IMG/VR virus record: IMGVR_UViG_3300022602_004810
Coordinates: 1 to 64,000 of that record
DNA: 64,000 nt
Source of the DNA: a virus
Reading direction: 5' to 3' (one strand)
Shown here: positions 1-64,000 of the stretch, one piece after another
Position numbering within the stretch: the first letter of the stretch is position 1
Layout of the letters: the number at the start of each line of letters is the position of its first letter
The notes under the pieces: model-generated
What the model saw: only the letters and a program-made list of their open reading frames with translations
What the model was told of the DNA's origin: nothing
Databases searched by the model: none
Made by a program: the position numbers and the translations under genes

Positions 1-1122
1 TTAATTAAACAAATGGTTTATTGGATATAAACCAGAATATAATGGTGATCTAAGATTGTGCATTTTTAAAATTTGATGATGATCATATGTATATTGTACG
101 CCATCAAGCCCACTCATACGCTCAGTTAAATCATTCATATATGGTCTAACTGCTAATCCAGAATAAAAATGTCTGGCATTAGACAATCTACGAAGATACG
201 TGTCTTTATAAATTTGTTCCCAGCCTAACTCATGTAGTTCGTCTAATATAGTATGTATCATATCAATACGTTGTTTCCAGTCAGATATATAATCATATCT
301 ACTATGCTCAATAATATCATCGAATGTATCAAATCCCATATTGCGTAAAGTAGCCACTGAGCCGGTAGGTCCAGATATCATAAACAGTTGTCCAGATGCC
401 AACGGTTTATAAACTTTTTCTGTAAAGAATAATTCAAATGGTTGCACAAATGTTTCAGTTACTAAATTAATATAAGCATTATGATAAGAATCGTGTCCTA
501 CGTCTAGGTCATTGACACATTCAGTCGGCGCAAATGGTTTAAAATCTTGTTCCCATTCGTCTAGCATCCATTGTTCTAACCATTCATTTTGATATAAATC
601 ATTAATACAAGTATATACTGATTGGTCAGATAGATTATGTATACTTAATAACAGATCATTGACATAAGATTTTTTTGTTAATTTAAGATAATTATAAATT
701 CTCGGTATTCTAGGCTGACGATTAAGACAGCTTACAAAATAATCTCTTTTGAATTGGTCTACATTTTTTAAACCAACATTTTCATCCCAGGCAAATATAG
801 GATCAAAGTAGTTATGTGGGAAATAGATAATATTAGGAATACTATGATTTCTATAGTATTTTAAACTATGGGATAGAATTAAATGTTTTTCAAATTTATG
901 TCGCACACACAATTCATTTAAACGTTCAGCCATAGTTTCGCGCCAAGGCTCGTCACTTAGATCAAAAATAACTAAATCATCTCTGGTTCTATGGTATAGA
1001 AATTCAACATCAAAATCACTGTGATCAGGTAATATAAATTTAGTCGTATCTAGGTAATATTGATAATCACCCGGAATTAGAGTTTTAAATTTGTCTTGTA
1101 ATATTCTAACTGAAGTAAGCAT
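1..1122 (-). CDS. Putative glycosyltransferase-like protein
   Basis: Complete ORF (stop at 1-3). C-terminal YINLVTET...FFTEKVYKPL...LRNMGFDTF motif resembles the 'TEK' region of GT10-like transferases; AT-rich. Confidence 0.5.
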   Translation of the reverse strand: MLTSVRILQDKFKTLIPGDYQYYLDTTKFILPDHSDFDVEFLYHRTRDDLVIFDLSDEPWRETMAERLNELCVRHKFEKHLILSHSLKYYRNHSIPNIIYFPHNYFDPIFAWDENVGLKNVDQFKRDYFVSCLNRQPRIPRIYNYLKLTKKSYVNDLLLSIHNLSDQSVYTCINDLYQNEWLEQWMLDEWEQDFKPFAPTECVNDLDVGHDSYHNAYINLVTETFVQPFELFFTEKVYKPLASGQLFMISGPTGSVATLRNMGFDTFDDIIEHSRYDYISDWKQRIDMIHTILDELHELGWEQIYKDTYLRRLSNARHFYSGLAVRPYMNDLTERMSGLDGVQYTYDHHQILKMHNLRSPLYSGLYPINHLFN

Positions 1123-1126
1123 TATG

Positions 1127-1132
1127 TATTTA
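1127..1132 (-). promoter_or_regulatory. T4-like late promoter core (TAAATA)
   Basis: TAAATA overlaps the upstream TAA stop and lies 4 nt before the ATG at 1122; the motif recurs before many genes. Confidence 0.5.
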
Positions 1133-2611
1133 GTTGCCTTGACGTACTGTTACAGTGCCACAACCCGTGGCCTGTACACAGGTTTGGCTTATACTATAAC
1201 TTTGTCCACCAGTCTGTGTTAAATTAACTGACGCAGGACCGCCAGCATTGGTCAAGTATATCTGTGCTGAGTTAGGTGTATTACCTGATTGGTTTACTGT
1301 AGCACTGTTACCATTGCCTGTCAGGCTAACATCTAAGAAGTGTTGCCCTAGCCCTGTTTGACTAACTGTTTCAGTATTTAGGTTGCCATTAATCACACTA
1401 AATGCCTGTTTAGGACCTGGGCCTGTTTGTATTAGGCTTTCATTATTTTGATTGCCTGTGATGTTAATGCTGGCATAGTTACCAGTGTTGGCAATAGCTG
1501 ATCCCGTATTTTGTTGTTGTACGGATACCGTGTTGTTTACCCCATTGACACTAACGCCAGCATAATGATAGCCTGTATCGTAGCCGTTACCAAGTCCATT
1601 ACTATCTGTACCTTGATTAACTGTTATGCTGTTGCTTCCGCTGACTGCGTCAATATTAACAATGTTGTGTGTACTTTGATTATTAAGGGGATCACCTTGA
1701 TTGACTACAATAGTATTATTACTGCCGCGAACCAGCATAGCCTGTTGACTAACTCCACCTATTGATTCGTAGCGATTGTTTTGATTGATGGTTATGTGGT
1801 CATTACTGCCCACTTGATCAATGTAGATGTTGCTAGAGCTAGGCATGGTATTTTGTGTGGCGTAGGCATTGTTAGTAGCTGATTGTTGAACTGTGCTTGG
1901 TCCGCTACTGCCACCTGTGGTAGTTGTACTTAATAGTATGGCACTGCCATTGTTGACCACAGTCTGAGAACCATCGCTATAGTTTGTAGTAGTTATGGGT
2001 TGACTGTAGGTGTAGACAGTTGCTCCACTTGTAGCTGTTGTGGTAATTGTTGAGTTTACTCTGCTGGTTATAGTAACAGCGGGAGGTGCTGATTGTCCTG
2101 CCGCTAAGGGAGTAGTGTTAGGCGGAGTATAATTAGTCATGTAGGTATTACTAGGATAACTCTGTGTGATAGTCCAAGATCCACCTTGCCCATAACTATA
2201 TCCCTGTGCTGTGGTAAACAAGGTGCCCCAACTGCCATTGCCATTATAGAATATAGCACCATTGGCTAGAGCCACAAATGAACCTGTATTGTCTAAGGTG
2301 CGTACTAAATTGCCATTGGTATCGTATACCCCTAATCCATAAGTTCCCGGATTAGTTGAGCTATGGAAAAAGGCCAAGTAATCACCAGCTGAAGCATAGG
2401 CATTAGTCTGTGTAGATGTTAGACGTGCGGCACTTAATTGCCCTGAGGCATTTACACTGGCATACAAGTAATTAAATCCGCTGGCATTTAAGGTGCTACC
2501 ACTAATATACCACTGTACATCAAATACCTGTGCGAAACTAAAATGTTCCTGAGTTATATCAGCCCAGGCTGCATTACAGATTAATAATAAGAGTAATAAG
2601 AGTTTACGCAT
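1130..2611 (-). CDS. Secreted curlin-repeat protein with extra N-terminal domain (CsgB/CsgA-like)
   Basis: Signal peptide; C-terminal half of curlin-type repeats (NIYIDQVGSND, ITVNQG, VSQTGLG, ATVNQSGN); in an operon with csgF/csgG. Confidence 0.75.
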   Translation of the reverse strand: MRKLLLLLLLICNAAWADITQEHFSFAQVFDVQWYISGSTLNASGFNYLYASVNASGQLSAARLTSTQTNAYASAGDYLAFFHSSTNPGTYGLGVYDTNGNLVRTLDNTGSFVALANGAIFYNGNGSWGTLFTTAQGYSYGQGGSWTITQSYPSNTYMTNYTPPNTTPLAAGQSAPPAVTITSRVNSTITTTATSGATVYTYSQPITTTNYSDGSQTVVNNGSAILLSTTTTGGSSGPSTVQQSATNNAYATQNTMPSSSNIYIDQVGSNDHITINQNNRYESIGGVSQQAMLVRGSNNTIVVNQGDPLNNQSTHNIVNIDAVSGSNSITVNQGTDSNGLGNGYDTGYHYAGVSVNGVNNTVSVQQQNTGSAIANTGNYASINITGNQNNESLIQTGPGPKQAFSVINGNLNTETVSQTGLGQHFLDVSLTGNGNSATVNQSGNTPNSAQIYLTNAGGPASVNLTQTGGQSYSISQTCVQATGCGTVTVRQGN

Positions 2612-3741
2612 TAGTTCTGCTTCATGGTAATGACCGTACCATTGCCCTGATTAATACGATTCTTAATTGTAACCCCACCTTGCGTCATATACACAGTAGA
2701 GTTTTGATCGTGTGGTGTCTTAACACATTCTACGTTACTACTACCATCCGGACGACATAGCTCAACCATAGTAGGATCTTGTTGAACTGTTACACCTGTG
2801 GATTTTTTATAGTCAGGTAACAATTGATTCTGTGGTGCTAGAACATTCTGTAATAGTGCCGCTGTTTCTTGTTGTAGCTGATCCGCTAGAATATTAAAAA
2901 TATTCTCAAGGAAATATTGTTGTAGTAGTGGTTGTGCCAATGGGTTATCCCACACTGGTCCTTCTTTTTCAAATTCATTTTCTAAGAAGTTTTGTTTTAA
3001 GAAGTTTTGATCTAGCATATTGCCTGCTTCTTTGGCCTGTGCTTGTTGTTGTTCTATTTTACTTCGGTCAATCTGCTTAGGTACGTCAACAATCAATAGA
3101 TTATTAATAGTGTCCAGACTTAGATTTAATATAGCAGGCCTCATTGGAGGCATATTACGCGATTCTACTTTAGTGCCTTGGAATGGCTTGTTAAGTAGGA
3201 CACTGCCTGCTTCATTCATGACTTCAATTGCGCCTGTTTTACAGTCGCGATCTATATCTACCCAATTCTTAGGGCAACTTGGCAGTAGGATAATGGTACT
3301 TGCGCCAGCTTCGTCGACTGTAGCACTAAAGTCAGTGCCGCGCACTGCTATGGTCGCGCTAGGGGTGTTTAAAGCCACGGCATTAGGGTTACTGTGTGCT
3401 ATAGCACCCGATGCGTAACGAACTGTGCCTGAAGCAAACTTCATTGCTAATTTGCCTGTGCCTTTCTTAGGGTCGTAGACAAAGTCATCAATAACTAATT
3501 TGCTATTTTCGTTTACTTCAACTTTAGTGTCATCTTGGAATGTAATACCTACTCGACCTTTAGTGGTATTAACTGCGTCGTTCATTTCAACACCCGTGCC
3601 TTTGGCCGCAGGTACTGTTTTACCAGTTCGTACGATACTACCAGGGGCTGCTGTCTGCTCTGTAACTGTGCCCACTGAGGCCATACTGTTCAAGGATATA
3701 ATCCCTAACAGTATGGTTAGTATTAATTGACATATCTTCAC
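2611..3741 (-). CDS. FecR-domain secreted protein
   Basis: Signal peptide; FecR-type motifs ITFQDDTKVEVNENSKLVID and TPSATIAVRGTDF. Confidence 0.8.
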   Translation of the reverse strand: MKICQLILTILLGIISLNSMASVGTVTEQTAAPGSIVRTGKTVPAAKGTGVEMNDAVNTTKGRVGITFQDDTKVEVNENSKLVIDDFVYDPKKGTGKLAMKFASGTVRYASGAIAHSNPNAVALNTPSATIAVRGTDFSATVDEAGASTIILLPSCPKNWVDIDRDCKTGAIEVMNEAGSVLLNKPFQGTKVESRNMPPMRPAILNLSLDTINNLLIVDVPKQIDRSKIEQQQAQAKEAGNMLDQNFLKQNFLENEFEKEGPVWDNPLAQPLLQQYFLENIFNILADQLQQETAALLQNVLAPQNQLLPDYKKSTGVTVQQDPTMVELCRPDGSSNVECVKTPHDQNSTVYMTQGGVTIKNRINQGNGTVITMKQN

Positions 3742-3749
3742 TTTCTCTC

Positions 3750-4577
3750 TTAGTGAGCGTTAGAGTTAATTGTAAAATGGTTACTTGAGCCTACACTGGT
3801 TAAGTTTACAGTTGTGTTAGCTGTGGCAGCATTTTGTGTAATGCTGGCAGTGTTGCTGCTACCAGTTAAACTAACCACAGTAGTATCTGCGAAACCAGCA
3901 CTGGTCTGTGTAATACCAACTGTGTTGCTTGCGCCTGCTACTGATAATGTAACTACACCGTTACTGTTAGTTGTTGCTGTTGCTCCACCTGATAAGGCAC
4001 TACCACCTACGCCTTGGTTAACTGTAATACTATTGCTACCGCCAGCAGTCACAGTGATATTTTGTGTGTTGCTGTTACCGTTAACTGTAGATACTACACT
4101 ATTACTATCACCACCTGAAGTAGTTGCTGTAATATTGTTACGGTTACCTAAAATATTAAAGTTAGCATTGGCAGTGTTACCAGTTTGTGTAATAGTAAGG
4201 TTATTACTACCACTTACACCATTACCATCATTATTGCTATCAATAACCGCTGTAGCATTATCACCATTAACTGTATAGCTGTAGTTGTTACCAGTTACAC
4301 CATTAACCACGCTAGATCTTACACCGAAGTTTAATGTATCACCAGTACCAATTTGTTGAATAGTAACGGTATTGCTGTTACCATAAATTGTTGCTGGTGT
4401 AGTATTATCACTACCGGCGCCTTGAATGCCACGTACTACGTTACCTGCTCCATCTTGTGTTACAGATATAGTAGATGTACTACCACTTTGGTCAATATAG
4501 ATACTATTGTCCGCCGCGATAGCTACGTTAGCCACCATCATTAACGCTAAACTCCAAAGTCCTAATAACTTTTTCAT
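3750..4577 (-). CDS. Curlin-like repeat protein (major subunit candidate)
   Basis: Signal peptide; N/Q/G/T/S-rich repeats (NSIYIDQSG, ISVTQDGAGN, LTITQTGN, ASITQN); immediately downstream of csgG. Confidence 0.75.
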   Translation of the reverse strand: MKKLLGLWSLALMMVANVAIAADNSIYIDQSGSTSTISVTQDGAGNVVRGIQGAGSDNTTPATIYGNSNTVTIQQIGTGDTLNFGVRSSVVNGVTGNNYSYTVNGDNATAVIDSNNDGNGVSGSNNLTITQTGNTANANFNILGNRNNITATTSGGDSNSVVSTVNGNSNTQNITVTAGGSNSITVNQGVGGSALSGGATATTNSNGVVTLSVAGASNTVGITQTSAGFADTTVVSLTGSSNTASITQNAATANTTVNLTSVGSSNHFTINSNAH

Positions 4578-4604
4578 TTGTCTTACTCCTTGACCTTTAC
4601 GGTC

Positions 4605-5420
4605 TTAATGGTCCGTTTGTTCCGGACTCTTATTATCTGGGATTTTGTAGTCCCAAATTCCTTTTTGTTGACCTTGTTTGATCAACTCTACTACTGCCGC
4701 TTCAACAGTGGCTTTCACTGCTAAAGTGCCAGGTTCATTAATAGTCAAACCAGTTTCAAATTCAAACGCTGAAGTTCCTTGTTTGAAGAACTTAAGCACT
4801 GCGATACTGTCTGCTGTACTATAAACTGTTTTAGTAACGGTTACTGTGGTCAACACTTTGCCTGTACTAACACTTACTGCTCGTAGGCTAACTGTTACAA
4901 TGTCTTTTGAGTACTGTGTTTGTGGTCCAATACCTAACCATTTATATGCCGCACCACCACTTTCAGTCGAACTATCGTAGCCAACAATACCACCTTCCAT
5001 GATAATACCAGCAAACTGTAGTGGTATTAAGGGTTTAGCCGCAGTGCCTTCGTAGGCATCACGCATCTGTTTAATAATAGTACGTTCTTTGATCAAGTTG
5101 TCTACATTTACACGTTCCACAACATCAAACCACTGTCCATGACCTACTTCTTGTAGGGCATTGATTAAGAACGGTTCAGCACCTTGTGTCACCGCAGTGC
5201 TAAAGCTGGCTATGTTTGGTGTATTCTTACGTTGTCCTGTTTTGTCTTGGAAACTGTAGACTGCTACTGTGATCTTTGGACCTGCTGGTGCTGGAATAGC
5301 ATCAAACTCTTTTACCATCTTGTTTTTTGCCAATTCGGGTTCGTGCTCATACCCAGCTTTCTGAACAGTGGCACAGCCAGTTAATGCCAATAATGATAAT
5401 AATACTAATAGTCGTTTCAT
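4605..5420 (-). CDS. csgG: Curli secretion channel lipoprotein CsgG
   Basis: Lipobox LTGC; VAVYSFQDKTGQRK, FSTAVTQGA, WFDVVER, EGGIVGYD, VSLRAVSVSTG are CsgG motifs. Confidence 0.92.
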   Translation of the reverse strand: MKRLLVLLSLLALTGCATVQKAGYEHEPELAKNKMVKEFDAIPAPAGPKITVAVYSFQDKTGQRKNTPNIASFSTAVTQGAEPFLINALQEVGHGQWFDVVERVNVDNLIKERTIIKQMRDAYEGTAAKPLIPLQFAGIIMEGGIVGYDSSTESGGAAYKWLGIGPQTQYSKDIVTVSLRAVSVSTGKVLTTVTVTKTVYSTADSIAVLKFFKQGTSAFEFETGLTINEPGTLAVKATVEAAVVELIKQGQQKGIWDYKIPDNKSPEQTDH

Positions 5421-5878
5421 TATGGTGTTGATCCTGTAAGATTAAACTGTCCTAAAGGAACATTAATAGTAGTTACATTACCTAGAGTATCTGTTACGTT
5501 TAGAGTAATAGCACCACCTGTGTTTTGCCAGTATATAGTATTACCTTGGAAGTTAAAGGTGCCGCTAGTACTAGAACCGCCAGCAAACATAGCTGTGGCT
5601 AGGTTTTGACTTACCTGTGCTAATACACGACTTTCTAAGTTAGTTAAGAATTGATTCAATGGAGTATTCTGTGCCGCAGTAGCCGCTTGTTGTTGTGCGG
5701 TCTGTAGAGCCTGTTGTATAGCCTGCGCACGTGTGTATTCTTCGTTCTGTATAGTCAACACGTATGTACCGTAACCATTACCATTAAAGCTAGGGCTTTT
5801 GAATGTATAGTCGGGCAGAGGTGCGGCTATCGCTGTCGATGCCGCAAAGAAAGTGATTGTTATTATTAGTTTTTTCAC
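5420..5878 (-). CDS. csgF: Curli assembly protein CsgF-like
   Basis: GTG start with AGGAG SD; signal peptide followed by YTFKSPSFNGNG; FLTNLESR; C-terminal TTINVP; directly upstream of csgG. Confidence 0.8.
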   Translation of the reverse strand: MKKLIITITFFAASTAIAAPLPDYTFKSPSFNGNGYGTYVLTIQNEEYTRAQAIQQALQTAQQQAATAAQNTPLNQFLTNLESRVLAQVSQNLATAMFAGGSSTSGTFNFQGNTIYWQNTGGAITLNVTDTLGNVTTINVPLGQFNLTGSTP

Positions 5879-5899
5879 TGTCTAGGCTCCTAGTATTAA

Positions 5900-5905
5900 T
5901 ATTTA
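5900..5905 (-). promoter_or_regulatory. T4-like late promoter core upstream of the curli operon
   Basis: TAAATA followed by AGGAG SD and the csgF GTG. Confidence 0.5.
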
Positions 5906-5952
5906 CTAGAACCTAGTGGTGAAGTTTTATGGTACTTTAATCTTAATCTAGA

Positions 5953-6276
5953 TTAAACTTCTTGCGGATTTATTTGATCAACCCGGCGTAGAATTTCTTC
6001 ATAAAATGAGTCAACTTCACCGCTGAATTTGCCCATTAAATGACCAATACATTGACGACAAAATTCCCACTGTTGATTATGATATCCTTCAAGAAAATCT
6101 TCGTGTAATTTAACCCATTGTTCTAAATGCGGTAAATCACCTATTGAAATTTTATCTGCTGGAATTAAACAAAACACTTCGATACTATGTCCATCTTTTT
6201 CAATAGTTTCTAAGTCCAGCACTGTGTACTTTTCTCGCAATCTTGTTGCGTTTTCACGACCAAATATAATGTCCAT
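5953..6276 (-). CDS. Small protein resembling the C-terminal part of class III adenylate cyclases
   Basis: IIFGRE...VLDLETI...IEVF...HEDFLEGYHNQQW...FSGEVDSFY pattern recalls the tail of CHASE2-type cyclases; no catalytic core. Confidence 0.4.
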   Translation of the reverse strand: MDIIFGRENATRLREKYTVLDLETIEKDGHSIEVFCLIPADKISIGDLPHLEQWVKLHEDFLEGYHNQQWEFCRQCIGHLMGKFSGEVDSFYEEILRRVDQINPQEV

Positions 6277-6281
6277 ATTAA

Positions 6282-6983
6282 TTAATCAATCCTATCTAAA
6301 ATTTTTGTATTATTAAGACTAGCGGCTATTTTGCCATCGGGAATATTTTTCATAATTGTACTACCAGCCATTATCTTCACATCATTGCCAATTTTAAGAT
6401 TGCGGTTATGATATTTGTTTACAATTGTAGAACCTGCGCCAATCATTACATTATTGCCAAAATCAATATGTCCACCTACAAAACTGTACGGTGGCATAAC
6501 TAGATTTTCCCCAACGGTTACATCATGCCCTATACTTGACAAATTATCAATATAACTAAAATCACCAATTTTTGTCCTAGCACGTATTTGACAATGGCGT
6601 CCGATAACAATACCATTACCCATAATATCTAAGCTAGATTTATGAACATAAGCCAACGGATTGATTAGATTTCTAGTACTAAGACCTCGCTCACGAAAGA
6701 TGTTAATACGTTGGCGTCTCAGATTGTCACCGTGATGATCTGGGTTTGTTTTATTAATATGTCCTGCCCATCCACTACTTAGAAAGAAATCTAAATTCTT
6801 TATGTCGGCATCTGAAATTTCGTCTTCAGATCCAATAAATGGAATACCGTGGGTATGTTCAGTATTACCGTAAAAATATTTGTCATAGATACCAACTAAC
6901 TCAATATCCAATGCTTCAATAATTTCAAGGATAGTATCTAATCCGGATCTATATCCAATAAGTGCTAAAGGTTTTTTATTCAT
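6282..6983 (-). CDS. Sugar O/N-acyltransferase, NeuD/PglD-like (hexapeptide repeat)
   Basis: N-terminal Rossmann-like part, NLINPLAYV, hexapeptide repeats, IGHD motif. Confidence 0.8.
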   Translation of the reverse strand: MNKKPLALIGYRSGLDTILEIIEALDIELVGIYDKYFYGNTEHTHGIPFIGSEDEISDADIKNLDFFLSSGWAGHINKTNPDHHGDNLRRQRINIFRERGLSTRNLINPLAYVHKSSLDIMGNGIVIGRHCQIRARTKIGDFSYIDNLSSIGHDVTVGENLVMPPYSFVGGHIDFGNNVMIGAGSTIVNKYHNRNLKIGNDVKIMAGSTIMKNIPDGKIAASLNNTKILDRID

Positions 6984-7815
6984 CGATTCTCATTTTGCCA
7001 TTAGTAGTTTGCGGTCCTGGTACTGCTAAAAATTTTTCAATGAACCAAGCACTAATATCACTTTCTCCTTTTTTAACAGCAAAGTCATATAATTGCGCAT
7101 TGGCATGATGATTGTTATGCAGACCTTCACCTAAACTGAATGTCTGTACCCATTGATTATTCCGACTAGTATCATCTGTGTTAAAATTACGATATCCCCA
7201 ACTATGCCCTACACAGTTTACCCATACATTTAATTCAATATGAAAGATTAAACTAGGAACTGCTAACAAATATAAAGTAATATGCCAGTTAATCATTAAG
7301 GTTATTAATGTTAAAGCAGCCCACATTTTATAATAGTGATCATGTATAAAACGATATGTAGGATGTGCAATTAAATCCCTAGGCGTCATTCCTCCACGAG
7401 CCATAAACCAACTTAGACTTTGAAATTCCCAGATACCTAGTGCTGTATATAATTTACCATCGTTTTTAGGACTGTGCCAGTCTGTAGGTTTATCGGTGAC
7501 TTTATGATGTTGTCTATGATTGCGTGCGTATTGAATTGGGCTGCCAACGCCTAACAAAAAGCTAGCCCAAGCCATTAAGTTTTCTCCCGCAAGTGTAGTG
7601 TTAAAACTCTTATGGCTAAAATAACGATGCATACCTATGCTATGGCCAATTAATTGAATTAATTTACTCCATATTAATGCAGCTAGTAACCACCAACCAC
7701 TAACATTGCCAAAAATTACTAGCCCTATGGCATAAAAACTAACAAGATAGACCGCACCTAAAAATAATCTAAACTTATTTGTATTAATAAACTTTCTAAT
7801 TGCGGCTAACATCAT
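6976..7815 (-). CDS. Membrane fatty-acid (delta-9 type) desaturase
   Basis: Three His boxes HRYFSH, HRQHH and HNNHH, plus GEG motif and TM segments. Confidence 0.9.
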   Translation of the reverse strand: MMLAAIRKFINTNKFRLFLGAVYLVSFYAIGLVIFGNVSGWWLLAALIWSKLIQLIGHSIGMHRYFSHKSFNTTLAGENLMAWASFLLGVGSPIQYARNHRQHHKVTDKPTDWHSPKNDGKLYTALGIWEFQSLSWFMARGGMTPRDLIAHPTYRFIHDHYYKMWAALTLITLMINWHITLYLLAVPSLIFHIELNVWVNCVGHSWGYRNFNTDDTSRNNQWVQTFSLGEGLHNNHHANAQLYDFAVKKGESDISAWFIEKFLAVPGPQTTNGKMRIDE

Positions 7816-7820
7816 ATCAC

Positions 7821-8354
7821 CTATCGTTTTTCTGTAATTCCTGCTTTATTAAACACAAACTGTACAGCCTGTGCTTGACTTACTGCATCTTCTAATGCGT
7901 TGTGTAACCCTGCTTTGTTCTTTTCGCGTGGATCACCTAGACTGCTTAATAATGTACGACTATCACGTATTTGCCAGAACTGCCAAGGACACGGTAATCC
8001 TAGTTGCCTGTATAAGTTTTCTAGGATAACAATATCAAATACCGGGCCTTGTGCCCAAATATTATCTACTCCCACTATAAATCTATTTAACTCTTTAGTA
8101 AATTCATCCAGGCCAATACGGTTTCCTTCACCAAGTGCTTCTTCACGTACATCTTCTGCTTGGTTCCCCCACCATGCAATAGTATTATCATCTACGTGAC
8201 GTCCTAGAGCAATTTGACTATCAATGTCTATGCGAAAGTAGATACCGTCTACAATATCTTCTTGTTTATAAGGATTAAACTTACAAGCACCAAATGTACA
8301 AATTGTAGCATCTGGGCGCACACTTAGCGTTTCTAAATCGAGCATTATATCCAT
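7821..8354 (-). CDS. DEDDh 3'-5' exonuclease (RNase AS/Rv2179c-like)
   Basis: IMLDLETL, WAQGPVFD, RDSRT, HNALEDA. Confidence 0.85.
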   Translation of the reverse strand: MDIMLDLETLSVRPDATICTFGACKFNPYKQEDIVDGIYFRIDIDSQIALGRHVDDNTIAWWGNQAEDVREEALGEGNRIGLDEFTKELNRFIVGVDNIWAQGPVFDIVILENLYRQLGLPCPWQFWQIRDSRTLLSSLGDPREKNKAGLHNALEDAVSQAQAVQFVFNKAGITEKR

Positions 8355-8356
8355 AT

Positions 8357-8626
8357 TTAATTACCTTTAGGTCTGAGACATGCTGGGAGAGAGTGTTTTT
8401 CCATTTTCTTGCGGCATTCTTGTTTAACTTTAGGTGGCACATCTGGACTAATCTCAGCTATGCGGCAGTCATAGAACACTGCTACTTCTGGCTTAGGTGG
8501 AAAAAATGCCATGACCATCGATATGATAACAACAAATAGTAGGATAAAAAATTTTGTATCTTCACTTAGTTTCACAGTCGCAGTCCTTTCTACCTTGGTT
8601 ACACGTACCTGTGCAACCTCTGCCAC
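8357..8626 (-). CDS. Hypothetical membrane protein
   Basis: One TM segment followed by a Cys-containing DCRIAEISPD motif. Confidence 0.55.
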   Translation of the reverse strand: MAEVAQVRVTKVERTATVKLSEDTKFFILLFVVIISMVMAFFPPKPEVAVFYDCRIAEISPDVPPKVKQECRKKMEKHSLPACLRPKGN

Positions 8627-8646
8627 AGGTAAAAAATTTAGCTAGA

Positions 8647-9147
8647 CTACTTAGTAATTTTTGTAACATTATTATCTGCCTTTAATAATTTTAATGTTTC
8701 AGCATGTGCTACACGTTTGCGTAGACTACTCGAACTAAACGAGTGGTCACGTTTATTATAAATTAATTCGATGCCGCGATATAGGCATTCTTCCTTGCCA
8801 GTAAAATCAGTATGTTGATATTCTTCACCTAATACACGCACATCAAGTGGTAAAATTAATAATAAGTCAATTAGATCTTGTTCTGTTTGGTAGATAACAA
8901 CCTCATCTACATAGCGACAAGCGGCCAATTGGATCTGACGTTCTACAATACTTTGAACAGGCTTGTTCTTAGTATCTGGACGATCAATAGTTGGATCTGT
9001 TTGTAGGCCACAAATTAAATAATCACAATGGTTTTTAGCTTCACTTAACATAGCTATATGGCCAGCATGTAACATGTCAAATGTACTAAAGGTAATGCCG
9101 ATCTTTTTACCTTCTACTTTAAGCTCTTTAATTTTATTGAATATCAT
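8647..9147 (-). CDS. Cytidylyltransferase, TagD-like
   Basis: HIGH-type motif FDMLHAGH; KPVQSIVER; RDHSFSSS. Confidence 0.88.
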   Translation of the reverse strand: MIFNKIKELKVEGKKIGITFSTFDMLHAGHIAMLSEAKNHCDYLICGLQTDPTIDRPDTKNKPVQSIVERQIQLAACRYVDEVVIYQTEQDLIDLLLILPLDVRVLGEEYQHTDFTGKEECLYRGIELIYNKRDHSFSSSSLRKRVAHAETLKLLKADNNVTKITK

Positions 9148-9863
9148 AATTTCAACTTACCTATAATATAATTAAATAATATTTCGTGCCCCTGTTTATT
9201 TGGGTGAAATCCATCTGGCCAAAATATTGATTCTCTATACATTTTCCAACATTTTTCACTATGGTACATTTCATCAACAACTTTATGACGAAGCTCATAT
9301 AACCATGTATCATCGAATAGATCTGCTACATCAGACAGTCTGTAATCACTACTTGTCCATTGCGGGAATAAATTTTTATATTCTTCAAAATGTCCTACTA
9401 GTAAATATACCCAACTTGGAACAAGAGGAATAATATTTTCGAAATTATTAAATGCTTCTAAATATAGGTCTTCTTTACCGCCAATAACATAAATTTTCGT
9501 ATTAAACTCAATTCCTAATTCATTTAATTTTTTGTAAGTATTTTGTAGTAGATTATGTTTTAACGGAACTATTCCGTTAAATTTTTGAATTTCTTTAGAT
9601 AAATTCAGATCGTATGGTCGCAGATCACGTATGGAATCAGTCTGAATGAATAATATAATATCACCATGTTTATAATGTTCAGTTAAACTATTTTTTAATC
9701 GATCGATGCTGAAAAGATTAGAAGAGTTGCCTTCTGAAGAATTTACTACAGTATATCCAGAATCAATGAAATGTTGTTGTAATCCCGGATGACTTATACT
9801 ATATACATCATCAACACAAGTCCATTCACCACACCCCCAACTATCACCACCGATGAATATCAT
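9144..9863 (-). CDS. SGNH/GDSL hydrolase-like protein
   Basis: GGDSW block I, GNSSN, DGFHPN block V; AT-rich. Confidence 0.65.
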   Translation of the reverse strand: MIFIGGDSWGCGEWTCVDDVYSISHPGLQQHFIDSGYTVVNSSEGNSSNLFSIDRLKNSLTEHYKHGDIILFIQTDSIRDLRPYDLNLSKEIQKFNGIVPLKHNLLQNTYKKLNELGIEFNTKIYVIGGKEDLYLEAFNNFENIIPLVPSWVYLLVGHFEEYKNLFPQWTSSDYRLSDVADLFDDTWLYELRHKVVDEMYHSEKCWKMYRESIFWPDGFHPNKQGHEILFNYIIGKLKL

Positions 9864-10168
9864 ACATTAGGTTCAATTTTAATATTCAACGGAAAACCGT
9901 TATTACGAGCTAACTGTGTAACTTCAACACCTTTTTGCTCAGCCATCTCATAAGGCAACACAGCCGCGGTGCCTGCACCTTGTTCATGGATTACCTGTGT
10001 TAGCAACATAGCATCTTCTGGCTTGTAGTCAAAAATAGTAACCAGACTTTCAATTACAAATTCCATAGTAGTAACATTATCATTGATATAGATAACACGA
10101 TACATTGGAGGTTCTTGTAACTCTAAATTAGGAACAGGTTTTGTTCTTGTAATAGCTTTAGTACTCAT
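9860..10168 (-). CDS. clpS: ATP-dependent Clp protease adaptor ClpS
   Basis: PPMYRVIYINDNVTTMEFV, IHEQG, YEMAEQK, FPL; start moved to ATG 10168, which has an SD and lies downstream of the terminator. Confidence 0.9.
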   Translation of the reverse strand: MSTKAITRTKPVPNLELQEPPMYRVIYINDNVTTMEFVIESLVTIFDYKPEDAMLLTQVIHEQGAGTAAVLPYEMAEQKGVEVTQLARNNGFPLNIKIEPNV

Positions 10169-10190
10169 CGAAATCCTTTGCTTTGTTGCG

Positions 10191-10220
10191 GAATAAAAGG
10201 GTGGTATTTCTACCACCCTT
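10191..10220 (-). terminator. Intrinsic terminator after hsp20
   Basis: AAGGGTGGTA-GAAA-TACCACCCTT followed by TTATT. Confidence 0.8.
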
Positions 10221-10226
10221 GCTTAT

Positions 10227-10255
10227 ATTATACTACTTTTCAAATGTAATTGCAA
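10227..10255 (-). promoter_or_regulatory. Sigma70-like promoter
   Basis: TTGCAA-17-TATAAT. Confidence 0.45.
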
Positions 10256-10676
10256 TCGTTTTCTTAGTAGATTCTGGAATGAAAATCTCCACATTTACCT
10301 TTAAGATACCATTGCGAACATTAGCACTCTTAACTTCTGCGTCGTCCGGTAATGCAAATGTACGAGTAAAGTTACGTGCTGCAATACCTTGATGTAGATA
10401 GTTGCCTACATTCTCGATAGTATTGCTGTTAGTTTCACCTTTGATGACTAACTCTCCGTCGATTAATTCAACAGTTAGTTCGTCTTCTTCAAAACCTGCT
10501 ACAGCTACTTCGATAGCATATTCAGTTTCGGCGATGCGAACAATGTTGTACGGTGGATAGTTAGTGTTGTTTAGTTTTTCCTGTGTTCGAGCAAGTTCTT
10601 CAAACATACGATCAAACCCAATAGCAAAACGTGGTAATGTTTCTAAGTCAAATCTAGTTAAATGATATTGTTTCAT
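10233..10676 (-). CDS. Small heat-shock protein (Hsp20/IbpA-like)
   Basis: IGFDRMF, NYPPYNI, IEVAVAGF, YLHQGIAARNF, NGILKV; start at ATG 10676 with AAGGAG SD. Confidence 0.93.
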   Translation of the reverse strand: MKQYHLTRFDLETLPRFAIGFDRMFEELARTQEKLNNTNYPPYNIVRIAETEYAIEVAVAGFEEDELTVELIDGELVIKGETNSNTIENVGNYLHQGIAARNFTRTFALPDDAEVKSANVRNGILKVNVEIFIPESTKKTIAITFEK

Positions 10677-10677
10677 A

Positions 10678-12573
10678 TTATTCTCCTTTCTTAACTTCTG
10701 TAAATTCTGCATCAACTACCCCGTCATCTGATTGTGTTGACTCGGTAGTACCTGGTTGCACTTCTGGTTGTGGTGTAGGTTGACTAACAGCGGCCAATGC
10801 TTGTATTAGTTTACCAACTGTTTCTTGAATAGTCTGTACATCTTCTGCTTTAACAGCATCTTCTACAGCTTTAACAGCTGATTCAACTGATGTTTTTTGC
10901 TCGTCAGTTAAATTTTCATTTTCCTTAAGAGCTTTGTTAGCATCGTGAATTTGAGCATCTGCTACGTTTTTGGCTTGTACTAACTCAACAGCTTTTTTAT
11001 CAGCTTCTGCGTTGGCTTCTGCATCTTGTACCATTTTCTCAATTTCAGCTTCACTTAGACCACTGTTGGCTTTGATAGTGATCTTGTTTTCTTTGCCAGT
11101 GTTCTTATCTTTAGCTGATACTTTTAAGATACCATTAGCATCAATGTCAAGCGTGATTTCAATCTGTGGTTGGCCGCGACGTTGTGGTTCAATTCCTTCC
11201 AAATTAAACTGTCCGAGTACTTTGTTATCTCGAACAAATTCACGTTCACCTTGGGCAATTACCACAGTCACAGCTGGTTGGTTATCATCTGCTGTTGAGA
11301 ACACTTGACTAGCCTTAGTAGGAATAGTAGTATTCTTTTTAATCAACTTGGTCATAACACCACCAAGTGTTTCGATACCCAGTGATAATGGAGTAACATC
11401 TAGTAACAACACGTCTTGTTTATCACCAGCTAACACAGCACCTTGAATAGCCGCGCCTACTGCTACAGCTTCGTCTGGATTAACGTCTTTACGTGGTGCT
11501 TTGCCAAATAGTTGCTCAACAGCGGCTTGCACTTTGGGCATACGTGTTTGACCACCAACTAGAATAACTTCATCAATGTCTGCAGCTGTAACACCAGCGT
11601 CTTTTAATGCTACTTTACATGGCTCAATTGAACGAGTAATTAGTTCTTCAACCAATGATTCAAACTTACTACGTGTAATAGTCACATTTAAGTGTTTAGG
11701 ACCTGTAGCGTCCGCTGTAACATATGGTAAGTTTACAGTAGTTTGTGCTGAACTAGATAGTTCAATCTTAGCCTTTTCAGCCGCATCTTTCAAACGTTGT
11801 AGAGCTAAGACGTCTTTGCTTAGGTCAACACCACTTTCTTTCATGAACTCATCAATTACATAGTCCATTAAGCGTTGGTCAAAGTCTTCACCGCCAAGGA
11901 ATGTGTCACCATTGGTTGAAAGTACTTCGAATTGTTTGTCACCGTCAACGTTGGCAATTTCAATGATTGATACGTCAAATGTACCACCACCTAGATCATA
12001 TACAGCGATCTTACGATCCTTCTTATCACCCTTGTCTTCACCATATGCTAGTGCGGCCGCTGTTGGCTCATTGATGATACGTAGAACTTCTAGACCAGCA
12101 ATAGTACCCGCATCTTTAGTTGCTTGACGTTGTGCGTCATTGAAGTAAGCTGGTACAGTAATAACAGCCTGTGTTACTTCGTGACCTAGGTAATCTTCTG
12201 CTGTTTTCTTCATTTTTTTAAGAACTTCAGCTGAAATCTGTGGTGGTGCTAGTTTTTGTTCGTCAATTTGTACCCACGCATCACCGTTTGTGTTTTCCAC
12301 AATTTGATATGGCATTAGGTCAATATCTTTTTGTACAGCAGGTTCTTTAAATTTACGACCAATCAAGCGTTTTGCCGCATAGATTGTTTTCTTTGGATTT
12401 GTAACTGCTTGGCGTTTAGCACTTGCGCCAACTAAGACTTCGTCGCCATAGGCAACAATACTAGGTGTAGTACGAGCACCTTCGTTGTTTTCAATTACTT
12501 TTGGTTTGTTATTTTCAAGAATGGCAACACATGAGTTTGTGGTACCTAAGTCAATACCTATGATCTTAGACAT
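10678..12573 (-). CDS. dnaK: Chaperone DnaK (Hsp70)
   Basis: [35 protein letters not shown]-terminal DAEFTEV; betaproteobacteria-like signatures. Confidence 0.98.
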
Positions 12574-12579
12574 ATAGTT

Positions 12580-12598
12580 TCTCCTTTATTAAGCAAGA
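12580..12598 (-). promoter_or_regulatory. ROSE-like RNA thermometer hairpin over the dnaK SD
   Basis: UCUUGCU-UAAUAA-AGGAGA: the U(U/C)GCU motif pairs with the SD, leaving a bulged G. Confidence 0.6.
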
Positions 12599-12614
12599 TC
12601 TAAAACGTAGAGCC

Positions 12615-12680
12615 CTAATTAGGCACTCTACCATACGTTGGGAAGCCAAAGCCTCCCACTTCTGTATCAGAATTATTCAT
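12615..12680 (-). CDS. Putative 21-aa upstream ORF (MNNSDTEVGGFGFPTYGRVPN)
   Basis: ATG at 12680 with AAGGAGG SD 8 nt upstream; TAG at 12615; not in the ORF track. Confidence 0.45.
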   Translation of the reverse strand: MNNSDTEVGGFGFPTYGRVPN

Positions 12681-12762
12681 TCTGCGTTCCTCCTTTAGCA
12701 AGTTTAGCCGCCTGCAATTAAGTATAAATCAGCGGTATAAGTATTTATTTCTGCTACAAACT

Positions 12763-12791
12763 ATTATATACTAATATAATTTGTCAGGCAA
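12763..12791 (-). promoter_or_regulatory. Sigma70-like promoter for the dnaK leader
   Basis: TTGCCT-17-TATAAT; a TAAATA also occurs at 12742-12747. Confidence 0.45.
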
Positions 12792-13004
12792 TTGTTGGCT
12801 TTGAAGTTTCTTCTTCCAACGATTTTTAGCTGCTGCAGCTTTACGTTTTTTCTTCGTAGTAGGTTTTTCGTACTCGCTACGATCACGTAGTTCTTGAAGT
12901 AGACCGCTGTCCTGAATCTTCTTCTTAAATTTTCGAATAGCCTGTTCTGCGTTGTCATTACGAACGTAAACTGTGCCACCTTTCAATGAATTTTCAAATG
13001 CCAT
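12771..13004 (-). CDS. rpsU: Ribosomal protein bS21
   Basis: VYVRNDNAEQAIRKFKKK...GLLQELRDRSEYEKPTTKKKRKAAAA. Confidence 0.92.
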   Translation of the reverse strand: MAFENSLKGGTVYVRNDNAEQAIRKFKKKIQDSGLLQELRDRSEYEKPTTKKKRKAAAAKNRWKKKLQSQQLPDKLY

Positions 13005-13054
13005 TAATATCTTTCCTTAGTTATAATAGTATATTATTTACCATAATAGTCTAA

Positions 13055-13083
13055 ATTATATATGCTTTTTATTCGGAAGTCAA
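13055..13083 (-). promoter_or_regulatory. Sigma70-like promoter for rpsU
   Basis: TTGACT-17-TATAAT; additional TAAATA at 13035-13040. Confidence 0.7.
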
Positions 13084-13401
13084 TGGCTCATTGTCTATTT
13101 TGGTAAAATATTCTCTAAGATCATTTACTGTACTATAGCGATCGCTGAATGTAATTTGTACTTGACTAGCGTCTTTAATAAAAGTTTTATCTAGGTTTGA
13201 ACTCAAATGGTTTAACCATTCTAGATCTCCGGTGTCGCCTTTGTAAAGATATATGTCATAGTTCTGTTTGCTTAAACTACAAAAGGTTGCTAGATTAGCA
13301 ACATCATCTAGGTCAGCGTCAACTAATAATACTGTGTGGTTTAGGGATTTAGGTAGAATATCCGGATATGTGATAAATCTACTGTCTACTTGAATTGTCA
13401 T
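13069..13401 (-). CDS. Hypothetical protein
   Basis: ORF packed in operon. Confidence 0.6.
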   Translation of the reverse strand: MTIQVDSRFITYPDILPKSLNHTVLLVDADLDDVANLATFCSLSKQNYDIYLYKGDTGDLEWLNHLSSNLDKTFIKDASQVQITFSDRYSTVNDLREYFTKIDNEPLTSE

Positions 13402-14857
13402 TTAAATACCTTTGAATTTGATCTTTCTCTACATCAGAAAGTAATTCAACATCATACTCTCCGCTGTCTAGTTTGTCAATTAAATGTTTGATATACTCAT
13501 GATCATAGGCATACTGATCTGTTTGCTCTTTGCTGATTTCAATCCATTTTTGTGTGTTCCATTTGTATAGTTTACTTGGTAGGTAATCTACACGTAGAAA
13601 CATATCACCTTTATTTGGATTATCGGGGAACTCTGTGCCAAAACCAGCATTAGGTGCTGGTTCATCGGCACTTATGCTTAGGTCGGGAATAACGACTTGC
13701 TCTACTTTACGTACTGTATTAATTGGCTCTGGATCTGCATGTGGGTGTTCTTTTACTACGTTAATAGTTCTGCCAGAATCAACCAAGGTATAAGTTTCTG
13801 GTTCAACTACCGCAGGTTCTTCTTTGGCTACTAGCCCCACTGTACTTTCACTTTTTGGCCATGTCCATTGTTTGTTTAAGTAACCGTGATTAGCATCCAG
13901 TTCTTTAGCTATTTCCTTACCATGATCAAAAAACTCTCGTTCTGTGTCAAACAAGGTTGAAGACATTGATGTCATTTCTACATTACCTGCGGCGGCTTTA
14001 ATTGCTTCAATCTGTTCTTCTGTAACTTCATCATCCCATTCAGGCCATGCTTCTGTGTCTGGTACCCATTCTTGATGCCAGCCTTTACGCTCATCTTTGT
14101 CTTTACGTGCCCAAGCAATAGTCTGCTCTGCCGCCAAGATTAAAACAAGAGCTAAAGGATCAAATACAAACACTAACAAGATAATAACCCAACGTACAGC
14201 ACGCTCTAGTAAATCAGCATTAGGATTATCACCGTAGATAAGTGCGGCTATGTACTTAATTGGTCCTATGTGGCTTTCAGCAACACGACTTTTGGCCGCA
14301 ATAGGCGCACGTTCTGCTTGTAGTGTGCTAATATTTTTCTGTGCTATACTAATATCTGCTTGTAATGATTTGCGTTCCTTAGCTTGTTGCTTGCGTACTT
14401 GAACAGCACGATTAGCACCCTTGTCATCGTCTGTGCGTCCTAGTAGTTGATCTACTTGGGCATCCATTTGTTTGAGGGCTTGTTTGCTAGTAGCAATATT
14501 ATCTTGTTCCGTTTTAATCTTTTCATCTAATAGAGAAACTTGTGATGAAATATCTTCATTTGCTGTTGATTGCGATAAGTGTGCCGCTGAGAGGTATCCA
14601 AAGATTCCAGTAGAGGTTATTATCATCAGCACTATAATAGCAGGTATAAGATATAACTTAAACTGTAAGGCTGCACGATTCCAATATTTGTGTAACCAGA
14701 CAGTAGCAACAATCTTTGAAATCTCAAGAGTGCAGCCCATAATAATAATAGGTATAACCACTCCAGGAAATATCGCTGTTAGTCCTGTAATTGAATAATA
14801 TGCAGCAACTGCTGATAGCATCAACGCAGTTAACAATGTCATTATACCAAATATCAT
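13379..14857 (-). CDS. Membrane-anchored coiled-coil phage protein
   Basis: Three N-terminal TM segments, long coiled coil, GPIKYIA/FDPLA motifs, acidic linker. Confidence 0.65.
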   Translation of the reverse strand: MIFGIMTLLTALMLSAVAAYYSITGLTAIFPGVVIPIIIMGCTLEISKIVATVWLHKYWNRAALQFKLYLIPAIIVLMIITSTGIFGYLSAAHLSQSTANEDISSQVSLLDEKIKTEQDNIATSKQALKQMDAQVDQLLGRTDDDKGANRAVQVRKQQAKERKSLQADISIAQKNISTLQAERAPIAAKSRVAESHIGPIKYIAALIYGDNPNADLLERAVRWVIILLVFVFDPLALVLILAAEQTIAWARKDKDERKGWHQEWVPDTEAWPEWDDEVTEEQIEAIKAAAGNVEMTSMSSTLFDTEREFFDHGKEIAKELDANHGYLNKQWTWPKSESTVGLVAKEEPAVVEPETYTLVDSGRTINVVKEHPHADPEPINTVRKVEQVVIPDLSISADEPAPNAGFGTEFPDNPNKGDMFLRVDYLPSKLYKWNTQKWIEISKEQTDQYAYDHEYIKHLIDKLDSGEYDVELLSDVEKDQIQRYLNDNSSRQ

Positions 14858-14941
14858 AAAATACGGTTTCCAAGATAAATATTAATGTAGTTCGCGATAT
14901 GGGGATATCCAACTACTCTATAACTGATAGGAGTCACAGCA

Positions 14942-15151
14942 ATGATATTTATCACCAATAAATATACAAAATACTATTATAGTATTATTTCAAACGCAAA
15001 GTCAAGAATTTTACCACCAGAAACATATACAGAACGTCACCACATTATACCAAAAAGTTTAGGTGGTAGCAATTCTAAAGATAATTTAGTAAGCCTAACG
15101 GCACGAGAGCAATTGTATAGTAGTGTTACTGATGTTAACAGAAACGGTTAG
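14942..15151 (+). pseudogene. Truncated HNH homing endonuclease
   Basis: NKYTKYY...ERHHIIPKSLGGSNSKDNLVSLTARE, then loses the expected H..H residues and stops; SD present. Confidence 0.7.
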
Positions 15152-18100
15152 ATGGTATTGTTACCAATTGCAGTTACAAATAGATTACCTGTTGTGCCAT
15201 CAATGTTAAAATATTTAACATACATGGTCTGGTGTGAAGTAAGAAAAAACGAATAGCCATTGGTAGACTGCGAACTAGCCACACTGTGGTTGAACTGTGT
15301 GCTGCCTCCAGCTGGACTCATTACTAGCACTTCCACTGTTTTGCCTACTGTAGTTGATAAGTTGACCAAGTTGGCAGTGATAGTTGTGCCAGGGCCTGTT
15401 GTGTGTACACGTATCAAATCGTCTGTATCAAAGTTAATTAGAACCACATTGGCCACTATAGTGGGCTTAGTTGCATTGTGTGTGATGCCTTTTGCTGGAG
15501 CAAAGGTTCCCCCAACAGCAACATTGCCTGCTGTGACATTTCCTGCAATGATGTTAGTAACAGACAGGTTGCCAATGGTAACATTGCCTGCCAAATATGC
15601 CGCAACATTAATGTTGCCGTAGGCATTTAGTATCTGACTGGCGTCAATTTGTCCATAAGTAACCTGCCCTGTAGCACTGTTGTAACTTAAGGCTTGTATA
15701 CCTGAATAACTAGAGTGATATCCGATGCCATTGATATAGATGCCACTGTTATACCAAATGCCTTGGCTGCCACCTGTAAATGTTAATTTGCCAATACCGC
15801 CATCATTTTGTAATTGTAGCAAGATATTGTCGTTGCCATCATGTAGTACATAGTTATTATAACTGTCAATTGTAGTATTGCTAAAAGTTACCTTGACGTT
15901 AGTATCATTTACACCCCCAACAATGAATTTGATATCTTTTCCGGCCGTTGCAGTACCTAATATCAAATCACCGCCATCTACTGAGGCATCGGCGTCTAAG
16001 TCGCCCTGAACATATAAGTAACCATCGTTAGCATTTAGACTTGTACCTAGACTGTTGTTAGGATTGCCGTTGTCGTAGTTACTGCCAGCAATACCCATGT
16101 CAATGTAATAAGTAGTGTCAGTGCCGTTATCCGCTGTAGCAATGAAGTCTGTAGTAGCCGCCGTGCCAGTGTTGAGATTTTGTTCTACTATCTGTGCGTA
16201 GCTGTTGATGTTTTCAAATACCTGTATACCAGCATTAGGGAATAGATTGCCTACAGTCTTGGCTGCGCCGCCCGCAAGTATAGTGCCAGTAGCATAGATA
16301 TTGCCTACAAAGTCAGCATCATGAGCTGATAGATATTCAGTGTTCAATCCACTACCATCCGTGTCCCACCAGTTGTTAGTCAAGTCATATAAGAAACTCT
16401 TATAGTAGCTTTGTTGTACATTACCAAGTATAATGCCACCACCATCAATTTGGCTACTTGATGTTGAGTCGTTGGCTAGATATAAGATCTTACCGTTGAC
16501 AGTAGCGTTGATAGCTGTGGTAAATGTACCGTTAACTGTTAAGTTACTGACAGTTAGGTTATTAAATATTGGGTTACTGTTGGCAGAGATTTCTTGTGAT
16601 AACTGTAAACGAAGATTGTTACTGCCTGTGTCTGTAACAGCAAGGCTGTAACTATCGCTGACTAATGTATGTACATCTGTGGTGTCTAGGCTAACATTGC
16701 CTTGGTAAACTCCTGGGTTAAGGAATCCACTACCGGTGGTAATTTGTCTAACCCAATTAGCAGGCACAAAGGCTGTGTTTTGGAATGTGTTGTCGGCAAA
16801 CTTGACACCAGTTGACACTGTGTCGCCATATAAGTTCAAGCCATTGCTGTAGAATGCCGCTGTGGTCTGGATAATATTGCTACCTACAGGTGTAGTCTGT
16901 ATGGTCAAGCGTGTACCAGTTGAGGTGTTACTGGTAAATGTTTCTGCGGCTTCTAGGTTTAAGCGAATGATACTGCCAGCAAAAGCACCATTGCCAGTCC
17001 AACCCTGTCCTGTAAAGCGTAGGATAGTATCGCCTGCTAGAGTAGTACTTGGGCTATCCACCGTGCCACGAGCGGCGCGAGCGGCTACTGCTACATAGGC
17101 ATTTTGTCCTGCGCTAACACCAAATGCGTCAAAGCTGATACGAGTTGGATAATTGTCGTTACCAGTGACCTGTATCATGGTGTTGGCAAAGTTACGTGGC
17201 TGTATATTACCACTTGCTGTGCCAATGATGCTGAGCACTGCCTGTGTATTAGTTAGGGCTATGGGACTGTGTATGGTAGTTAGACCATAGCGAGTAACTG
17301 AGAAAGCATTGTCGCCACCTGGACTGTTGATAGTCAACGGACGATTGATAATTAAATTACCTGTGGCAGACTGTGTGCCAATGCGGAAATCTTCTGCGGG
17401 GTTAGCCAGAGCGATAGTGTTACCATATAAGGTAAACTTGCCCACTGTAAGTCCTGTACCACCACCTACGTATAGGTTACCATCACGAGCACCAATTGTT
17501 TGATCTGTGCCCAGAGTTTCATCAAGTATGTAGATAGTACCTGCGCCTACCCACACATGACGATAACGTTTGTTTGGCGCACCCAAGTCATAGGTGTCGT
17601 CTAATAGAGGAATAAAACTACCTGCTGGCACAATGTTACCACCAATGCCTGGATTAAGTGTGATATCTACATTGCCCACCGTGGTTATTGCTAGGCCAGC
17701 GTTGACTACAGCACGAGTAGTATAGGCCAAGGTATTAGCTAGTAGTGGTGGTAGACTATTTAGGGTGTTGGTAGTGATAATGACATTGGCATTGGCTGTG
17801 TCTGTGGGGTCACCTACAAACAACACAGTAGAATTATAAGGTATGCCCGTGCCTACAATACTATCACCTACTTGTATAGTTGGACTGGAGTGTACATTAC
17901 CATAGAATTGGTACACTGTCCAACCTGGAGCTACACCTGAGATACCGTTGGTTAGGCCATAGTCACCAATGTTTAAGTTATCACTAGGGCCTGTTGAATA
18001 GCGTTCAACATTGTTGATGGTATTTTCAGTGACCACAGCTACAATGTTACTAACGCCTTGAATAACTGATCCCACTGGCACTTTAATGCCTGGAACTGAG

Positions 18101-18438
18101 ACTAGGCCTGCGCCACTTGGTAGTAAGGTAATATCACGGTCACTGATCTTACCACCAATGGTTTCGTCTGTGATGTATAGGTTGCCTAGATCTAGGCTGC
18201 CTGTAGTTGCTGTATAGCTTAGGTATGCGGCTACGTTGACGTTGCTGTAGTTATTGCCACTTGCGACATTGGCATTCCCACCACCAGTGCCAATTAGTAC
18301 ACCACCTGGGGTAACTCCATCGCTGATGTAAAACCCATTGCGAATACTGTCGTACCAGATACGATTTAGCTCGCCTATGCGAACATCACCGTCACCGTAG
18401 GGTTGATAAGTTGTGAATAGTTTTTGCGTGAAAGCCAC
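15148..18438 (-). CDS. Large tail-fibre/virion structural protein
   Basis: G/N/T-rich; N-terminal WYD...ISDGVTPGG, YSNVNVAAYL motif, YDLGAPNKRYR; shares modules with 49832..55867. Confidence 0.75.
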   Translation of the reverse strand: MAFTQKLFTTYQPYGDGDVRIGELNRIWYDSIRNGFYISDGVTPGGVLIGTGGGNANVASGNNYSNVNVAAYLSYTATTGSLDLGNLYITDETIGGKISDRDITLLPSGAGLVSVPGIKVPVGSVIQGVSNIVAVVTENTINNVERYSTGPSDNLNIGDYGLTNGISGVAPGWTVYQFYGNVHSSPTIQVGDSIVGTGIPYNSTVLFVGDPTDTANANVIITTNTLNSLPPLLANTLAYTTRAVVNAGLAITTVGNVDITLNPGIGGNIVPAGSFIPLLDDTYDLGAPNKRYRHVWVGAGTIYILDETLGTDQTIGARDGNLYVGGGTGLTVGKFTLYGNTIALANPAEDFRIGTQSATGNLIINRPLTINSPGGDNAFSVTRYGLTTIHSPIALTNTQAVLSIIGTASGNIQPRNFANTMIQVTGNDNYPTRISFDAFGVSAGQNAYVAVAARAARGTVDSPSTTLAGDTILRFTGQGWTGNGAFAGSIIRLNLEAAETFTSNTSTGTRLTIQTTPVGSNIIQTTAAFYSNGLNLYGDTVSTGVKFADNTFQNTAFVPANWVRQITTGSGFLNPGVYQGNVSLDTTDVHTLVSDSYSLAVTDTGSNNLRLQLSQEISANSNPIFNNLTVSNLTVNGTFTTAINATVNGKILYLANDSTSSSQIDGGGIILGNVQQSYYKSFLYDLTNNWWDTDGSGLNTEYLSAHDADFVGNIYATGTILAGGAAKTVGNLFPNAGIQVFENINSYAQIVEQNLNTGTAATTDFIATADNGTDTTYYIDMGIAGSNYDNGNPNNSLGTSLNANDGYLYVQGDLDADASVDGGDLILGTATAGKDIKFIVGGVNDTNVKVTFSNTTIDSYNNYVLHDGNDNILLQLQNDGGIGKLTFTGGSQGIWYNSGIYINGIGYHSSYSGIQALSYNSATGQVTYGQIDASQILNAYGNINVAAYLAGNVTIGNLSVTNIIAGNVTAGNVAVGGTFAPAKGITHNATKPTIVANVVLINFDTDDLIRVHTTGPGTTITANLVNLSTTVGKTVEVLVMSPAGGSTQFNHSVASSQSTNGYSFFLTSHQTMYVKYFNIDGTTGNLFVTAIGNNTI

Positions 18439-18449
18439 GGATTTACTCC

Positions 18450-18773
18450 CTAGCCTTCAAATGGCTCGTCTTGGGTTGTTACAGCTAGACCTGCGTGTTT
18501 TTTAATTACTGCTAGTTCGTCTTGTTCGTCGTCTGCGGGTGCGTACACTGAATCCACACCGTTGGCCTTTTTGGCCATTTCAATTTTCTGTTGTAGTGGT
18601 GGAATCATTACACCCAACTCGTCATCTGCTACTGTTTCTTCTTCAGATTGACCAGCGGCAGTTTCACCGTTGTTGATATTAACCACAACTGGTTGCTGTG
18701 GTTGAGCCTGTTCTTCTTGTTCTGCAGCGTCTATTAGACTAACAAGACTGCGTAAAATATCAGCAACTTTCAT
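18450..18773 (-). CDS. Acidic hypothetical protein, possible head-associated protein
   Basis: MKVADIL N-terminus; MIPPLQQKIE motif. Confidence 0.55.
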   Translation of the reverse strand: MKVADILRSLVSLIDAAEQEEQAQPQQPVVVNINNGETAAGQSEEETVADDELGVMIPPLQQKIEMAKKANGVDSVYAPADDEQDELAVIKKHAGLAVTTQDEPFEG

Positions 18774-18774
18774 A

Positions 18775-19116
18775 CTAATTAGTTACCCTTGTAAAGTCTA
18801 CAAAACCAATTTCTGTAATATCAACTTGTGCTGTGCCACCAGAAGTTAAGAATGCCACTTGTGGGCCTACTCCTGTAGCTACTACGTTACCTGCTCCACC
18901 CCATACATAACCAACGGTTTGTGTGCCGGGGCCACAGTTAATGTCACGAATAGTGTTTGCAGGAATCATAAAACAGTTACCTGAGTTATAAGCAACTGGA
19001 TTTTGACCTACTGCATAATATACAGCTACGTTGCTGATTACTTTGATTTTTGTACTGTTTAAGTTAACTGACACATTACTTGTACCAGCTTGACATATAA
19101 TATTGTATGCTGCCAT
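18775..19116 (-). CDS. Small beta-rich protein (paralogue of 19155..19427)
   Basis: KIKVISNVAVYYAVGQNPVA...CFMIPANT; TAAATA upstream. Confidence 0.6.
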   Translation of the reverse strand: MAAYNIICQAGTSNVSVNLNSTKIKVISNVAVYYAVGQNPVAYNSGNCFMIPANTIRDINCGPGTQTVGYVWGGAGNVVATGVGPQVAFLTSGGTAQVDITEIGFVDFTRVTN

Positions 19117-19154
19117 TGTAAATTCCTTGGAATATTTAAGTTATTTATCTACTT

Positions 19155-19427
19155 TTAAGCAGAACAGCTAGCTCTGGTTTTACTAACTTCAACTATACTA
19201 ACACTACCAGGATTATTCACAGCTAATACAGCAACTTGTAAGCAATTTGTGGGTAAACGTATTTGACGCTCTGTACCAGCGGGTATAAAAGCACACTTGT
19301 TGTCAGCAACGGGGTTGTTGCCTATGCGGAAATACACAGTAACATCAGCAATGATCTTAATTTCGCCACGCTGTAGTTTAGGAGTTGCGGTACTAGTGTT
19401 AGTAGCAGATAATGAATAACTGGCCAT
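19155..19427 (-). CDS. Small beta-rich protein (paralogue of 18775..19116)
   Basis: EIKIIADVTVYFRIGNNPVA...CAFIPAGT; TAAATA 5 nt before the ATG. Confidence 0.6.
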   Translation of the reverse strand: MASYSLSATNTSTATPKLQRGEIKIIADVTVYFRIGNNPVADNKCAFIPAGTERQIRLPTNCLQVAVLAVNNPGSVSIVEVSKTRASCSA

Positions 19428-19440
19428 ACAAATATTTAGT

Positions 19441-19466
19441 GAAAAAGAAAGGGCCCTAAGGCCCTT
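19441..19466 (-). terminator. Intrinsic terminator
   Basis: AAGGGCC-TTAG-GGCCCTT followed by TCTTTTTC. Confidence 0.85.
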
Positions 19467-19471
19467 GAAAG

Positions 19472-19494
19472 ATACTACTTTTAGGAGGTAATAC
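19472..19494 (-). ncRNA. Candidate 3'-UTR RNA hairpin with anti-SD loop
   Basis: GUAUUAC-CUCCUAAAA-GUAGUAU stem-loop immediately before the terminator. Confidence 0.4.
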
Positions 19495-19506
19495 GAAAAA
19501 CTACAA

Positions 19507-19716
19507 CTACACCTTAGCTACCGTGTTTTCAGCAATCTTATGACTAATCATGTCAGGAATGCTTAACCACGGCCACTCTAGTTCAAACGGGCAACCATTT
19601 TCGCCCCAACTACGGGTTGCTAAAAAATTCTTATATGCTCGCAAATCTTCTTTGCTGTCAACGTTAAACTGACGTTTAGGAAACCGAGCATTTAACTTAT
19701 TAAAAAAACTTACCAT
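19507..19716 (-). CDS. Hypothetical protein
   Basis: GCPFELEWPW motif; TAATG-coupled to the upstream gene. Confidence 0.6.
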   Translation of the reverse strand: MVSFFNKLNARFPKRQFNVDSKEDLRAYKNFLATRSWGENGCPFELEWPWLSIPDMISHKIAENTVAKV

Positions 19717-20114
19717 TAAGCGTACTCCTCTTCTGCTGTGTCGATTTCAACAATAACACTACCATCTGCTGTTACAAAACTAATAATACCATCATTATAC
19801 ACTAATTCAAACTGTTTGTCAAACTCAACTGTCTGCATGCCTTCTAAATACCACTCTGGATCATATACATCCTCAACACGAATACAACCAATTAGGCCCG
19901 CATCTACTGGATAGTCTCGACCTTGTTGATCTTGGTAAGTACCATCACCGTAGGCAGTTGAACTAACTGCAAACCTAACACCATTAGCAAGATTAAACTC
20001 ACCATTTAGTACCCCTGGGCCATCTATAGCAAACATTAGGTCACAGACTTCCTTCCACTGTGGGTGCATGACATAGCATAGATCGCCTACTAGGTATGTT
20101 CCGGGTCTCATCAT
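19716..20114 (-). CDS. Conserved phage hypothetical protein
   Basis: YLVGDLCYV...TAYGDGTY...VDAGLIGCI motifs. Confidence 0.65.
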   Translation of the reverse strand: MMRPGTYLVGDLCYVMHPQWKEVCDLMFAIDGPGVLNGEFNLANGVRFAVSSTAYGDGTYQDQQGRDYPVDAGLIGCIRVEDVYDPEWYLEGMQTVEFDKQFELVYNDGIISFVTADGSVIVEIDTAEEEYA

Positions 20115-20116
20115 AA

Positions 20117-20383
20117 TTATTCACCATCTTTCATAACATAGTTAAACAAAATAAACTTAGCACAGTTAATTGATTGACGAGCACGTTCATCTAACCCCAT
20201 TTCAATTTCTTCTTGTGCATTTGACATAAAACTTGCCGCTAACATTGTGTACTCGCCTGTAAACTTAGCAGTGATATCGTTTTCGATTACATTGCGAAGT
20301 GTACCTTCTGACATACCATAACACTGTAAATCCCAAGCACGGTCTTCTGCTGTTTTGTCTTTTTCACGGAATAATGTAGTCAT
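20117..20383 (-). CDS. Hypothetical protein
   Basis: GGAG SD, downstream of a consensus promoter. Confidence 0.6.
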   Translation of the reverse strand: MTTLFREKDKTAEDRAWDLQCYGMSEGTLRNVIENDITAKFTGEYTMLAASFMSNAQEEIEMGLDERARQSINCAKFILFNYVMKDGE

Positions 20384-20416
20384 TTATTGCTCCTGTGTTG
20401 TTATTGTATGTCAAAC

Positions 20417-20445
20417 ATTATACAGTCAAAACAACCTTTTGTCAA
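20417..20445 (-). promoter_or_regulatory. Consensus sigma70 promoter
   Basis: TTGACA-17-TATAAT. Confidence 0.85.
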
Positions 20446-20678
20446 CCAAAAAATGCGTTATAAATGCCGATTGAACCAATGGTTAGACTAATAGCATTGA
20501 CCAATGTCTGTGGCCTATTCTTGGTACGTATGCTCCAAGCAAAGAACATACTAGTACCAAAGAAGAACACCACAATGTTCCAAGGATACACACTTGGACC
20601 GATGGCATTCAAACTATGCCCTGCTATGACCAAAGGAGCACCGATCCACTGTAATACATCGTTAGTTTCTAATTTCAT
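20442..20678 (-). CDS. Small membrane protein
   Basis: Three hydrophobic segments; ATG 20678 lies 6 nt after a -10 box. Confidence 0.6.
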   Translation of the reverse strand: MKLETNDVLQWIGAPLVIAGHSLNAIGPSVYPWNIVVFFFGTSMFFAWSIRTKNRPQTLVNAISLTIGSIGIYNAFFG

Positions 20679-20684
20679 AAACAT

Positions 20685-20713
20685 ATTATAGCACCATTTT
20701 ATCAGTTTGTCAA
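20685..20713 (-). promoter_or_regulatory. Consensus sigma70 promoter
   Basis: TTGACA-17-TATAAT. Confidence 0.85.
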
Positions 20714-21001
20714 TGCGTACATCATAACAGCATGGTTCATGGCCTCTTCTGTACGGAAGTAGACAAAACTAGGATCTCTGGATCTAGTATACTTGTAGGC
20801 CCATTCAGCAGTTCGTAAGGTCTGAGCATCATCTTTAAAAAAGAATCTGCGTCCTGCGTCCACACTTGGACCATACATTCTCTCTGCTTGTCCTTTTAAG
20901 GAAAAGTACTTTTTCCAAGCGTGACTTGGGAAGGTTACGCTATATGTGTAACCCCAACGGCTTTTCGCTTTGTAGCGTCCATCTAATTTAGTTATCTTCA
21001 T
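20702..21001 (-). CDS. Small protein related to the plus-strand paralogue family
   Basis: MKITKLDGR shared with 21586..21867; C-terminal VYFRTEEAMNHAVM. Confidence 0.6.
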   Translation of the reverse strand: MKITKLDGRYKAKSRWGYTYSVTFPSHAWKKYFSLKGQAERMYGPSVDAGRRFFFKDDAQTLRTAEWAYKYTRSRDPSFVYFRTEEAMNHAVMMYALTN

Positions 21002-21293
21002 TTTTTAACGCTTCCCACATTATTTCTTTTTCAAGTAGTTCACGCACTTCTGGATCGCTGGTATAGTTTAGGATATTACCCTCTTCTTGATCTACATCAA
21101 TTTCAACTGGCGACCCTTTACAGTATCGTGGGCATTCATTAGCAAACTCTGCTTCTGGGCTGTGTCCCCAACGGTGGTCTGCTGGAAATCTTGGATTCAA
21201 GTTTAGCACACAGCGAGCATCGGTGCCCTCAACTGTCCAGTTGGAGTATCCGTAGTCTTCTAACACACAAAATTTACATTCATCGCATCTCAT
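20988..21293 (-). CDS. Cys-rich hypothetical protein
   Basis: CDECKFC...C...CPRYC; first gene after the leftward promoter. Confidence 0.55.
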   Translation of the reverse strand: MRCDECKFCVLEDYGYSNWTVEGTDARCVLNLNPRFPADHRWGHSPEAEFANECPRYCKGSPVEIDVDQEEGNILNYTSDPEVRELLEKEIMWEALKNEDN

Positions 21294-21302
21294 AGTTTCA
21301 AC

Positions 21303-21331
21303 ATTATACTATCAATGAACCAAAAAGTCAA
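21303..21331 (-). promoter_or_regulatory. Sigma70 promoter (leftward of a divergent pair)
   Basis: TTGACT-17-TATAAT. Confidence 0.8.
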
Positions 21332-21334
21332 CCA

Positions 21335-21363
21335 TTGACTTTTAGATCCTTTGAATATATAAT
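21335..21363 (+). promoter_or_regulatory. Sigma70 promoter (rightward of a divergent pair)
   Basis: TTGACT-17-TATAAT; ATG 7 nt downstream. Confidence 0.8.
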
Positions 21364-21370
21364 ATATAGT

Positions 21371-21586
21371 ATGAAGATTCTATTAGAACAACAAGGCGGA
21401 CATTTGGCAATGATTGTTGAACACAGTCTAAAGCCTCAATGGGACGCTGTAATTTATGATATAGCCGAAGAGCTTAAAGACCGCAAAGGTGTGCGCCGCA
21501 TGAGCTATGACACTTGGCATTGGGATCTACGTAAACAGCACGAAGCTGAAGAATATATAACTTATTTCTATTTGAAGCATGAATAA
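21371..21586 (+). CDS. Small paralogue-family protein
   Basis: ATG 21371 (the track's TTG start is the -35 box); ends ITYFYLKHE. Confidence 0.6.
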   Translation: MKILLEQQGGHLAMIVEHSLKPQWDAVIYDIAEELKDRKGVRRMSYDTWHWDLRKQHEAEEYITYFYLKHE

Positions 21587-21867
21587 TGGCAATAATACCT
21601 TACAAGACACCTAAGATTACTAAACTTGATGGTCGGTTCAAGTTCTATAACCGCGGCTTTAGGTACAAGGTAAGTTTTGACGCAATGAAAAACTACCAAT
21701 CATTTTTACGAGCATTAACCTGGTGTGAAAATGCCTGGGGTCCAGAACGTAAAGTATGGAATAGTAATTGGCTTGTTACCATAGCTGATAAAAATAAATG
21801 GTGGCGTGAGATCTATTTATGTCGTGAGGAAGATGTTACAATGATGTTATTGGTGGCAGGCGGATGA
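21586..21867 (+). CDS. Small paralogue-family protein
   Basis: TAATG overlap; ends IYLCREEDVTMMLLVAGG. Confidence 0.6.
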   Translation: MAIIPYKTPKITKLDGRFKFYNRGFRYKVSFDAMKNYQSFLRALTWCENAWGPERKVWNSNWLVTIADKNKWWREIYLCREEDVTMMLLVAGG

Positions 21868-22154
21868 CCTCAGGTATTACATACGGAAACGAAATAGATG
21901 GTCCGGTATACTTGGACATTAAGAGCAGTGATCAAGCGGCTCGTATTTTTATTAATTTTATAAGAGATATAGTCGGATATGTGCCCGATGATCCTGTTGT
22001 TGAAATTTCAGAGTACCAACGGGTCAAGGCCGCACTAGTTGAATATAACGCTGTGTATAGATTTAATCAGGCTAAATCAGGATATGTTCGTAAACATTTT
22101 ATACGCTTTGGCCAACCCCGAGACCTAACAGCATTTTTAATGAGATACTCATGA
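21864..22154 (+). CDS. Small paralogue-family protein
   Basis: ATGA overlap; ends IRFGQPRDLTAFLMRYS. Confidence 0.65.
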   Translation: MTSGITYGNEIDGPVYLDIKSSDQAARIFINFIRDIVGYVPDDPVVEISEYQRVKAALVEYNAVYRFNQAKSGYVRKHFIRFGQPRDLTAFLMRYS

Positions 22155-22181
22155 TAACCATAACAATCAAGATTATATATT

Positions 22182-22550
22182 ATGTCTTCACAAAATGATT
22201 ATCTAATTAACCGTCTTAAGAACATCAGTGCCGCGGTTGATGCCGCTAATGACTTATCGGCTACACAAAAAGATGAGTTCTACAAGGATCTGCCTAGACG
22301 TATAGATACTATCCTGGGTGAAGACAATCACCTACACAAATTAAAACAGTTAGCTGATGCTCGCACAGCATGGATGAAAGAATTCATCGATCCCGCCGCA
22401 GACTTCGACTTAAACACTTGGTCATTTGCCAATTGGCTGCGAGATCGTTGGGGTGTTGAACTGATCTACGACAACGAAACGCTTGGCTTGTCAGGATACG
22501 CTGTCGTAGATGCGCAAAAACATTTATTGTTTACTATGGTGTTTCCATAA
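22182..22550 (+). CDS. Small paralogue-family protein (divergent)
   Basis: Ends YAVVDAQKHLLFTMVFP. Confidence 0.55.
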   Translation: MSSQNDYLINRLKNISAAVDAANDLSATQKDEFYKDLPRRIDTILGEDNHLHKLKQLADARTAWMKEFIDPAADFDLNTWSFANWLRDRWGVELIYDNETLGLSGYAVVDAQKHLLFTMVFP

Positions 22551-22765
22551 TGGACCATAGATGCGTACAATTTGTTCCTTTTAAGGTAATACATCGTGCG
22601 GCTTTTGAATTAGATGAACATCGCCGCAGGTATGAAATTTGGCAAGATGAATTTGAACAACACTACAATGTCAAATTCGGTCAGTTACGAGCTGACATAG
22701 ATAGTTACTGTGTAATATTCCCTAGTGATGAAGACTATACTATGTTTATGTTGAGGTGGGCATGA
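22550..22765 (+). CDS. Small paralogue-family protein
   Basis: TAATG overlap; ends VIFPSDEDYTMFMLRWA. Confidence 0.7.
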   Translation: MDHRCVQFVPFKVIHRAAFELDEHRRRYEIWQDEFEQHYNVKFGQLRADIDSYCVIFPSDEDYTMFMLRWA

Positions 22766-22977
22766 AAGTTCCAATACCTGAAATACTATCAGCGTTTCAT
22801 AATGCCAATCAGGCTGTAATTGCCAAAGGCGGATTTGACTTAGAGCGACACCGACATAAAGATGCCTTTGAGCAACTACACAATGTTAAGATTATTCAAA
22901 GTGCATGGGGCAGTTGGGATGAATTGGTTTTCCCTAATAAACAAGCATATACTATGTTCCTATTGAGGTGGAGTTAA
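22762..22977 (+). CDS. Small paralogue-family protein
   Basis: ATG 22762 (ATGA overlap, GAGGTG SD); ends LVFPNKQAYTMFLLRWS. Confidence 0.7.
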   Translation: MKVPIPEILSAFHNANQAVIAKGGFDLERHRHKDAFEQLHNVKIIQSAWGSWDELVFPNKQAYTMFLLRWS

Positions 22978-23210
22978 TGGCATACTATTATAACGGAACA
23001 AGTCATTATATTAAAGTCACAGCCCGTGGTGACTACGATAGGTATCTAACAGCAGTTGCGTTTAAGAACGAAGTTGATGCTTGGTTAGAGGCCCATGAGA
23101 TCAATACTCTTTACGAAGATATGGATTATATCGTCAATGGTAAGTATGAATACCATTTCCTCTGTTTAAAAGAAGAACATGCTACTTTAGCAAAATTGAG
23201 GTGGTCATGA
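22977..23210 (+). CDS. Small paralogue-family protein
   Basis: ATG 22977 (TAATG overlap); ends LCLKEEHATLAKLRWS. Confidence 0.7.
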   Translation: MAYYYNGTSHYIKVTARGDYDRYLTAVAFKNEVDAWLEAHEINTLYEDMDYIVNGKYEYHFLCLKEEHATLAKLRWS

Positions 23211-23410
23211 ATCTAAGGAAAATATCTGGCAGTGATCGTGCTGGCATCTATGTAATAAGCCCTCACGAAGATGTCTACGCAGATGACTATAAAAAATTTA
23301 TCAATTGGTTAGAAGAGCATTGTCCAAATGAATATGAACTAGACCATACCTATTTAACCATCACCGCACATGCCGAGGTACTGTTGGCATTGACTTTTAA
23401 CTTTGTTTAG
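23207..23410 (+). CDS. Small paralogue-family protein (divergent)
   Basis: ATG 23207 (ATGA overlap); INWLEEHCP; ends AEVLLALTFNFV. Confidence 0.6.
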   Translation: MNLRKISGSDRAGIYVISPHEDVYADDYKKFINWLEEHCPNEYELDHTYLTITAHAEVLLALTFNFV

Positions 23411-23418
23411 TGTATAAT
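23390..23418 (+). promoter_or_regulatory. Sigma70 promoter
   Basis: TTGACT-17-TATAAT; ATG 7 nt downstream. Confidence 0.8.
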
Positions 23419-23425
23419 ACAAATT

Positions 23426-24319
23426 ATGAAAATAGCACTGGGTAGTGACCTACACTTAGAATTTGGTGGAATAGAACTTAAAAACACAGAATCAGCTGAC
23501 GTACTTGTACTTGCTGGTGATATCTGTGTGGCCCGTGACATTGAATTAGCTAGTGCTAATATGTATGCTCAACGCAAACGTGCTGAACGTTACTTGGCAT
23601 TCTTTGAACAAGTATCAAAGGAGTTTCCTAAGGTTGTCTACATCATGGGCAATCACGAACACTATCACGGTGACTTCAAATATACCTACGATATACTTAA
23701 AACAGCTTTAGGGCATTTGGAAAACGTCCACGTGTTAGAAAAAGAAACCCTAGTCATTAATGATGTTACTATCATTGGTGCTACTGTCTGGACTGACATG
23801 AATGGTAGTGATCCTACTACCTTGCGTGAAATGCCGCACATGATGAATGACTTCCATGGTGTAGATAATAGTAATAATATGATACAACGCAAAGTTCCGT
23901 TATATCATTATGATGACGAAACTAAGGTTCAAACAGTTACTTCACACAAGTATAAAGACTATCCAAGCAAGTTTAGTCCTAAAGACGCTGTAGAAGATCA
24001 TGATAAGGCCTTGGATTATATTAGCCATGTGGTTGCCGAACGTGCCGAAGAAAAGTTTGTGGTTGTATCACATCACTGTCCAAGTGAGCAGAGTGTACAT
24101 GACAAATACCGGGCAGATACCATTATGAATGGTGGCTTCCGTAGCGACCTAGATGATTTTATTAGTTATCGTCCACAGATTAAACTTTGGTGTCATGGTC
24201 ATACTCATGAAGAATTTGACTATGTTCTAGGTGAAACACGGGTGGTATGTAACCCACGTGGCTATGTAGGACATGAGCCTCGTGCTGGTTATTTCCAACT
24301 AAAATATCTAGAGGTATAA
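23426..24319 (+). CDS. Calcineurin-like metallophosphoesterase
   Basis: SDLH, LAGD, GNHE, HH, HGHTH, NPRGY. Confidence 0.92.
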   Translation: MKIALGSDLHLEFGGIELKNTESADVLVLAGDICVARDIELASANMYAQRKRAERYLAFFEQVSKEFPKVVYIMGNHEHYHGDFKYTYDILKTALGHLENVHVLEKETLVINDVTIIGATVWTDMNGSDPTTLREMPHMMNDFHGVDNSNNMIQRKVPLYHYDDETKVQTVTSHKYKDYPSKFSPKDAVEDHDKALDYISHVVAERAEEKFVVVSHHCPSEQSVHDKYRADTIMNGGFRSDLDDFISYRPQIKLWCHGHTHEEFDYVLGETRVVCNPRGYVGHEPRAGYFQLKYLEV

Positions 24320-24582
24320 TGAAACACACTCTTACCTTGTCAGTTCGTAGTTGGCAAATTCTCCAAGAGCGGATCCTTGTGGACTATGGTCGCGCTACCT
24401 TGCTGATCAGTTGGCGATTAAAGGCTAATCTAGGATTCACTGTGCGCAAGCATACGGACTATGACCAAGATGGTTGGCAAATTACCACCATTCGACTAGA
24501 CTTTTACGATGAACAACTACAGACCTTGTTCTTGTTACGCTACGGCGAGTTTGTTAGCAATTATGAAAATACCCAAGAATAA
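24319..24582 (+). CDS. Small paralogue-family protein
   Basis: LDFYDEQLQTLFLLRYG near the C-terminus. Confidence 0.65.
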   Translation: MKHTLTLSVRSWQILQERILVDYGRATLLISWRLKANLGFTVRKHTDYDQDGWQITTIRLDFYDEQLQTLFLLRYGEFVSNYENTQE

Positions 24583-24877
24583 AGCCCTAGAACAATTACA
24601 CGAAGAAGACATTTGGAGTGATGAGTGGGAAGAATGTGTTTACCGCAGTCAGCAAAATGATTGGAGTGATTATGACGAACACCCATGGGTTTGGTATATG
24701 GAAAAAAGTATACGCATAGGCGAAGGTTGGCATTTAGTTAAGATTAGTCCCGATCACAAAGACGTCACAGTTATCTACTATCTTAAATCAATAGATGCTA
24801 AATTCAAACATAGTAAAAATGAGTTTTTAATAGAAGATCATCAACACGCAATGATGGTAACATTAAAGTATGCGTAG
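24563..24877 (+). CDS. Small paralogue-family protein
   Basis: Probable ATG 24563; ends FLIEDHQHAMMVTLKYA. Confidence 0.6.
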   Translation: MKIPKNKALEQLHEEDIWSDEWEECVYRSQQNDWSDYDEHPWVWYMEKSIRIGEGWHLVKISPDHKDVTVIYYLKSIDAKFKHSKNEFLIEDHQHAMMVTLKYA

Positions 24878-25208
24878 AGTCATGGCCAGGGGAAGACAAG
24901 TGGGTAAATCAACATTAAGTTTAGCAGATCAGATGCTACAACATCAATCACAGTTGATGCAGCGTAGTATTGATCGTATGGTCATGGATGAGATTTGGTC
25001 TTTATACAAATACCGTGTAAGCAAATCATGGACTGATCGTAGGGGCCGCAAGATGCATCGTATAGCTGCCAATGATGAAGTACGCAAATGGTTAGACACA
25101 GAACACAGTCAATACGGTGTAAGTAACCCTGAGTGGTGGAAGTTTGAGAAACAAATTAACATCACTGACAAATTATTCACACTATTGGTCTTAAGGTTTG
25201 CTGAATGA
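24870..25208 (+). CDS. Small paralogue-family protein
   Basis: Ends NITDKLFTLLVLRFAE. Confidence 0.6.
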   Translation: MRRVMARGRQVGKSTLSLADQMLQHQSQLMQRSIDRMVMDEIWSLYKYRVSKSWTDRRGRKMHRIAANDEVRKWLDTEHSQYGVSNPEWWKFEKQINITDKLFTLLVLRFAE

Positions 25209-25414
25209 CTCCGTGGTTATATTTAAATGGTCTAATTAGTTCAGATCGCGCACCAGAGCACAATGAAGTATGGATGACTGCTAAGTTACAGGCTAAGTGG
25301 CCCGGTGATTATACTGTAGTTAAAGATATAGACTACCAATGGCATTATGTTGAATATAAAATGGTATTCGACAATCCCGCAGACGAAACAATGTTTAGGT
25401 TAAAATACGCATGA
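25205..25414 (+). CDS. Small paralogue-family protein
   Basis: ATGA overlap; ends MVFDNPADETMFRLKYA. Confidence 0.7.
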   Translation: MTPWLYLNGLISSDRAPEHNEVWMTAKLQAKWPGDYTVVKDIDYQWHYVEYKMVFDNPADETMFRLKYA

Positions 25415-25689
25415 GAGCGGCACCAGTAGAGCGACAACAAGTAGAACAACGGTTACTCAACGAAGGGTGGCAGGCTGTTCGCATACCCAAAGTGGAAGGT
25501 GATAACACGTGGAGCATTTACAATATGACGACGTGGTGCGAGCATACTCTTGGGCTAGGCAGACCAGAACCAGGCATTATTGGGCTCGGTTTGGGGGATG
25601 TTTGGTATGCGTTTAATTGGTTTGGATATTATAATTTTTACTTTAAACATGCCAAAGATGCCACAGCATTCGCCCTGAGGTGGGCATGA
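25411..25689 (+). CDS. Small paralogue-family protein
   Basis: ATGA overlap; ends FYFKHAKDATAFALRWA. Confidence 0.7.
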   Translation: MRAAPVERQQVEQRLLNEGWQAVRIPKVEGDNTWSIYNMTTWCEHTLGLGRPEPGIIGLGLGDVWYAFNWFGYYNFYFKHAKDATAFALRWA

Positions 25690-25922
25690 GTATATTAGAT
25701 GGCGCTAATGGACGTAAGTTTATAGCATCAGGACCGTTTGATCACGAGATGCCCTATTACTATATAGTAATAGCCGACATTAGTCATTGGATGAAGAATG
25801 AAAAGGCCATATATGCGTGGATGGATGAGAATTTACCCAGAGGTAGACTTCATCAAGAAGGTATGACTCTGGCATTAGAAACAGAAGAACAACTAACAGC
25901 ATTTTTATTAAGGTGGGCATAA
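25686..25922 (+). CDS. Small paralogue-family protein
   Basis: ATG 25686 (ATGA overlap); ends LALETEEQLTAFLLRWA. Confidence 0.7.
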   Translation: MSILDGANGRKFIASGPFDHEMPYYYIVIADISHWMKNEKAIYAWMDENLPRGRLHQEGMTLALETEEQLTAFLLRWA

Positions 25923-26413
25923 TGAAGACAATATTTTTAGACATGGATGGAGTAGTAAGTGACTTTGATGCTTACGCTGAACCACTAGTGGGATTTAGAA
26001 CACCAGGCGGTGTTAGGTATGATCAGGAAGGTTGGGAAAAGATTTCTGCAGAACCTAGATTATATAGTAAGCTAGAAACATGTCCTGGTGCTGATCGATT
26101 GGTAACTACTGTTCAAGATCTAGCAGAAGAATTTGGCTACGATGTTAAGTTTTTAACTGCTATCCCTAGACAAAATGATGTGCCTTGGGCATTTCATGAT
26201 AAAACAGAATGGATCAAAGCACGCTGGCCTAATATCCCTGTATGGTTTGGTCCTTACAGCAATGACAAGCAACAACACTGTCGCCCAGGTGATATTTTAA
26301 TTGACGACCGTCCTAGTAACATCGATGAATGGAATGCCGCAGGTGGTATTGGAATATTACACGTTAATTATAACGTAGATGAAACGCTAGTTAAACTATC
26401 TAGTGTAGTGTAG
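25922..26413 (+). CDS. HAD-family 5'(3')-deoxyribonucleotidase-like protein
   Basis: IFLDMDGV, FLTA, ILIDDRPSN; ATG 25922 in a TAATG overlap. Confidence 0.85.
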   Translation: MKTIFLDMDGVVSDFDAYAEPLVGFRTPGGVRYDQEGWEKISAEPRLYSKLETCPGADRLVTTVQDLAEEFGYDVKFLTAIPRQNDVPWAFHDKTEWIKARWPNIPVWFGPYSNDKQQHCRPGDILIDDRPSNIDEWNAAGGIGILHVNYNVDETLVKLSSVV

Positions 26414-26642
26414 CGTTTGCTGGACGAATATTTTCAGCGGATAGTTTAACTAAGAAGTTGATAATATCTTCTATGTTAGGATTAACTTCATCATCGTCTC
26501 CTAGAGTTTCTGGAAAACTAATGCCTTTAAGTTGACCTTCAGAGTTTATAACAAAAACAAAATCTTCTGGCTGTATATCATTAAGAACATCGTATTCATC
26601 TAGTTCTACTTCTATATCTAGTTCTTCTGTAGTTTTTGCCAT
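26400..26642 (-). CDS. Acidic hypothetical protein
   Basis: ATG 26642 with AAGGAG SD. Confidence 0.6.
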   Translation of the reverse strand: MAKTTEELDIEVELDEYDVLNDIQPEDFVFVINSEGQLKGISFPETLGDDDEVNPNIEDIINFLVKLSAENIRPANATLH

Positions 26643-26652
26643 TACAATCTCC

Positions 26653-28908
26653 TTATCCCAATCCTTGTGGGCTCTTGCCACTCATTTGTGAATCTAATTC
26701 TGCTTTCATTTGAGGTAAAGCCTGTAATATTGTATACGCTGACTGTGTAGGATCGGACGAATTCGGATTAGCCTTAACTGTAGCATAAACAACATCGTAG
26801 GTGCCTGTAAACATTACCGCATAAGGTCCCCATCCATGGGATGAAGCTTCGCTACCATTTATTATTCGCCACAGATTATCAGTAGATGAATTAGCTATAG
26901 CTTCTATGGTTACTGTACCACCACTGGTACGTTGGAAATCTCTAGAAACTGTAATTGGATATGCCACATTTGTTGCGCCTGGTTCGGGTGGTGGCGGAGT
27001 AGTCTGTACTGGAGGAATACCGTTATCAGCAAGTAGTTTATTATTCTTACCTTCTGCTAGACTGGCTTTAATTGCTTCTCCACCAGGAGTTGCTGTATTA
27101 GCTAAATTATGCAGTATATCAGAAACGCCGCTACCGCTGGTGTCTGCCCCAAATTTATGCAGACTTTTAGCAAAGCTCATCGAAGTTCCGAGCGTATTTG
27201 GTGGCGGGCTAGTTAAATCAACACCTGCAACATTCGTTATCAGGTTTACCGCTCCTGCAATCGATGTAGATAGCAATGCTATAGCACTTGCTGCATCAGT
27301 TGTAACAGTTTTTAAAAAACTAGTAATACTAGGACCACCTGCTAGATGCTGAGTAAAGTCAGTCATATTAGGTAATCCCAATGGACCACTACCAGAGCCT
27401 GTCATTACATTTAGTGTAGGTTGATTTTTTGTTATTAAACTGTTTAAACTAGGAAAGGCCGCTGTGTGTAATGGTGTCTGAACTGACTGGATTTGATTAA
27501 ATAATGACCCAGCGGCACCTGCATCTTTTAATGTTCCTGCACCTATATCTGTTAGATGTGATGTTAACCCACTAACACCTCCCGTTAATCCAGCAATTGC
27601 AGATGGATCAGCTAGTTTAGTCGGATCACCTAAATCTTTAAGATTTTGAATGCCGCCTGTTAATGAAGGTAAACTTTGTCCAGGCGATAGTGATGCTCCC
27701 ATGGCTGTACTAGGTGTACTAAAACCAGTAGTAGTAAGACTATCTGCCGCAGATGTACTATTGCCTAGAACCAGTGTGCCTGCTTGCGAAGCAAACAAGT
27801 TCTTTTGTGTTTTACCAGCATTGGTTAAATCAGTACTAGCAGCATTTGCAGAATTTAATGCTGATTCAACGTCATTATTTCTAAAATTAACTAACTGTAG
27901 TTTAACAGCATCATCAGGTAACGGTGATATTTCATTTTTAGAAATGTTATTTGCATCTGTAAAACATTGTTGGAAATCTTGATATTCGGGTCCTAATATT
28001 GTAGGTTTAATTGCTGTATATTCTGCAAGACTTGTAGTACTTTGTATGAGAGGAATAGCCGTACCGTGTACCCAATCTACCCAGTTGTTTGCTCTAGTAA
28101 TAATATCCTGTAGTTCAGCTAGAATAGCATCAGCATTACTATCCCCTGTAGATTCAGTAGCGGCTATCTCGGGTGCTACATCAAATTGGTCAGCTACAAC
28201 ACTTAAAGCACTAGGGTCAGTAATGCCGCTCATTACTTGATTAATCTTGTCTGCGTATATAGGATTATCTAGATCATCTATAGGCACACCTGCATCAGCT
28301 AATCTTCTATTAACACCTGTGGCATTGGCTAGTTTATTATCAGTTAACGATTTAACTAATCCAAGACTACTACCAAAATCCTTAACATCGCCACCATTGT
28401 ACATAGTGCCTGTGGCCTGCATAAGTGCGCCAGCCGCTGGCAAACTACCTAAAGCATTTGACATGCCACGATCTGCAGCACTGCCCATGTCAGTAATACC
28501 TGGGCCAAGATCACTATAGTTCATGTTAGCCATAAAGTCAGATGCTTTACGTAGCTCTTGCGAATCTTGTATATGACCATGAAGTTGACTAAAGAAACTA
28601 CCAAAAGCCGCATGATTTGGCGAACTACCAAATCCCATGCTAGTATGAAATGAAGTTAAACTAGACAGTGTAGCTGTTGCAGCCGCACTATTTGCATCAG
28701 CTACGTTTGCTGATATTGTCTGTAACTGTGCTACTACATTGGCCACAGACGGTGCTAAACAAAGTGCTGAACCTTGATTAATTCCAATCATTGCGGTTAA
28801 TGTAGCAGGCGTTAGGGCCGATGCAGCTTGCCCTAACGTAGTTTTTTGATTTTCAGCTATTACAGTGCTAGCTTGCCCTGTAACAAGGCTTATATCGTGT
28901 TCAGACAT
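26653..28908 (-). CDS. Large hypothetical protein, probably virion-associated
   Basis: 751-aa A/S/G/T-rich ORF with no catalytic motif recognised. Confidence 0.5.
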   Translation of the reverse strand: MSEHDISLVTGQASTVIAENQKTTLGQAASALTPATLTAMIGINQGSALCLAPSVANVVAQLQTISANVADANSAAATATLSSLTSFHTSMGFGSSPNHAAFGSFFSQLHGHIQDSQELRKASDFMANMNYSDLGPGITDMGSAADRGMSNALGSLPAAGALMQATGTMYNGGDVKDFGSSLGLVKSLTDNKLANATGVNRRLADAGVPIDDLDNPIYADKINQVMSGITDPSALSVVADQFDVAPEIAATESTGDSNADAILAELQDIITRANNWVDWVHGTAIPLIQSTTSLAEYTAIKPTILGPEYQDFQQCFTDANNISKNEISPLPDDAVKLQLVNFRNNDVESALNSANAASTDLTNAGKTQKNLFASQAGTLVLGNSTSAADSLTTTGFSTPSTAMGASLSPGQSLPSLTGGIQNLKDLGDPTKLADPSAIAGLTGGVSGLTSHLTDIGAGTLKDAGAAGSLFNQIQSVQTPLHTAAFPSLNSLITKNQPTLNVMTGSGSGPLGLPNMTDFTQHLAGGPSITSFLKTVTTDAASAIALLSTSIAGAVNLITNVAGVDLTSPPPNTLGTSMSFAKSLHKFGADTSGSGVSDILHNLANTATPGGEAIKASLAEGKNNKLLADNGIPPVQTTPPPPEPGATNVAYPITVSRDFQRTSGGTVTIEAIANSSTDNLWRIINGSEASSHGWGPYAVMFTGTYDVVYATVKANPNSSDPTQSAYTILQALPQMKAELDSQMSGKSPQGLG

Positions 28909-28917
28909 TGTTTATTC

Positions 28918-29229
28918 CTAGGTAATAATGCCACTAGCTGCCGCAGGTTTAATGCCTGTTGTAGTTTGGATGTAGTGATTTTCTACATCTTTAATTGTTG
29001 GCGAGTGTAACATCACATGACCTTTGTCAACGGTCATACTCTTATTTAAGTCACTTGTGAATAGGCTTTGAATCAAACCAATGCCATTGGCACTTGGAAT
29101 TACAGTGCATGGTCTGCTGACTGTAAAACTAGTTGGTGTATCTTCTACAATTTTAGCGACGATTTCGTCACCGTTTACTAATTTGAAACTTACTATTGTA
29201 TCTTTATCATATGGTTTATTTGTTAACAT
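28918..29229 (-). CDS. Conserved phage protein (possible Sm-like fold)
   Basis: IVSFKLVNGDEIVAKI...YIQTTTGI. Confidence 0.55.
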   Translation of the reverse strand: MLTNKPYDKDTIVSFKLVNGDEIVAKIVEDTPTSFTVSRPCTVIPSANGIGLIQSLFTSDLNKSMTVDKGHVMLHSPTIKDVENHYIQTTTGIKPAAASGIIT

Positions 29230-29479
29230 CAGTCGCTCCTATGCGTTCTTGAATTTGATCAGCGTTTAATCGCGCCAATCCTTGATATCCACCTTCCACT
29301 AACAATTTACCATTGTTGTAGATCTGTGGGGCTGTGCGGTGACCTTCATTGATCAACCATTCACGTGCTTCTGGATTCTCATCGATTTTAATTTCTTCGA
29401 ATTCAAATCCGTTAGTCTTTAGATAATGCTTGGCTTTGTCACAAAACGGACAATTGTTTTTTGAATATACTGTTAACAT
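29216..29479 (-). CDS. Glutaredoxin
   Basis: CPFC active site, TAPQI, GGY; start at MLTVYSK; follows nrdB. Confidence 0.92.
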   Translation of the reverse strand: MLTVYSKNNCPFCDKAKHYLKTNGFEFEEIKIDENPEAREWLINEGHRTAPQIYNNGKLLVEGGYQGLARLNADQIQERIGATDVNK

Positions 29480-29489
29480 CTTTTCTCTC

Positions 29490-30590
29490 TTATAAACTTG
29501 GTAATGCGTCATAGTCAATACTATCGCCCATTACACCAATGACGTAGTTAGTTGACTCTGATTCTTGTAGGGCTGTTTGTTTTTTGCTGGTATCGCTGTG
29601 CTTGTTAAACCAAGGAATAGGTGTAGTCTTTGGCGCTGGGCTTTGATATTTAATGCCTACAGCTTTTAAGGCATCTACGGCTGTATAATCAACAAAATCC
29701 TTTAAAATATTGGCATTTAACCCAATAACTGGACCTTTTTGGAACAGATAATCGGCCCAATCTTTTTCTTCCTTGATAACGCTCAAATACATCTGATATA
29801 CTTCTGCTTCACATTCTACTTTAACAGCAGCAAAACGTGGATCTTCTTTGACCACTTGATTGATCAAGAACGCTGTCCACTCTTTGTGTAGTAACTCGTC
29901 TTGTAGAATCAAGCTGATAATGTTACCGTTACCAATAAAGATCTTGTTTTCAACCATGGCCAAACTGGTAGCAAATGATACCATAAAGCGGAATGCTTCT
30001 AGGCCGTAGCTGGCATGTAGGGCTAACCAAATAGCTTTGATGTGATCACGTTCTGCCACAGTTTCGCCCATTTCTTTGCGACAGTTAATAACATGTAAGG
30101 CATCATAATAATCACCAATATTACTAGCCATACCCACAATTTCTTCAGTATCGTGTATAGTATTAAACACATCTTTAGGCACATTATAGATATTACGAAT
30201 AATATGACTATAGCTCTTACTGTGAATGTTAGTTTCGAAGAAACTCCAGTTACTGATCAGTGCTTCTAGTTCCGGAATACTTACTACAGGGCCAAATACT
30301 TGATTAGGTGCGCGACCTTGTAGGCTGTCTAGAGCTGTTTGACGTAATAAGTTACTGGTAAAGATATGTCGCACTGCTTCACTAGCATCTTTAAAATCGT
30401 TAGCATCTTTAGTTAGACTAACTTCTTCTGGTTGCCAAAAGAATCCTCTGGCTGTGGTTTCAAAGTTAGCAATCTTATTATACTTAACTTCTTCAAAGCG
30501 TTGGATAGTTACAGGACCTGCTGGGTCAAGGAACATCTTACGTTGTAAATAGTTTGTTTTAGTACTTAAATTATATTGTTCTTTACTCAT
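29490..30590 (-). CDS. nrdB: Ribonucleotide reductase class Ia beta subunit
   Basis: FFWQPEEV, DSLQGR, ETNIHSKSY, LEAFRFMVSF, DELLH, C-terminal Tyr. Confidence 0.96.
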   Translation of the reverse strand: MSKEQYNLSTKTNYLQRKMFLDPAGPVTIQRFEEVKYNKIANFETTARGFFWQPEEVSLTKDANDFKDASEAVRHIFTSNLLRQTALDSLQGRAPNQVFGPVVSIPELEALISNWSFFETNIHSKSYSHIIRNIYNVPKDVFNTIHDTEEIVGMASNIGDYYDALHVINCRKEMGETVAERDHIKAIWLALHASYGLEAFRFMVSFATSLAMVENKIFIGNGNIISLILQDELLHKEWTAFLINQVVKEDPRFAAVKVECEAEVYQMYLSVIKEEKDWADYLFQKGPVIGLNANILKDFVDYTAVDALKAVGIKYQSPAPKTTPIPWFNKHSDTSKKQTALQESESTNYVIGVMGDSIDYDALPSL

Positions 30591-32905
30591 AGTTTACAGC
30601 TCTCGCAATCTTCTTCGATATATTCTTCTACTTGCACAGTTTGTGCTGGTGTTTCTTCTGCTACCGCTTTACTACCTTGTTTGTTAATCAAGCTATAATA
30701 AAATGTTTTAATACCCCATAATTGTGCCTGCATTAAATTTTTAGCAATTAGCGTAGTTGGTACTTTACGATCAGCCCAATGTGCTGGATTATAGAATGTA
30801 TTAGTACTAATACTTTGGTCAACGTAAGCTGCAATAACAGCCGCTGTCTTTAAATATGCGTCACAATCTTTTTGTTCCCACATCAATTGATATTTGTTTT
30901 TTAGTTTATTATATTCTGGAACAACTTGAATAAACGATCCTGCTTTTGATTCTTTAACACTGATTAGGCTCATTGGCATTTCAATACCGTTAGTTGAGTT
31001 AATAACAACACTTGAGCTTTCAACTGGTGCTACTGCCATTAGGGTAGCGTTACGTACACCATATTGCTTCATATCAGTACGTAGAGTTTCCCAATCTAAC
31101 TCTGGTGTAAAGTCTGCTAGTTCATTAGCACCCTTGGCACGTAATTCCCAAGGAAACACACCTTGTCCATAACGTGTTTTTGCTGAATCTTTACAAGCAC
31201 CGCGTTCTCGAGCTAACTCAACTGTGGCTTCTGTTAGGTAAAATGCCTGATGCTCCATCCATGATTTAACTTCTTGTAGGGCATCCTTTTCACCATACTT
31301 AAAACTACGTTTTGCGTGCCAATAAGCAAGGTTAGTAATACCAATGCCCAAAGGTTGTATTTCATCGTTAGACAATTTACTTTGAATACTTAAGAAATCC
31401 TGGTAGTCAAGTATATTACACAAACTGCGCTGAAGAATGCGACAAGCTCTGCGCATATCTTCGGGGTTTCTGAACGCTCCCCAATTGATAGACCCAAGCG
31501 TACACAAAGCGATACGACCATTATCATCATCCAAACGCTTGAATGGCTTAGTAGGTAATAGAATTTCACAGCATAAATTTGACTGATAAATTGTGTGGTA
31601 TTCTGGATCAAATGGTCCTTGGTTCATTACGTTGTCAATAAACACAAGATAGATACGTCCAGTATCAGTTCTCTCCTTGAGTATGCCACCTTTGAATACT
31701 TCTTCTGCACTCATTACTTTTTTACGTAGATCTCGACGACGTTCATACTTAACATAAAGCTCTTCGAATAGTTCTGCATTGCTATAGAATGCTTCATATA
31801 ATTCTGGTACTTCGTTAGGATCAAAGAATGTAATGTTTTCTTTGTTCTTAAATCTACGCCAGAAGAAGCTAGATAACACTACGCCATAGTCCATATGACG
31901 AACACGGGTTTCTTCTGTTCCTTGATTGTTTTTCAACACAATTAAATCATCAAACTGATGATGCCAGATAGGGTAAAACACAGTAGCTGATGCATTACGT
32001 ATGCCGCCTTGACTGCATGAACGTAAATCACCAAACCACTTCTTAAGGAAAGGAATCATACCCGTGTGCATGATCTCTCCGCCTCGTATAGGACTCCCTA
32101 AGGGGCGCAAACGACCTATTTCTAAACCAATACCAGCACGCTTACTTGCGTACTTGGCCATCATTTCTCCAGAAGCGAAGATGCTATCCAAGTCGTCATC
32201 ACTGCGAATAAGCACGCAGCTACTGAATTGTTTAGTCGGAGTGCCAAGTCCAGCAAGTACAGGAGTAGCAAGAGTAAAAAGACCATCGCTAGCCGCATTA
32301 TAATATTCCTTGATAAATTTTAAACGTTGACTAGGGTTTTCACTGTGGAAAACTGTAGCGGCAGCTACTATATAACGTATTTGTGGTGTTTCGTAAATTT
32401 CTTTGGTGGCACGGTTACGTACTAGATATTTTTCAATTAGTTGTTCAATAGCTGCGTATGAATATTGCTCATCTTTTTCATGCTCGAGCATATCATTCAT
32501 TTTGTTCCATTCTTCTTCTGTATACCAAGTAAGCAACTCTGGTGTATACAAGCCAACGTCAACATTTTTCTTAACAATATCTAATAGATGTGGCACTTGA
32601 TAGTCACCGTATACATCCTTACGTAGCATTGATAGGCGTTGTTTGCCTGCTACATACTGATAATTAGTATGGCCAACATCAGGATCGTGTTCTATATCAA
32701 TTAGGTCTACGGTAGCACGTAGGGTTAATTCATCAATTTCTCTAGTACTGATCCCATCGTAGAAGTGTGGCTGTGCTTTGATCTCGATCATCGATTGACT
32801 TACGTCTGCAATTCCTGCACATACTTTACTTACTTGGGCTTGCCATTTACTTACGTCTAACGGGACGATGGCTCCGCTGCGTTTTTTGACTTGAATGTTG
32901 CTCAC
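30587..32905 (-). CDS. nrdA: Ribonucleotide reductase class Ia alpha subunit
   Basis: N-terminal ATP cone, QFSSCVL, SNLCCEI, TFYY, C-terminal CESCKL. Confidence 0.97.
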   Translation of the reverse strand: MSNIQVKKRSGAIVPLDVSKWQAQVSKVCAGIADVSQSMIEIKAQPHFYDGISTREIDELTLRATVDLIDIEHDPDVGHTNYQYVAGKQRLSMLRKDVYGDYQVPHLLDIVKKNVDVGLYTPELLTWYTEEEWNKMNDMLEHEKDEQYSYAAIEQLIEKYLVRNRATKEIYETPQIRYIVAAATVFHSENPSQRLKFIKEYYNAASDGLFTLATPVLAGLGTPTKQFSSCVLIRSDDDLDSIFASGEMMAKYASKRAGIGLEIGRLRPLGSPIRGGEIMHTGMIPFLKKWFGDLRSCSQGGIRNASATVFYPIWHHQFDDLIVLKNNQGTEETRVRHMDYGVVLSSFFWRRFKNKENITFFDPNEVPELYEAFYSNAELFEELYVKYERRRDLRKKVMSAEEVFKGGILKERTDTGRIYLVFIDNVMNQGPFDPEYHTIYQSNLCCEILLPTKPFKRLDDDNGRIALCTLGSINWGAFRNPEDMRRACRILQRSLCNILDYQDFLSIQSKLSNDEIQPLGIGITNLAYWHAKRSFKYGEKDALQEVKSWMEHQAFYLTEATVELARERGACKDSAKTRYGQGVFPWELRAKGANELADFTPELDWETLRTDMKQYGVRNATLMAVAPVESSSVVINSTNGIEMPMSLISVKESKAGSFIQVVPEYNKLKNKYQLMWEQKDCDAYLKTAAVIAAYVDQSISTNTFYNPAHWADRKVPTTLIAKNLMQAQLWGIKTFYYSLINKQGSKAVAEETPAQTVQVEEYIEEDCESCKL

Positions 32906-32919
32906 TTGATTGCCTCTTT

Positions 32920-33381
32920 TTAATACTTGTCTAATTGTAAATCTTTACTTGAATATTGATACAACAAATCTAACTTTGACTCTTCAATCTGTTTTGTATT
33001 TACTATCTCAAACGGATAGTAATTAAGAATATATTTCCCACCATCGATCCATGCTAAATTGTATCTATTCTTTTCTTTGTAATCATAATAGGTGCGGAAC
33101 TCTACATCAACTGATTTATGACCAGTAAAATATATAGTATATATGATTCCTAATGCTTTAGCAATGTCGCAATAGTAGTTTTCGGCTAATAAAGTCCAAG
33201 GATCCGGCCAGATAGAAGGATTACTAGGATCTAAGTAGTAAGTAACAAATGGAGCTGTACTCCACATTTGGTTTAATTCAAGAATAGCTGTGGGTAGTGG
33301 TAGATCGCTTAAATGGTGGCGAATGTCTTTCCACTGCGCCAGTCTATCATTAACTCGCAGATTCCAAAAATTTGTCCACAT
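32920..33381 (-). CDS. Conserved hypothetical protein
   Basis: WPDPWTLL...KYILNY motifs. Confidence 0.6.
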   Translation of the reverse strand: MWTNFWNLRVNDRLAQWKDIRHHLSDLPLPTAILELNQMWSTAPFVTYYLDPSNPSIWPDPWTLLAENYYCDIAKALGIIYTIYFTGHKSVDVEFRTYYDYKEKNRYNLAWIDGGKYILNYYPFEIVNTKQIEESKLDLLYQYSSKDLQLDKY

Positions 33382-33383
33382 AA

Positions 33384-33974
33384 TTAAAGGGCTGTATAAC
33401 TGTAAGTAAAATTACCAGTAAACCCAGTGCTGGTTGTTGTATATCCTAATACAGCAACATTAGTCACTGTATTTCCTGTGAAGTATAAAGAAACACCAGT
33501 AGCTGATGTTTCAGAATAATTATCTTCGTATTGAATGGTAGTACCTAAATAATTTGAAACTTTAATTACACCGGTACGTACAGCGGTATTTCTTGATATA
33601 TTATAGTTAATAATTTGGCCAGTTAATGAAGCTATAGAAACATTGCCAATATTAGCAATACTAGATTGGTTATCTAATAGCGATACAGTAGCTGGTTCTA
33701 AGTTACCAACAATAGAAGCTATATTAGATACAAATGAATTTAAGTTAGCAATGTTGGCACTTAGAGCTGCAATACTAACACCAATAGCACCTGCACTATA
33801 TTCAGTTAAAATTTCAGTAACACCAGTAATTGGGGCTCCTTCTTGTAGAGTGCCTTTACCAATGAATAAACGTTGACTATCAACACACCAACCAAATTCA
33901 CCTGTGTCTAGAGCTGGTAGGTCTTCGGTAAGACCACTGCGTACTTGTATTTTGCTAACGGTTATAACTGCCAT
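33384..33974 (-). CDS. Virion structural protein (fibre/baseplate-type N-terminal module)
   Basis: SKIQVRSG...LP.L..GEFGW..D..RLFIG; TATAAATA upstream. Confidence 0.65.
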   Translation of the reverse strand: MAVITVSKIQVRSGLTEDLPALDTGEFGWCVDSQRLFIGKGTLQEGAPITGVTEILTEYSAGAIGVSIAALSANIANLNSFVSNIASIVGNLEPATVSLLDNQSSIANIGNVSIASLTGQIINYNISRNTAVRTGVIKVSNYLGTTIQYEDNYSETSATGVSLYFTGNTVTNVAVLGYTTTSTGFTGNFTYSYTAL

Positions 33975-33998
33975 AACTTTACCTTAGATATATTCTTA

Positions 33999-34006
33999 TA
34001 TTTATA
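33999..34006 (-). promoter_or_regulatory. T4-type late promoter TATAAATA
   Basis: Exact T4 late consensus overlapping the upstream stop codon. Confidence 0.65.
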
Positions 34007-34700
34007 CTAATTTATAATACTGTTCAACTCTTTCTAACCACTTATTAGTCCAATGTTCCCAATCTGCACCTTCTACAGTCCATGTTTGATATTGTACATC
34101 CTCGTTGGGTTTAGGGGCCACTGCCATTAGGATAACACCTTGTTGTATATCAGTTCCGTAGGTTTCATTGTGTGCTAGACCGTATGCCGCTAACTGGAGA
34201 AAATAGTCTTCAATCCATTCGGTTTTCTTAGGTTTATTGGTCTGTTTGTAGTCTAAAATGGCAGGTTTTGACTTGTAAACTCCGCAGGCGTCAGTAGTAC
34301 CAGCGTAGAGACCGCTAACGTATAAAGGAACCTCAATACCCCAAATTTCGTCAACATGTACCAGACCTTCGTTAATAACAGCTTTGGCCATGCGATGTGC
34401 CTGTTGACTGTAGGGATTGGTTCCTGGATCATTTAATATTCGATTGTTCTGTACATAATCCTCTAAAAACTTGTGCATACGTGTGCCACGACCGGCGGCT
34501 TCGGTGGTAATTTCCTGTGCTTTCTTTTCGCCAACTGACTTACGCCAATTGTTAAGTGCTTCACGTTTTTCTTGGGGTTTAGTACGGTCTAGAATAGTAG
34601 TAACGCTTGGAACCTTACTACCGTCTGGTAAGCAATAGTGACGTTTGCCATCTACTGTTTCTCTGTTTATGGGGGTGTAGTCGTATCGTTTAATTAGCAT
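34002..34700 (-). CDS. PD-(D/E)XK exonuclease
   Basis: PSVTTIL, RGTRMH, YAGTTD, ILDYK, YFLQLAAY. Confidence 0.88.
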   Translation of the reverse strand: MLIKRYDYTPINRETVDGKRHYCLPDGSKVPSVTTILDRTKPQEKREALNNWRKSVGEKKAQEITTEAAGRGTRMHKFLEDYVQNNRILNDPGTNPYSQQAHRMAKAVINEGLVHVDEIWGIEVPLYVSGLYAGTTDACGVYKSKPAILDYKQTNKPKKTEWIEDYFLQLAAYGLAHNETYGTDIQQGVILMAVAPKPNEDVQYQTWTVEGADWEHWTNKWLERVEQYYKLV

Positions 34701-34706
34701 ATTATT

Positions 34707-34735
34707 AGTATATATGCTAGTTAAACATTAGTCAA
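34707..34735 (-). promoter_or_regulatory. Sigma70 promoter
   Basis: TTGACT-17-TATACT; ATG 6 nt downstream. Confidence 0.7.
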
Positions 34736-34738
34736 CTT

Positions 34739-35065
34739 TTATACAGCAAATGATGATCCGCAACCGCATGTACTTTGAGCATTTGGATTTTTAATACTAA
34801 AGTTACTACCAGCCAGGGTTTCAACATAGTCAATCTCAGCGCCTTGTAGATATTGACTGCTCATGCTATCCACTAACACAGCGATATCTTCAATTTGAAT
34901 TTCAAAATCTTCTTCGTTTTTTTGATCATCAATAGTAAAGCCATAGCTGAATCCACTACAGCCACCACCTTGTACAAATACTCGTAAGCGACTTGTACTA
35001 GGTTCGTCACTCATAATTTCTTTAATTTTCTTAACTGCGTTTGGTTGTATATTAATTAGTTCCAT
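34739..35065 (-). CDS. erpA: A-type Fe-S carrier (ErpA/IscA family)
   Basis: [40 protein letters not shown]. Confidence 0.85.
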
Positions 35066-35438
35066 TTTGTTTTTTCCTATAATCTTCTATTGCTGATTTA
35101 ATTGCATCTTCTGCTAATACACTACAGTGTATCTTTACCGGCGGTAACGCAAGTTCTTCAGCAATCTCACTATTCTTAATCGCTTGAGCTTGGTCAAGCG
35201 TGCGGCCCTTAAGCCATTCAGTGACGAGGCTCGAACTAGCAATCGCACTTCCGCATCCGTAAGTTTTAAACTTTGCATCAGTGATAATGCCATCATCTAC
35301 CTCTATTTGTAATTTCATAACATCACCACAAGCTGGCGCACCTACCATACCAGTGCCCACTTTGGGTGAATTTTTGTCTAAGCTACCTACATTTCTAGGA
35401 TTTTCGTAATGTTCTAATACCTGCGCTGAATAGGCCAT
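35052..35438 (-). CDS. iscU: Fe-S cluster scaffold IscU
   Basis: [36 protein letters not shown]. Confidence 0.96.
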
Positions 35439-35463
35439 ACTAAATCTCCAATAGTTGACTAAT

Positions 35464-35492
35464 ATACTACACTATTTATTATTCGTTGTCAA
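35464..35492 (-). promoter_or_regulatory. Sigma70-like promoter with embedded TAAATA, upstream of iscU
   Basis: TTGACA-17-TAGTAT; TAAATA at 35473-35478. Confidence 0.55.
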
Positions 35493-36323
35493 CCAGTGTG
35501 CAGGAAATCGTACTTGATCTAACTCTTCTTCTTTAATTTCTTTAATTTCAAATACAGGTTTGGACATTTCTTTATATTCACCTATTGCAGAATGCCATGT
35601 TAAATCTTGTGGGCAGAACTCACACTGTAGAATGTTTTCATCTTTGGTTGCAACAAAATCTTGCAGGTCCTCTTCAGAACAATCTGCTGTTAAAGGTCTG
35701 TAACTATATAGTAATTCACGTTGTCTATCATCCAATCTAAGGTCAAATTGTTTATCAAATTCAGGAAGGCCGCTCATGGCAGGGCATTTATACAATTTAC
35801 CATTATACATAGTATGATCATGTTTCATATCACAGGCATTAAATGCGTTTATAGCATTACTATTGTGCAGGATCCAATGATCATCTTGTTTAATCACGGT
35901 ACTTTGATGGAAAGTAAATGCTTCTATCGGTCCTGCTAGGGATTTCCATTGTTCTTTTAAAGCATCTGCTGTTTCTGGATTATGCAGACTTAGCCCAAAT
36001 CCAACAGCATATTCATCCCATAATTTTTTATATTGAGGTTTGAAGTACGTACCGTTTGTTTGTATCATAATCACAGCATTAGGCCATAGTCTGCGCAGAT
36101 TAGCACACCATTTTTCTAAGTCAGGATTAAGGGTAGGTTCACCACCTATAATAGTAATACGTGGTAAATCTAATCGTTTACTCCATGCTTCGTATTCAGC
36201 TGCATGATCATCCCAATATTGATGGCCCTTAAAGTGCAAATCATTGAAACGATTGCATCCACGACAGGCGAGATTACATACATTGGTTATATAGAATTCT
36301 ACTACAGGAAATATCTTGATCAT
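35472..36323 (-). CDS. Radical SAM protein
   Basis: CNLACRGC, GGEP, TNG, C-terminal Cys cluster (KCP...CEFC). Confidence 0.9.
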   Translation of the reverse strand: MIKIFPVVEFYITNVCNLACRGCNRFNDLHFKGHQYWDDHAAEYEAWSKRLDLPRITIIGGEPTLNPDLEKWCANLRRLWPNAVIMIQTNGTYFKPQYKKLWDEYAVGFGLSLHNPETADALKEQWKSLAGPIEAFTFHQSTVIKQDDHWILHNSNAINAFNACDMKHDHTMYNGKLYKCPAMSGLPEFDKQFDLRLDDRQRELLYSYRPLTADCSEEDLQDFVATKDENILQCEFCPQDLTWHSAIGEYKEMSKPVFEIKEIKEEELDQVRFPAHWLTTNNK

Positions 36324-36336
36324 CTAGTATTTAATA

Positions 36337-36726
36337 CTAGAATATACTCGAGTCGCGTTTTTTACCAGCACGCTTAGCCATATCACTTACAGTGTCTACT
36401 GGTGCTTGGGTAGGATCACCTTCATTAGGTGGAATTGTTGTAGTTGCTTCGTCGTCTTCTTGGTCTGCGTCAGGACGAAGCTCTACATAGTCTTTATTAT
36501 AACTCTTAATTAGATTTTTTACCGCTGGATTGTCTTCGCTAGCAGCTACTAGCGCATCATAGTTAAAAGTCTTATCAGTGTTTAGAACCATGTTAATAAG
36601 ACTTTGTGTACTAATCTTTGCTAGTTTGCTTTGATCTTTATAACGATTACGAATTAACTCCAGAGCTGTTGTTAAGTTAGCTTCTGGAGTGTTTACTGGA
36701 CTATGTAATAATTCGTTAATTTTCAC
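36337..36726 (-). CDS. Putative head-associated protein
   Basis: MKINELL N-terminus; VSDMAKRA C-terminus. Confidence 0.55.
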   Translation of the reverse strand: MKINELLHSPVNTPEANLTTALELIRNRYKDQSKLAKISTQSLINMVLNTDKTFNYDALVAASEDNPAVKNLIKSYNKDYVELRPDADQEDDEATTTIPPNEGDPTQAPVDTVSDMAKRAGKKRDSSIF

Positions 36727-36728
36727 GA

Positions 36729-37415
36729 TTAGCGACGTTCACGACCAAGTTCTTCTGCGCCGCCTACAGCAGCATCAGTTGCAGCAAAGCCGTCTGACTC
36801 AGGTTCTTCTTGATCGAAGTCGCTTGGTGGAGGCAATTCTCCGCCCATTTCTCCGCCCATATCTGGTTCGCCACCTAAATCCATTGGCTGCGGAGCTTGA
36901 CCTGTTAAAATACCTACGCCACTATCAACACCTTCGCGTGCAGCTTGTAGATTTTGCATTAATTGATCTAGCGTACTACCGACCGCTTGTTTAAAGCTAT
37001 CAGCTTGCTCATTGCCAATTTGGTCACGGATGCTGTCAAGCAATTGTGGAAGTTGTTCATTTTGCATTTTACCAACTTTCTCAATTGTATCTTGAATACT
37101 GTCAACCATATCTTTAGCAGCTAGTAATACTTCAGCATTACCAACTTCACCTTCGTTTAATTGGCGGCGACTTTGTTCTAACCATGCTGAAAGTCCCTCA
37201 CGAACAGTTAGTAATTCCATATAACGTGGATTACGTTCTGCTGTGTGTAGGTTTGAGCTATGACGAATCTTGTTTAAGTTAGCTTCAATCGTTTCACTTA
37301 AACGTTCTGCTTTTTCAACAGTCAATTTATCAAAATTAATAGAAAAACCAAAACGGCTTTCCATTAGTTTGTTAATCTTTTTAGGCGATTTAGATGCCAT
37401 TTCTGATAGTTTCAT
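36729..37415 (-). CDS. Putative head/scaffold-type protein
   Basis: MKLSEM start, LNE site, helical core, acidic tail ending LGRERR; TAAATA upstream. Confidence 0.55.
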   Translation of the reverse strand: MKLSEMASKSPKKINKLMESRFGFSINFDKLTVEKAERLSETIEANLNKIRHSSNLHTAERNPRYMELLTVREGLSAWLEQSRRQLNEGEVGNAEVLLAAKDMVDSIQDTIEKVGKMQNEQLPQLLDSIRDQIGNEQADSFKQAVGSTLDQLMQNLQAAREGVDSGVGILTGQAPQPMDLGGEPDMGGEMGGELPPPSDFDQEEPESDGFAATDAAVGGAEELGRERR

Positions 37416-37431
37416 GGGTAATAGGTCCTAA

Positions 37432-37953
37432 TTACAGTTTTATATATTTAGCCAGATTTAGATTTTTCTTGATTTCTTTCTTTGCCTGGGCAACTCTATT
37501 CATTGTTTCTTGGTAACGAGTACTATAAAATTCCTCGCCCCATTGATCTTCATTTTGCTGTGCTTTTTTATAGCGAATACGATATAAGGCCGCATCAAAC
37601 TCTAATCTATTTAGTAGACTATCTGCCTCTTTAATATTATGTGCTAGTTGGTATTGTTGCTTATGTAGTGCTATGCAATAGAATATAGCATCTTTGCGAT
37701 TAAAGAAATTAAATAATTGCGAACTACCATCCATAACTTGCCAGGTTTGTTCGTTGATTTTTACCACACGATAACGACCCACCAGGACATCTGTGCCAAT
37801 CTGATAGCATAAAGGTAAGTCACTAGATACTGTTGTGATCTTTTCAAGTTCTTGTTGGGTAAAGCGTTTGATTTTTTCTACATCAAACGTTTCATTAGCG
37901 GATTCGTTTTTTGTAGTAGATTTTGCCATTTTCGTTGGTGCGTAGTAGAACAT
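37432..37953 (-). CDS. Hypothetical protein (start uncertain)
   Basis: ORF in a gene-dense operon. Confidence 0.55.
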   Translation of the reverse strand: MFYYAPTKMAKSTTKNESANETFDVEKIKRFTQQELEKITTVSSDLPLCYQIGTDVLVGRYRVVKINEQTWQVMDGSSQLFNFFNRKDAIFYCIALHKQQYQLAHNIKEADSLLNRLEFDAALYRIRYKKAQQNEDQWGEEFYSTRYQETMNRVAQAKKEIKKNLNLAKYIKL

Positions 37954-38104
37954 CTTTATTTGTTAATTGATTAGCCAGCACCTGCTCACGTTCATCTAAG
38001 TGAGATTTGGCAATAGGGGTATCACCAACAAAACGTTCAAGCAATGTTGCTTCTTCGTTATTGATGGGTAATTGTATGTTGTTGATCAGTTCTACTATCT
38101 TCAT
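37895..38104 (-). CDS. Small conserved protein
   Basis: Start MKIVELINN at 38104, 5 nt after TAAATA. Confidence 0.6.
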   Translation of the reverse strand: MKIVELINNIQLPINNEEATLLERFVGDTPIAKSHLDEREQVLANQLTNKDVLLRTNENGKIYYKKRIR

Positions 38105-38115
38105 AGTAGTATTTA

Positions 38116-38379
38116 TTACTTGAGAAACTCGTGGCCAAGATAACCAAGGAGTGCTGAAAGGAGTACGCCAAGAATAGTAACTGTCCAACCCATAACATTT
38201 GTGCTACGGTTTTCTAGTTTAGTTTCAAGACTGTCTTTAATATTGATAAGATACATTTCCATCTTATCCATACGTTGTTCAAGGTTGTTTAGTTTCGTAT
38301 CCAAAGCGCCGTACCTCACAGCACATATTTCAACGTGGGCTTCTAAACTCTTCTTCTCAATATTTGTAGGTGTGGTCAC
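38116..38379 (-). CDS. Small coiled-coil protein with C-terminal TM helix (holin/XhlA-like architecture)
   Basis: GTG 38379 with GAGGAG SD; LEAHVEICAVRY coiled coil followed by WTVTILGVLLSALLGYLG. Confidence 0.55.
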   Translation of the reverse strand: MTTPTNIEKKSLEAHVEICAVRYGALDTKLNNLEQRMDKMEMYLINIKDSLETKLENRSTNVMGWTVTILGVLLSALLGYLGHEFLK

Positions 38380-38396
38380 CGCTCGTCTCCTCAACG

Positions 38397-38451
38397 ATGC
38401 CGTCTACTATGCCTTGATATTATGCCTTAATATGTGCCTTAATGAATGCCT
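38397..38451 (-). repeat. Five periodic (A)GGCA(T/C) repeats in a 5' leader
   Basis: Units start at 38397, 38409, 38422, 38434 and 38446 (period 12-13 nt), between TAAATA and the SD. Confidence 0.8.
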
Positions 38452-38475
38452 GTAGCATCAAGTAATATTTATTAA

Positions 38476-38898
38476 TTACAGCAAAGTTTTAAAGTATATG
38501 TTATTCCAAGGACCTTTGGGATAGAAAAAAGGGCGTTCTGGTTTGGCTGTTTCTGTTAGACCCAGGATAATAGGAGTAATGTTAAAATCATATTTAACAA
38601 GTCCAAACTTATCAGGCCCTTCTTGATAGATATCAGAATATTCTACTGAGAATTTAAATGTCCAAATACTGTGCTGTCCGCTATAATTAATTCCAAAATT
38701 ATAGCCATTAGTAACATCATCTTTAAGTTGCCATGTGCTGATAATTGTAGGTTGAGTGCGTAGGCTTAGAATCTGTTGTACAGTTTCCCAATTGCGCTGT
38801 TGATTGCGCTCTAGCGCACGTTCAGCGGTATGATTAGTTACCCCTGTTGGAGTAACGTCAATTAACGTAAAACCTTGATATAGATATTGATTAGTCAC
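38476..38898 (-). CDS. Conserved hypothetical protein
   Basis: TLIDVTPTG, RNQQRNWETVQQILSLRTQP; start moved to GTG 38898 because the track's extension spans a terminator and a promoter. Confidence 0.65.
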   Translation of the reverse strand: MTNQYLYQGFTLIDVTPTGVTNHTAERALERNQQRNWETVQQILSLRTQPTIISTWQLKDDVTNGYNFGINYSGQHSIWTFKFSVEYSDIYQEGPDKFGLVKYDFNITPIILGLTETAKPERPFFYPKGPWNNIYFKTLL

Positions 38899-38902
38899 TA
38901 GG

Positions 38903-38910
38903 TATTTATA
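38903..38910 (-). promoter_or_regulatory. T4-type late promoter TATAAATA
   Basis: Exact consensus 4 nt before GTG. Confidence 0.65.
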
Positions 38911-38916
38911 GACAAT

Positions 38917-38945
38917 AAAAAAGCCCTTATAAAAAGGGCTTTTTC
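38917..38945 (-). terminator. Intrinsic terminator (possibly bidirectional)
   Basis: AAAAAGCCCTT-loop-AAGGGCTTTTT. Confidence 0.85.
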
Positions 38946-38968
38946 TATTCAATAACTAATTGTTTAGA

Positions 38969-39352
38969 TTAGTATGTGAATGCTGTTATAGTTGCACCTG
39001 CTACACCAGAACCATTGATTACAGTGTTAGCGTATGCTTGTAAGCTGTAAGCACCTGTTGAAGCTGCTGGAGCTGCACCAGATAACGCTACGTGGAATAA
39101 GTTACCTGATTGCGGAGCACCTAAAAGCTCAATAGAACCAACTTGCTCAATAGCTAAAACTAATTTTTCATAGTCTGAACCAGCTGCTAAGTAGTTTAAG
39201 TTTGTACCGTTACCATATGTGTATAATGAAGCTGATGTAACTGTGTAGTGTGTAAGTTGACGACCTGTGATCTGAGCATTACCTGCTGAAGAACCGTCTG
39301 CTGGACGTGAACCACCGTTTACACGGCTAATTGTTGTTGCTGAAGCTACCAT
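38969..39352 (-). CDS. Putative abundant virion protein
   Basis: A/G/S/T-rich; own TAAATA, strong AGGAG SD and own terminator. Confidence 0.55.
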   Translation of the reverse strand: MVASATTISRVNGGSRPADGSSAGNAQITGRQLTHYTVTSASLYTYGNGTNLNYLAAGSDYEKLVLAIEQVGSIELLGAPQSGNLFHVALSGAAPAASTGAYSLQAYANTVINGSGVAGATITAFTY

Positions 39353-39398
39353 AATATTTCTCCTAAAATAATTTTACGCTTATTGCGCTTAATATTAT

Positions 39399-40640
39399 TT
39401 AGCCTTTTGATAAAAAATTAGTTCTAGAGAAGGTTAAACGATCAACTAATTTAACAGCGCCACCATTGTGACCTATAGCCACAAATCCCTCTGGCGCTGT
39501 TACTCGATAACCGTCTGTGGTCTTTTGGAATGTACCAATACCTTCAACTTGATTTAGTTTGTGTATTAGCATGAGTTTTAATTCAATGATGCGTTTGTAT
39601 GTAGCAATAACACCTAATAGGTTATTACTGTTGTCTGCGATCCAATCTTCACGTGCTTTGATCTTAGCTACACGAGCCTGTGCCGCACGACCTTCTAAAC
39701 CGCCACTTAATTGTTCGATACCTTTCATCATTTCTAATTCATAATGCTTAATAAAGTTCTTTAAGAACTGCAAAGGTTCACCTACATGACTGCCACTGCG
39801 TATCTGCTGATTAATGAAAGGTTTAATCATACGACTAAATTCTTTATCTTGTAGAACAATATCAAAACGTTGTTGGCCTAATTTGTTCATTGTGTCAAGT
39901 GTAGCATCTAGATTGCGTTGTATCTTAGTATTTTCACTAGGAGTTAGACTTGCTACACCTGTGTAGTCTTTGTAGGTAGCATCATCAAACCATACGTTTT
40001 TAGTTTGTGTAAATCCGCCGACATTAACTCCAAACTCTGCAGTCATTGTGTCAATTGATTCACCTGTATAGCTAGTATGGAATATAATACCAATCTGTGC
40101 GGCAGCAATGCGCTGCCCTAGATGGCTTTTAACTGGCACCGCATAGGTAATTGTATTTGGAGTAAACACATAGCAATCTTCTTCGTTAACATTAACTACT
40201 GTAAGATCTCCCGGAGTGAACATTAGGTCACCTTGCACAACTCCGCCAATACGTAATTCGCGTAGATATTTTAATGCGGCTTCCAACATTGCTGATAGTG
40301 TAGGTTCGTGGCCATACCATTGTTCAATATCTTTGGTTGATTTACAGCGTTTAGGTTGTGCTTTGGAAAATACTGACTTAGTGCCAACAAAGAAACGACC
40401 ATCTTCTGGATCTGTGCCACAGATAATTGCTGGGCTACCGTCCCATTTAACCGTTAGCTGTGTTGTTGTACCTGTGCCTTCTGCTAGCATCTGACGTAGA
40501 CTGTCGATATAATTTAGTGCTTCTTGTGCGCCTGCCCATCCCTTGTTAAAGATAAGATCTTCAAGATGCTCAAGGTGTGTGTTCTTACTTTCTGTAAGTA
40601 ACCATTGTGGGGTTTGTTTCTTAATTTCGTATAGTTGCAT
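39399..40640 (-). CDS. Conserved T4-like jumbo-phage protein
   Basis: KNTHLEHLED, TVKWDGSPA, QGDLMF, PNTITY, PEGFV, KLVDR motifs (KWDG and EGFV recall the ligase-like nucleotidyltransferase fold). Confidence 0.65.
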   Translation of the reverse strand: MQLYEIKKQTPQWLLTESKNTHLEHLEDLIFNKGWAGAQEALNYIDSLRQMLAEGTGTTTQLTVKWDGSPAIICGTDPEDGRFFVGTKSVFSKAQPKRCKSTKDIEQWYGHEPTLSAMLEAALKYLRELRIGGVVQGDLMFTPGDLTVVNVNEEDCYVFTPNTITYAVPVKSHLGQRIAAAQIGIIFHTSYTGESIDTMTAEFGVNVGGFTQTKNVWFDDATYKDYTGVASLTPSENTKIQRNLDATLDTMNKLGQQRFDIVLQDKEFSRMIKPFINQQIRSGSHVGEPLQFLKNFIKHYELEMMKGIEQLSGGLEGRAAQARVAKIKAREDWIADNSNNLLGVIATYKRIIELKLMLIHKLNQVEGIGTFQKTTDGYRVTAPEGFVAIGHNGGAVKLVDRLTFSRTNFLSKG

Positions 40641-41509
40641 TATTTTGTTGCTTGTTGTTGTTGCTGTAATAGTGCTTCGAGATGCGGTACGTCTGCATCT
40701 ACTACAAATCCATCGCTACCTTGTTCGTCGGGTGTAGTCCATTGCCCGTCACTCCATTTGTCTGCTTTAATACCTCGTGGAGTAGTTACTGTTGCGATTT
40801 TAGTAGCATCAGTTGGTATATTTTGATTTGTTTTTTTAATTTGCGTAGGTTGATTAAAAGATGTGCCTGTTAATGCGCCTGCTTGTTGGTCTAAGAATGC
40901 TGATGTTGACTGTGGTGGCATTTTACCAGTTTTTTGACTTACCCACTCACCTCGATCATTTAAACCGTAGTCTTTACCTTGATATTTAAGAATGATAGGT
41001 TCTTGACTAACTAGAGTAACACCGGGTGCCGCATTAGCTTGTGGCTGTTGTTGGTTATTTTGGGCGGCTTGTTGTGTTGGATTTGCTTGTCTTTTTGCAA
41101 TTTCTGCACCAAGCTCTTTTTGTCCATAAGTCCCGCCACTCTTTGCGGCTAATTTAGCAGCATTGGATAATTCGTCATCTGACATTTTACTAAAATCCGG
41201 CTTACGTCTGGTTGCCATAAAATTTAGTTGTTGTTGTACAGATTTTGGAGCAGGAACAGTTTTACCAGTGGCCGGATTAACTAGGCCCCATTGTTGACCT
41301 AACCATTGATACTCATTGCCTTTATATTTAATATTACCAGCTTTGCTTGGCTTAAGATTGTTGGCTTGCTTAAATGATTTTTTGATGTCATCTACTGCAC
41401 CAGGAGCAACAAAGTCTGCAGCACCCTTAAATACACCTTGGCCTACACCCTTGGCCATATTACCAACGTTTTTCCAAAAACCTTCAATGATTACTTCTTT
41501 AATCTTCAT
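40640..41509 (-). CDS. Putative head-internal protein
   Basis: MKIKEVIIEG N-terminus; Q/K-rich low complexity. Confidence 0.55.
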   Translation of the reverse strand: MKIKEVIIEGFWKNVGNMAKGVGQGVFKGAADFVAPGAVDDIKKSFKQANNLKPSKAGNIKYKGNEYQWLGQQWGLVNPATGKTVPAPKSVQQQLNFMATRRKPDFSKMSDDELSNAAKLAAKSGGTYGQKELGAEIAKRQANPTQQAAQNNQQQPQANAAPGVTLVSQEPIILKYQGKDYGLNDRGEWVSQKTGKMPPQSTSAFLDQQAGALTGTSFNQPTQIKKTNQNIPTDATKIATVTTPRGIKADKWSDGQWTTPDEQGSDGFVVDADVPHLEALLQQQQQATK

Positions 41510-41747
41510 CTCTTAATTTCCTAACGCCGCGAGCAAATTTACTAGGATCTTGTCCTTTGATAGCATTAAGAAGACGGCGTTCTAATTCGCCAGCTGTATC
41601 TGCTTCGTAATTTTCGCGAATATACTTAATTAAGTTAATTGCGCCATTGATAATATTGTTAGCACGACTTTCTAGGAGATTATCCTTGTCCTTATGTGTT
41701 AACAATTCATCCAGTTCTGAAAGAATGCTACGAGTGCGCTTTTGCAC
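41499..41747 (-). CDS. Small conserved protein
   Basis: GTG start, GGAG SD, TAAATA upstream. Confidence 0.6.
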   Translation of the reverse strand: MQKRTRSILSELDELLTHKDKDNLLESRANNIINGAINLIKYIRENYEADTAGELERRLLNAIKGQDPSKFARGVRKLRDED

Positions 41748-41771
41748 AATAATTACTCCAATTTAGTATAT

Positions 41772-42770
41772 TTATTCAAAACCGCAGTTGTCATCGCAGA
41801 CAACCAATCTGCCAGATTCGAAATCATTTATGGACCATGAACTTTCGATTTGTGTGAACCATTCAATACAATTTTCTAAAGAATAATCTAAAGCATTATT
41901 ACTGCTAATAAGTGGAGATATTTGAGCATTAACTGCCTGAAGATATTCACCGTGACCATATGTTTTAGGACTGAAACCAGTATAACAACAAGGGTAAACA
42001 TCACCTGTTGCACTTATATAAATCGACTTTCTTTTCTTAGTCTCGCAACTAATTTTAGATTTGCGTACTAGTGTTATATCTTCTAATAATACTAAGTCTG
42101 TTTTCTTTTTATTAAAGAGAATATCAAAATTAGTTTCACCTCGATAATATCCCAACACATGCGTTAATTTTCCATGTTTATCAAATACAGGTCCTGCGTT
42201 CCTTCCATAGTCTACCAGATCAAACCTCATACCCATTTCTTCTGCCATAGCACGACATTGTTCTATTTGGTGTTCATTGAAATTAAATTTAATCATTTTC
42301 CACACAGCATACCCGCCAGCATCAATGAAAATCCGAGCATTATTTACAATGGTAGACCAACTAGTGTTTTGTCTGTATAAATGATGTGTGTCTTCTAATC
42401 CATCTAAACAAAATGAAACCATAACTCCAGCTTTTGCTATTCGTTGCCAAAATTGAGCATCTCTAGCAGATCCGTTGGTGCTTATTTCTAACGTCAGTTC
42501 GGAATTACAAGATCTGAAATATTCAACAATGTCTGGAGTTTCTGGATTCATAACAGCATCACCAAAATTGCCATTAATCCATAATCGATTTAATTGTTTA
42601 AGAAAATCTGGTTTAAAAATTGTCTTACATTGTTCCAAGGTTAAATTTGTTTCAGTATATCCGTCATTATATGGATAACCTCGAAAGTTTCTAGGGCACA
42701 AAGGACATCTAGCATTACACAGTGAAGAGATTTCTAGATGTACATCTCTAATTTCACTATAACCTATCAT
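41772..42770 (-). CDS. Radical SAM protein with C-terminal Cys cluster
   Basis: CNARCPLC, GNFGD, TNGS, DGL, YPCC...C...C. Confidence 0.9.
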   Translation of the reverse strand: MIGYSEIRDVHLEISSLCNARCPLCPRNFRGYPYNDGYTETNLTLEQCKTIFKPDFLKQLNRLWINGNFGDAVMNPETPDIVEYFRSCNSELTLEISTNGSARDAQFWQRIAKAGVMVSFCLDGLEDTHHLYRQNTSWSTIVNNARIFIDAGGYAVWKMIKFNFNEHQIEQCRAMAEEMGMRFDLVDYGRNAGPVFDKHGKLTHVLGYYRGETNFDILFNKKKTDLVLLEDITLVRKSKISCETKKRKSIYISATGDVYPCCYTGFSPKTYGHGEYLQAVNAQISPLISSNNALDYSLENCIEWFTQIESSWSINDFESGRLVVCDDNCGFE

Positions 42771-44149
42771 TCTGACTTCTTCAAGCCGGCTAACATACTC
42801 TTGAGTTTACTACTGTCAACAGTGGCATTCACTTTTGGAGCATCTGTAGATTCCTTAACTGTACTACCTGTCTTAATTTGGCTTAGGATGTTTGCAACTC
42901 CACCATTCCCGGCATCATCACTGGCACCACTGTCCGTAATGCGCATAGTATCGATATCATAATCTAAGTCAATTTTCTGACCCACACCAGTTGAACTACG
43001 TGACTTCATACACTGAATTTGATAACGTCCACGTTCACGCATTGCACGTGACGTAAAGATACCGAACACATTATCTGCTGTATTAATTTTACTTAGACCA
43101 CCAGCAATATGACTGTGATCAAATTCAATTTCTTCCACAGCACCGCGATTAAGTTGTGATGCGGTTACAAATAACACATTAAGTTCTTTTGCTAGATTAC
43201 GCAATTCTTCACTTACATATTTGTCCTTAACAAACAAGTCATTTGGACTAACTTTAGCACTTACAGGCATGACCAAATCCAAGTAGTCTACCATAACAAA
43301 ATCAACTCGTTTACCAGTTTGAATCTGATATTCTTTCAAATATGCTCTAATGTCGTTGACGTTTGACTGTGCTGGGAACCCTTTAATTTGATAGTTACCC
43401 GCTTTCTTACTTACTAGGCGCACTTTCATTGTAGTTGTGTCAATATCTTTACGGATATCTTTTGTGCCCATGCCTGTAAGCATAGCATCTGTTCTAAGTG
43501 CGCAAAGTTCTTCACTCAACTCTAAACTTACATACACTCCACTCAAACCCTGTTGTAACCAGCTAAGTGCAATGTTCATCATAACTAATGACTTACCAGA
43601 ACCAGAGCCACCAGCAAAGATGTTTAGTTCACCGCGACTAAATCCACCATATAATAGCTTATCAAGTTGTGGCCAACCTGTTGATACCTGGCCACCGCTG
43701 TTGTAATACTTTTCAATACGTAGTTTAGGATCAGCAAAGTAATCTGTACCCATGTCTTTGGTCAAGCTAATTTGTACAGCATCTTTGATTAATTTTTCTA
43801 CAGGATTGTAATCACCCTTTTCCAACATGTCTGCGGCTTTAAGAATAGCACGTTCAAGTTCTTGACGTTTAGTAAATCCCTCAAACTCATTCATAAACCA
43901 TTCATAATGGCTTTCATTTAAATCTGGTACATGTTTTAGATCAGTGCCAGTAACTGCCTTGACCTGTTCAATAGTAGGCATGGCTCTGTGCTGATCTGTA
44001 TGTTCTTTGATAAATTTAGCCACTTCACGTAGACTGCGATCAAAGTTTTCTGGATTGTAGATGTTCTGTACACGCACATAGCTCTGTGCGTCTTGTAGCA
44101 TCATTTCAATAAAAAGTTTTTGTAAATCTAGTGAATAGTCTTTGCTCAT
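42767..44149 (-). CDS. Replicative DnaB-like helicase (T4 gp41-like)
   Basis: Walker A GGSGSGKS, SLE, VDYLD, TASQLNR, KSR; start MSKDYS (ATGA overlap). Confidence 0.93.
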   Translation of the reverse strand: MSKDYSLDLQKLFIEMMLQDAQSYVRVQNIYNPENFDRSLREVAKFIKEHTDQHRAMPTIEQVKAVTGTDLKHVPDLNESHYEWFMNEFEGFTKRQELERAILKAADMLEKGDYNPVEKLIKDAVQISLTKDMGTDYFADPKLRIEKYYNSGGQVSTGWPQLDKLLYGGFSRGELNIFAGGSGSGKSLVMMNIALSWLQQGLSGVYVSLELSEELCALRTDAMLTGMGTKDIRKDIDTTTMKVRLVSKKAGNYQIKGFPAQSNVNDIRAYLKEYQIQTGKRVDFVMVDYLDLVMPVSAKVSPNDLFVKDKYVSEELRNLAKELNVLFVTASQLNRGAVEEIEFDHSHIAGGLSKINTADNVFGIFTSRAMRERGRYQIQCMKSRSSTGVGQKIDLDYDIDTMRITDSGASDDAGNGGVANILSQIKTGSTVKESTDAPKVNATVDSSKLKSMLAGLKKSE

Positions 44150-45123
44150 ACTTTTCCGCAATTAAACGTGCAATATACTGGTTTAGTTTCTTCTAATGTT
44201 TCAAAAAAGTTAACGGTTTTTGGTTCAGTTAAAATTTTTGATAGTGTAGTTTTACTTATATCATACAAATCTTTATTTTTATAAAAATCACTTTTATAAT
44301 AAAAACGGTAATCTCCTGCCCAACAACAGGGAGAATAAAACCCTCTAGCAGATACAAAATGCATCGAATTTGATACTTTACATATCGGACGAATATCTAA
44401 TGTTGAACCACTTAGCCAATTTTTTTTAGATTCATTTCTGTTTCCGACATGAGCTCCATTATACAACACCTCGGTAACTGAATTATTTAACAACTTGATC
44501 TCAGAATCATTATGAAATTCAACAAAAGATGATGGTTTAAGCCAATCATCTTTTACCCATCTATCACTATTAATTAACATAAAATCATCCATGCCCAATT
44601 GAATGCTTAGTTCTTTGGCTTCATTGATTGTACTTTCATTATAACTGAAAAGAATACATTTCCAAACAACTTTGGCTGAACCGTTAACTAATACATTTAT
44701 GCCATTTTTAATACTATCCCAATTTGCATTTATTCGATAGTTTGTAAAGTTATCTGGAGTTCCATCAATTGAAAAAGAAACTATATCGTTACAATCTAAT
44801 AACTCATTGAGCTGTTCCCACCAATCAACAGTTTTATGGCTGCCATTGGTATGTATATTAACTATTGCCCCCGATGTTTTTAAAAATTTTATTAATTCGA
44901 TTAGTTGTGGGTAATATATAGGATCACCGTCATTGCCAATTAAACTTACCAAAACCCCAGTAAGATCTATATCTAAGAATTTTTTTAATTGCTCTAAATC
45001 TAAATTTTGATTAGTCCATTTATTTGGAAATTGATTAATAAACTCAGTACGACTGCATCGTGGACACTTTAAGGTACACATGTTTGTAGTCTCGATATGT
45101 ATCCCCCGCAATTTATCAAGCAT
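44146..45123 (-). CDS. Radical SAM protein (paralogue of 41772..42770)
   Basis: CTLKCPRC, GNDGD, TNGS, IDG, SPCC...CTFNC. Confidence 0.9.
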   Translation of the reverse strand: MLDKLRGIHIETTNMCTLKCPRCSRTEFINQFPNKWTNQNLDLEQLKKFLDIDLTGVLVSLIGNDGDPIYYPQLIELIKFLKTSGAIVNIHTNGSHKTVDWWEQLNELLDCNDIVSFSIDGTPDNFTNYRINANWDSIKNGINVLVNGSAKVVWKCILFSYNESTINEAKELSIQLGMDDFMLINSDRWVKDDWLKPSSFVEFHNDSEIKLLNNSVTEVLYNGAHVGNRNESKKNWLSGSTLDIRPICKVSNSMHFVSARGFYSPCCWAGDYRFYYKSDFYKNKDLYDISKTTLSKILTEPKTVNFFETLEETKPVYCTFNCGKV

Positions 45124-46150
45124 GTAACTTTTTCCTCATTAGTTCAATTTTTAACTTACTTGATTCTCTAGCATCTAAAATGCTCTTAAGCACAAATAGT
45201 TTACCATATTTAACCACAGCTTCATTAATATCTTTACAGGTCTCTTGCCATACAGGAAAGCTAGCCGACCAGCCATATTCCATTGCGTTTTGTAGTAATT
45301 TTGCACCCGCCTTATCACGATCTGCCACTACAATAACTTCTTTGCCTAAGCTCTCAATGATTTCAGCTTGAGTTTCACTACACTCATTGCTCATGACTGC
45401 AACACCATCTACTGACATCGCATCAAATGGGCCTTCACAGACTATGACAAACTTACTATCAGGTAGTTGATTGTTTATGTTGAACACAAAGTTAGGTTCA
45501 TAGTTGCTATAGTATTTAGGCTTAACGCCATCTACAAACGCACGGCTAGTGTAGCCAATGGTCCGACCTTCCCAAATCATAGGAATGATCACACGTTGAT
45601 GCAGGCTGTGTTCTGTGCTATCAGTCCAATAAAAGTCATACTTATCGTAGTTCATTTTACGACTGTTTGTGTAGTCAACAGCTGAGTTTAGTAGTGGGGG
45701 TACATTTTTAAAATCACTCAATGTGTAAAATGATATGAATTGCTGAAAGCTAAGTGCATCTTTGGGCAGTTCTCTGACCTTAAACTCAATCTTTTCTTCA
45801 GCTTCAGCTTTAACTTCTTCTGGGTTAACTAGTTCACGGATACGAATAGCTTCAATAACTAGGCGTTTAATGTCGTTTTCATCAGCACCTAACCAACGTA
45901 AGAGTTTACGGAATTTGAATGTTAAGTGACGACCTGGTTGATAACTAGCTTTGAAGTTACAATTGAAACACGAATATGAGATACTCCCGTCAGCATTAGC
46001 CGTAAGTCCGCCTCTGCCTCTAGTGTCGGCTGTTTCGCCGTTGTGTACGCAACATGGAGCATTTCCTGAAATCCAGCCAGATGGACTAGACTTTGTTTTG
46101 CGTCCAGTTTTCCATAAGGCTACAGTAAAATCTGATATTATTTTAATCAA
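45116..46150 (-). CDS. DNA primase (T4 gp61-like)
   Basis: Zn-binding CCVH...CFNC; TOPRIM EGPFD, DRD, KDIN. Confidence 0.9.
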   Translation of the reverse strand: MIKIISDFTVALWKTGRKTKSSPSGWISGNAPCCVHNGETADTRGRGGLTANADGSISYSCFNCNFKASYQPGRHLTFKFRKLLRWLGADENDIKRLVIEAIRIRELVNPEEVKAEAEEKIEFKVRELPKDALSFQQFISFYTLSDFKNVPPLLNSAVDYTNSRKMNYDKYDFYWTDSTEHSLHQRVIIPMIWEGRTIGYTSRAFVDGVKPKYYSNYEPNFVFNINNQLPDSKFVIVCEGPFDAMSVDGVAVMSNECSETQAEIIESLGKEVIVVADRDKAGAKLLQNAMEYGWSASFPVWQETCKDINEAVVKYGKLFVLKSILDARESSKLKIELMRKKLHA

Positions 46151-46802
46151 TGCGTTTTACTTTCCAGTGATTATTATCTTTACGGGTACGAGTAGTAACA
46201 GTATTATTATAACACTTTCTGTATGCACCGAACAACTGCCAATAGCCTATTTTTAATTCGTTTTCGTGTAATTTGGCAAAATCTTTTAACCCCAAGTCAG
46301 TCTCCCAAATTCTACCGTCTGGGGATTCTATTAAATATTTGCCTTTGTGAGCATCACTTTTTCGTTTCTTTGTCTCTTCTGAATCCGGTGTTGTAGCATA
46401 GCGTTGTTTTTGTCCCACACTACAATTAGCACTTCGTTGTGCTTTTTTCTCTGGGCTCATAGTTCTGTGATGCTTTGTGGCTAAATCTCTAGCAAGAGCA
46501 GAGTCTACACCATCACCACCTATAGTCATATTATAACCTTCATTAATAGAATTGTAGTGTTGTATCCAATGTATTTCTCTCTCGTTTAATTGTTCTTTTG
46601 TCCAAGCATCATCTTGTTCAATAATTTCAAATTTCATATTTTGCCAACCATACTTTTTAATAGCATTGGCTACTTTTCTATCTGTTTTATCGTATTTTTC
46701 TAATCTGAGGTACCATCTTTCTTTTTCTTCAACCGATACTGTAGATTGTCCTACATAGACTTTAGATGAGGGTGATGTAATAAGGTAAATGAATTTTGAC
46801 AT
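46143..46802 (-). mobile_element. Free-standing GIY-YIG homing endonuclease gene
   Basis: FIYLITSPSSKVYVGQS, AIKKYG, EREIHWI, GYNMTIGG, ETKKRKS repeat-like segment. Confidence 0.85.
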
Positions 46803-46844
46803 ATAAGTATTTATGTCAATTAGCAATTAAAGCAAATGATTTGA

Positions 46845-47183
46845 TTAGAACGAAGTGGTTATGCTACTGCGAACCCAAGTATTAGCCGCTGTACATACGT
46901 ACATATAGCTACTATCTACAGCAACTTGTCCAATTACTCCAGAACTATTGCTGTGCGTTGGTGGAATATTAACTAAACTTAATCCTTGAAATCCGATAAT
47001 GTCGTTAACAGTTAGAATAATATTACCAGTGCGACCAGCTACACTAGTTACACTATTTGACAGGGCATTTACGTTGTTTTTAACAATTTGAAAGTTATTA
47101 TTAATTATACTAAATGCTGAGCGTAATGGATCCCCATCGCCTGCGCTAGGGCCTGAACCAATGTTAACGTTTGCTAATATCAT
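46845..47183 (-). CDS. Small baseplate/fibre-type structural protein
   Basis: VNIGSGP..GDGDPLRSAF..IN.NF N-terminal motif; YMYVCTAANTW tail. Confidence 0.65.
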   Translation of the reverse strand: MILANVNIGSGPSAGDGDPLRSAFSIINNNFQIVKNNVNALSNSVTSVAGRTGNIILTVNDIIGFQGLSLVNIPPTHSNSSGVIGQVAVDSSYMYVCTAANTWVRSSITTSF

Positions 47184-47203
47184 ATTTGTTCTCTGTTATT
47201 GTA

Positions 47204-47211
47204 TATTTATA
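47204..47211 (-). promoter_or_regulatory. T4-type late promoter TATAAATA
   Basis: Exact consensus overlapping the upstream stop codon. Confidence 0.65.
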
Positions 47212-48364
47212 GTTTTACGATACTAATATAACCTGCGGTGTTATTATAAAATCCTAGGTTGGTAATGCTTGCACCATTAAATGTGCCGCTTAGATCAAAC
47301 TGTCCGTCGCTGGTTGCCACTGATGTAGCATTAGCATCAATATAACTACCGCCACCGCCGCCTGAGTCAATGGTTGGAGCAATTCCGCCATATGCACCAC
47401 CACCACCTGAGTAGCCACCACCACCGCCCCCAGTGATAGGACCAGATCCACCACCGCCACCAAATCCACCAAAACTTGTGCTAGGTGGTACATAACTAGT
47501 AGAATATATAGCACCGTTTGCGCCAAATTGGAAACTATTACCGCCGCCACCATATGAGCCACCAACAGCCACCTGAGTATTATTTGACCAAGTGGTAGTT
47601 GCTGTTATAAATGAGCCATTGCCTGACCATCCGCCGCCACCACCACCATCGTAGGTGTTGGTACTAGTTGTACCTATGACGTTGACGTGTGTGTTACCGC
47701 CTTGCCCAGCAACACCACCAGGAGCACCAAAGCGTAGAGTGGTTGTAGTAGCACCAAGGTTACCAGCACTGTTACCACCACGACGAGTGGTCACACCATA
47801 GCCACCTGGTAATATATTTGTGTTACTTGTCCAGGCGCCAGGTCCGCCGCCGCCACCTGCTATGATCAGCGGACTAACATTAGCAAAACCTTGAGCTATA
47901 TTGCCTAAGGCGACAAAACTACCACCACCACCACCAGGACTAGAATAGGTACTAGGCTGTGTAGTATTAGCACTAGGTTGTCCTACTACCAGAGTAATTT
48001 TTTGTCCGCGTCGTAGATTAAACACGCCTTGTATTACAGCGCCGCGACCGTGTGCATTACCGTAGGTAGTGTTTCCAGCAAAAGTACTAATCACTCCACT
48101 GCGACTGCCAGCCGCTGTAATACGATACGGACCTGTATGCGGTACTGTCCATACTTGATATCCTTGCCAAGCGCCTGGTACTGTAAAGAAGTTTGTATTA
48201 GTTAACCAAGTATTACCTGCGTTACTGTATGTATTGTATAAATTACCTAGTGTAGGTCCGTATTGTCCTACAATATTTGAGGTAAAGTTAAACATAGAGA
48301 ATGCGTATAGATCAGTTAGATCGTATACAGTACCACCTATAATTGTTCCACCTAATATTATCAT
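47207..48364 (-). CDS. Glycine-rich virion protein
   Basis: GYQVWTVP.TG.Y.ITAAG and many poly-Gly tracts (GGGGGSF, GGGGYSGG). Confidence 0.7.
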   Translation of the reverse strand: MIILGGTIIGGTVYDLTDLYAFSMFNFTSNIVGQYGPTLGNLYNTYSNAGNTWLTNTNFFTVPGAWQGYQVWTVPHTGPYRITAAGSRSGVISTFAGNTTYGNAHGRGAVIQGVFNLRRGQKITLVVGQPSANTTQPSTYSSPGGGGGSFVALGNIAQGFANVSPLIIAGGGGGPGAWTSNTNILPGGYGVTTRRGGNSAGNLGATTTTLRFGAPGGVAGQGGNTHVNVIGTTSTNTYDGGGGGGWSGNGSFITATTTWSNNTQVAVGGSYGGGGNSFQFGANGAIYSTSYVPPSTSFGGFGGGGGSGPITGGGGGGYSGGGGAYGGIAPTIDSGGGGGSYIDANATSVATSDGQFDLSGTFNGASITNLGFYNNTAGYISIVKL

Positions 48365-49086
48365 TATATTCCAAACCTTGAACGAACTGCTTGATAGTTT
48401 TGATTGATCTGTGTATTACCAAAGGCAGTGTTGTAAATGCGGACAACACCTAGTCCACCACCCCAATAATCACCAAGGTCCCAACGACGCATCAACACTA
48501 TACCACTTTGTGAACTGGTAGATGAACCCGTGTAGGCAAGTGTGCTGACCTGCGTATTATTTACAAACAGTTTAATTGTCGTGCCATCATAGGTACCCAC
48601 AATGTGATTCCAAGTATTAGTAGTCAATGAATAAGCTGGAGTAGCATGCCAACTACCGTCCCAGAATCCGTTTTGTAAGCCACCAGAAACATCAACGCCA
48701 AGGCTAAAGTTAATCCTACTAGTAACCCCAGGATACTGTTCTGTGACGATACAAGGATCTGCCCCTGTGTTAGTACCAGTGTAGTAGTGCCATGTTTCCA
48801 CAGTCCAGCTTGGTAAATTACCAAAACTTTGATTTGGACTATAAGCGTATTGACTGCTAGCTGGTACGAAATTAATATATCCACCGTTGTTGGTACTGAA
48901 TGTAGGACTGCCGCTTAGAGTAAATGATAAGCCGTTGACCGTATCACGCCAAGTGGTGTTACCAGAGAAACTACTGGTCAGGCCAGCATCTAAGTTCATC
49001 ACAAGGTTAGCTGTGATATAGCCAATGGTGCTAACAATGTTTATCCCACCACCTATAGTAATTCCTGATCCTATTGTTAATGCCAT
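48364..49086 (-). CDS. LamG/concanavalin A-like lectin domain protein
   Basis: LDAG...TWRD, WNHIVGTYDG, RIYNTA, QNY..RFG. Confidence 0.8.
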   Translation of the reverse strand: MALTIGSGITIGGGINIVSTIGYITANLVMNLDAGLTSSFSGNTTWRDTVNGLSFTLSGSPTFSTNNGGYINFVPASSQYAYSPNQSFGNLPSWTVETWHYYTGTNTGADPCIVTEQYPGVTSRINFSLGVDVSGGLQNGFWDGSWHATPAYSLTTNTWNHIVGTYDGTTIKLFVNNTQVSTLAYTGSSTSSQSGIVLMRRWDLGDYWGGGLGVVRIYNTAFGNTQINQNYQAVRSRFGI

Positions 49087-49087
49087 A

Positions 49088-49828
49088 TTATACACTATAC
49101 CTAAATCGTAATGCGCTGAAATTTTGATTGACTTCTAAAGCTGACAAGGCGCGATTGTAGATCTTCCAAGCACCAATGTAACCATTGAAGTATGGAAAGC
49201 CATTGATACCTATGTAGTCATTACCAGGGAAGCCCATGCTTAAAAACGTACTACCAGGATTGCCTTTTGCGCCATCTGTTGATCCTGCGAATGCCCCATT
49301 GACATAGGTTTTAAGTGTTGGACTAACTGTGACATCATAGGACATCACAATGTGATACCAATTGGTTGATGTCCAACCAGGACCTGTGACATATCCAGTA
49401 TTGTATAGGCCCATATTGATCGTACCGTTGGTAAAGCCCATTTGGTTATCAGTCCAGCCACCGTAATTGTATCCAGGATCCCATTGACCCCATTCTGCTA
49501 TCAGTGTACCTGGTGAGCCCGCACTTAAATTTCGTGCCCATACATCAAATGTAAATGCTGAGTCTAAATCTGCGCCATAACCAACACCACCAACATAGCC
49601 AAAGTATTGACTACTGGCGCTGGCTAATTGTAACACTGTAAATCCGTTGACTTTGGCTGTACTAGGACTATTAAACAAGGTAGCATCATAACCATTACCA
49701 CTGCTGTCAGCAAGAGTACTACCACTGATGCCCGTGGCGGCATCGTAGTTGGCATATAGTCCCGCAGTGACGATATTAAAATGGTCTACTATGTAAGTGC
49801 CTGTGAGTGTTACCCCTTGTATGATCAT
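49088..49828 (-). CDS. LamG/concanavalin A-like lectin domain protein
   Basis: DSSGNG, WYHIVMSYD, KIYNRALS, QNF..RY. Confidence 0.8.
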   Translation of the reverse strand: MIIQGVTLTGTYIVDHFNIVTAGLYANYDAATGISGSTLADSSGNGYDATLFNSPSTAKVNGFTVLQLASASSQYFGYVGGVGYGADLDSAFTFDVWARNLSAGSPGTLIAEWGQWDPGYNYGGWTDNQMGFTNGTINMGLYNTGYVTGPGWTSTNWYHIVMSYDVTVSPTLKTYVNGAFAGSTDGAKGNPGSTFLSMGFPGNDYIGINGFPYFNGYIGAWKIYNRALSALEVNQNFSALRFRYSV

Positions 49829-49831
49829 AAT

Positions 49832-52800
49832 TTACCAGTCAATTCTCAATTGACGCACCCACATTTGAGCAGTGCTGCCGCCTGTGTAGGCCGCTACTCC
49901 ATAGTAGTTACCTGACGGAGTCCAAGTGCCAATATTCACAGCGCCTTGGTATGCTTCATTTAGATATACTTCCAACATACGAGCACCGTTTTGTATTTTA
50001 CGTATTTTCAATGTCAAGTTATAGAAACTTGTATAAGATGCGTTCCAAACAGTGATACCGCTTGGATTATATGAACTAGATCCTTCTAATATAAATGGAA
50101 TGTTAGTCTGTGTGCCGTTAACGTAAACTTCAAATTGATTTGCTCCAGAATAGAAGTGGTTAAAAACTGCTATGCCGCCAAAACTATTAGTATTACCTGG
50201 ATTACCTGAGACCACAGCATTGGCACCAAAATAAATCCATTGTCCGTCAGCACCAGTACCACCACTGGCACCAATACTTGCCGTAATGGTCATGTCATAG
50301 ATATAGTTAACTGTGCTACTGTTCCAGCTGATATAACCGCTTTGTGAAGTAGTAGTGGTAGTTAGTTTCAACCCGTATGCTTGAGTGCTATCCCATGTAG
50401 CATTACCGCCAATGGTACCACTTGGTGTAAATGCTGACAATGCTGAGGTGGTGTTGGCCTGCCAAGTGTCCCACAAGAAACGTGTCTGCGGTCCACTGCT
50501 GCCACCAGCCGTGATGTTACCTGTGTATGAGGCTGTGGTACCATAACTGTTACCATATTGTGTAGCAACTATGCCACCGGCTGTGACGTTACCAGTGTAG
50601 GTAGCTGTTGTACCAACAGTATTGCCAATGAAGTATCCAGTGCCTGAGGTTGATACACTGTTGTTCACAGTCATATTCAAGTTGCCAGCTACAGTCAGCT
50701 GCATCTGAGCACTGCCATTGTTGTAGAAGCTCAATGGCAAGTATGTGCCTGCGCCGTTGATGCCTGATACTAGTTGGACATCTGTTGTACCATTGGTAGC
50801 AATCAAGATCTTACTTGCGGCTGTTAGGTTACCACTGTTGGCCGCTTGCCAACTTGCTGATGTGGCTGTACCACTTGGAACTGCATAGATACCTGGACTG
50901 GCATTGGCCGCTGTAGGAGCAAATATCGTTCTGCTGTTTACAGTAGCATTACTAAAGTCACCCAAGATATAAGAATTAGAAGGGAATATTACATTGCCTG
51001 CCAATGTTAGATTACCGTCGATGCCAAACGTATAGAGGGCTGTACCTGTAAAGGTACCAACCCTGTTAGGACTGTAATTTTGTAGAACAAATGAATTACC
51101 GGCTATGCCTCCTGGCACAGATATAACATCACCATTCTTATATCCAGTACCAGAATTATATATAGTCAAGGTAGAGATGTAACCACCTGTGGCACTATAG
51201 TTTGCTGTCATGCCTGTTCCACTACCACCTATCACTGGTTGGTTAGCGTAAGGAGGGCTGTTGAATCCGCCATTGCTGGTTATACTAGTAGCAATGTTAT
51301 ATTGTCCATTGGCACGTAATGTTAAATTGTAGGTATTAGATCCGATCTGACCGCCAAAGAATACGTTACCAGTGGCAGTAGCAGTAGTTCCTATAGTTAC
51401 AGTAGTTGCGACACCGCCCATGTTGATAGTTGTACCAACACCGTTAAATACAGCTATTGTAGATTGGTTGGTAACCAATCCTGAAGCACTTTGTATAGTT
51501 ACAGGACCACTACTGACAAGCCCAGCATTGTTGTATAGACTCATACCAGCTGTGCTCAATGACATGTATAGACTAGTAGCACCTGTGTATCCTGTAGCGA
51601 CATTGGCAGTTACAGCACCTCCAGTGGCATACCAGTTCAGACTAGTAGGGCCATTTATCAAATCTGCCGCACCAGTTTGTGTATTACGGAAACGCATCAC
51701 ACCATTGGCATCAAAGTAAATGTTATTTCCAATGTGTGTTGCATAACCAAAGGTCGGAACAGCGCCAGAATTGACAATGGCAGTGTTGGCACCTAAGAAC
51801 AATGAAGTTGCGCTGGCTTGTAGATTGGATATAGTGCCAATGTTACTATTAATAAAGGTTGCTGAGCTGTTAGCTAAGAACGTAGCAACTTGTACATTAC
51901 TGTAACTACTGCCACTTGCTGTAGTCTGTGTTGTACCGTCTGGGAATGTTAGTACTCCGCTTACACCAAGTCTAATATTAGCGATATTACCTGAGTAAGT
52001 TGGCAAGTATGTTGCTACTTGAACGTTACTATAACTACCGCCACTGGCTACAATACCAGTTAAGAACGCACCATTACCGTAGAAGTAGCCTGCGGTTTGT
52101 ATGTTACCAGCTGTGAATAATTGTGGAACATTTACATTGCCTAGATTGTCAAAGACTGAAGTGTATACGCCAGCTTGTAAGGTCACATTAGGTTGTAGAC
52201 CTGTTACATTACCTATAACATTAATATTACCAGTTACATAAGTTGCTGTAATATTACCTGTGGTGTTGATTGTAGCTGTGTTCAAATATGTTTGAACAGC
52301 GGTATTACTATAAGCAGTGGTTTGTTGTGAACTATCTGGGAATACTACACCACCTGGTAGACCAAGATAACCACTGTTGCCAAATGTATACTGTACGCTA
52401 CCACCATTGGTATTAATAGCAAACTGATATGGTACTAAGATTTCGCTGTTTAAGCTGTTAACTTCAAAGAACTGTGTGCCGTACGGAAATGCTATACTGC
52501 TAGCGCCAAGTGTTACGTTGCCAATATTGCCAAAGTAAGTAGGCAAGTATGCGGCTACCTGTACATTGCTGTAGTTACTGCTGCTAGCAATACCAGTTAG
52601 TAGCGCACCGTTACCTATGAAGTAACGTGCTGTGACGTTGCCTGCTACTGATACGTTGGCAATATTGCCATACTGTAGATATTGTGCTACATTAGCGTTG
52701 CCATACGCACTACCTGTAGCTGCCGTAGTCATTGTAGTACCATCAGCAAAGGTTAATACTCCACTGGCACCTAAACGAACGTTAGCAATGTTACCACTGT

Positions 52801-55800
52801 ATGTTGGCAAATAGCTGGCCACGTTACTGTTACCATAACTGCTACCACCGCCACCACCTGATGCTACAATACCTGTTAAGAACGCACCGTTACCAAATAG
52901 ATAACCGCCTGTGCTGATATTGCCAAAAGCTGTGATCTGTACTGGATAAGCTGTGTTACCAAATGCCACGTTACCTGTGATGTCGTAGGTAGTTGAGTAG
53001 CTGTTGCTTACTAAAACTACGTTAGGGCTTGTACCGATGATGTTGTTTACCCCAACGTTACCTGTGTGTGTTGGCAAGTAACTAGTTACGTTAGCATTGG
53101 CATAGGCACTGTTAGTGTTTACATAACCGTTGGTAATTAAATATGAAGCTACGTTACTGTTAGCATAGGCACTGTTTGTATTAACATAACCATTTGTAAT
53201 CAGGTAGCTAGCTACGTTACCATTGCCATAACTGCTACCGCCACTGCCAAATGTTGCTAGGTAAGCGGCTACGTTTACGTTTGAATAGTTAGTGTAGCCC
53301 ATAGTCTGTGTATAGGCCGCAGTGTTAACGTTGCTGTAGTTAGTATAACTTGTGCCTGCTAGATACGCGGCTACGTTTACGTTTGAATATAAGTTATAAC
53401 CTTGTGTGTTTAAATAAGCGGCTACGTTTACATTACCATAGTTACTGCCGCTACCTGTTGCAGCAGTGGTCATTGTTGTGCCGTCAGCAAATGTCAGTTG
53501 ACCACTAACCCCTAAACGAATGTTAGCAATATTACCAGTATATGTTGGTAAGTATGTGGCCACTTGTACGTTGCTATATCCAGCTGGTAAACCTGTAAGT
53601 TGGCTACCATTACCAACAAAGTAGTTAGCTGTGATATAGTTAGCACCACTGATGTTACCGCTAGAACCTGTTGTGGTAATATTAGCTACATAGAATGCAC
53701 CACTGGTAAACACATTACCAGCTGTAATATTACCAGTTGTGGTAATAGTAGCCGTAGTCAAGTAGACTGCTACGTTGACGTTTGAATATAAGTTATAACC
53801 TTGTGTGTTTAAGTAAGCGGCTACGTTAACGTTTGAGTAGTTAGTGCCACCACTGCTAGCCACAATACCAGTTAAGAAATAACCATTGCCTACAAAGTAA
53901 GTGGCATTAACGTTGCCCGCAATGTTTACATTGGCACCAGTGATATAAGCACCAGTGTTACCGATTGTTGGCGCATATACCGCACCAGTTGACACATAGT
54001 TAGTTGCGTAAATATAGTTGGCATTGATGTTGCCTGCGCCAACATTACCTGTGTATGTTGGTAAGTATGTGGCCACTTGGACGTTGCTGTAATTACTGCT
54101 AGCGGCTATACCAGTTAAGAGAGCGCCGTTACCAATGAAATACGTAGCTGTTACGTTACCTGCTACTGAGATGTTGGCAATGTTGCCCACTTGTAGATAA
54201 GTTGCTACACGAGCATTACTGTAGAATGTTTGGCTGTTAACGTAGCCTAGCATGCCAACGTTGGCTGAGGTAACGTTAGCTGACCAAGCATAGTTAGCCA
54301 AGTTAGCTGTGGCTGTAGTTAGATAATTGTTAGTCGACAAGTAAGCCGCTACGTTAACGTTTGAATATAAGTTATAACCTTGTGTGTTTAAGTAAGCCGC
54401 TACGTTTACATTGCTGTATTGTGTAGGTAATCCCGTTAGGAACTGTCCACTACCAACAAAATTAACGGCTGTGACGTTACCTGTGGATGTGATGTTACCA
54501 GTTACTTGGAATGCGTTAGCTGATTGATTAAAGCGACCAATTTGATTAGCTGAACCTTGCCCGTTTACTGAGAACACTATGTCTTTGTTTAGAGCTGTTG
54601 ATAGTAATAGGTTACCGCCACCTGTTGTAGGGTTGCCATAGACATACAAGTAGCCATCGCCAGGGTAGTTTAATTCGTTGCCTGCGCCACTTGAGAATTG
54701 GCTGCTGTTGATCCCCATGTCAACGTAACCAACAGTAGCATTACCATTGTCCATGGTAACCACTATGTCACCACTGGCACTAGCACCTGAGTTGATATTT
54801 TGTAGATTTAGTTGGCTGTATCCATTAAAGTTGCTGGCTAGTTCTAATATAGTCTGTGCTTGTATTGAATATCCAGAAGCTATACCACCATATAGTGCAC
54901 CAAAGCCAGCAGAGCCTCCAAAGAACTGTCCAGTGTTACCTGTAACTGTGGTCAACACCTGTGTGACATTACCAATGGCAGTGATGTTACCATAGACTGT
55001 CAAGTTACCACCAATGATAACATTACCGCTGGCACTAATGTTTGAGAAGTAGGCCGCTCCGTGATAAGTTGGCAAGTAACTGGCCACTTGAATGTTGCTG
55101 TATCCCACAGGTAAGCCAGTTAATAAACTACCATTACCTTGGAAATATTGTGCTGTTACGAAACTATTACTGGTGATATTACCAGCAACTATTTCATTGT
55201 GTTGAACTATTTCTGAATTAACTGTGGTAATGTTACCCTGCACTGTTAGGTTACCAATGGTAACCGTGCCTGCTAGATAGTTAGCTAGTGCAACATTACT
55301 AAATGCTGTGGTTTGTATGGTGTTATCTGGGAATGTAAAATTGCCAGCAGTGTCAAATGCCCAATAGGCATCGTGGCCAGGGGTAATAGCTTCAACGTGG
55401 AATCCACCATTGTCAACATAGACCCAGGTGGTTGATCCCGTCCAATCACTATTAGGATCAACTGTGTTAGAATTTGCCGACCATTGCATCTGTACAAAAG
55501 TATTCGATGCTAGATTGATTGCGCCTGCTCCGTTGTCTGGAGCACGTATTAAACCAACATTAGCTAGGTTTAATGCACCATAGGCATCAAGGCTTACTAT
55601 ATTAGTGCCATTAATTAAACTATTAGATGATATATTTGCTACATTAGCATTGATTAGGTTAATTTCGTCTTGTAGAGCTGTGATATTACCTGTAATTGCT
55701 GCAACATTAATAGTAGTAGCGTGACCACCAATGGTAGATCCATCATGAACATATAATGTCCAATCATCAGTGTTAATAATAAGTTCACCAGGAAAACCGA

Positions 55801-55867
55801 CATAGGATCCAATCGCTGCGGTATTGCCTCTTCTAAACTGTAAATGTCTTGGGACTGGATATGCCAT
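49832..55867 (-). CDS. Long tail-fibre-like protein (2011 aa) with C-terminal lectin-like domain
   Basis: N-terminal LQFRRG...GEL...VHDG module; many YSNVNVAAYL and FPDGTTQTTA repeats; C-terminal GADG L-type-lectin-like domain. Confidence 0.8.
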   Translation of the reverse strand: MAYPVPRHLQFRRGNTAAIGSYVGFPGELIINTDDWTLYVHDGSTIGGHATTINVAAITGNITALQDEINLINANVANISSNSLINGTNIVSLDAYGALNLANVGLIRAPDNGAGAINLASNTFVQMQWSANSNTVDPNSDWTGSTTWVYVDNGGFHVEAITPGHDAYWAFDTAGNFTFPDNTIQTTAFSNVALANYLAGTVTIGNLTVQGNITTVNSEIVQHNEIVAGNITSNSFVTAQYFQGNGSLLTGLPVGYSNIQVASYLPTYHGAAYFSNISASGNVIIGGNLTVYGNITAIGNVTQVLTTVTGNTGQFFGGSAGFGALYGGIASGYSIQAQTILELASNFNGYSQLNLQNINSGASASGDIVVTMDNGNATVGYVDMGINSSQFSSGAGNELNYPGDGYLYVYGNPTTGGGNLLLSTALNKDIVFSVNGQGSANQIGRFNQSANAFQVTGNITSTGNVTAVNFVGSGQFLTGLPTQYSNVNVAAYLNTQGYNLYSNVNVAAYLSTNNYLTTATANLANYAWSANVTSANVGMLGYVNSQTFYSNARVATYLQVGNIANISVAGNVTATYFIGNGALLTGIAASSNYSNVQVATYLPTYTGNVGAGNINANYIYATNYVSTGAVYAPTIGNTGAYITGANVNIAGNVNATYFVGNGYFLTGIVASSGGTNYSNVNVAAYLNTQGYNLYSNVNVAVYLTTATITTTGNITAGNVFTSGAFYVANITTTGSSGNISGANYITANYFVGNGSQLTGLPAGYSNVQVATYLPTYTGNIANIRLGVSGQLTFADGTTMTTAATGSGSNYGNVNVAAYLNTQGYNLYSNVNVAAYLAGTSYTNYSNVNTAAYTQTMGYTNYSNVNVAAYLATFGSGGSSYGNGNVASYLITNGYVNTNSAYANSNVASYLITNGYVNTNSAYANANVTSYLPTHTGNVGVNNIIGTSPNVVLVSNSYSTTYDITGNVAFGNTAYPVQITAFGNISTGGYLFGNGAFLTGIVASGGGGGSSYGNSNVASYLPTYSGNIANVRLGASGVLTFADGTTMTTAATGSAYGNANVAQYLQYGNIANVSVAGNVTARYFIGNGALLTGIASSSNYSNVQVAAYLPTYFGNIGNVTLGASSIAFPYGTQFFEVNSLNSEILVPYQFAINTNGGSVQYTFGNSGYLGLPGGVVFPDSSQQTTAYSNTAVQTYLNTATINTTGNITATYVTGNINVIGNVTGLQPNVTLQAGVYTSVFDNLGNVNVPQLFTAGNIQTAGYFYGNGAFLTGIVASGGSYSNVQVATYLPTYSGNIANIRLGVSGVLTFPDGTTQTTASGSSYSNVQVATFLANSSATFINSNIGTISNLQASATSLFLGANTAIVNSGAVPTFGYATHIGNNIYFDANGVMRFRNTQTGAADLINGPTSLNWYATGGAVTANVATGYTGATSLYMSLSTAGMSLYNNAGLVSSGPVTIQSASGLVTNQSTIAVFNGVGTTINMGGVATTVTIGTTATATGNVFFGGQIGSNTYNLTLRANGQYNIATSITSNGGFNSPPYANQPVIGGSGTGMTANYSATGGYISTLTIYNSGTGYKNGDVISVPGGIAGNSFVLQNYSPNRVGTFTGTALYTFGIDGNLTLAGNVIFPSNSYILGDFSNATVNSRTIFAPTAANASPGIYAVPSGTATSASWQAANSGNLTAASKILIATNGTTDVQLVSGINGAGTYLPLSFYNNGSAQMQLTVAGNLNMTVNNSVSTSGTGYFIGNTVGTTATYTGNVTAGGIVATQYGNSYGTTASYTGNITAGGSSGPQTRFLWDTWQANTTSALSAFTPSGTIGGNATWDSTQAYGLKLTTTTTSQSGYISWNSSTVNYIYDMTITASIGASGGTGADGQWIYFGANAVVSGNPGNTNSFGGIAVFNHFYSGANQFEVYVNGTQTNIPFILEGSSSYNPSGITVWNASYTSFYNLTLKIRKIQNGARMLEVYLNEAYQGAVNIGTWTPSGNYYGVAAYTGGSTAQMWVRQLRIDW
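53370..54406 (-). repeat. Three near-identical ~59-bp intragenic direct repeats
   Basis: Copies at about 53370-53428, 53769-53827 and 54348-54406 encode NVAAYLNTQGYNLYSNVNVA. Confidence 0.85.
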
Positions 55868-55868
55868 T

Positions 55869-56369
55869 CTATAAGGTACCTAAATCAACATCACCACTGT
55901 AGTCTGTGGTGCTAGTAGTAAACATGTCTGTGTTGTATGCTGGATTAATATTAAGTTCAGCATAGACTTTAAAATTATCATCACTATAAACAGGAGTATT
56001 AAATGTGCCATCATTGGCTAGGAACGCTAGCTTATATTTGTTTTGTGGAAGTGTATTTAAGAATTCATCTCTGAGCATAATATTAGCCGTTGCCGTAGTA
56101 ACATTGCTGACTGTTACACTTACGTTAGCTACTACATTTCCCTTTAAATAGTCAATAATATAACCTTCAAAGCTCAGGCCTGCAATGTTAGCAGCTTTTT
56201 GATCTTGGTTTTTGAACTTGATAGTTACTGGATTGTCTGCTCCGCGATAGATTTCAATTGGTCTCTGATACACGACACGGTTCCTTATATTTTGTATGTC
56301 AGGGTTCTCATAGTCCAGAAGTTGAACAGTGAAAATATTTTGATATAAATAACTTGTGATTAGTGGCAC
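55869..56369 (-). CDS. Putative virion structural protein
   Basis: VYQRPIEIYRGADN..FKNQDQK; heads the fibre operon; TAAATA at 56391-56396. Confidence 0.6.
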   Translation of the reverse strand: MPLITSYLYQNIFTVQLLDYENPDIQNIRNRVVYQRPIEIYRGADNPVTIKFKNQDQKAANIAGLSFEGYIIDYLKGNVVANVSVTVSNVTTATANIMLRDEFLNTLPQNKYKLAFLANDGTFNTPVYSDDNFKVYAELNINPAYNTDMFTTSTTDYSGDVDLGTL

Positions 56370-56407
56370 TTTTCGTTAATCCCTTTAGTATATTTATCGC
56401 GGTACGT

Positions 56408-56782
56408 ATGGAAGACAATATCAAGCATCTATTAGATCAATACCCATTTTTAAGCTTCGTAACCTACGGCGGAAACGACTATATTGGCATCATTCAGAAT
56501 TCGGACGAATTAATTACAACTATCTATGACTATGCCCTACTTAAAGGCATGGATCAGAAAGAAAAGTTCTTAGATCTAGCTGATCAGTGGTGGTGGGAGA
56601 GTAATAGACTAGTGCCTATTAATGTGTTTTTAAAGCAAGACTGGGTAGAATTCAGGATCTGTTTGAAAACATTCAACAGTAAGGACGTTATAATACAGCA
56701 CGGTCCTTATGTAAGTTTAAAAGAAATAGCCAGTAAACGTAGTAAACGTCGTAGTATTACACTTGTTCGTCGAGTAAATTAA
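56408..56782 (+). CDS. Conserved hypothetical protein
   Basis: ATG 56408; YPFLS, YIGIIQN, WWWESNR.VPIN.FL. Confidence 0.65.
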   Translation: MEDNIKHLLDQYPFLSFVTYGGNDYIGIIQNSDELITTIYDYALLKGMDQKEKFLDLADQWWWESNRLVPINVFLKQDWVEFRICLKTFNSKDVIIQHGPYVSLKEIASKRSKRRSITLVRRVN

Positions 56783-57329
56783 GATTTACCACAACCAATT
56801 GAGCATAAGCAATCGCATGTGCTTTTTTGAAACTGTACTCGCCTTCAACCTTATCCCAAACAGTTTCACTAACTTCCTTCCAAGTCTTACCTATCAAATG
56901 TCGTTTACCCGGACGTATGACAGCCAGGAACATAGCTAGTCTAGGAATAGTATCCACAGCTTCTGGCATCTTAATCAAGGTATCGTAGTGATTGTTGATG
57001 TGAATTAACTGTGAACATATTGCAGGATCATAAAGTTTAGCCCAATCAGGTTCCTTCATTAAGTCAAGCAAGTGATCTTCACTCTTAACCTGCTTGTATA
57101 GATTAACATTAAGAAAGTCTAGTTTAACATATCCGCGACGTTCTGCGTTATTATATTCGATACTGGCTATACCTGAGAATGGATCCACAGGTATCTCTGT
57201 GGCATATACGCCTGTGTTGTGTTTGATCAAATTACCATCACGCATGATACTAGCAGGAGTAACATCAAGTAATGATAATATCTCTTCGCGGTCTGCAAAA
57301 TCGATGTCAATATCACTGGTAAATTTCAT
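56757..57329 (-). CDS. Miniature DNA polymerase III alpha (DnaE)-like protein
   Basis: DIDIDF, KHNTGVY, KLDFL, AVIRPG, YSFKKAHAIAYA in DnaE order. Confidence 0.8.
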   Translation of the reverse strand: MKFTSDIDIDFADREEILSLLDVTPASIMRDGNLIKHNTGVYATEIPVDPFSGIASIEYNNAERRGYVKLDFLNVNLYKQVKSEDHLLDLMKEPDWAKLYDPAICSQLIHINNHYDTLIKMPEAVDTIPRLAMFLAVIRPGKRHLIGKTWKEVSETVWDKVEGEYSFKKAHAIAYAQLVVVNLNLLDEQV

Positions 57330-58072
57330 AGTCTAGCCTCTTTAAGTATCATTTTAACCCATTCAGTATCTGCTACATAGTCAACAAATTTACGTTGCCA
57401 ATAATCTGGATCTATCCACGGTAAGATCATAGCAATTTGTTCTTCAGTGAGAGACTCAAGAAACCCTACTCCTGAATCACAGTTAAATACAATCCAAGGA
57501 CTAATCCTACCATTAGTAATATGGTGGCAGATACGGTTACTACTACCATATCTAAAATAATCAACAAATCCGTTTTTAAATTCAGGATGTTCATCTGCAT
57601 AGTCCTGCATTTCTGTTAATGCTCGTTCCAATGCGTCCTGTACAGCTTCCTTCTTTAGGTAAGCATGTAGATATTCTAGATAAACTTGTTCATGAGTCCA
57701 ATGATCAAGTTTTTTGTTTTCTTTGATTACATAGTCAATAAACATACGTGGGTTAACAGCACGTATAGCAACCATATGGCGACCAAACTTAACAAAAGCA
57801 CTGTAGTAAGGACTATCTACAAAATCACCATAACTTTTAAGTTTAGCACTACCTTGTGTTAGTTCAAAGAAACGTAAGTATGCCTGTAGGGCAAACTGTA
57901 CACCTATTTCTTTTTCCTGTTGCCAACGTCGCTTGCTTTCACACAGATGCGCCGCAAGTGTTGATTCTTTGCGGAACTCTTTGGCACAATAACGACACTT
58001 AAAGCTCTGATTTGATGCGCTTGTCATCCCAGCCGAGTTTTCGTGCCATGTCTGTAAGATCTCGTTTATCAT
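57326..58072 (-). CDS. Conserved protein with N-terminal zinc finger (start uncertain)
   Basis: CRYC...F...L..HLC; GRISPW. Confidence 0.65.
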   Translation of the reverse strand: MINEILQTWHENSAGMTSASNQSFKCRYCAKEFRKESTLAAHLCESKRRWQQEKEIGVQFALQAYLRFFELTQGSAKLKSYGDFVDSPYYSAFVKFGRHMVAIRAVNPRMFIDYVIKENKKLDHWTHEQVYLEYLHAYLKKEAVQDALERALTEMQDYADEHPEFKNGFVDYFRYGSSNRICHHITNGRISPWIVFNCDSGVGFLESLTEEQIAMILPWIDPDYWQRKFVDYVADTEWVKMILKEARL

Positions 58073-58472
58073 TAATAGCCGCTAGTAGTTTGATTTCATC
58101 GTCTTTAAGTTCTGGATGTAGTGCTGTTAAAAATTTAACAGCCTTGTTGTTAGTTTCTTTCTTCTTGCTGCCTTGCCAATAGTGATGTTGTTTGCCCATA
58201 CCAGGACTAACTGAAGTACACATTAGCCATTGTAGTTTAGGATGTTTATTTAGATCAAAAAAGTACTTGTTTACATTTTCATTTGTTGCTAACAAATAAT
58301 AAGCCTGCAGGTCTGCATTACCTTGTACACTAGCACCATATCTCAGCATTAGATATGTACTAAACTGTTTGCGTTCTTCATCAGTGAATTTGTCATAATA
58401 GGCACGATCTTTGCGATCAAACGCTAACATTTCATTGCCAATATATAAGGGACTGTTAAAGTCTGTGGCCAT
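57999..58472 (-). CDS. Possible clamp-loader small subunit (T4 gp62-like)
   Basis: FSTYLMLRY, N..FF.L.KHPKLQW, L.P pattern; replication context. Confidence 0.5.
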   Translation of the reverse strand: MATDFNSPLYIGNEMLAFDRKDRAYYDKFTDEERKQFSTYLMLRYGASVQGNADLQAYYLLATNENVNKYFFDLNKHPKLQWLMCTSVSPGMGKQHHYWQGSKKKETNNKAVKFLTALHPELKDDEIKLLAAINDKRDLTDMARKLGWDDKRIKSEL

Positions 58473-58711
58473 TATCTACCTCTACGTAATACGCCAATGA
58501 TTTGTTCTACACTCTGTTGTATGTCACGATATTTACTTTTCATTAGAGAAACTTCCTCTGATAGAAATCTTACCTTTTCTTCAAGAGCCATAATCACATC
58601 TTTTTGCTCGCGGATAACCTTATCATGCGACATCAGGTTAGGTCTAGGAGGTGCATTTGGATCTACTGCACGTTTTTTCTTTTGTTTAAATTGTCTAGGA
58701 TCAAATGCCAT
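58472..58711 (-). CDS. Small coiled-coil protein
   Basis: Basic N-terminus, PPRPNL, coiled coil. Confidence 0.55.
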   Translation of the reverse strand: MAFDPRQFKQKKKRAVDPNAPPRPNLMSHDKVIREQKDVIMALEEKVRFLSEEVSLMKSKYRDIQQSVEQIIGVLRRGR

Positions 58712-58949
58712 CTTTATATTCCTTGCTTAACTTATATATCATTATAACATGATCTAGTGCTTCTTGTAAAGTGGAATTGGTCTCGGCGGCATTGCGTATT
58801 TCTCTCCACAGCAATTCTTCTTCTATACCTCTATTTAATTTGTAGTCTCGGCCAATTTCAAATCTATCAGTAGATCCTGCTTTACGAGCGTATATTACAT
58901 CATCAACTCGCTCATATATGTAGGTTGCGCCAGGTTCCAGTGTGCCCAT
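58701..58949 (-). CDS. Hypothetical protein
   Basis: LEPGATYIYER...YAR motif. Confidence 0.6.
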   Translation of the reverse strand: MGTLEPGATYIYERVDDVIYARKAGSTDRFEIGRDYKLNRGIEEELLWREIRNAAETNSTLQEALDHVIMIYKLSKEYKDGI

Positions 58950-59814
58950 ATATTTCTACCCATTTTTTGTATAATTTTTCTGCCCATAATCTATGACTTT
59001 GTACCCCGTAATGTGTATTATCTTCAGCAACGTCTACTACAGTACCCACATGGCTACAGAATTCGTTATATTGATGCAAATATTCTAAACATTTTAAATC
59101 ATAATCATTTTCGTAATTGCAGGTAAACGTAATTAAAAATTTACTACCGTTCTCTCGTAACCTATTTAAGGTTCTTAGCACAATTTGTTGAAAATTAAAA
59201 AATAAATTTTCTTCACTTAATAAAAAATTATATTTTGATTCTCTATCTATTAATCTATGTATCGCGTCTGATTTAATATTATTACTATTATCAGAATATC
59301 TAATTCTATACATATCAGTAAATTGAACAACCACAGTAGCACGCTCTAGATTATAACAATTCATCAAATCTTCAATATCATAATTACTTTTTCCTGGCAT
59401 ACCCAGATTTATATAGTCAGTATTTAATAATTTAGATAAAACGCTAGGATATACAGTTGATTTATCACTGTGGCCGTCACCATATGTATGACTACATCCA
59501 AAGTATAACATTTGAGATTCTTGTTTTCTATTGTTGTTAACCACCTCTGTTAAATTATGTTCTAATTCAGCTTGACGAATTCGAACTATATAATTATCAT
59601 GATCTTTTAAAAAAACAATTTCATCAAATTGCTCAAACAATGATTGTGTAAATGCAAAGCCTGCTTGTACCGGACAAATGGCATAACTTATTCCAGGTAA
59701 AATAGTCGAGCCTGGTCCGGCAATCCACCCTCCGAGATTAACCTTTTTTTGTCTAGCTACAGGTCGCGCATCTTCAAATCCGCTAATCATATTTACTACA
59801 AAAAGTATTACCAT
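58912..59814 (-). CDS. SGNH hydrolase-like protein
   Basis: FGCSHTYG, NLGMPGKSN, DNTHYG; AT-rich. Confidence 0.6.
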   Translation of the reverse strand: MVILFVVNMISGFEDARPVARQKKVNLGGWIAGPGSTILPGISYAICPVQAGFAFTQSLFEQFDEIVFLKDHDNYIVRIRQAELEHNLTEVVNNNRKQESQMLYFGCSHTYGDGHSDKSTVYPSVLSKLLNTDYINLGMPGKSNYDIEDLMNCYNLERATVVVQFTDMYRIRYSDNSNNIKSDAIHRLIDRESKYNFLLSEENLFFNFQQIVLRTLNRLRENGSKFLITFTCNYENDYDLKCLEYLHQYNEFCSHVGTVVDVAEDNTHYGVQSHRLWAEKLYKKWVEIYGHTGTWRNLHI

Positions 59815-60308
59815 ATTTTACCGTAGTCTACTACTTCGCTCTGGCGACTAATATCTTTAACAAAGTAAGCACATAGTGGACGCTCACCTTCCGCGATAGG
59901 CACCGCTAGCATCTGTCCAGGTTTAAGTTTAGGAAAATACCATTTAACATCTTGATAAATGTCAATAATTTCTACAGGATGAAATTCTGGTTTGAAACTT
60001 TCCAGTGGATTAAATGTATAAGCACTAAATCCTCGGTCGTTAATTGATGTTAGAGGGATAACTTCTAGGTCACCAAAGTCTGGTTCACCAATTAAGATCT
60101 GCCAATCTGCGGGCATCTTAACTATATTGCCGCCGATGCTTAAGACCAATGCCGGACTGTTAAAACTTTCTAAAAAGATCAAAGGAATAAAGAAATAATC
60201 TGGATTCTTTGGATCACTGTTGTCTAATATCGCAAAACGTAGATCCTCTACTTCATCGGGGATTTCGTTCATTTCATATGCGGTATTTTCTAAAGTTAAG
60301 ATGTACAT
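59808..60308 (-). CDS. Conserved hypothetical protein
   Basis: PLIFLESFNSPA, LTSINDRGF, VKWYFPK. Confidence 0.65.
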   Translation of the reverse strand: MYILTLENTAYEMNEIPDEVEDLRFAILDNSDPKNPDYFFIPLIFLESFNSPALVLSIGGNIVKMPADWQILIGEPDFGDLEVIPLTSINDRGFSAYTFNPLESFKPEFHPVEIIDIYQDVKWYFPKLKPGQMLAVPIAEGERPLCAYFVKDISRQSEVVDYGKIW

Positions 60309-60916
60309 TAATTTCCTTTATTTTGATTTTGTAGAATAATGCCTTGGCCAGGAATTATATCTAAAATTTTATATTGATTAGCCAATAAATAGGTCACAAT
60401 TGGGCCACCTTTACCAGTAAAAACATTATCTTCTCTCTGATATGTATCATCTAATACTACTATCCCATCTGAAGACATATAAGGCATTATTCCGATCATT
60501 TGTTTCATATGTTCTACTTGACAATCCATATTATTCATATTGATATTATATTTTCGCTTGTACCAATCAATTTGATTGTATATATGATCAATTTTTTCAC
60601 TTGGATTCCAATTCCAATCGTAGTTATCTAAATACACACATTTGATTTTTACTCCAAGGGTCGGCAAAACTTCTTTAACAAATTGACTTCCCATCATATG
60701 ATAAAATTCAATAGCACTAGATTCTATTTGTTTATACTGTTGATTAAACATAGTATCATCTATATCAACAGTTATTAATTTGGTTTTAAATTTTTCAGCG
60801 CGATAAAGGAAATATTCTGTTGATTTTTCTCCTTTGTCAGTGCCTATTTCTAATATTATTTCATTTTCAGAAACGTTTATTAAATGATTATCTAGTAAAT
60901 TAAAAGGTGATCCCAC
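60308..60916 (-). CDS. Class I SAM-dependent methyltransferase-like protein
   Basis: ILEIGT, TVDID, VYLD, IVVLDDT, GKG; AT-rich. Confidence 0.65.
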   Translation of the reverse strand: MGSPFNLLDNHLINVSENEIILEIGTDKGEKSTEYFLYRAEKFKTKLITVDIDDTMFNQQYKQIESSAIEFYHMMGSQFVKEVLPTLGVKIKCVYLDNYDWNWNPSEKIDHIYNQIDWYKRKYNINMNNMDCQVEHMKQMIGIMPYMSSDGIVVLDDTYQREDNVFTGKGGPIVTYLLANQYKILDIIPGQGIILQNQNKGN

Positions 60917-62374
60917 TTAGCGCCACTCCACTTTTTCTACCACAAACGGGTAATTTGCTTCTGTATAAAATTTCTTACGAGTTGTTATATGCCGTTTGGC
61001 AAACTTACAATTTGATGTTACGTCCCAGATCTGTACGAAGTCTTTGTCTTCCGCTTTACGAATGCCACGCCCGATACTTTGGATGACCCTGACAAACGAT
61101 TTGCCAGGCTCGATAAGCACAAGATTAAAAATACGAGGAATGTTAATACCAACAGCCGCAACGCCATAAGTGGCAATAGCAACCACGTCATCATTCGAAG
61201 CAAATTCATCATAACTTTCTTTGCGATCATCTGCTTTGGTTCCTCCGGATACAAACACTGCTCCTGGGATCTTTTCTAATAGGGCTTTACCCGGAGCAAT
61301 GCGATCAATTAAGATTAAGGTATTACCTGATTTACGTATGTTGTCAATTAAACTAGCAATGTAGTCTAGTCTAGCATCTGTTTCTAACAGATATCTTAGC
61401 TCACTTTGGTAGTCTTTGTATTCTACATGATCTATTAGCTGTAAGATATTTACATGACAATTGGCCAAGACACCTTGGTCTTGAAGTTCACTGGCACTTA
61501 GTTTACCAACTACAGGTCCTAGACTACACAGTAGACTAACCTGCTCATATGCTTCTTTTGGTATAGTTCCTGTTAGTCCCCAACGTATCGGCACTTGGCT
61601 CATTACACCTGTTAACAAGGTCTTTAGCGCATCTGCTTTAGCCATGTGTACTTCGTCAACCATAACACATACAACATCTTCTAAGAATTCCATGATAGTG
61701 ATGTCTGCTTCGCCACCTTTGGTATTCTTTAATAGAATGTTAAGACTTTGCCACGTACAGATAGTATGTGTACGACCAAACTCTTTGCGATCACCAAAGT
61801 ACACACCCACATCTAAGCCCAAATTGATGTAGTCTGCTTCTGTTTGTGTTACTAATGATTTGTTTGGAACAATAACAATAGTTCTGCCATACTGTTCACA
61901 GCAATAACTAAGACCTGCTGTCATCAGAGTCTTACCAGCACCTGTGGCAATCTCTTGGATACACTGTGGGTTTTCTAGGAACTTGTTGATAATTTCAATT
62001 TGATAGTCACGCAGGACCACAGGCTGTCCTGCCATTGGGTGTTTCTCTGGCCAAGTCTTATGAGCAAACGTCGCTTCACTGACCTGAGAAAACTCAAACT
62101 GTGTGCGATAATCTCTAACATCCTCTAATTCAAGATTATATCCTTGTTTTTCTAAGTAAGGAATAATCTCTGGTAGTAGATTAATATAAGTGCTACCACC
62201 CATTTGAAAGTATGCTACCTTGCCATCCCAACGGCCTAGGCGAACAGCAGGCAAGTAGCGAGCACCTGGGATTTCATATTTGAACTTATTACTAAGTTCT
62301 TTTCGTTCACGTAGATCAAGTCCTTCTATCTTTACGTTAACTTCATCTTTAATCAGTAATCTAGCTGTTGCCAT
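60917..62374 (-). CDS. uvsW: SF2 DNA helicase, UvsW-like
   Basis: LRDYQ, ATGAGKT, DEVH, GLTGT, QSIGRGIR; start MATARL. Confidence 0.85.
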   Translation of the reverse strand: MATARLLIKDEVNVKIEGLDLRERKELSNKFKYEIPGARYLPAVRLGRWDGKVAYFQMGGSTYINLLPEIIPYLEKQGYNLELEDVRDYRTQFEFSQVSEATFAHKTWPEKHPMAGQPVVLRDYQIEIINKFLENPQCIQEIATGAGKTLMTAGLSYCCEQYGRTIVIVPNKSLVTQTEADYINLGLDVGVYFGDRKEFGRTHTICTWQSLNILLKNTKGGEADITIMEFLEDVVCVMVDEVHMAKADALKTLLTGVMSQVPIRWGLTGTIPKEAYEQVSLLCSLGPVVGKLSASELQDQGVLANCHVNILQLIDHVEYKDYQSELRYLLETDARLDYIASLIDNIRKSGNTLILIDRIAPGKALLEKIPGAVFVSGGTKADDRKESYDEFASNDDVVAIATYGVAAVGINIPRIFNLVLIEPGKSFVRVIQSIGRGIRKAEDKDFVQIWDVTSNCKFAKRHITTRKKFYTEANYPFVVEKVEWR

Positions 62375-63507
62375 TAATTTTCTCTTATTATTGTCGCTGT
62401 CCAATAGACAATCTTTTCAGCGCGGTTCAACCAATCTAGTTTACGTCCACCAAACATCATGTTGTGTGTGCTGACTAGTAGTGGCACAGGAAATTCCCAA
62501 TTCTGCGGAAGTTTCTTAGCATATACTACTTTAACATTATATGGATCATAATCGCTAGTGTTAGTCTTGCCGTTTTGATCAAAGCGTACTATATCAGACT
62601 CACTGAACCGTGATAGATCTAAGTCATAGGTCAAGCCTGGATCATATATACAAATAGGATAACGATTAGTTAATTCGGCGTAGTCTAGCAACCAATCCCA
62701 CAGATTAGGTTCTGTGGGTGACAAGTGGGCAACATGCCTGGTACCCAAATATTCTAAAGACTGTCCATAATCATTACTAGCTTCATGTAGTATGTCAGCA
62801 TCTACACTATATCCTAAGATGCCTGCGTGATCAATTAGTTTAACAATGTCATTATTGCCAATGTGTTCGGCTATATATTCTTTAAGGCTGTCTGCGGCAT
62901 TAGTTACTTCATAGCCTAGATCGGTTTTGACCAATTTGATTTCATATGGTTGACTTTCACATACTAATATCTGCTCAAACAGGTCAATGATTTTGGAATC
63001 AATGTTAAATTCTCTACTATCGCCCCACGTGACAATAAAGTTAACATTATATTCACTGACGCCCAAAACCCAAACTTTAGTTTCGTTATCCCATTGACTA
63101 CGTCCTTGCCCTGTTTCTTTAAGCTGACGCATTTCCTCAATCCAAGTTTGATTATAAGGGAACTTAACTAGAATATTATCGCCTTCCAACCAAATGCGCC
63201 GTTCACGATCAATTTTACGTAGAGGTTTACGCCACTGTGGTGTTTCAACTGGGCTAACGTCTATGTCAAATTTGGCAAATTGACGTTTATATTTCAGTGC
63301 TAGTTTTATAGCCAACTCACCTTGACGGTCAGTAAGTGCTTCGACACCCCACAAGGTAGTATTGGCCATGCTTTCTACAATTTGAACATCGTATCGAGCC
63401 AAGCTGAACTTATACTTGCTGTTATTAAACAGTATGTTATTAGAATTAGCCGGATCGTAGCCAGCCAGTAGTTCTATATAGTCTTCGACGTATTGAAATT
63501 GTAACAT
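62374..63507 (-). CDS. Conserved hypothetical protein
   Basis: 377-aa ORF, TAATG-coupled to the helicase. Confidence 0.6.
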   Translation of the reverse strand: MLQFQYVEDYIELLAGYDPANSNNILFNNSKYKFSLARYDVQIVESMANTTLWGVEALTDRQGELAIKLALKYKRQFAKFDIDVSPVETPQWRKPLRKIDRERRIWLEGDNILVKFPYNQTWIEEMRQLKETGQGRSQWDNETKVWVLGVSEYNVNFIVTWGDSREFNIDSKIIDLFEQILVCESQPYEIKLVKTDLGYEVTNAADSLKEYIAEHIGNNDIVKLIDHAGILGYSVDADILHEASNDYGQSLEYLGTRHVAHLSPTEPNLWDWLLDYAELTNRYPICIYDPGLTYDLDLSRFSESDIVRFDQNGKTNTSDYDPYNVKVVYAKKLPQNWEFPVPLLVSTHNMMFGGRKLDWLNRAEKIVYWTATIIREN

Positions 63508-63513
63508 ATAATT

Positions 63514-63542
63514 AGTATATGATATTTAATCCTGAATAGCAA
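63514..63542 (-). promoter_or_regulatory. Sigma70-like promoter
   Basis: TTGCTA-17-TATACT; ATG 6 nt downstream. Confidence 0.55.
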
Positions 63543-63545
63543 GAG

Positions 63546-63577
63546 AAAAAGAAGCCCAAATGTTTCCACTTGGGCTT
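63546..63577 (-). terminator. Intrinsic terminator
   Basis: AAGCCCAAGTG-GAAA-CATTTGGGCTT followed by CTTTTT; the GNRA loop and G-U pair indicate the minus strand. Confidence 0.85.
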
Positions 63578-63582
63578 TAAGG

Positions 63583-63620
63583 CTATCACACTAGGAGCTA
63601 GACAATAGAAAGTGTGATAG
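63583..63620 (-). ncRNA. Candidate 3'-UTR RNA hairpin with anti-SD loop
   Basis: Perfect 10-bp stem CUAUCACACU/AGUGUGAUAG; 18-nt loop containing UGUCUAGCUCCU. Confidence 0.5.
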
Positions 63621-63625
63621 AATGA

Positions 63626-63826
63626 CTATTTAAGTTGATCTTTTTGATCTAACAGTTGATTAATTTCTTCAATACCTTCATCGAACTTGGTACTGCGTTC
63701 GTTTATTGCAGATTCAATGTCACCCAATGATTTCTTTAGTGCCCTTAAGGCTAGTAAAGCAATAGCAATTACCGGTACAATGCCTATGACCATAACTGCG
63801 GCCATTACAATTAGTGTTTCTGTCAT
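63626..63826 (-). CDS. Small membrane protein
   Basis: N-terminal TM helix followed by a coiled coil; TAATG overlap. Confidence 0.6.
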   Translation of the reverse strand: MTETLIVMAAVMVIGIVPVIAIALLALRALKKSLGDIESAINERSTKFDEGIEEINQLLDQKDQLK

Positions 63827-64000
63827 TAGTCTAATCCTTCAATACGACCTTGCTTGTCAATACCAATACGTTCAGCGTTTGGTGTTTCTGGTAGGCCTGG
63901 CATGGTCATGATGTTGCCACATACTGCTACAATAAATTCAGCACCTGTACATAATCTTAATTCACGCACTGTTAGCACATGACGTTCTGTTGCGGCTAGT
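63826..64000 (-). CDS. fhs: Formate-tetrahydrofolate ligase, 3' end (partial)
   Basis: Manual translation [49 protein letters not shown] matches the FTHFS C-terminal signature IMTMPGLP. Confidence 0.85.

Follow-up and report, generated by a model that had tools for sequence, protein, structure and literature searches.

The hairpin P1, on the minus strand of the phage DNA analysed here, is a conserved, covarying structured RNA on the transcribed strand, and it displays a near-invariant loop. From the complementarity between this loop and start regions of the phage's own genes we favour, with moderate confidence, the reading that the hairpin carries an anti-start-region riboregulator, for which the AAA ATPase of its own operon would be the conserved partner and csgF, the first gene of a curli-like operon, a lineage-specific extra. 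The whole stretch analysed (the window, 64,000 nt) is the opening 64 kb of an 87-kb IMG/VR record, G000, estimated to be 25% complete; all 24 sequencing runs containing the stretch are recorded as DNA, mostly from lake or fresh water. The elements at the hairpin, in window coordinates, are as follows:

63583..63620, minus strand: hairpin P1, a 10-bp stem with an 18-nt loop (sequence, RNAfold and covariation)
63546..63577, minus strand: intrinsic terminator, an 11-bp stem (63577-63552) with a GAAA loop, followed by CUUUUU
63626..63826, minus strand: 66-aa ORF with one predicted membrane helix, stop codon TAG at 63628-63626
63627..63632, minus strand: TAAATA, the core of a T4-type late promoter, overlapping that stop codon (sequence)
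63514..63542, minus strand: sigma-70-type promoter TTGCTA-17-TATACT, for the next gene (sequence)

Read off the minus strand, P1 consists of a 5' arm CTATCACACT at 63620-63611, an 18-nt loop TTCTATTGTCTAGCTCCT at 63610-63593 and a 3' arm AGTGTGATAG at 63592-63583, all 10 bp of the stem being perfect. The initial annotation had described just such a stem and loop between a stop codon and an intrinsic terminator, and both statements can be read directly from the sequence: the stop codon of the 66-aa ORF lies 5 nt before P1 and the terminator begins 5 nt after it. The span given there, 63546-63620, holds for hairpin and terminator together and not for the hairpin alone, whose stem starts at 63620. 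Folding of 63640-63540 with RNAfold returned exactly the P1 and terminator hairpins (-29.3 kcal/mol, z = -5.4), an energy equalled by none of 200 shuffles. The linker between them, CCUUAAAG, is conserved and reads CCUCAAAG in most relatives, and the conserved loop motif UUGUCUAGCUCCU runs on as AGUG into the P1 stem. A search of Rfam 15 found no family reaching its gathering score; the best match was RF02278 (18.8 bits, E = 0.3), with all others at or below 17.6 bits. RF02278, the Betaproteobacteria toxic small RNA, is likewise a short two-hairpin RNA and carries an anti-SD motif; membership was rejected, given a gathering score of 50. A repeat family was also rejected, no second copy being detected in the genome by 9- to 12-mer sharing or by a covariance model. 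A second, unrelated hairpin with a CUCCU loop stands beside a terminator at 19441-19494.

Relatives were collected by an alignment-based search with the 377-aa protein encoded downstream, which gave 80 loci, 71 of them with enough upstream DNA and 49 distinct, and by an exact search with the loop core, which matched 99 stretches, the relatives being taken from 80 listed of these 99. In the resulting covariation alignment of 41 distinct elements, compensatory changes were found at 8 of the 10 pairs of the P1 stem and at all 7 of 7 pairs of the terminator helix (helix 2); 95.7% of the P1 cells were paired, and 94.3% of all alignment cells were, compared with 29-40% when the partners were slid, and none of 500 shuffles attained any of five covariation measures. 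A tally of the covariation table counted about 54 G-U against 13 A-C combinations on the minus strand, and the frequent G-U pairs together with the T run identify the minus strand as the RNA strand. In the same 41 sequences the loop pentamer GCUCC never varies, UUGUCUAGCUCCUAGUG hardly does and GUCU..U.GUG around it reaches a conservation of 90% or more, while changes in the stem are free to occur; loop variants include GUCUGG, GUCAAG and AUGCUCCU. The close relative L002 retains the whole module letter for letter next to a diverged upstream gene, and the loop does not change between phages in which the neighbouring protein shares about 50% identity. A covariance model detected one strong copy each in G000, G018, G017 and G001 and no hairpin RNA in G012 or G013; a weak match in G012 was discarded as a plain terminator.

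A comparison with isolated phages gave no DNA-level match (blastn of 62800-64000) and no match to the 377-aa protein (tblastn). The adjoining UvsW-like helicase is about 50% identical to homologues in Sinorhizobium phage Phosso, Atu_ph07, PA5oct and Vibrio phage 2.275.O (Atu_ph07 is an Agrobacterium phage, PA5oct a Pseudomonas phage and 2.275.O a Vibrio jumbo phage). Past the terminator, the ATG of the next gene (63507) lies exactly 6 nt beyond the -10 box, which predicts a leaderless mRNA; this geometry is present in 41 of the 49 distinct relatives, and an SD-like 4-mer precedes the gene in none of the 49. The arrangement, a terminator stem-loop leading directly into a sigma-70 early promoter and kept identical between diverging flanks, resembles the PeSL cassettes of T4-like phages, which are described as composites of terminator and early promoter (PMC4122927; PMC2839356). 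PeSLs are repeated within a genome, whereas the present hairpin is single-copy per genome and adds a further hairpin with a conserved loop.

The genes and motifs preceding the hairpin vary. The 66-aa ORF, for which no Pfam or PHROG match was obtained, is missing upstream of the hairpin in many relatives, and among the 41 elements the upstream motif is TAAATA in 12, TATATA-like in 17, AAATA in 3 and absent in 9. Many relatives have TAAATATT or TATATATT 10-14 nt before the stem, within a non-coding spacer. The label of a 3'-UTR element is apt for G000, where the terminator is shared with an upstream coding gene as in 3'-UTR-derived sRNAs, and does not extend to most relatives, in which the hairpin is separate from the upstream gene and lies behind TAAATATT or TATATATT. 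Because of this separation, the hairpin RNA may also be a primary transcript of its own, and the TAAATA before it in G000 may be a candidate promoter for an independent short RNA. Trans-acting sRNAs derived from 3' UTRs or pairing through loop seeds include CpxQ, SroC and DapZ, and RsaE and RNAIII have C-rich anti-SD loops. Like the CpxQ/SroC/DapZ type, the phage hairpin has its terminator in common with the upstream mRNA and carries a conserved seed, which is predicted to cover an SD and start codon; it differs in that its predicted targets are the phage's own genes and in the promoter-like motif ahead of it in most relatives.

The first of these predicted targets lies 57 kb away, in the leader of csgF, and involves the following elements:

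63590..63604, minus strand: proposed seed UGUCUAGCUCCUAGU, complement of the csgF leader (sequence and duplex scans)
5879..5894, minus strand: csgF leader segment ACUAGGAGCCUAGACA, the SD and spacer up to the GUG; proposed target (sequence and duplex scans)
5882..5916, minus strand: cis hairpin of the csgF leader (folds of leaders)
5420..5878, minus strand: csgF, 152 aa, first gene of a curli-like operon, GTG start at 5878-5876 (Pfam CsgF, 1.2e-15)

Positions 63604-63590 (TGTCTAGCTCCTAGT) complement 5894-5879 (ACTAGGAGCCTAGACA) except for one extra C in the leader, bearing out the earlier claim of a match with a single bulged C that covers the SD and runs to the GTG. G-U pairs carry the duplex across the GUG start, and 3 of its 15 pairs require the P1 stem to open. 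Ranked against the loop with energies from RNAduplex and RNAcofold, which were taken here and below without an accessibility term, csgF was the best of 122 start regions in G000 (-29.3 kcal/mol, against -20.4 kcal/mol for the next), the start-region sets being based on gene calls from a simple heuristic; none of 300 loop shuffles with CTCCT fixed in place gave any equally good start region, so that csgF is indeed a top-ranked target relative to shuffled controls, as the reading of the initial annotation required. In the reverse direction, when the whole record was scanned for same-strand complements of the csgF start region, the loop came out best (-30.3 kcal/mol, next -24.8), and with both strands of the whole record considered only the loop's own antisense outscored csgF. 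The second-best whole-genome match, at 39934 (+), was set aside as it is antisense inside a DUF6267 gene and not a start region, and a generic start-region consensus was rejected as the cause of the csgF match, the positions after GGAG being merely A-rich. Since the loop is nearly invariant, no base-by-base covariation can be read for the csgF pairing. The leader motif is also constrained by its own SD and its own cis hairpin.

That cis hairpin has its 5' arm, CUAGGUUCUAGUA, at 5916-5904, a TAAATA in the loop (5905-5900) and a 3' arm, UACUAGGAGCCUAG (5895-5882), that holds the csgF SD. Folds of six csgF leaders (G000, G018, G001, L074, L089 and L029) ranged from -14.3 to -21.4 kcal/mol, and five of the six placed TAAATA in or beside the hairpin loop and the SD in the 3' arm; in the MFE fold of the L029 leader, the SD motif and its complement were both unpaired. 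TAAATA is enriched upstream of gene starts, with 23 occurrences seen and 4.2 expected in G000, and 57 against 6.2 in G018. In T4, genes e, soc, 49 and I-TevI are described as having a late promoter inside a leader hairpin that sequesters the SD, such that read-through transcripts are closed and the absence of the 5' arm from late transcripts leaves these open (PMC3014915). The folds show the csgF leader to have the same design as T4 gene e, with TAAATA inside the hairpin and the SD in the 3' arm; the difference is that the phage genome displays a second copy of the inhibitory arm in a distant loop, the P1 loop segment GUCUAGCUCCUAG being a near-perfect version of the 5' arm of the cis hairpin, which would allow action in trans. 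A trans-acting second arm copy for T4 finds no mention in the part of PMC3014915 drawn on here. In cofolding, pairing of the loop with the short late csgF leader brought a net gain of -10.5 kcal/mol in G000 and -16.8 kcal/mol in G018, and on the long read-through leader of G000 the cis hairpin outcompeted trans pairing. The motif TAGGAGCTAGA adjoining TTAAATA also precedes csgF in L029, L074-76/79 and L089, and on a quick tree of csgF, with G018 counted as motif-positive by eye, the leader motif is scattered over at least five separated lineages. The L074 copy of the motif is placed about 50 nt ahead of the real SD, and the motif can therefore exist without being an SD.

The curli-like operon runs in the order csgF, csgG, curlin-repeat protein and FecR-domain protein, with Pfam matches after csgF to CsgG (9.5e-47), Curlin_rpt (1.7e-4) and FecR (7.7e-11). 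The genes csgF and csgG were already known from lytic myophages, namely pelagimyophages and the Methylophilales phage Melnitz (PMC9004378; PMC7029224); G000 differs from these in also encoding the curlin-repeat and FecR-domain proteins. The main text of PMC9004378 mentions neither 'sRNA' nor 'small RNA' (0 occurrences each).

Four independent genomes contain both the hairpin and csgF (G000, G018, G017 and G001; G021 is a near copy of G017), and the csgF pairing is kept in two of them. In G018 (202 kb), whose CsgF is only 38% identical to that of G000, the csgF leader AAGGAGCTAGACAATG offers 14 consecutive matches to the loop, reaching the A of the start codon; the leader segment AAGGAGCUAGACAAUG scored -29.7 kcal/mol and ranked first of 247 start regions, with none of 300 shuffles as good, and in the reverse scan, too, no same-strand sequence complemented the csgF start region better than the loop. 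The second-best start region of G018 belongs to a DUF4337 membrane protein. G017 has the canonical loop and an unrelated csgF leader, with no csgF pairing. In the complete 329-kb genome G001, the csgF leader is one base off that of G000 and the hairpin stem is fully compensated; its loop differs (GCAUGUAUGCUCCU), and consequently only AGGAGC is able to pair with the csgF leader. Conservation of the pairing in relatives therefore extends from G000 to G018 and fails in G017 and G001. The genomes G012 (100% complete) and G013 (92% complete) have csgF with different leaders and neither the RNA nor the leader motif. No loop-bearing RNA matching the differing csgF leaders of G013, G017 and G001 was found; a search for the hairpin in G002-G004, whose csgF leader is that of G000, and in G015 gave 3-mismatch coding matches only, all four being fragments that are 12-42% complete. 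Among further hairpin-bearing contigs, csgF was found in none except G021.

The second partner is the start region of an AAA-ATPase gene (phrog_1250) that opens the hairpin's own early operon; in G000 it starts at 68930, beyond the window, behind a consensus TTGACA-17-TATAAT promoter, and heads a chain of about ten genes of which the hairpin is the last element. When start regions were ranked against each genome's own loop, the AAA ATPase was in the top three in all six genomes with a GUC(U/A)(A/G)GCUCC loop (3/122, 3/247, 3/149, 1/105, 1/116 and 2/43); these start regions are homologous to one another, and these ranks and the counts below are accordingly not independent. The region AGGAGCA(U)UAGACAAUG forms 6 + 8 pairs with the loop around a 1- or 2-nt bulge. 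An AGACA-type AAA start region is present in 12 of 13 contigs with a canonical loop, in none of the three whose loop lacks GUCUAG (G001, G027 and G020) and in neither of two genomes without the hairpin RNA; the exception, L011, combines a canonical loop with a non-matching AAA start region (-12.8 kcal/mol). In G029, the loop UUGUCUGG faces the AAA start region ACAGACAA through a change from U-A to C-G, the single compensatory change observed, which is accompanied by an indel. On these sequence comparisons, the AAA-ATPase start region is the more widely kept partner, with covariation by blocks, and csgF targeting falls far short of explaining how conserved the loop is.

The closest known counterpart of this second pairing is the icaR mRNA of Staphylococcus aureus, in which an anti-SD motif in the 3' UTR pairs with the transcript's own ribosome-binding site at its 5' end. 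The likeness is greatest in G018, where the hairpin lies directly 3' of the AAA-ATPase gene, the anti-SD loop and the AAA ribosome-binding site share one 988-nt mRNA, and the MFE fold of that mRNA joins the AAA start region to the loop through 18 pairs. The phage element differs from icaR in belonging to a lytic giant phage and in presenting its motif in the loop of a covarying hairpin. In G000, moreover, about 5.3 kb and about ten genes separate the two sites, which may or may not share one transcript, since one weak terminator-like site and two TAAATA motifs lie between them, and csgF, on another transcript, is a second and better partner.

We propose that the module, a hairpin displaying an extended anti-SD or anti-start-region loop with an intrinsic terminator right after it, would close the transcript of an early operon that a giant freshwater phage expresses from a sigma-70 promoter; its production as an RNA in its own right, about 75-80 nt long, is also possible. 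The loop would pair with ribosome-binding regions of phage mRNAs and block 30S binding. Pairing with the AAA-ATPase start region, within one molecule or between copies, could provide feedback or early shut-off. In G000 and G018 the strongest partner would be the short late csgF transcript, which would be without the 5' arm needed for its own inhibitory hairpin; the P1 loop, being a near-perfect copy of that arm, would take its place in trans and re-establish the block, and so delay or damp production of the CsgF/CsgG pore. That the RNA accumulates and pairs in the cell, and the direction of its effect, we infer from these patterns, translation repression being the expected outcome of loop pairing. 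The initial annotation had gone further toward a single target, proposing a trans-acting sRNA that silences or times the curli operon: the top rank of csgF stands and recurs in G018, silencing or timing is what we infer, and the AAA-ATPase pairing is the one more widely kept. A broader version, which we put forward tentatively and with some doubt, is that a family of giant lytic phages may use one hairpin RNA, produced along with or out of an early operon, as a translational timer that turns the first gene of that operon off and, in some lineages, holds the CsgG/CsgF pore until very late by providing the csgF leader in trans with its missing inhibitory arm. In the details of this timer reading, the DUF4337 membrane protein of G018 would also be held back until very late. 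The authors of the Melnitz study speculate that the CsgGF pore helps to time lysis (PMC9004378); from this suggestion and the rank of the DUF4337 start region in G018, a link of the hairpin RNA to late envelope events is possible, if speculative.

A narrower alternative is that the hairpin regulates its own operon only, as in icaR, the csgF match being a by-product of a shared ribosome-binding site of the AGGAGC.UAGACA type. The much wider retention of the AAA-ATPase partner speaks for it, as do the placement of both G018 sites on one mRNA, paired in its MFE fold, and the missing csgF pairing in G017 despite its canonical loop. It would nevertheless have to accommodate the stronger pairing of csgF than of the AAA ATPase in both G000 (-29.3 vs -20.0 kcal/mol) and G018 (-29.7 vs -24.0 kcal/mol), the first rank of csgF in two phages with such dissimilar CsgF proteins, the occurrence of the leader motif in several separated csgF lineages and the copying by the loop of the 5' arm missing from the csgF cis hairpin; we consider it rather unlikely.

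Hairpins recognised by proteins likewise combine an invariant loop with a covarying stem, and the loop could serve a nuclease, a translational repressor or an RNA chaperone as its binding site, or act as a 3'-end stability element, with no base-pairing role. A chaperone could attach to the conserved linker CCUCAAAG and the U tail, and the unrelated CUCCU-loop hairpin elsewhere in the window would suggest a general class of 3'-end elements. Such a function leaves unexplained why the start region of the same gene is the best complement in two genomes, and why AGACA is lost from the start regions in genomes whose loop has lost GUCUAG; no candidate for the binding protein was identified, and we regard this explanation as improbable. 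Less probable again, and to our mind a slim prospect, is that the shared 15-bp motif acts as DNA, to which a phage transcription factor would bind close to TAAATA late promoters, the motif facing opposite ways at the two loci. Both sites do lie shortly downstream of a TAAATA, and in L074 the motif flanks a promoter without being an SD, but the stem covariation with its G-U pairs indicates a folded RNA of one strand, the U-G pairs in the arms of the cis hairpin would be mismatches in a DNA inverted repeat, and 9 of the 41 elements have no TAAATA-like motif upstream. That the hairpin is a mere extra stem before a terminator and the csgF match a coincidence, as might be feared when a CUCCU loop matches any strong SD over 5 nt and the whole 64-kb window had been looked through for any striking match, is very hard to credit given that none of the 300 CUCCU-keeping shuffles reached the score in either G000 or G018, that the match recurs independently in G018 and that the loop is invariant across phages with such diverged neighbouring proteins.

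In bacteria and prophages, regulatory RNAs that act by base pairing have been studied in depth. Of their role in lytic phages, a review from 2024 states, in the part drawn on here, that it 'remains yet to be elucidated', and it refers to few characterised cases (PMC10884466). The riboregulator favoured here would add a compact, single-copy RNA family with a covarying structure, an invariant loop and two concrete partners in the phage's own genome, one of them being the first gene of a phage curli-type secretion operon, the purpose of which in phages is open (PMC9004378). The module measures about 80 nt and needs sequence complementarity only. If the proposal is true, giant phages would time their own translation by RNA, beyond proteins such as T4 RegA and RegB, and the hairpin would help to establish when phages make CsgG/CsgF pores, and why; should the timer reading also be true, it would represent an RNA switch tied to the timing of envelope breach or lysis.

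The conserved GCUCC-core loop of the minus-strand hairpin is complementary to further start regions in other phage sequences, besides those of csgF and the AAA-ATPase gene, and a copy of the loop motif is also present within a gene of the window itself:

Locus L270, on the same contig as the csgF locus L057: start region of a 727-aa protein
G018 (a related phage genome), loci L185 and L182, outside the window: start region of a DUF4337 gene and its neighbour
Window 39934-39950, plus strand: loop-motif site in a DUF6267 gene (39399-40640, minus strand)

The sequence CACTAGGAGCTAGAC, located 4 nt upstream of the ATG of the 727-aa secreted-looking protein, complements the loop and the start of the stem perfectly over 15 nt, and the phage contig that carries it is curli-bearing. 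In G018, the start region of the gene for a DUF4337 membrane protein (CACTAGGAGCTAGAAAAATG) ranked second as a partner of the loop, with 14 perfect pairs at -27.0; this gene lies just downstream of that of a 93-aa protein, which, judged by eye, looks like a membrane protein as well. The copy in the sense strand of the DUF6267 gene (413 aa) matches the loop motif at 14 of 15 positions (GTCTAACTCCTAGTG), and the site recurs in two other phage genomes, in G017 and, with poorer conservation, in G016; this copy may reflect chance or protein conservation.

Two further regions of the window, both on the minus strand, were noted:

Window 19441-19494, minus strand: second hairpin, GTATTAC-CTCCTAAAA-GTAGTAT
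Window 63507-63542, minus strand: promoter and start of the 377-aa gene (relatives compared: loci L097-L176)

The second hairpin displays CUCCU in its loop and is unrelated in sequence to the first; it stands directly 5' of a terminator, followed by AAATATT and then ATG. Many relatives (loci L114, L119, L121, L126-L128 and others) carry a further short inverted repeat, for example CTATCTGTATAATTAGATAG, a short way upstream of the TATATATT/TAAATATT motif in front of the first hairpin. Past the terminator of that hairpin, the 377-aa gene appears to be leaderless. The arrangement TTGnnn, 16-18 nt, TAnAnT, exactly 6 nt and ATG was found in 41 of the 49 distinct relatives, and an SD-like 4-mer before the gene in none of the 49; the 377-aa protein itself had no match in Pfam or PHROG.

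The operon that ends at the first hairpin lies partly beyond the window:

G000 (the whole 87-kb phage record) 63001-70000, locus L371: early operon with the hairpin at its end

This operon comprises about 10 small ORFs in G000, and its first gene, encoding the AAA ATPase, is preceded by a promoter of perfect TTGACA-17-TATAAT form that also carries an extended TG. Because TAAATA motifs, the core of T4-type late promoters, precede its 91-aa and 63-aa genes, the distal part of the operon may also be transcribed late.
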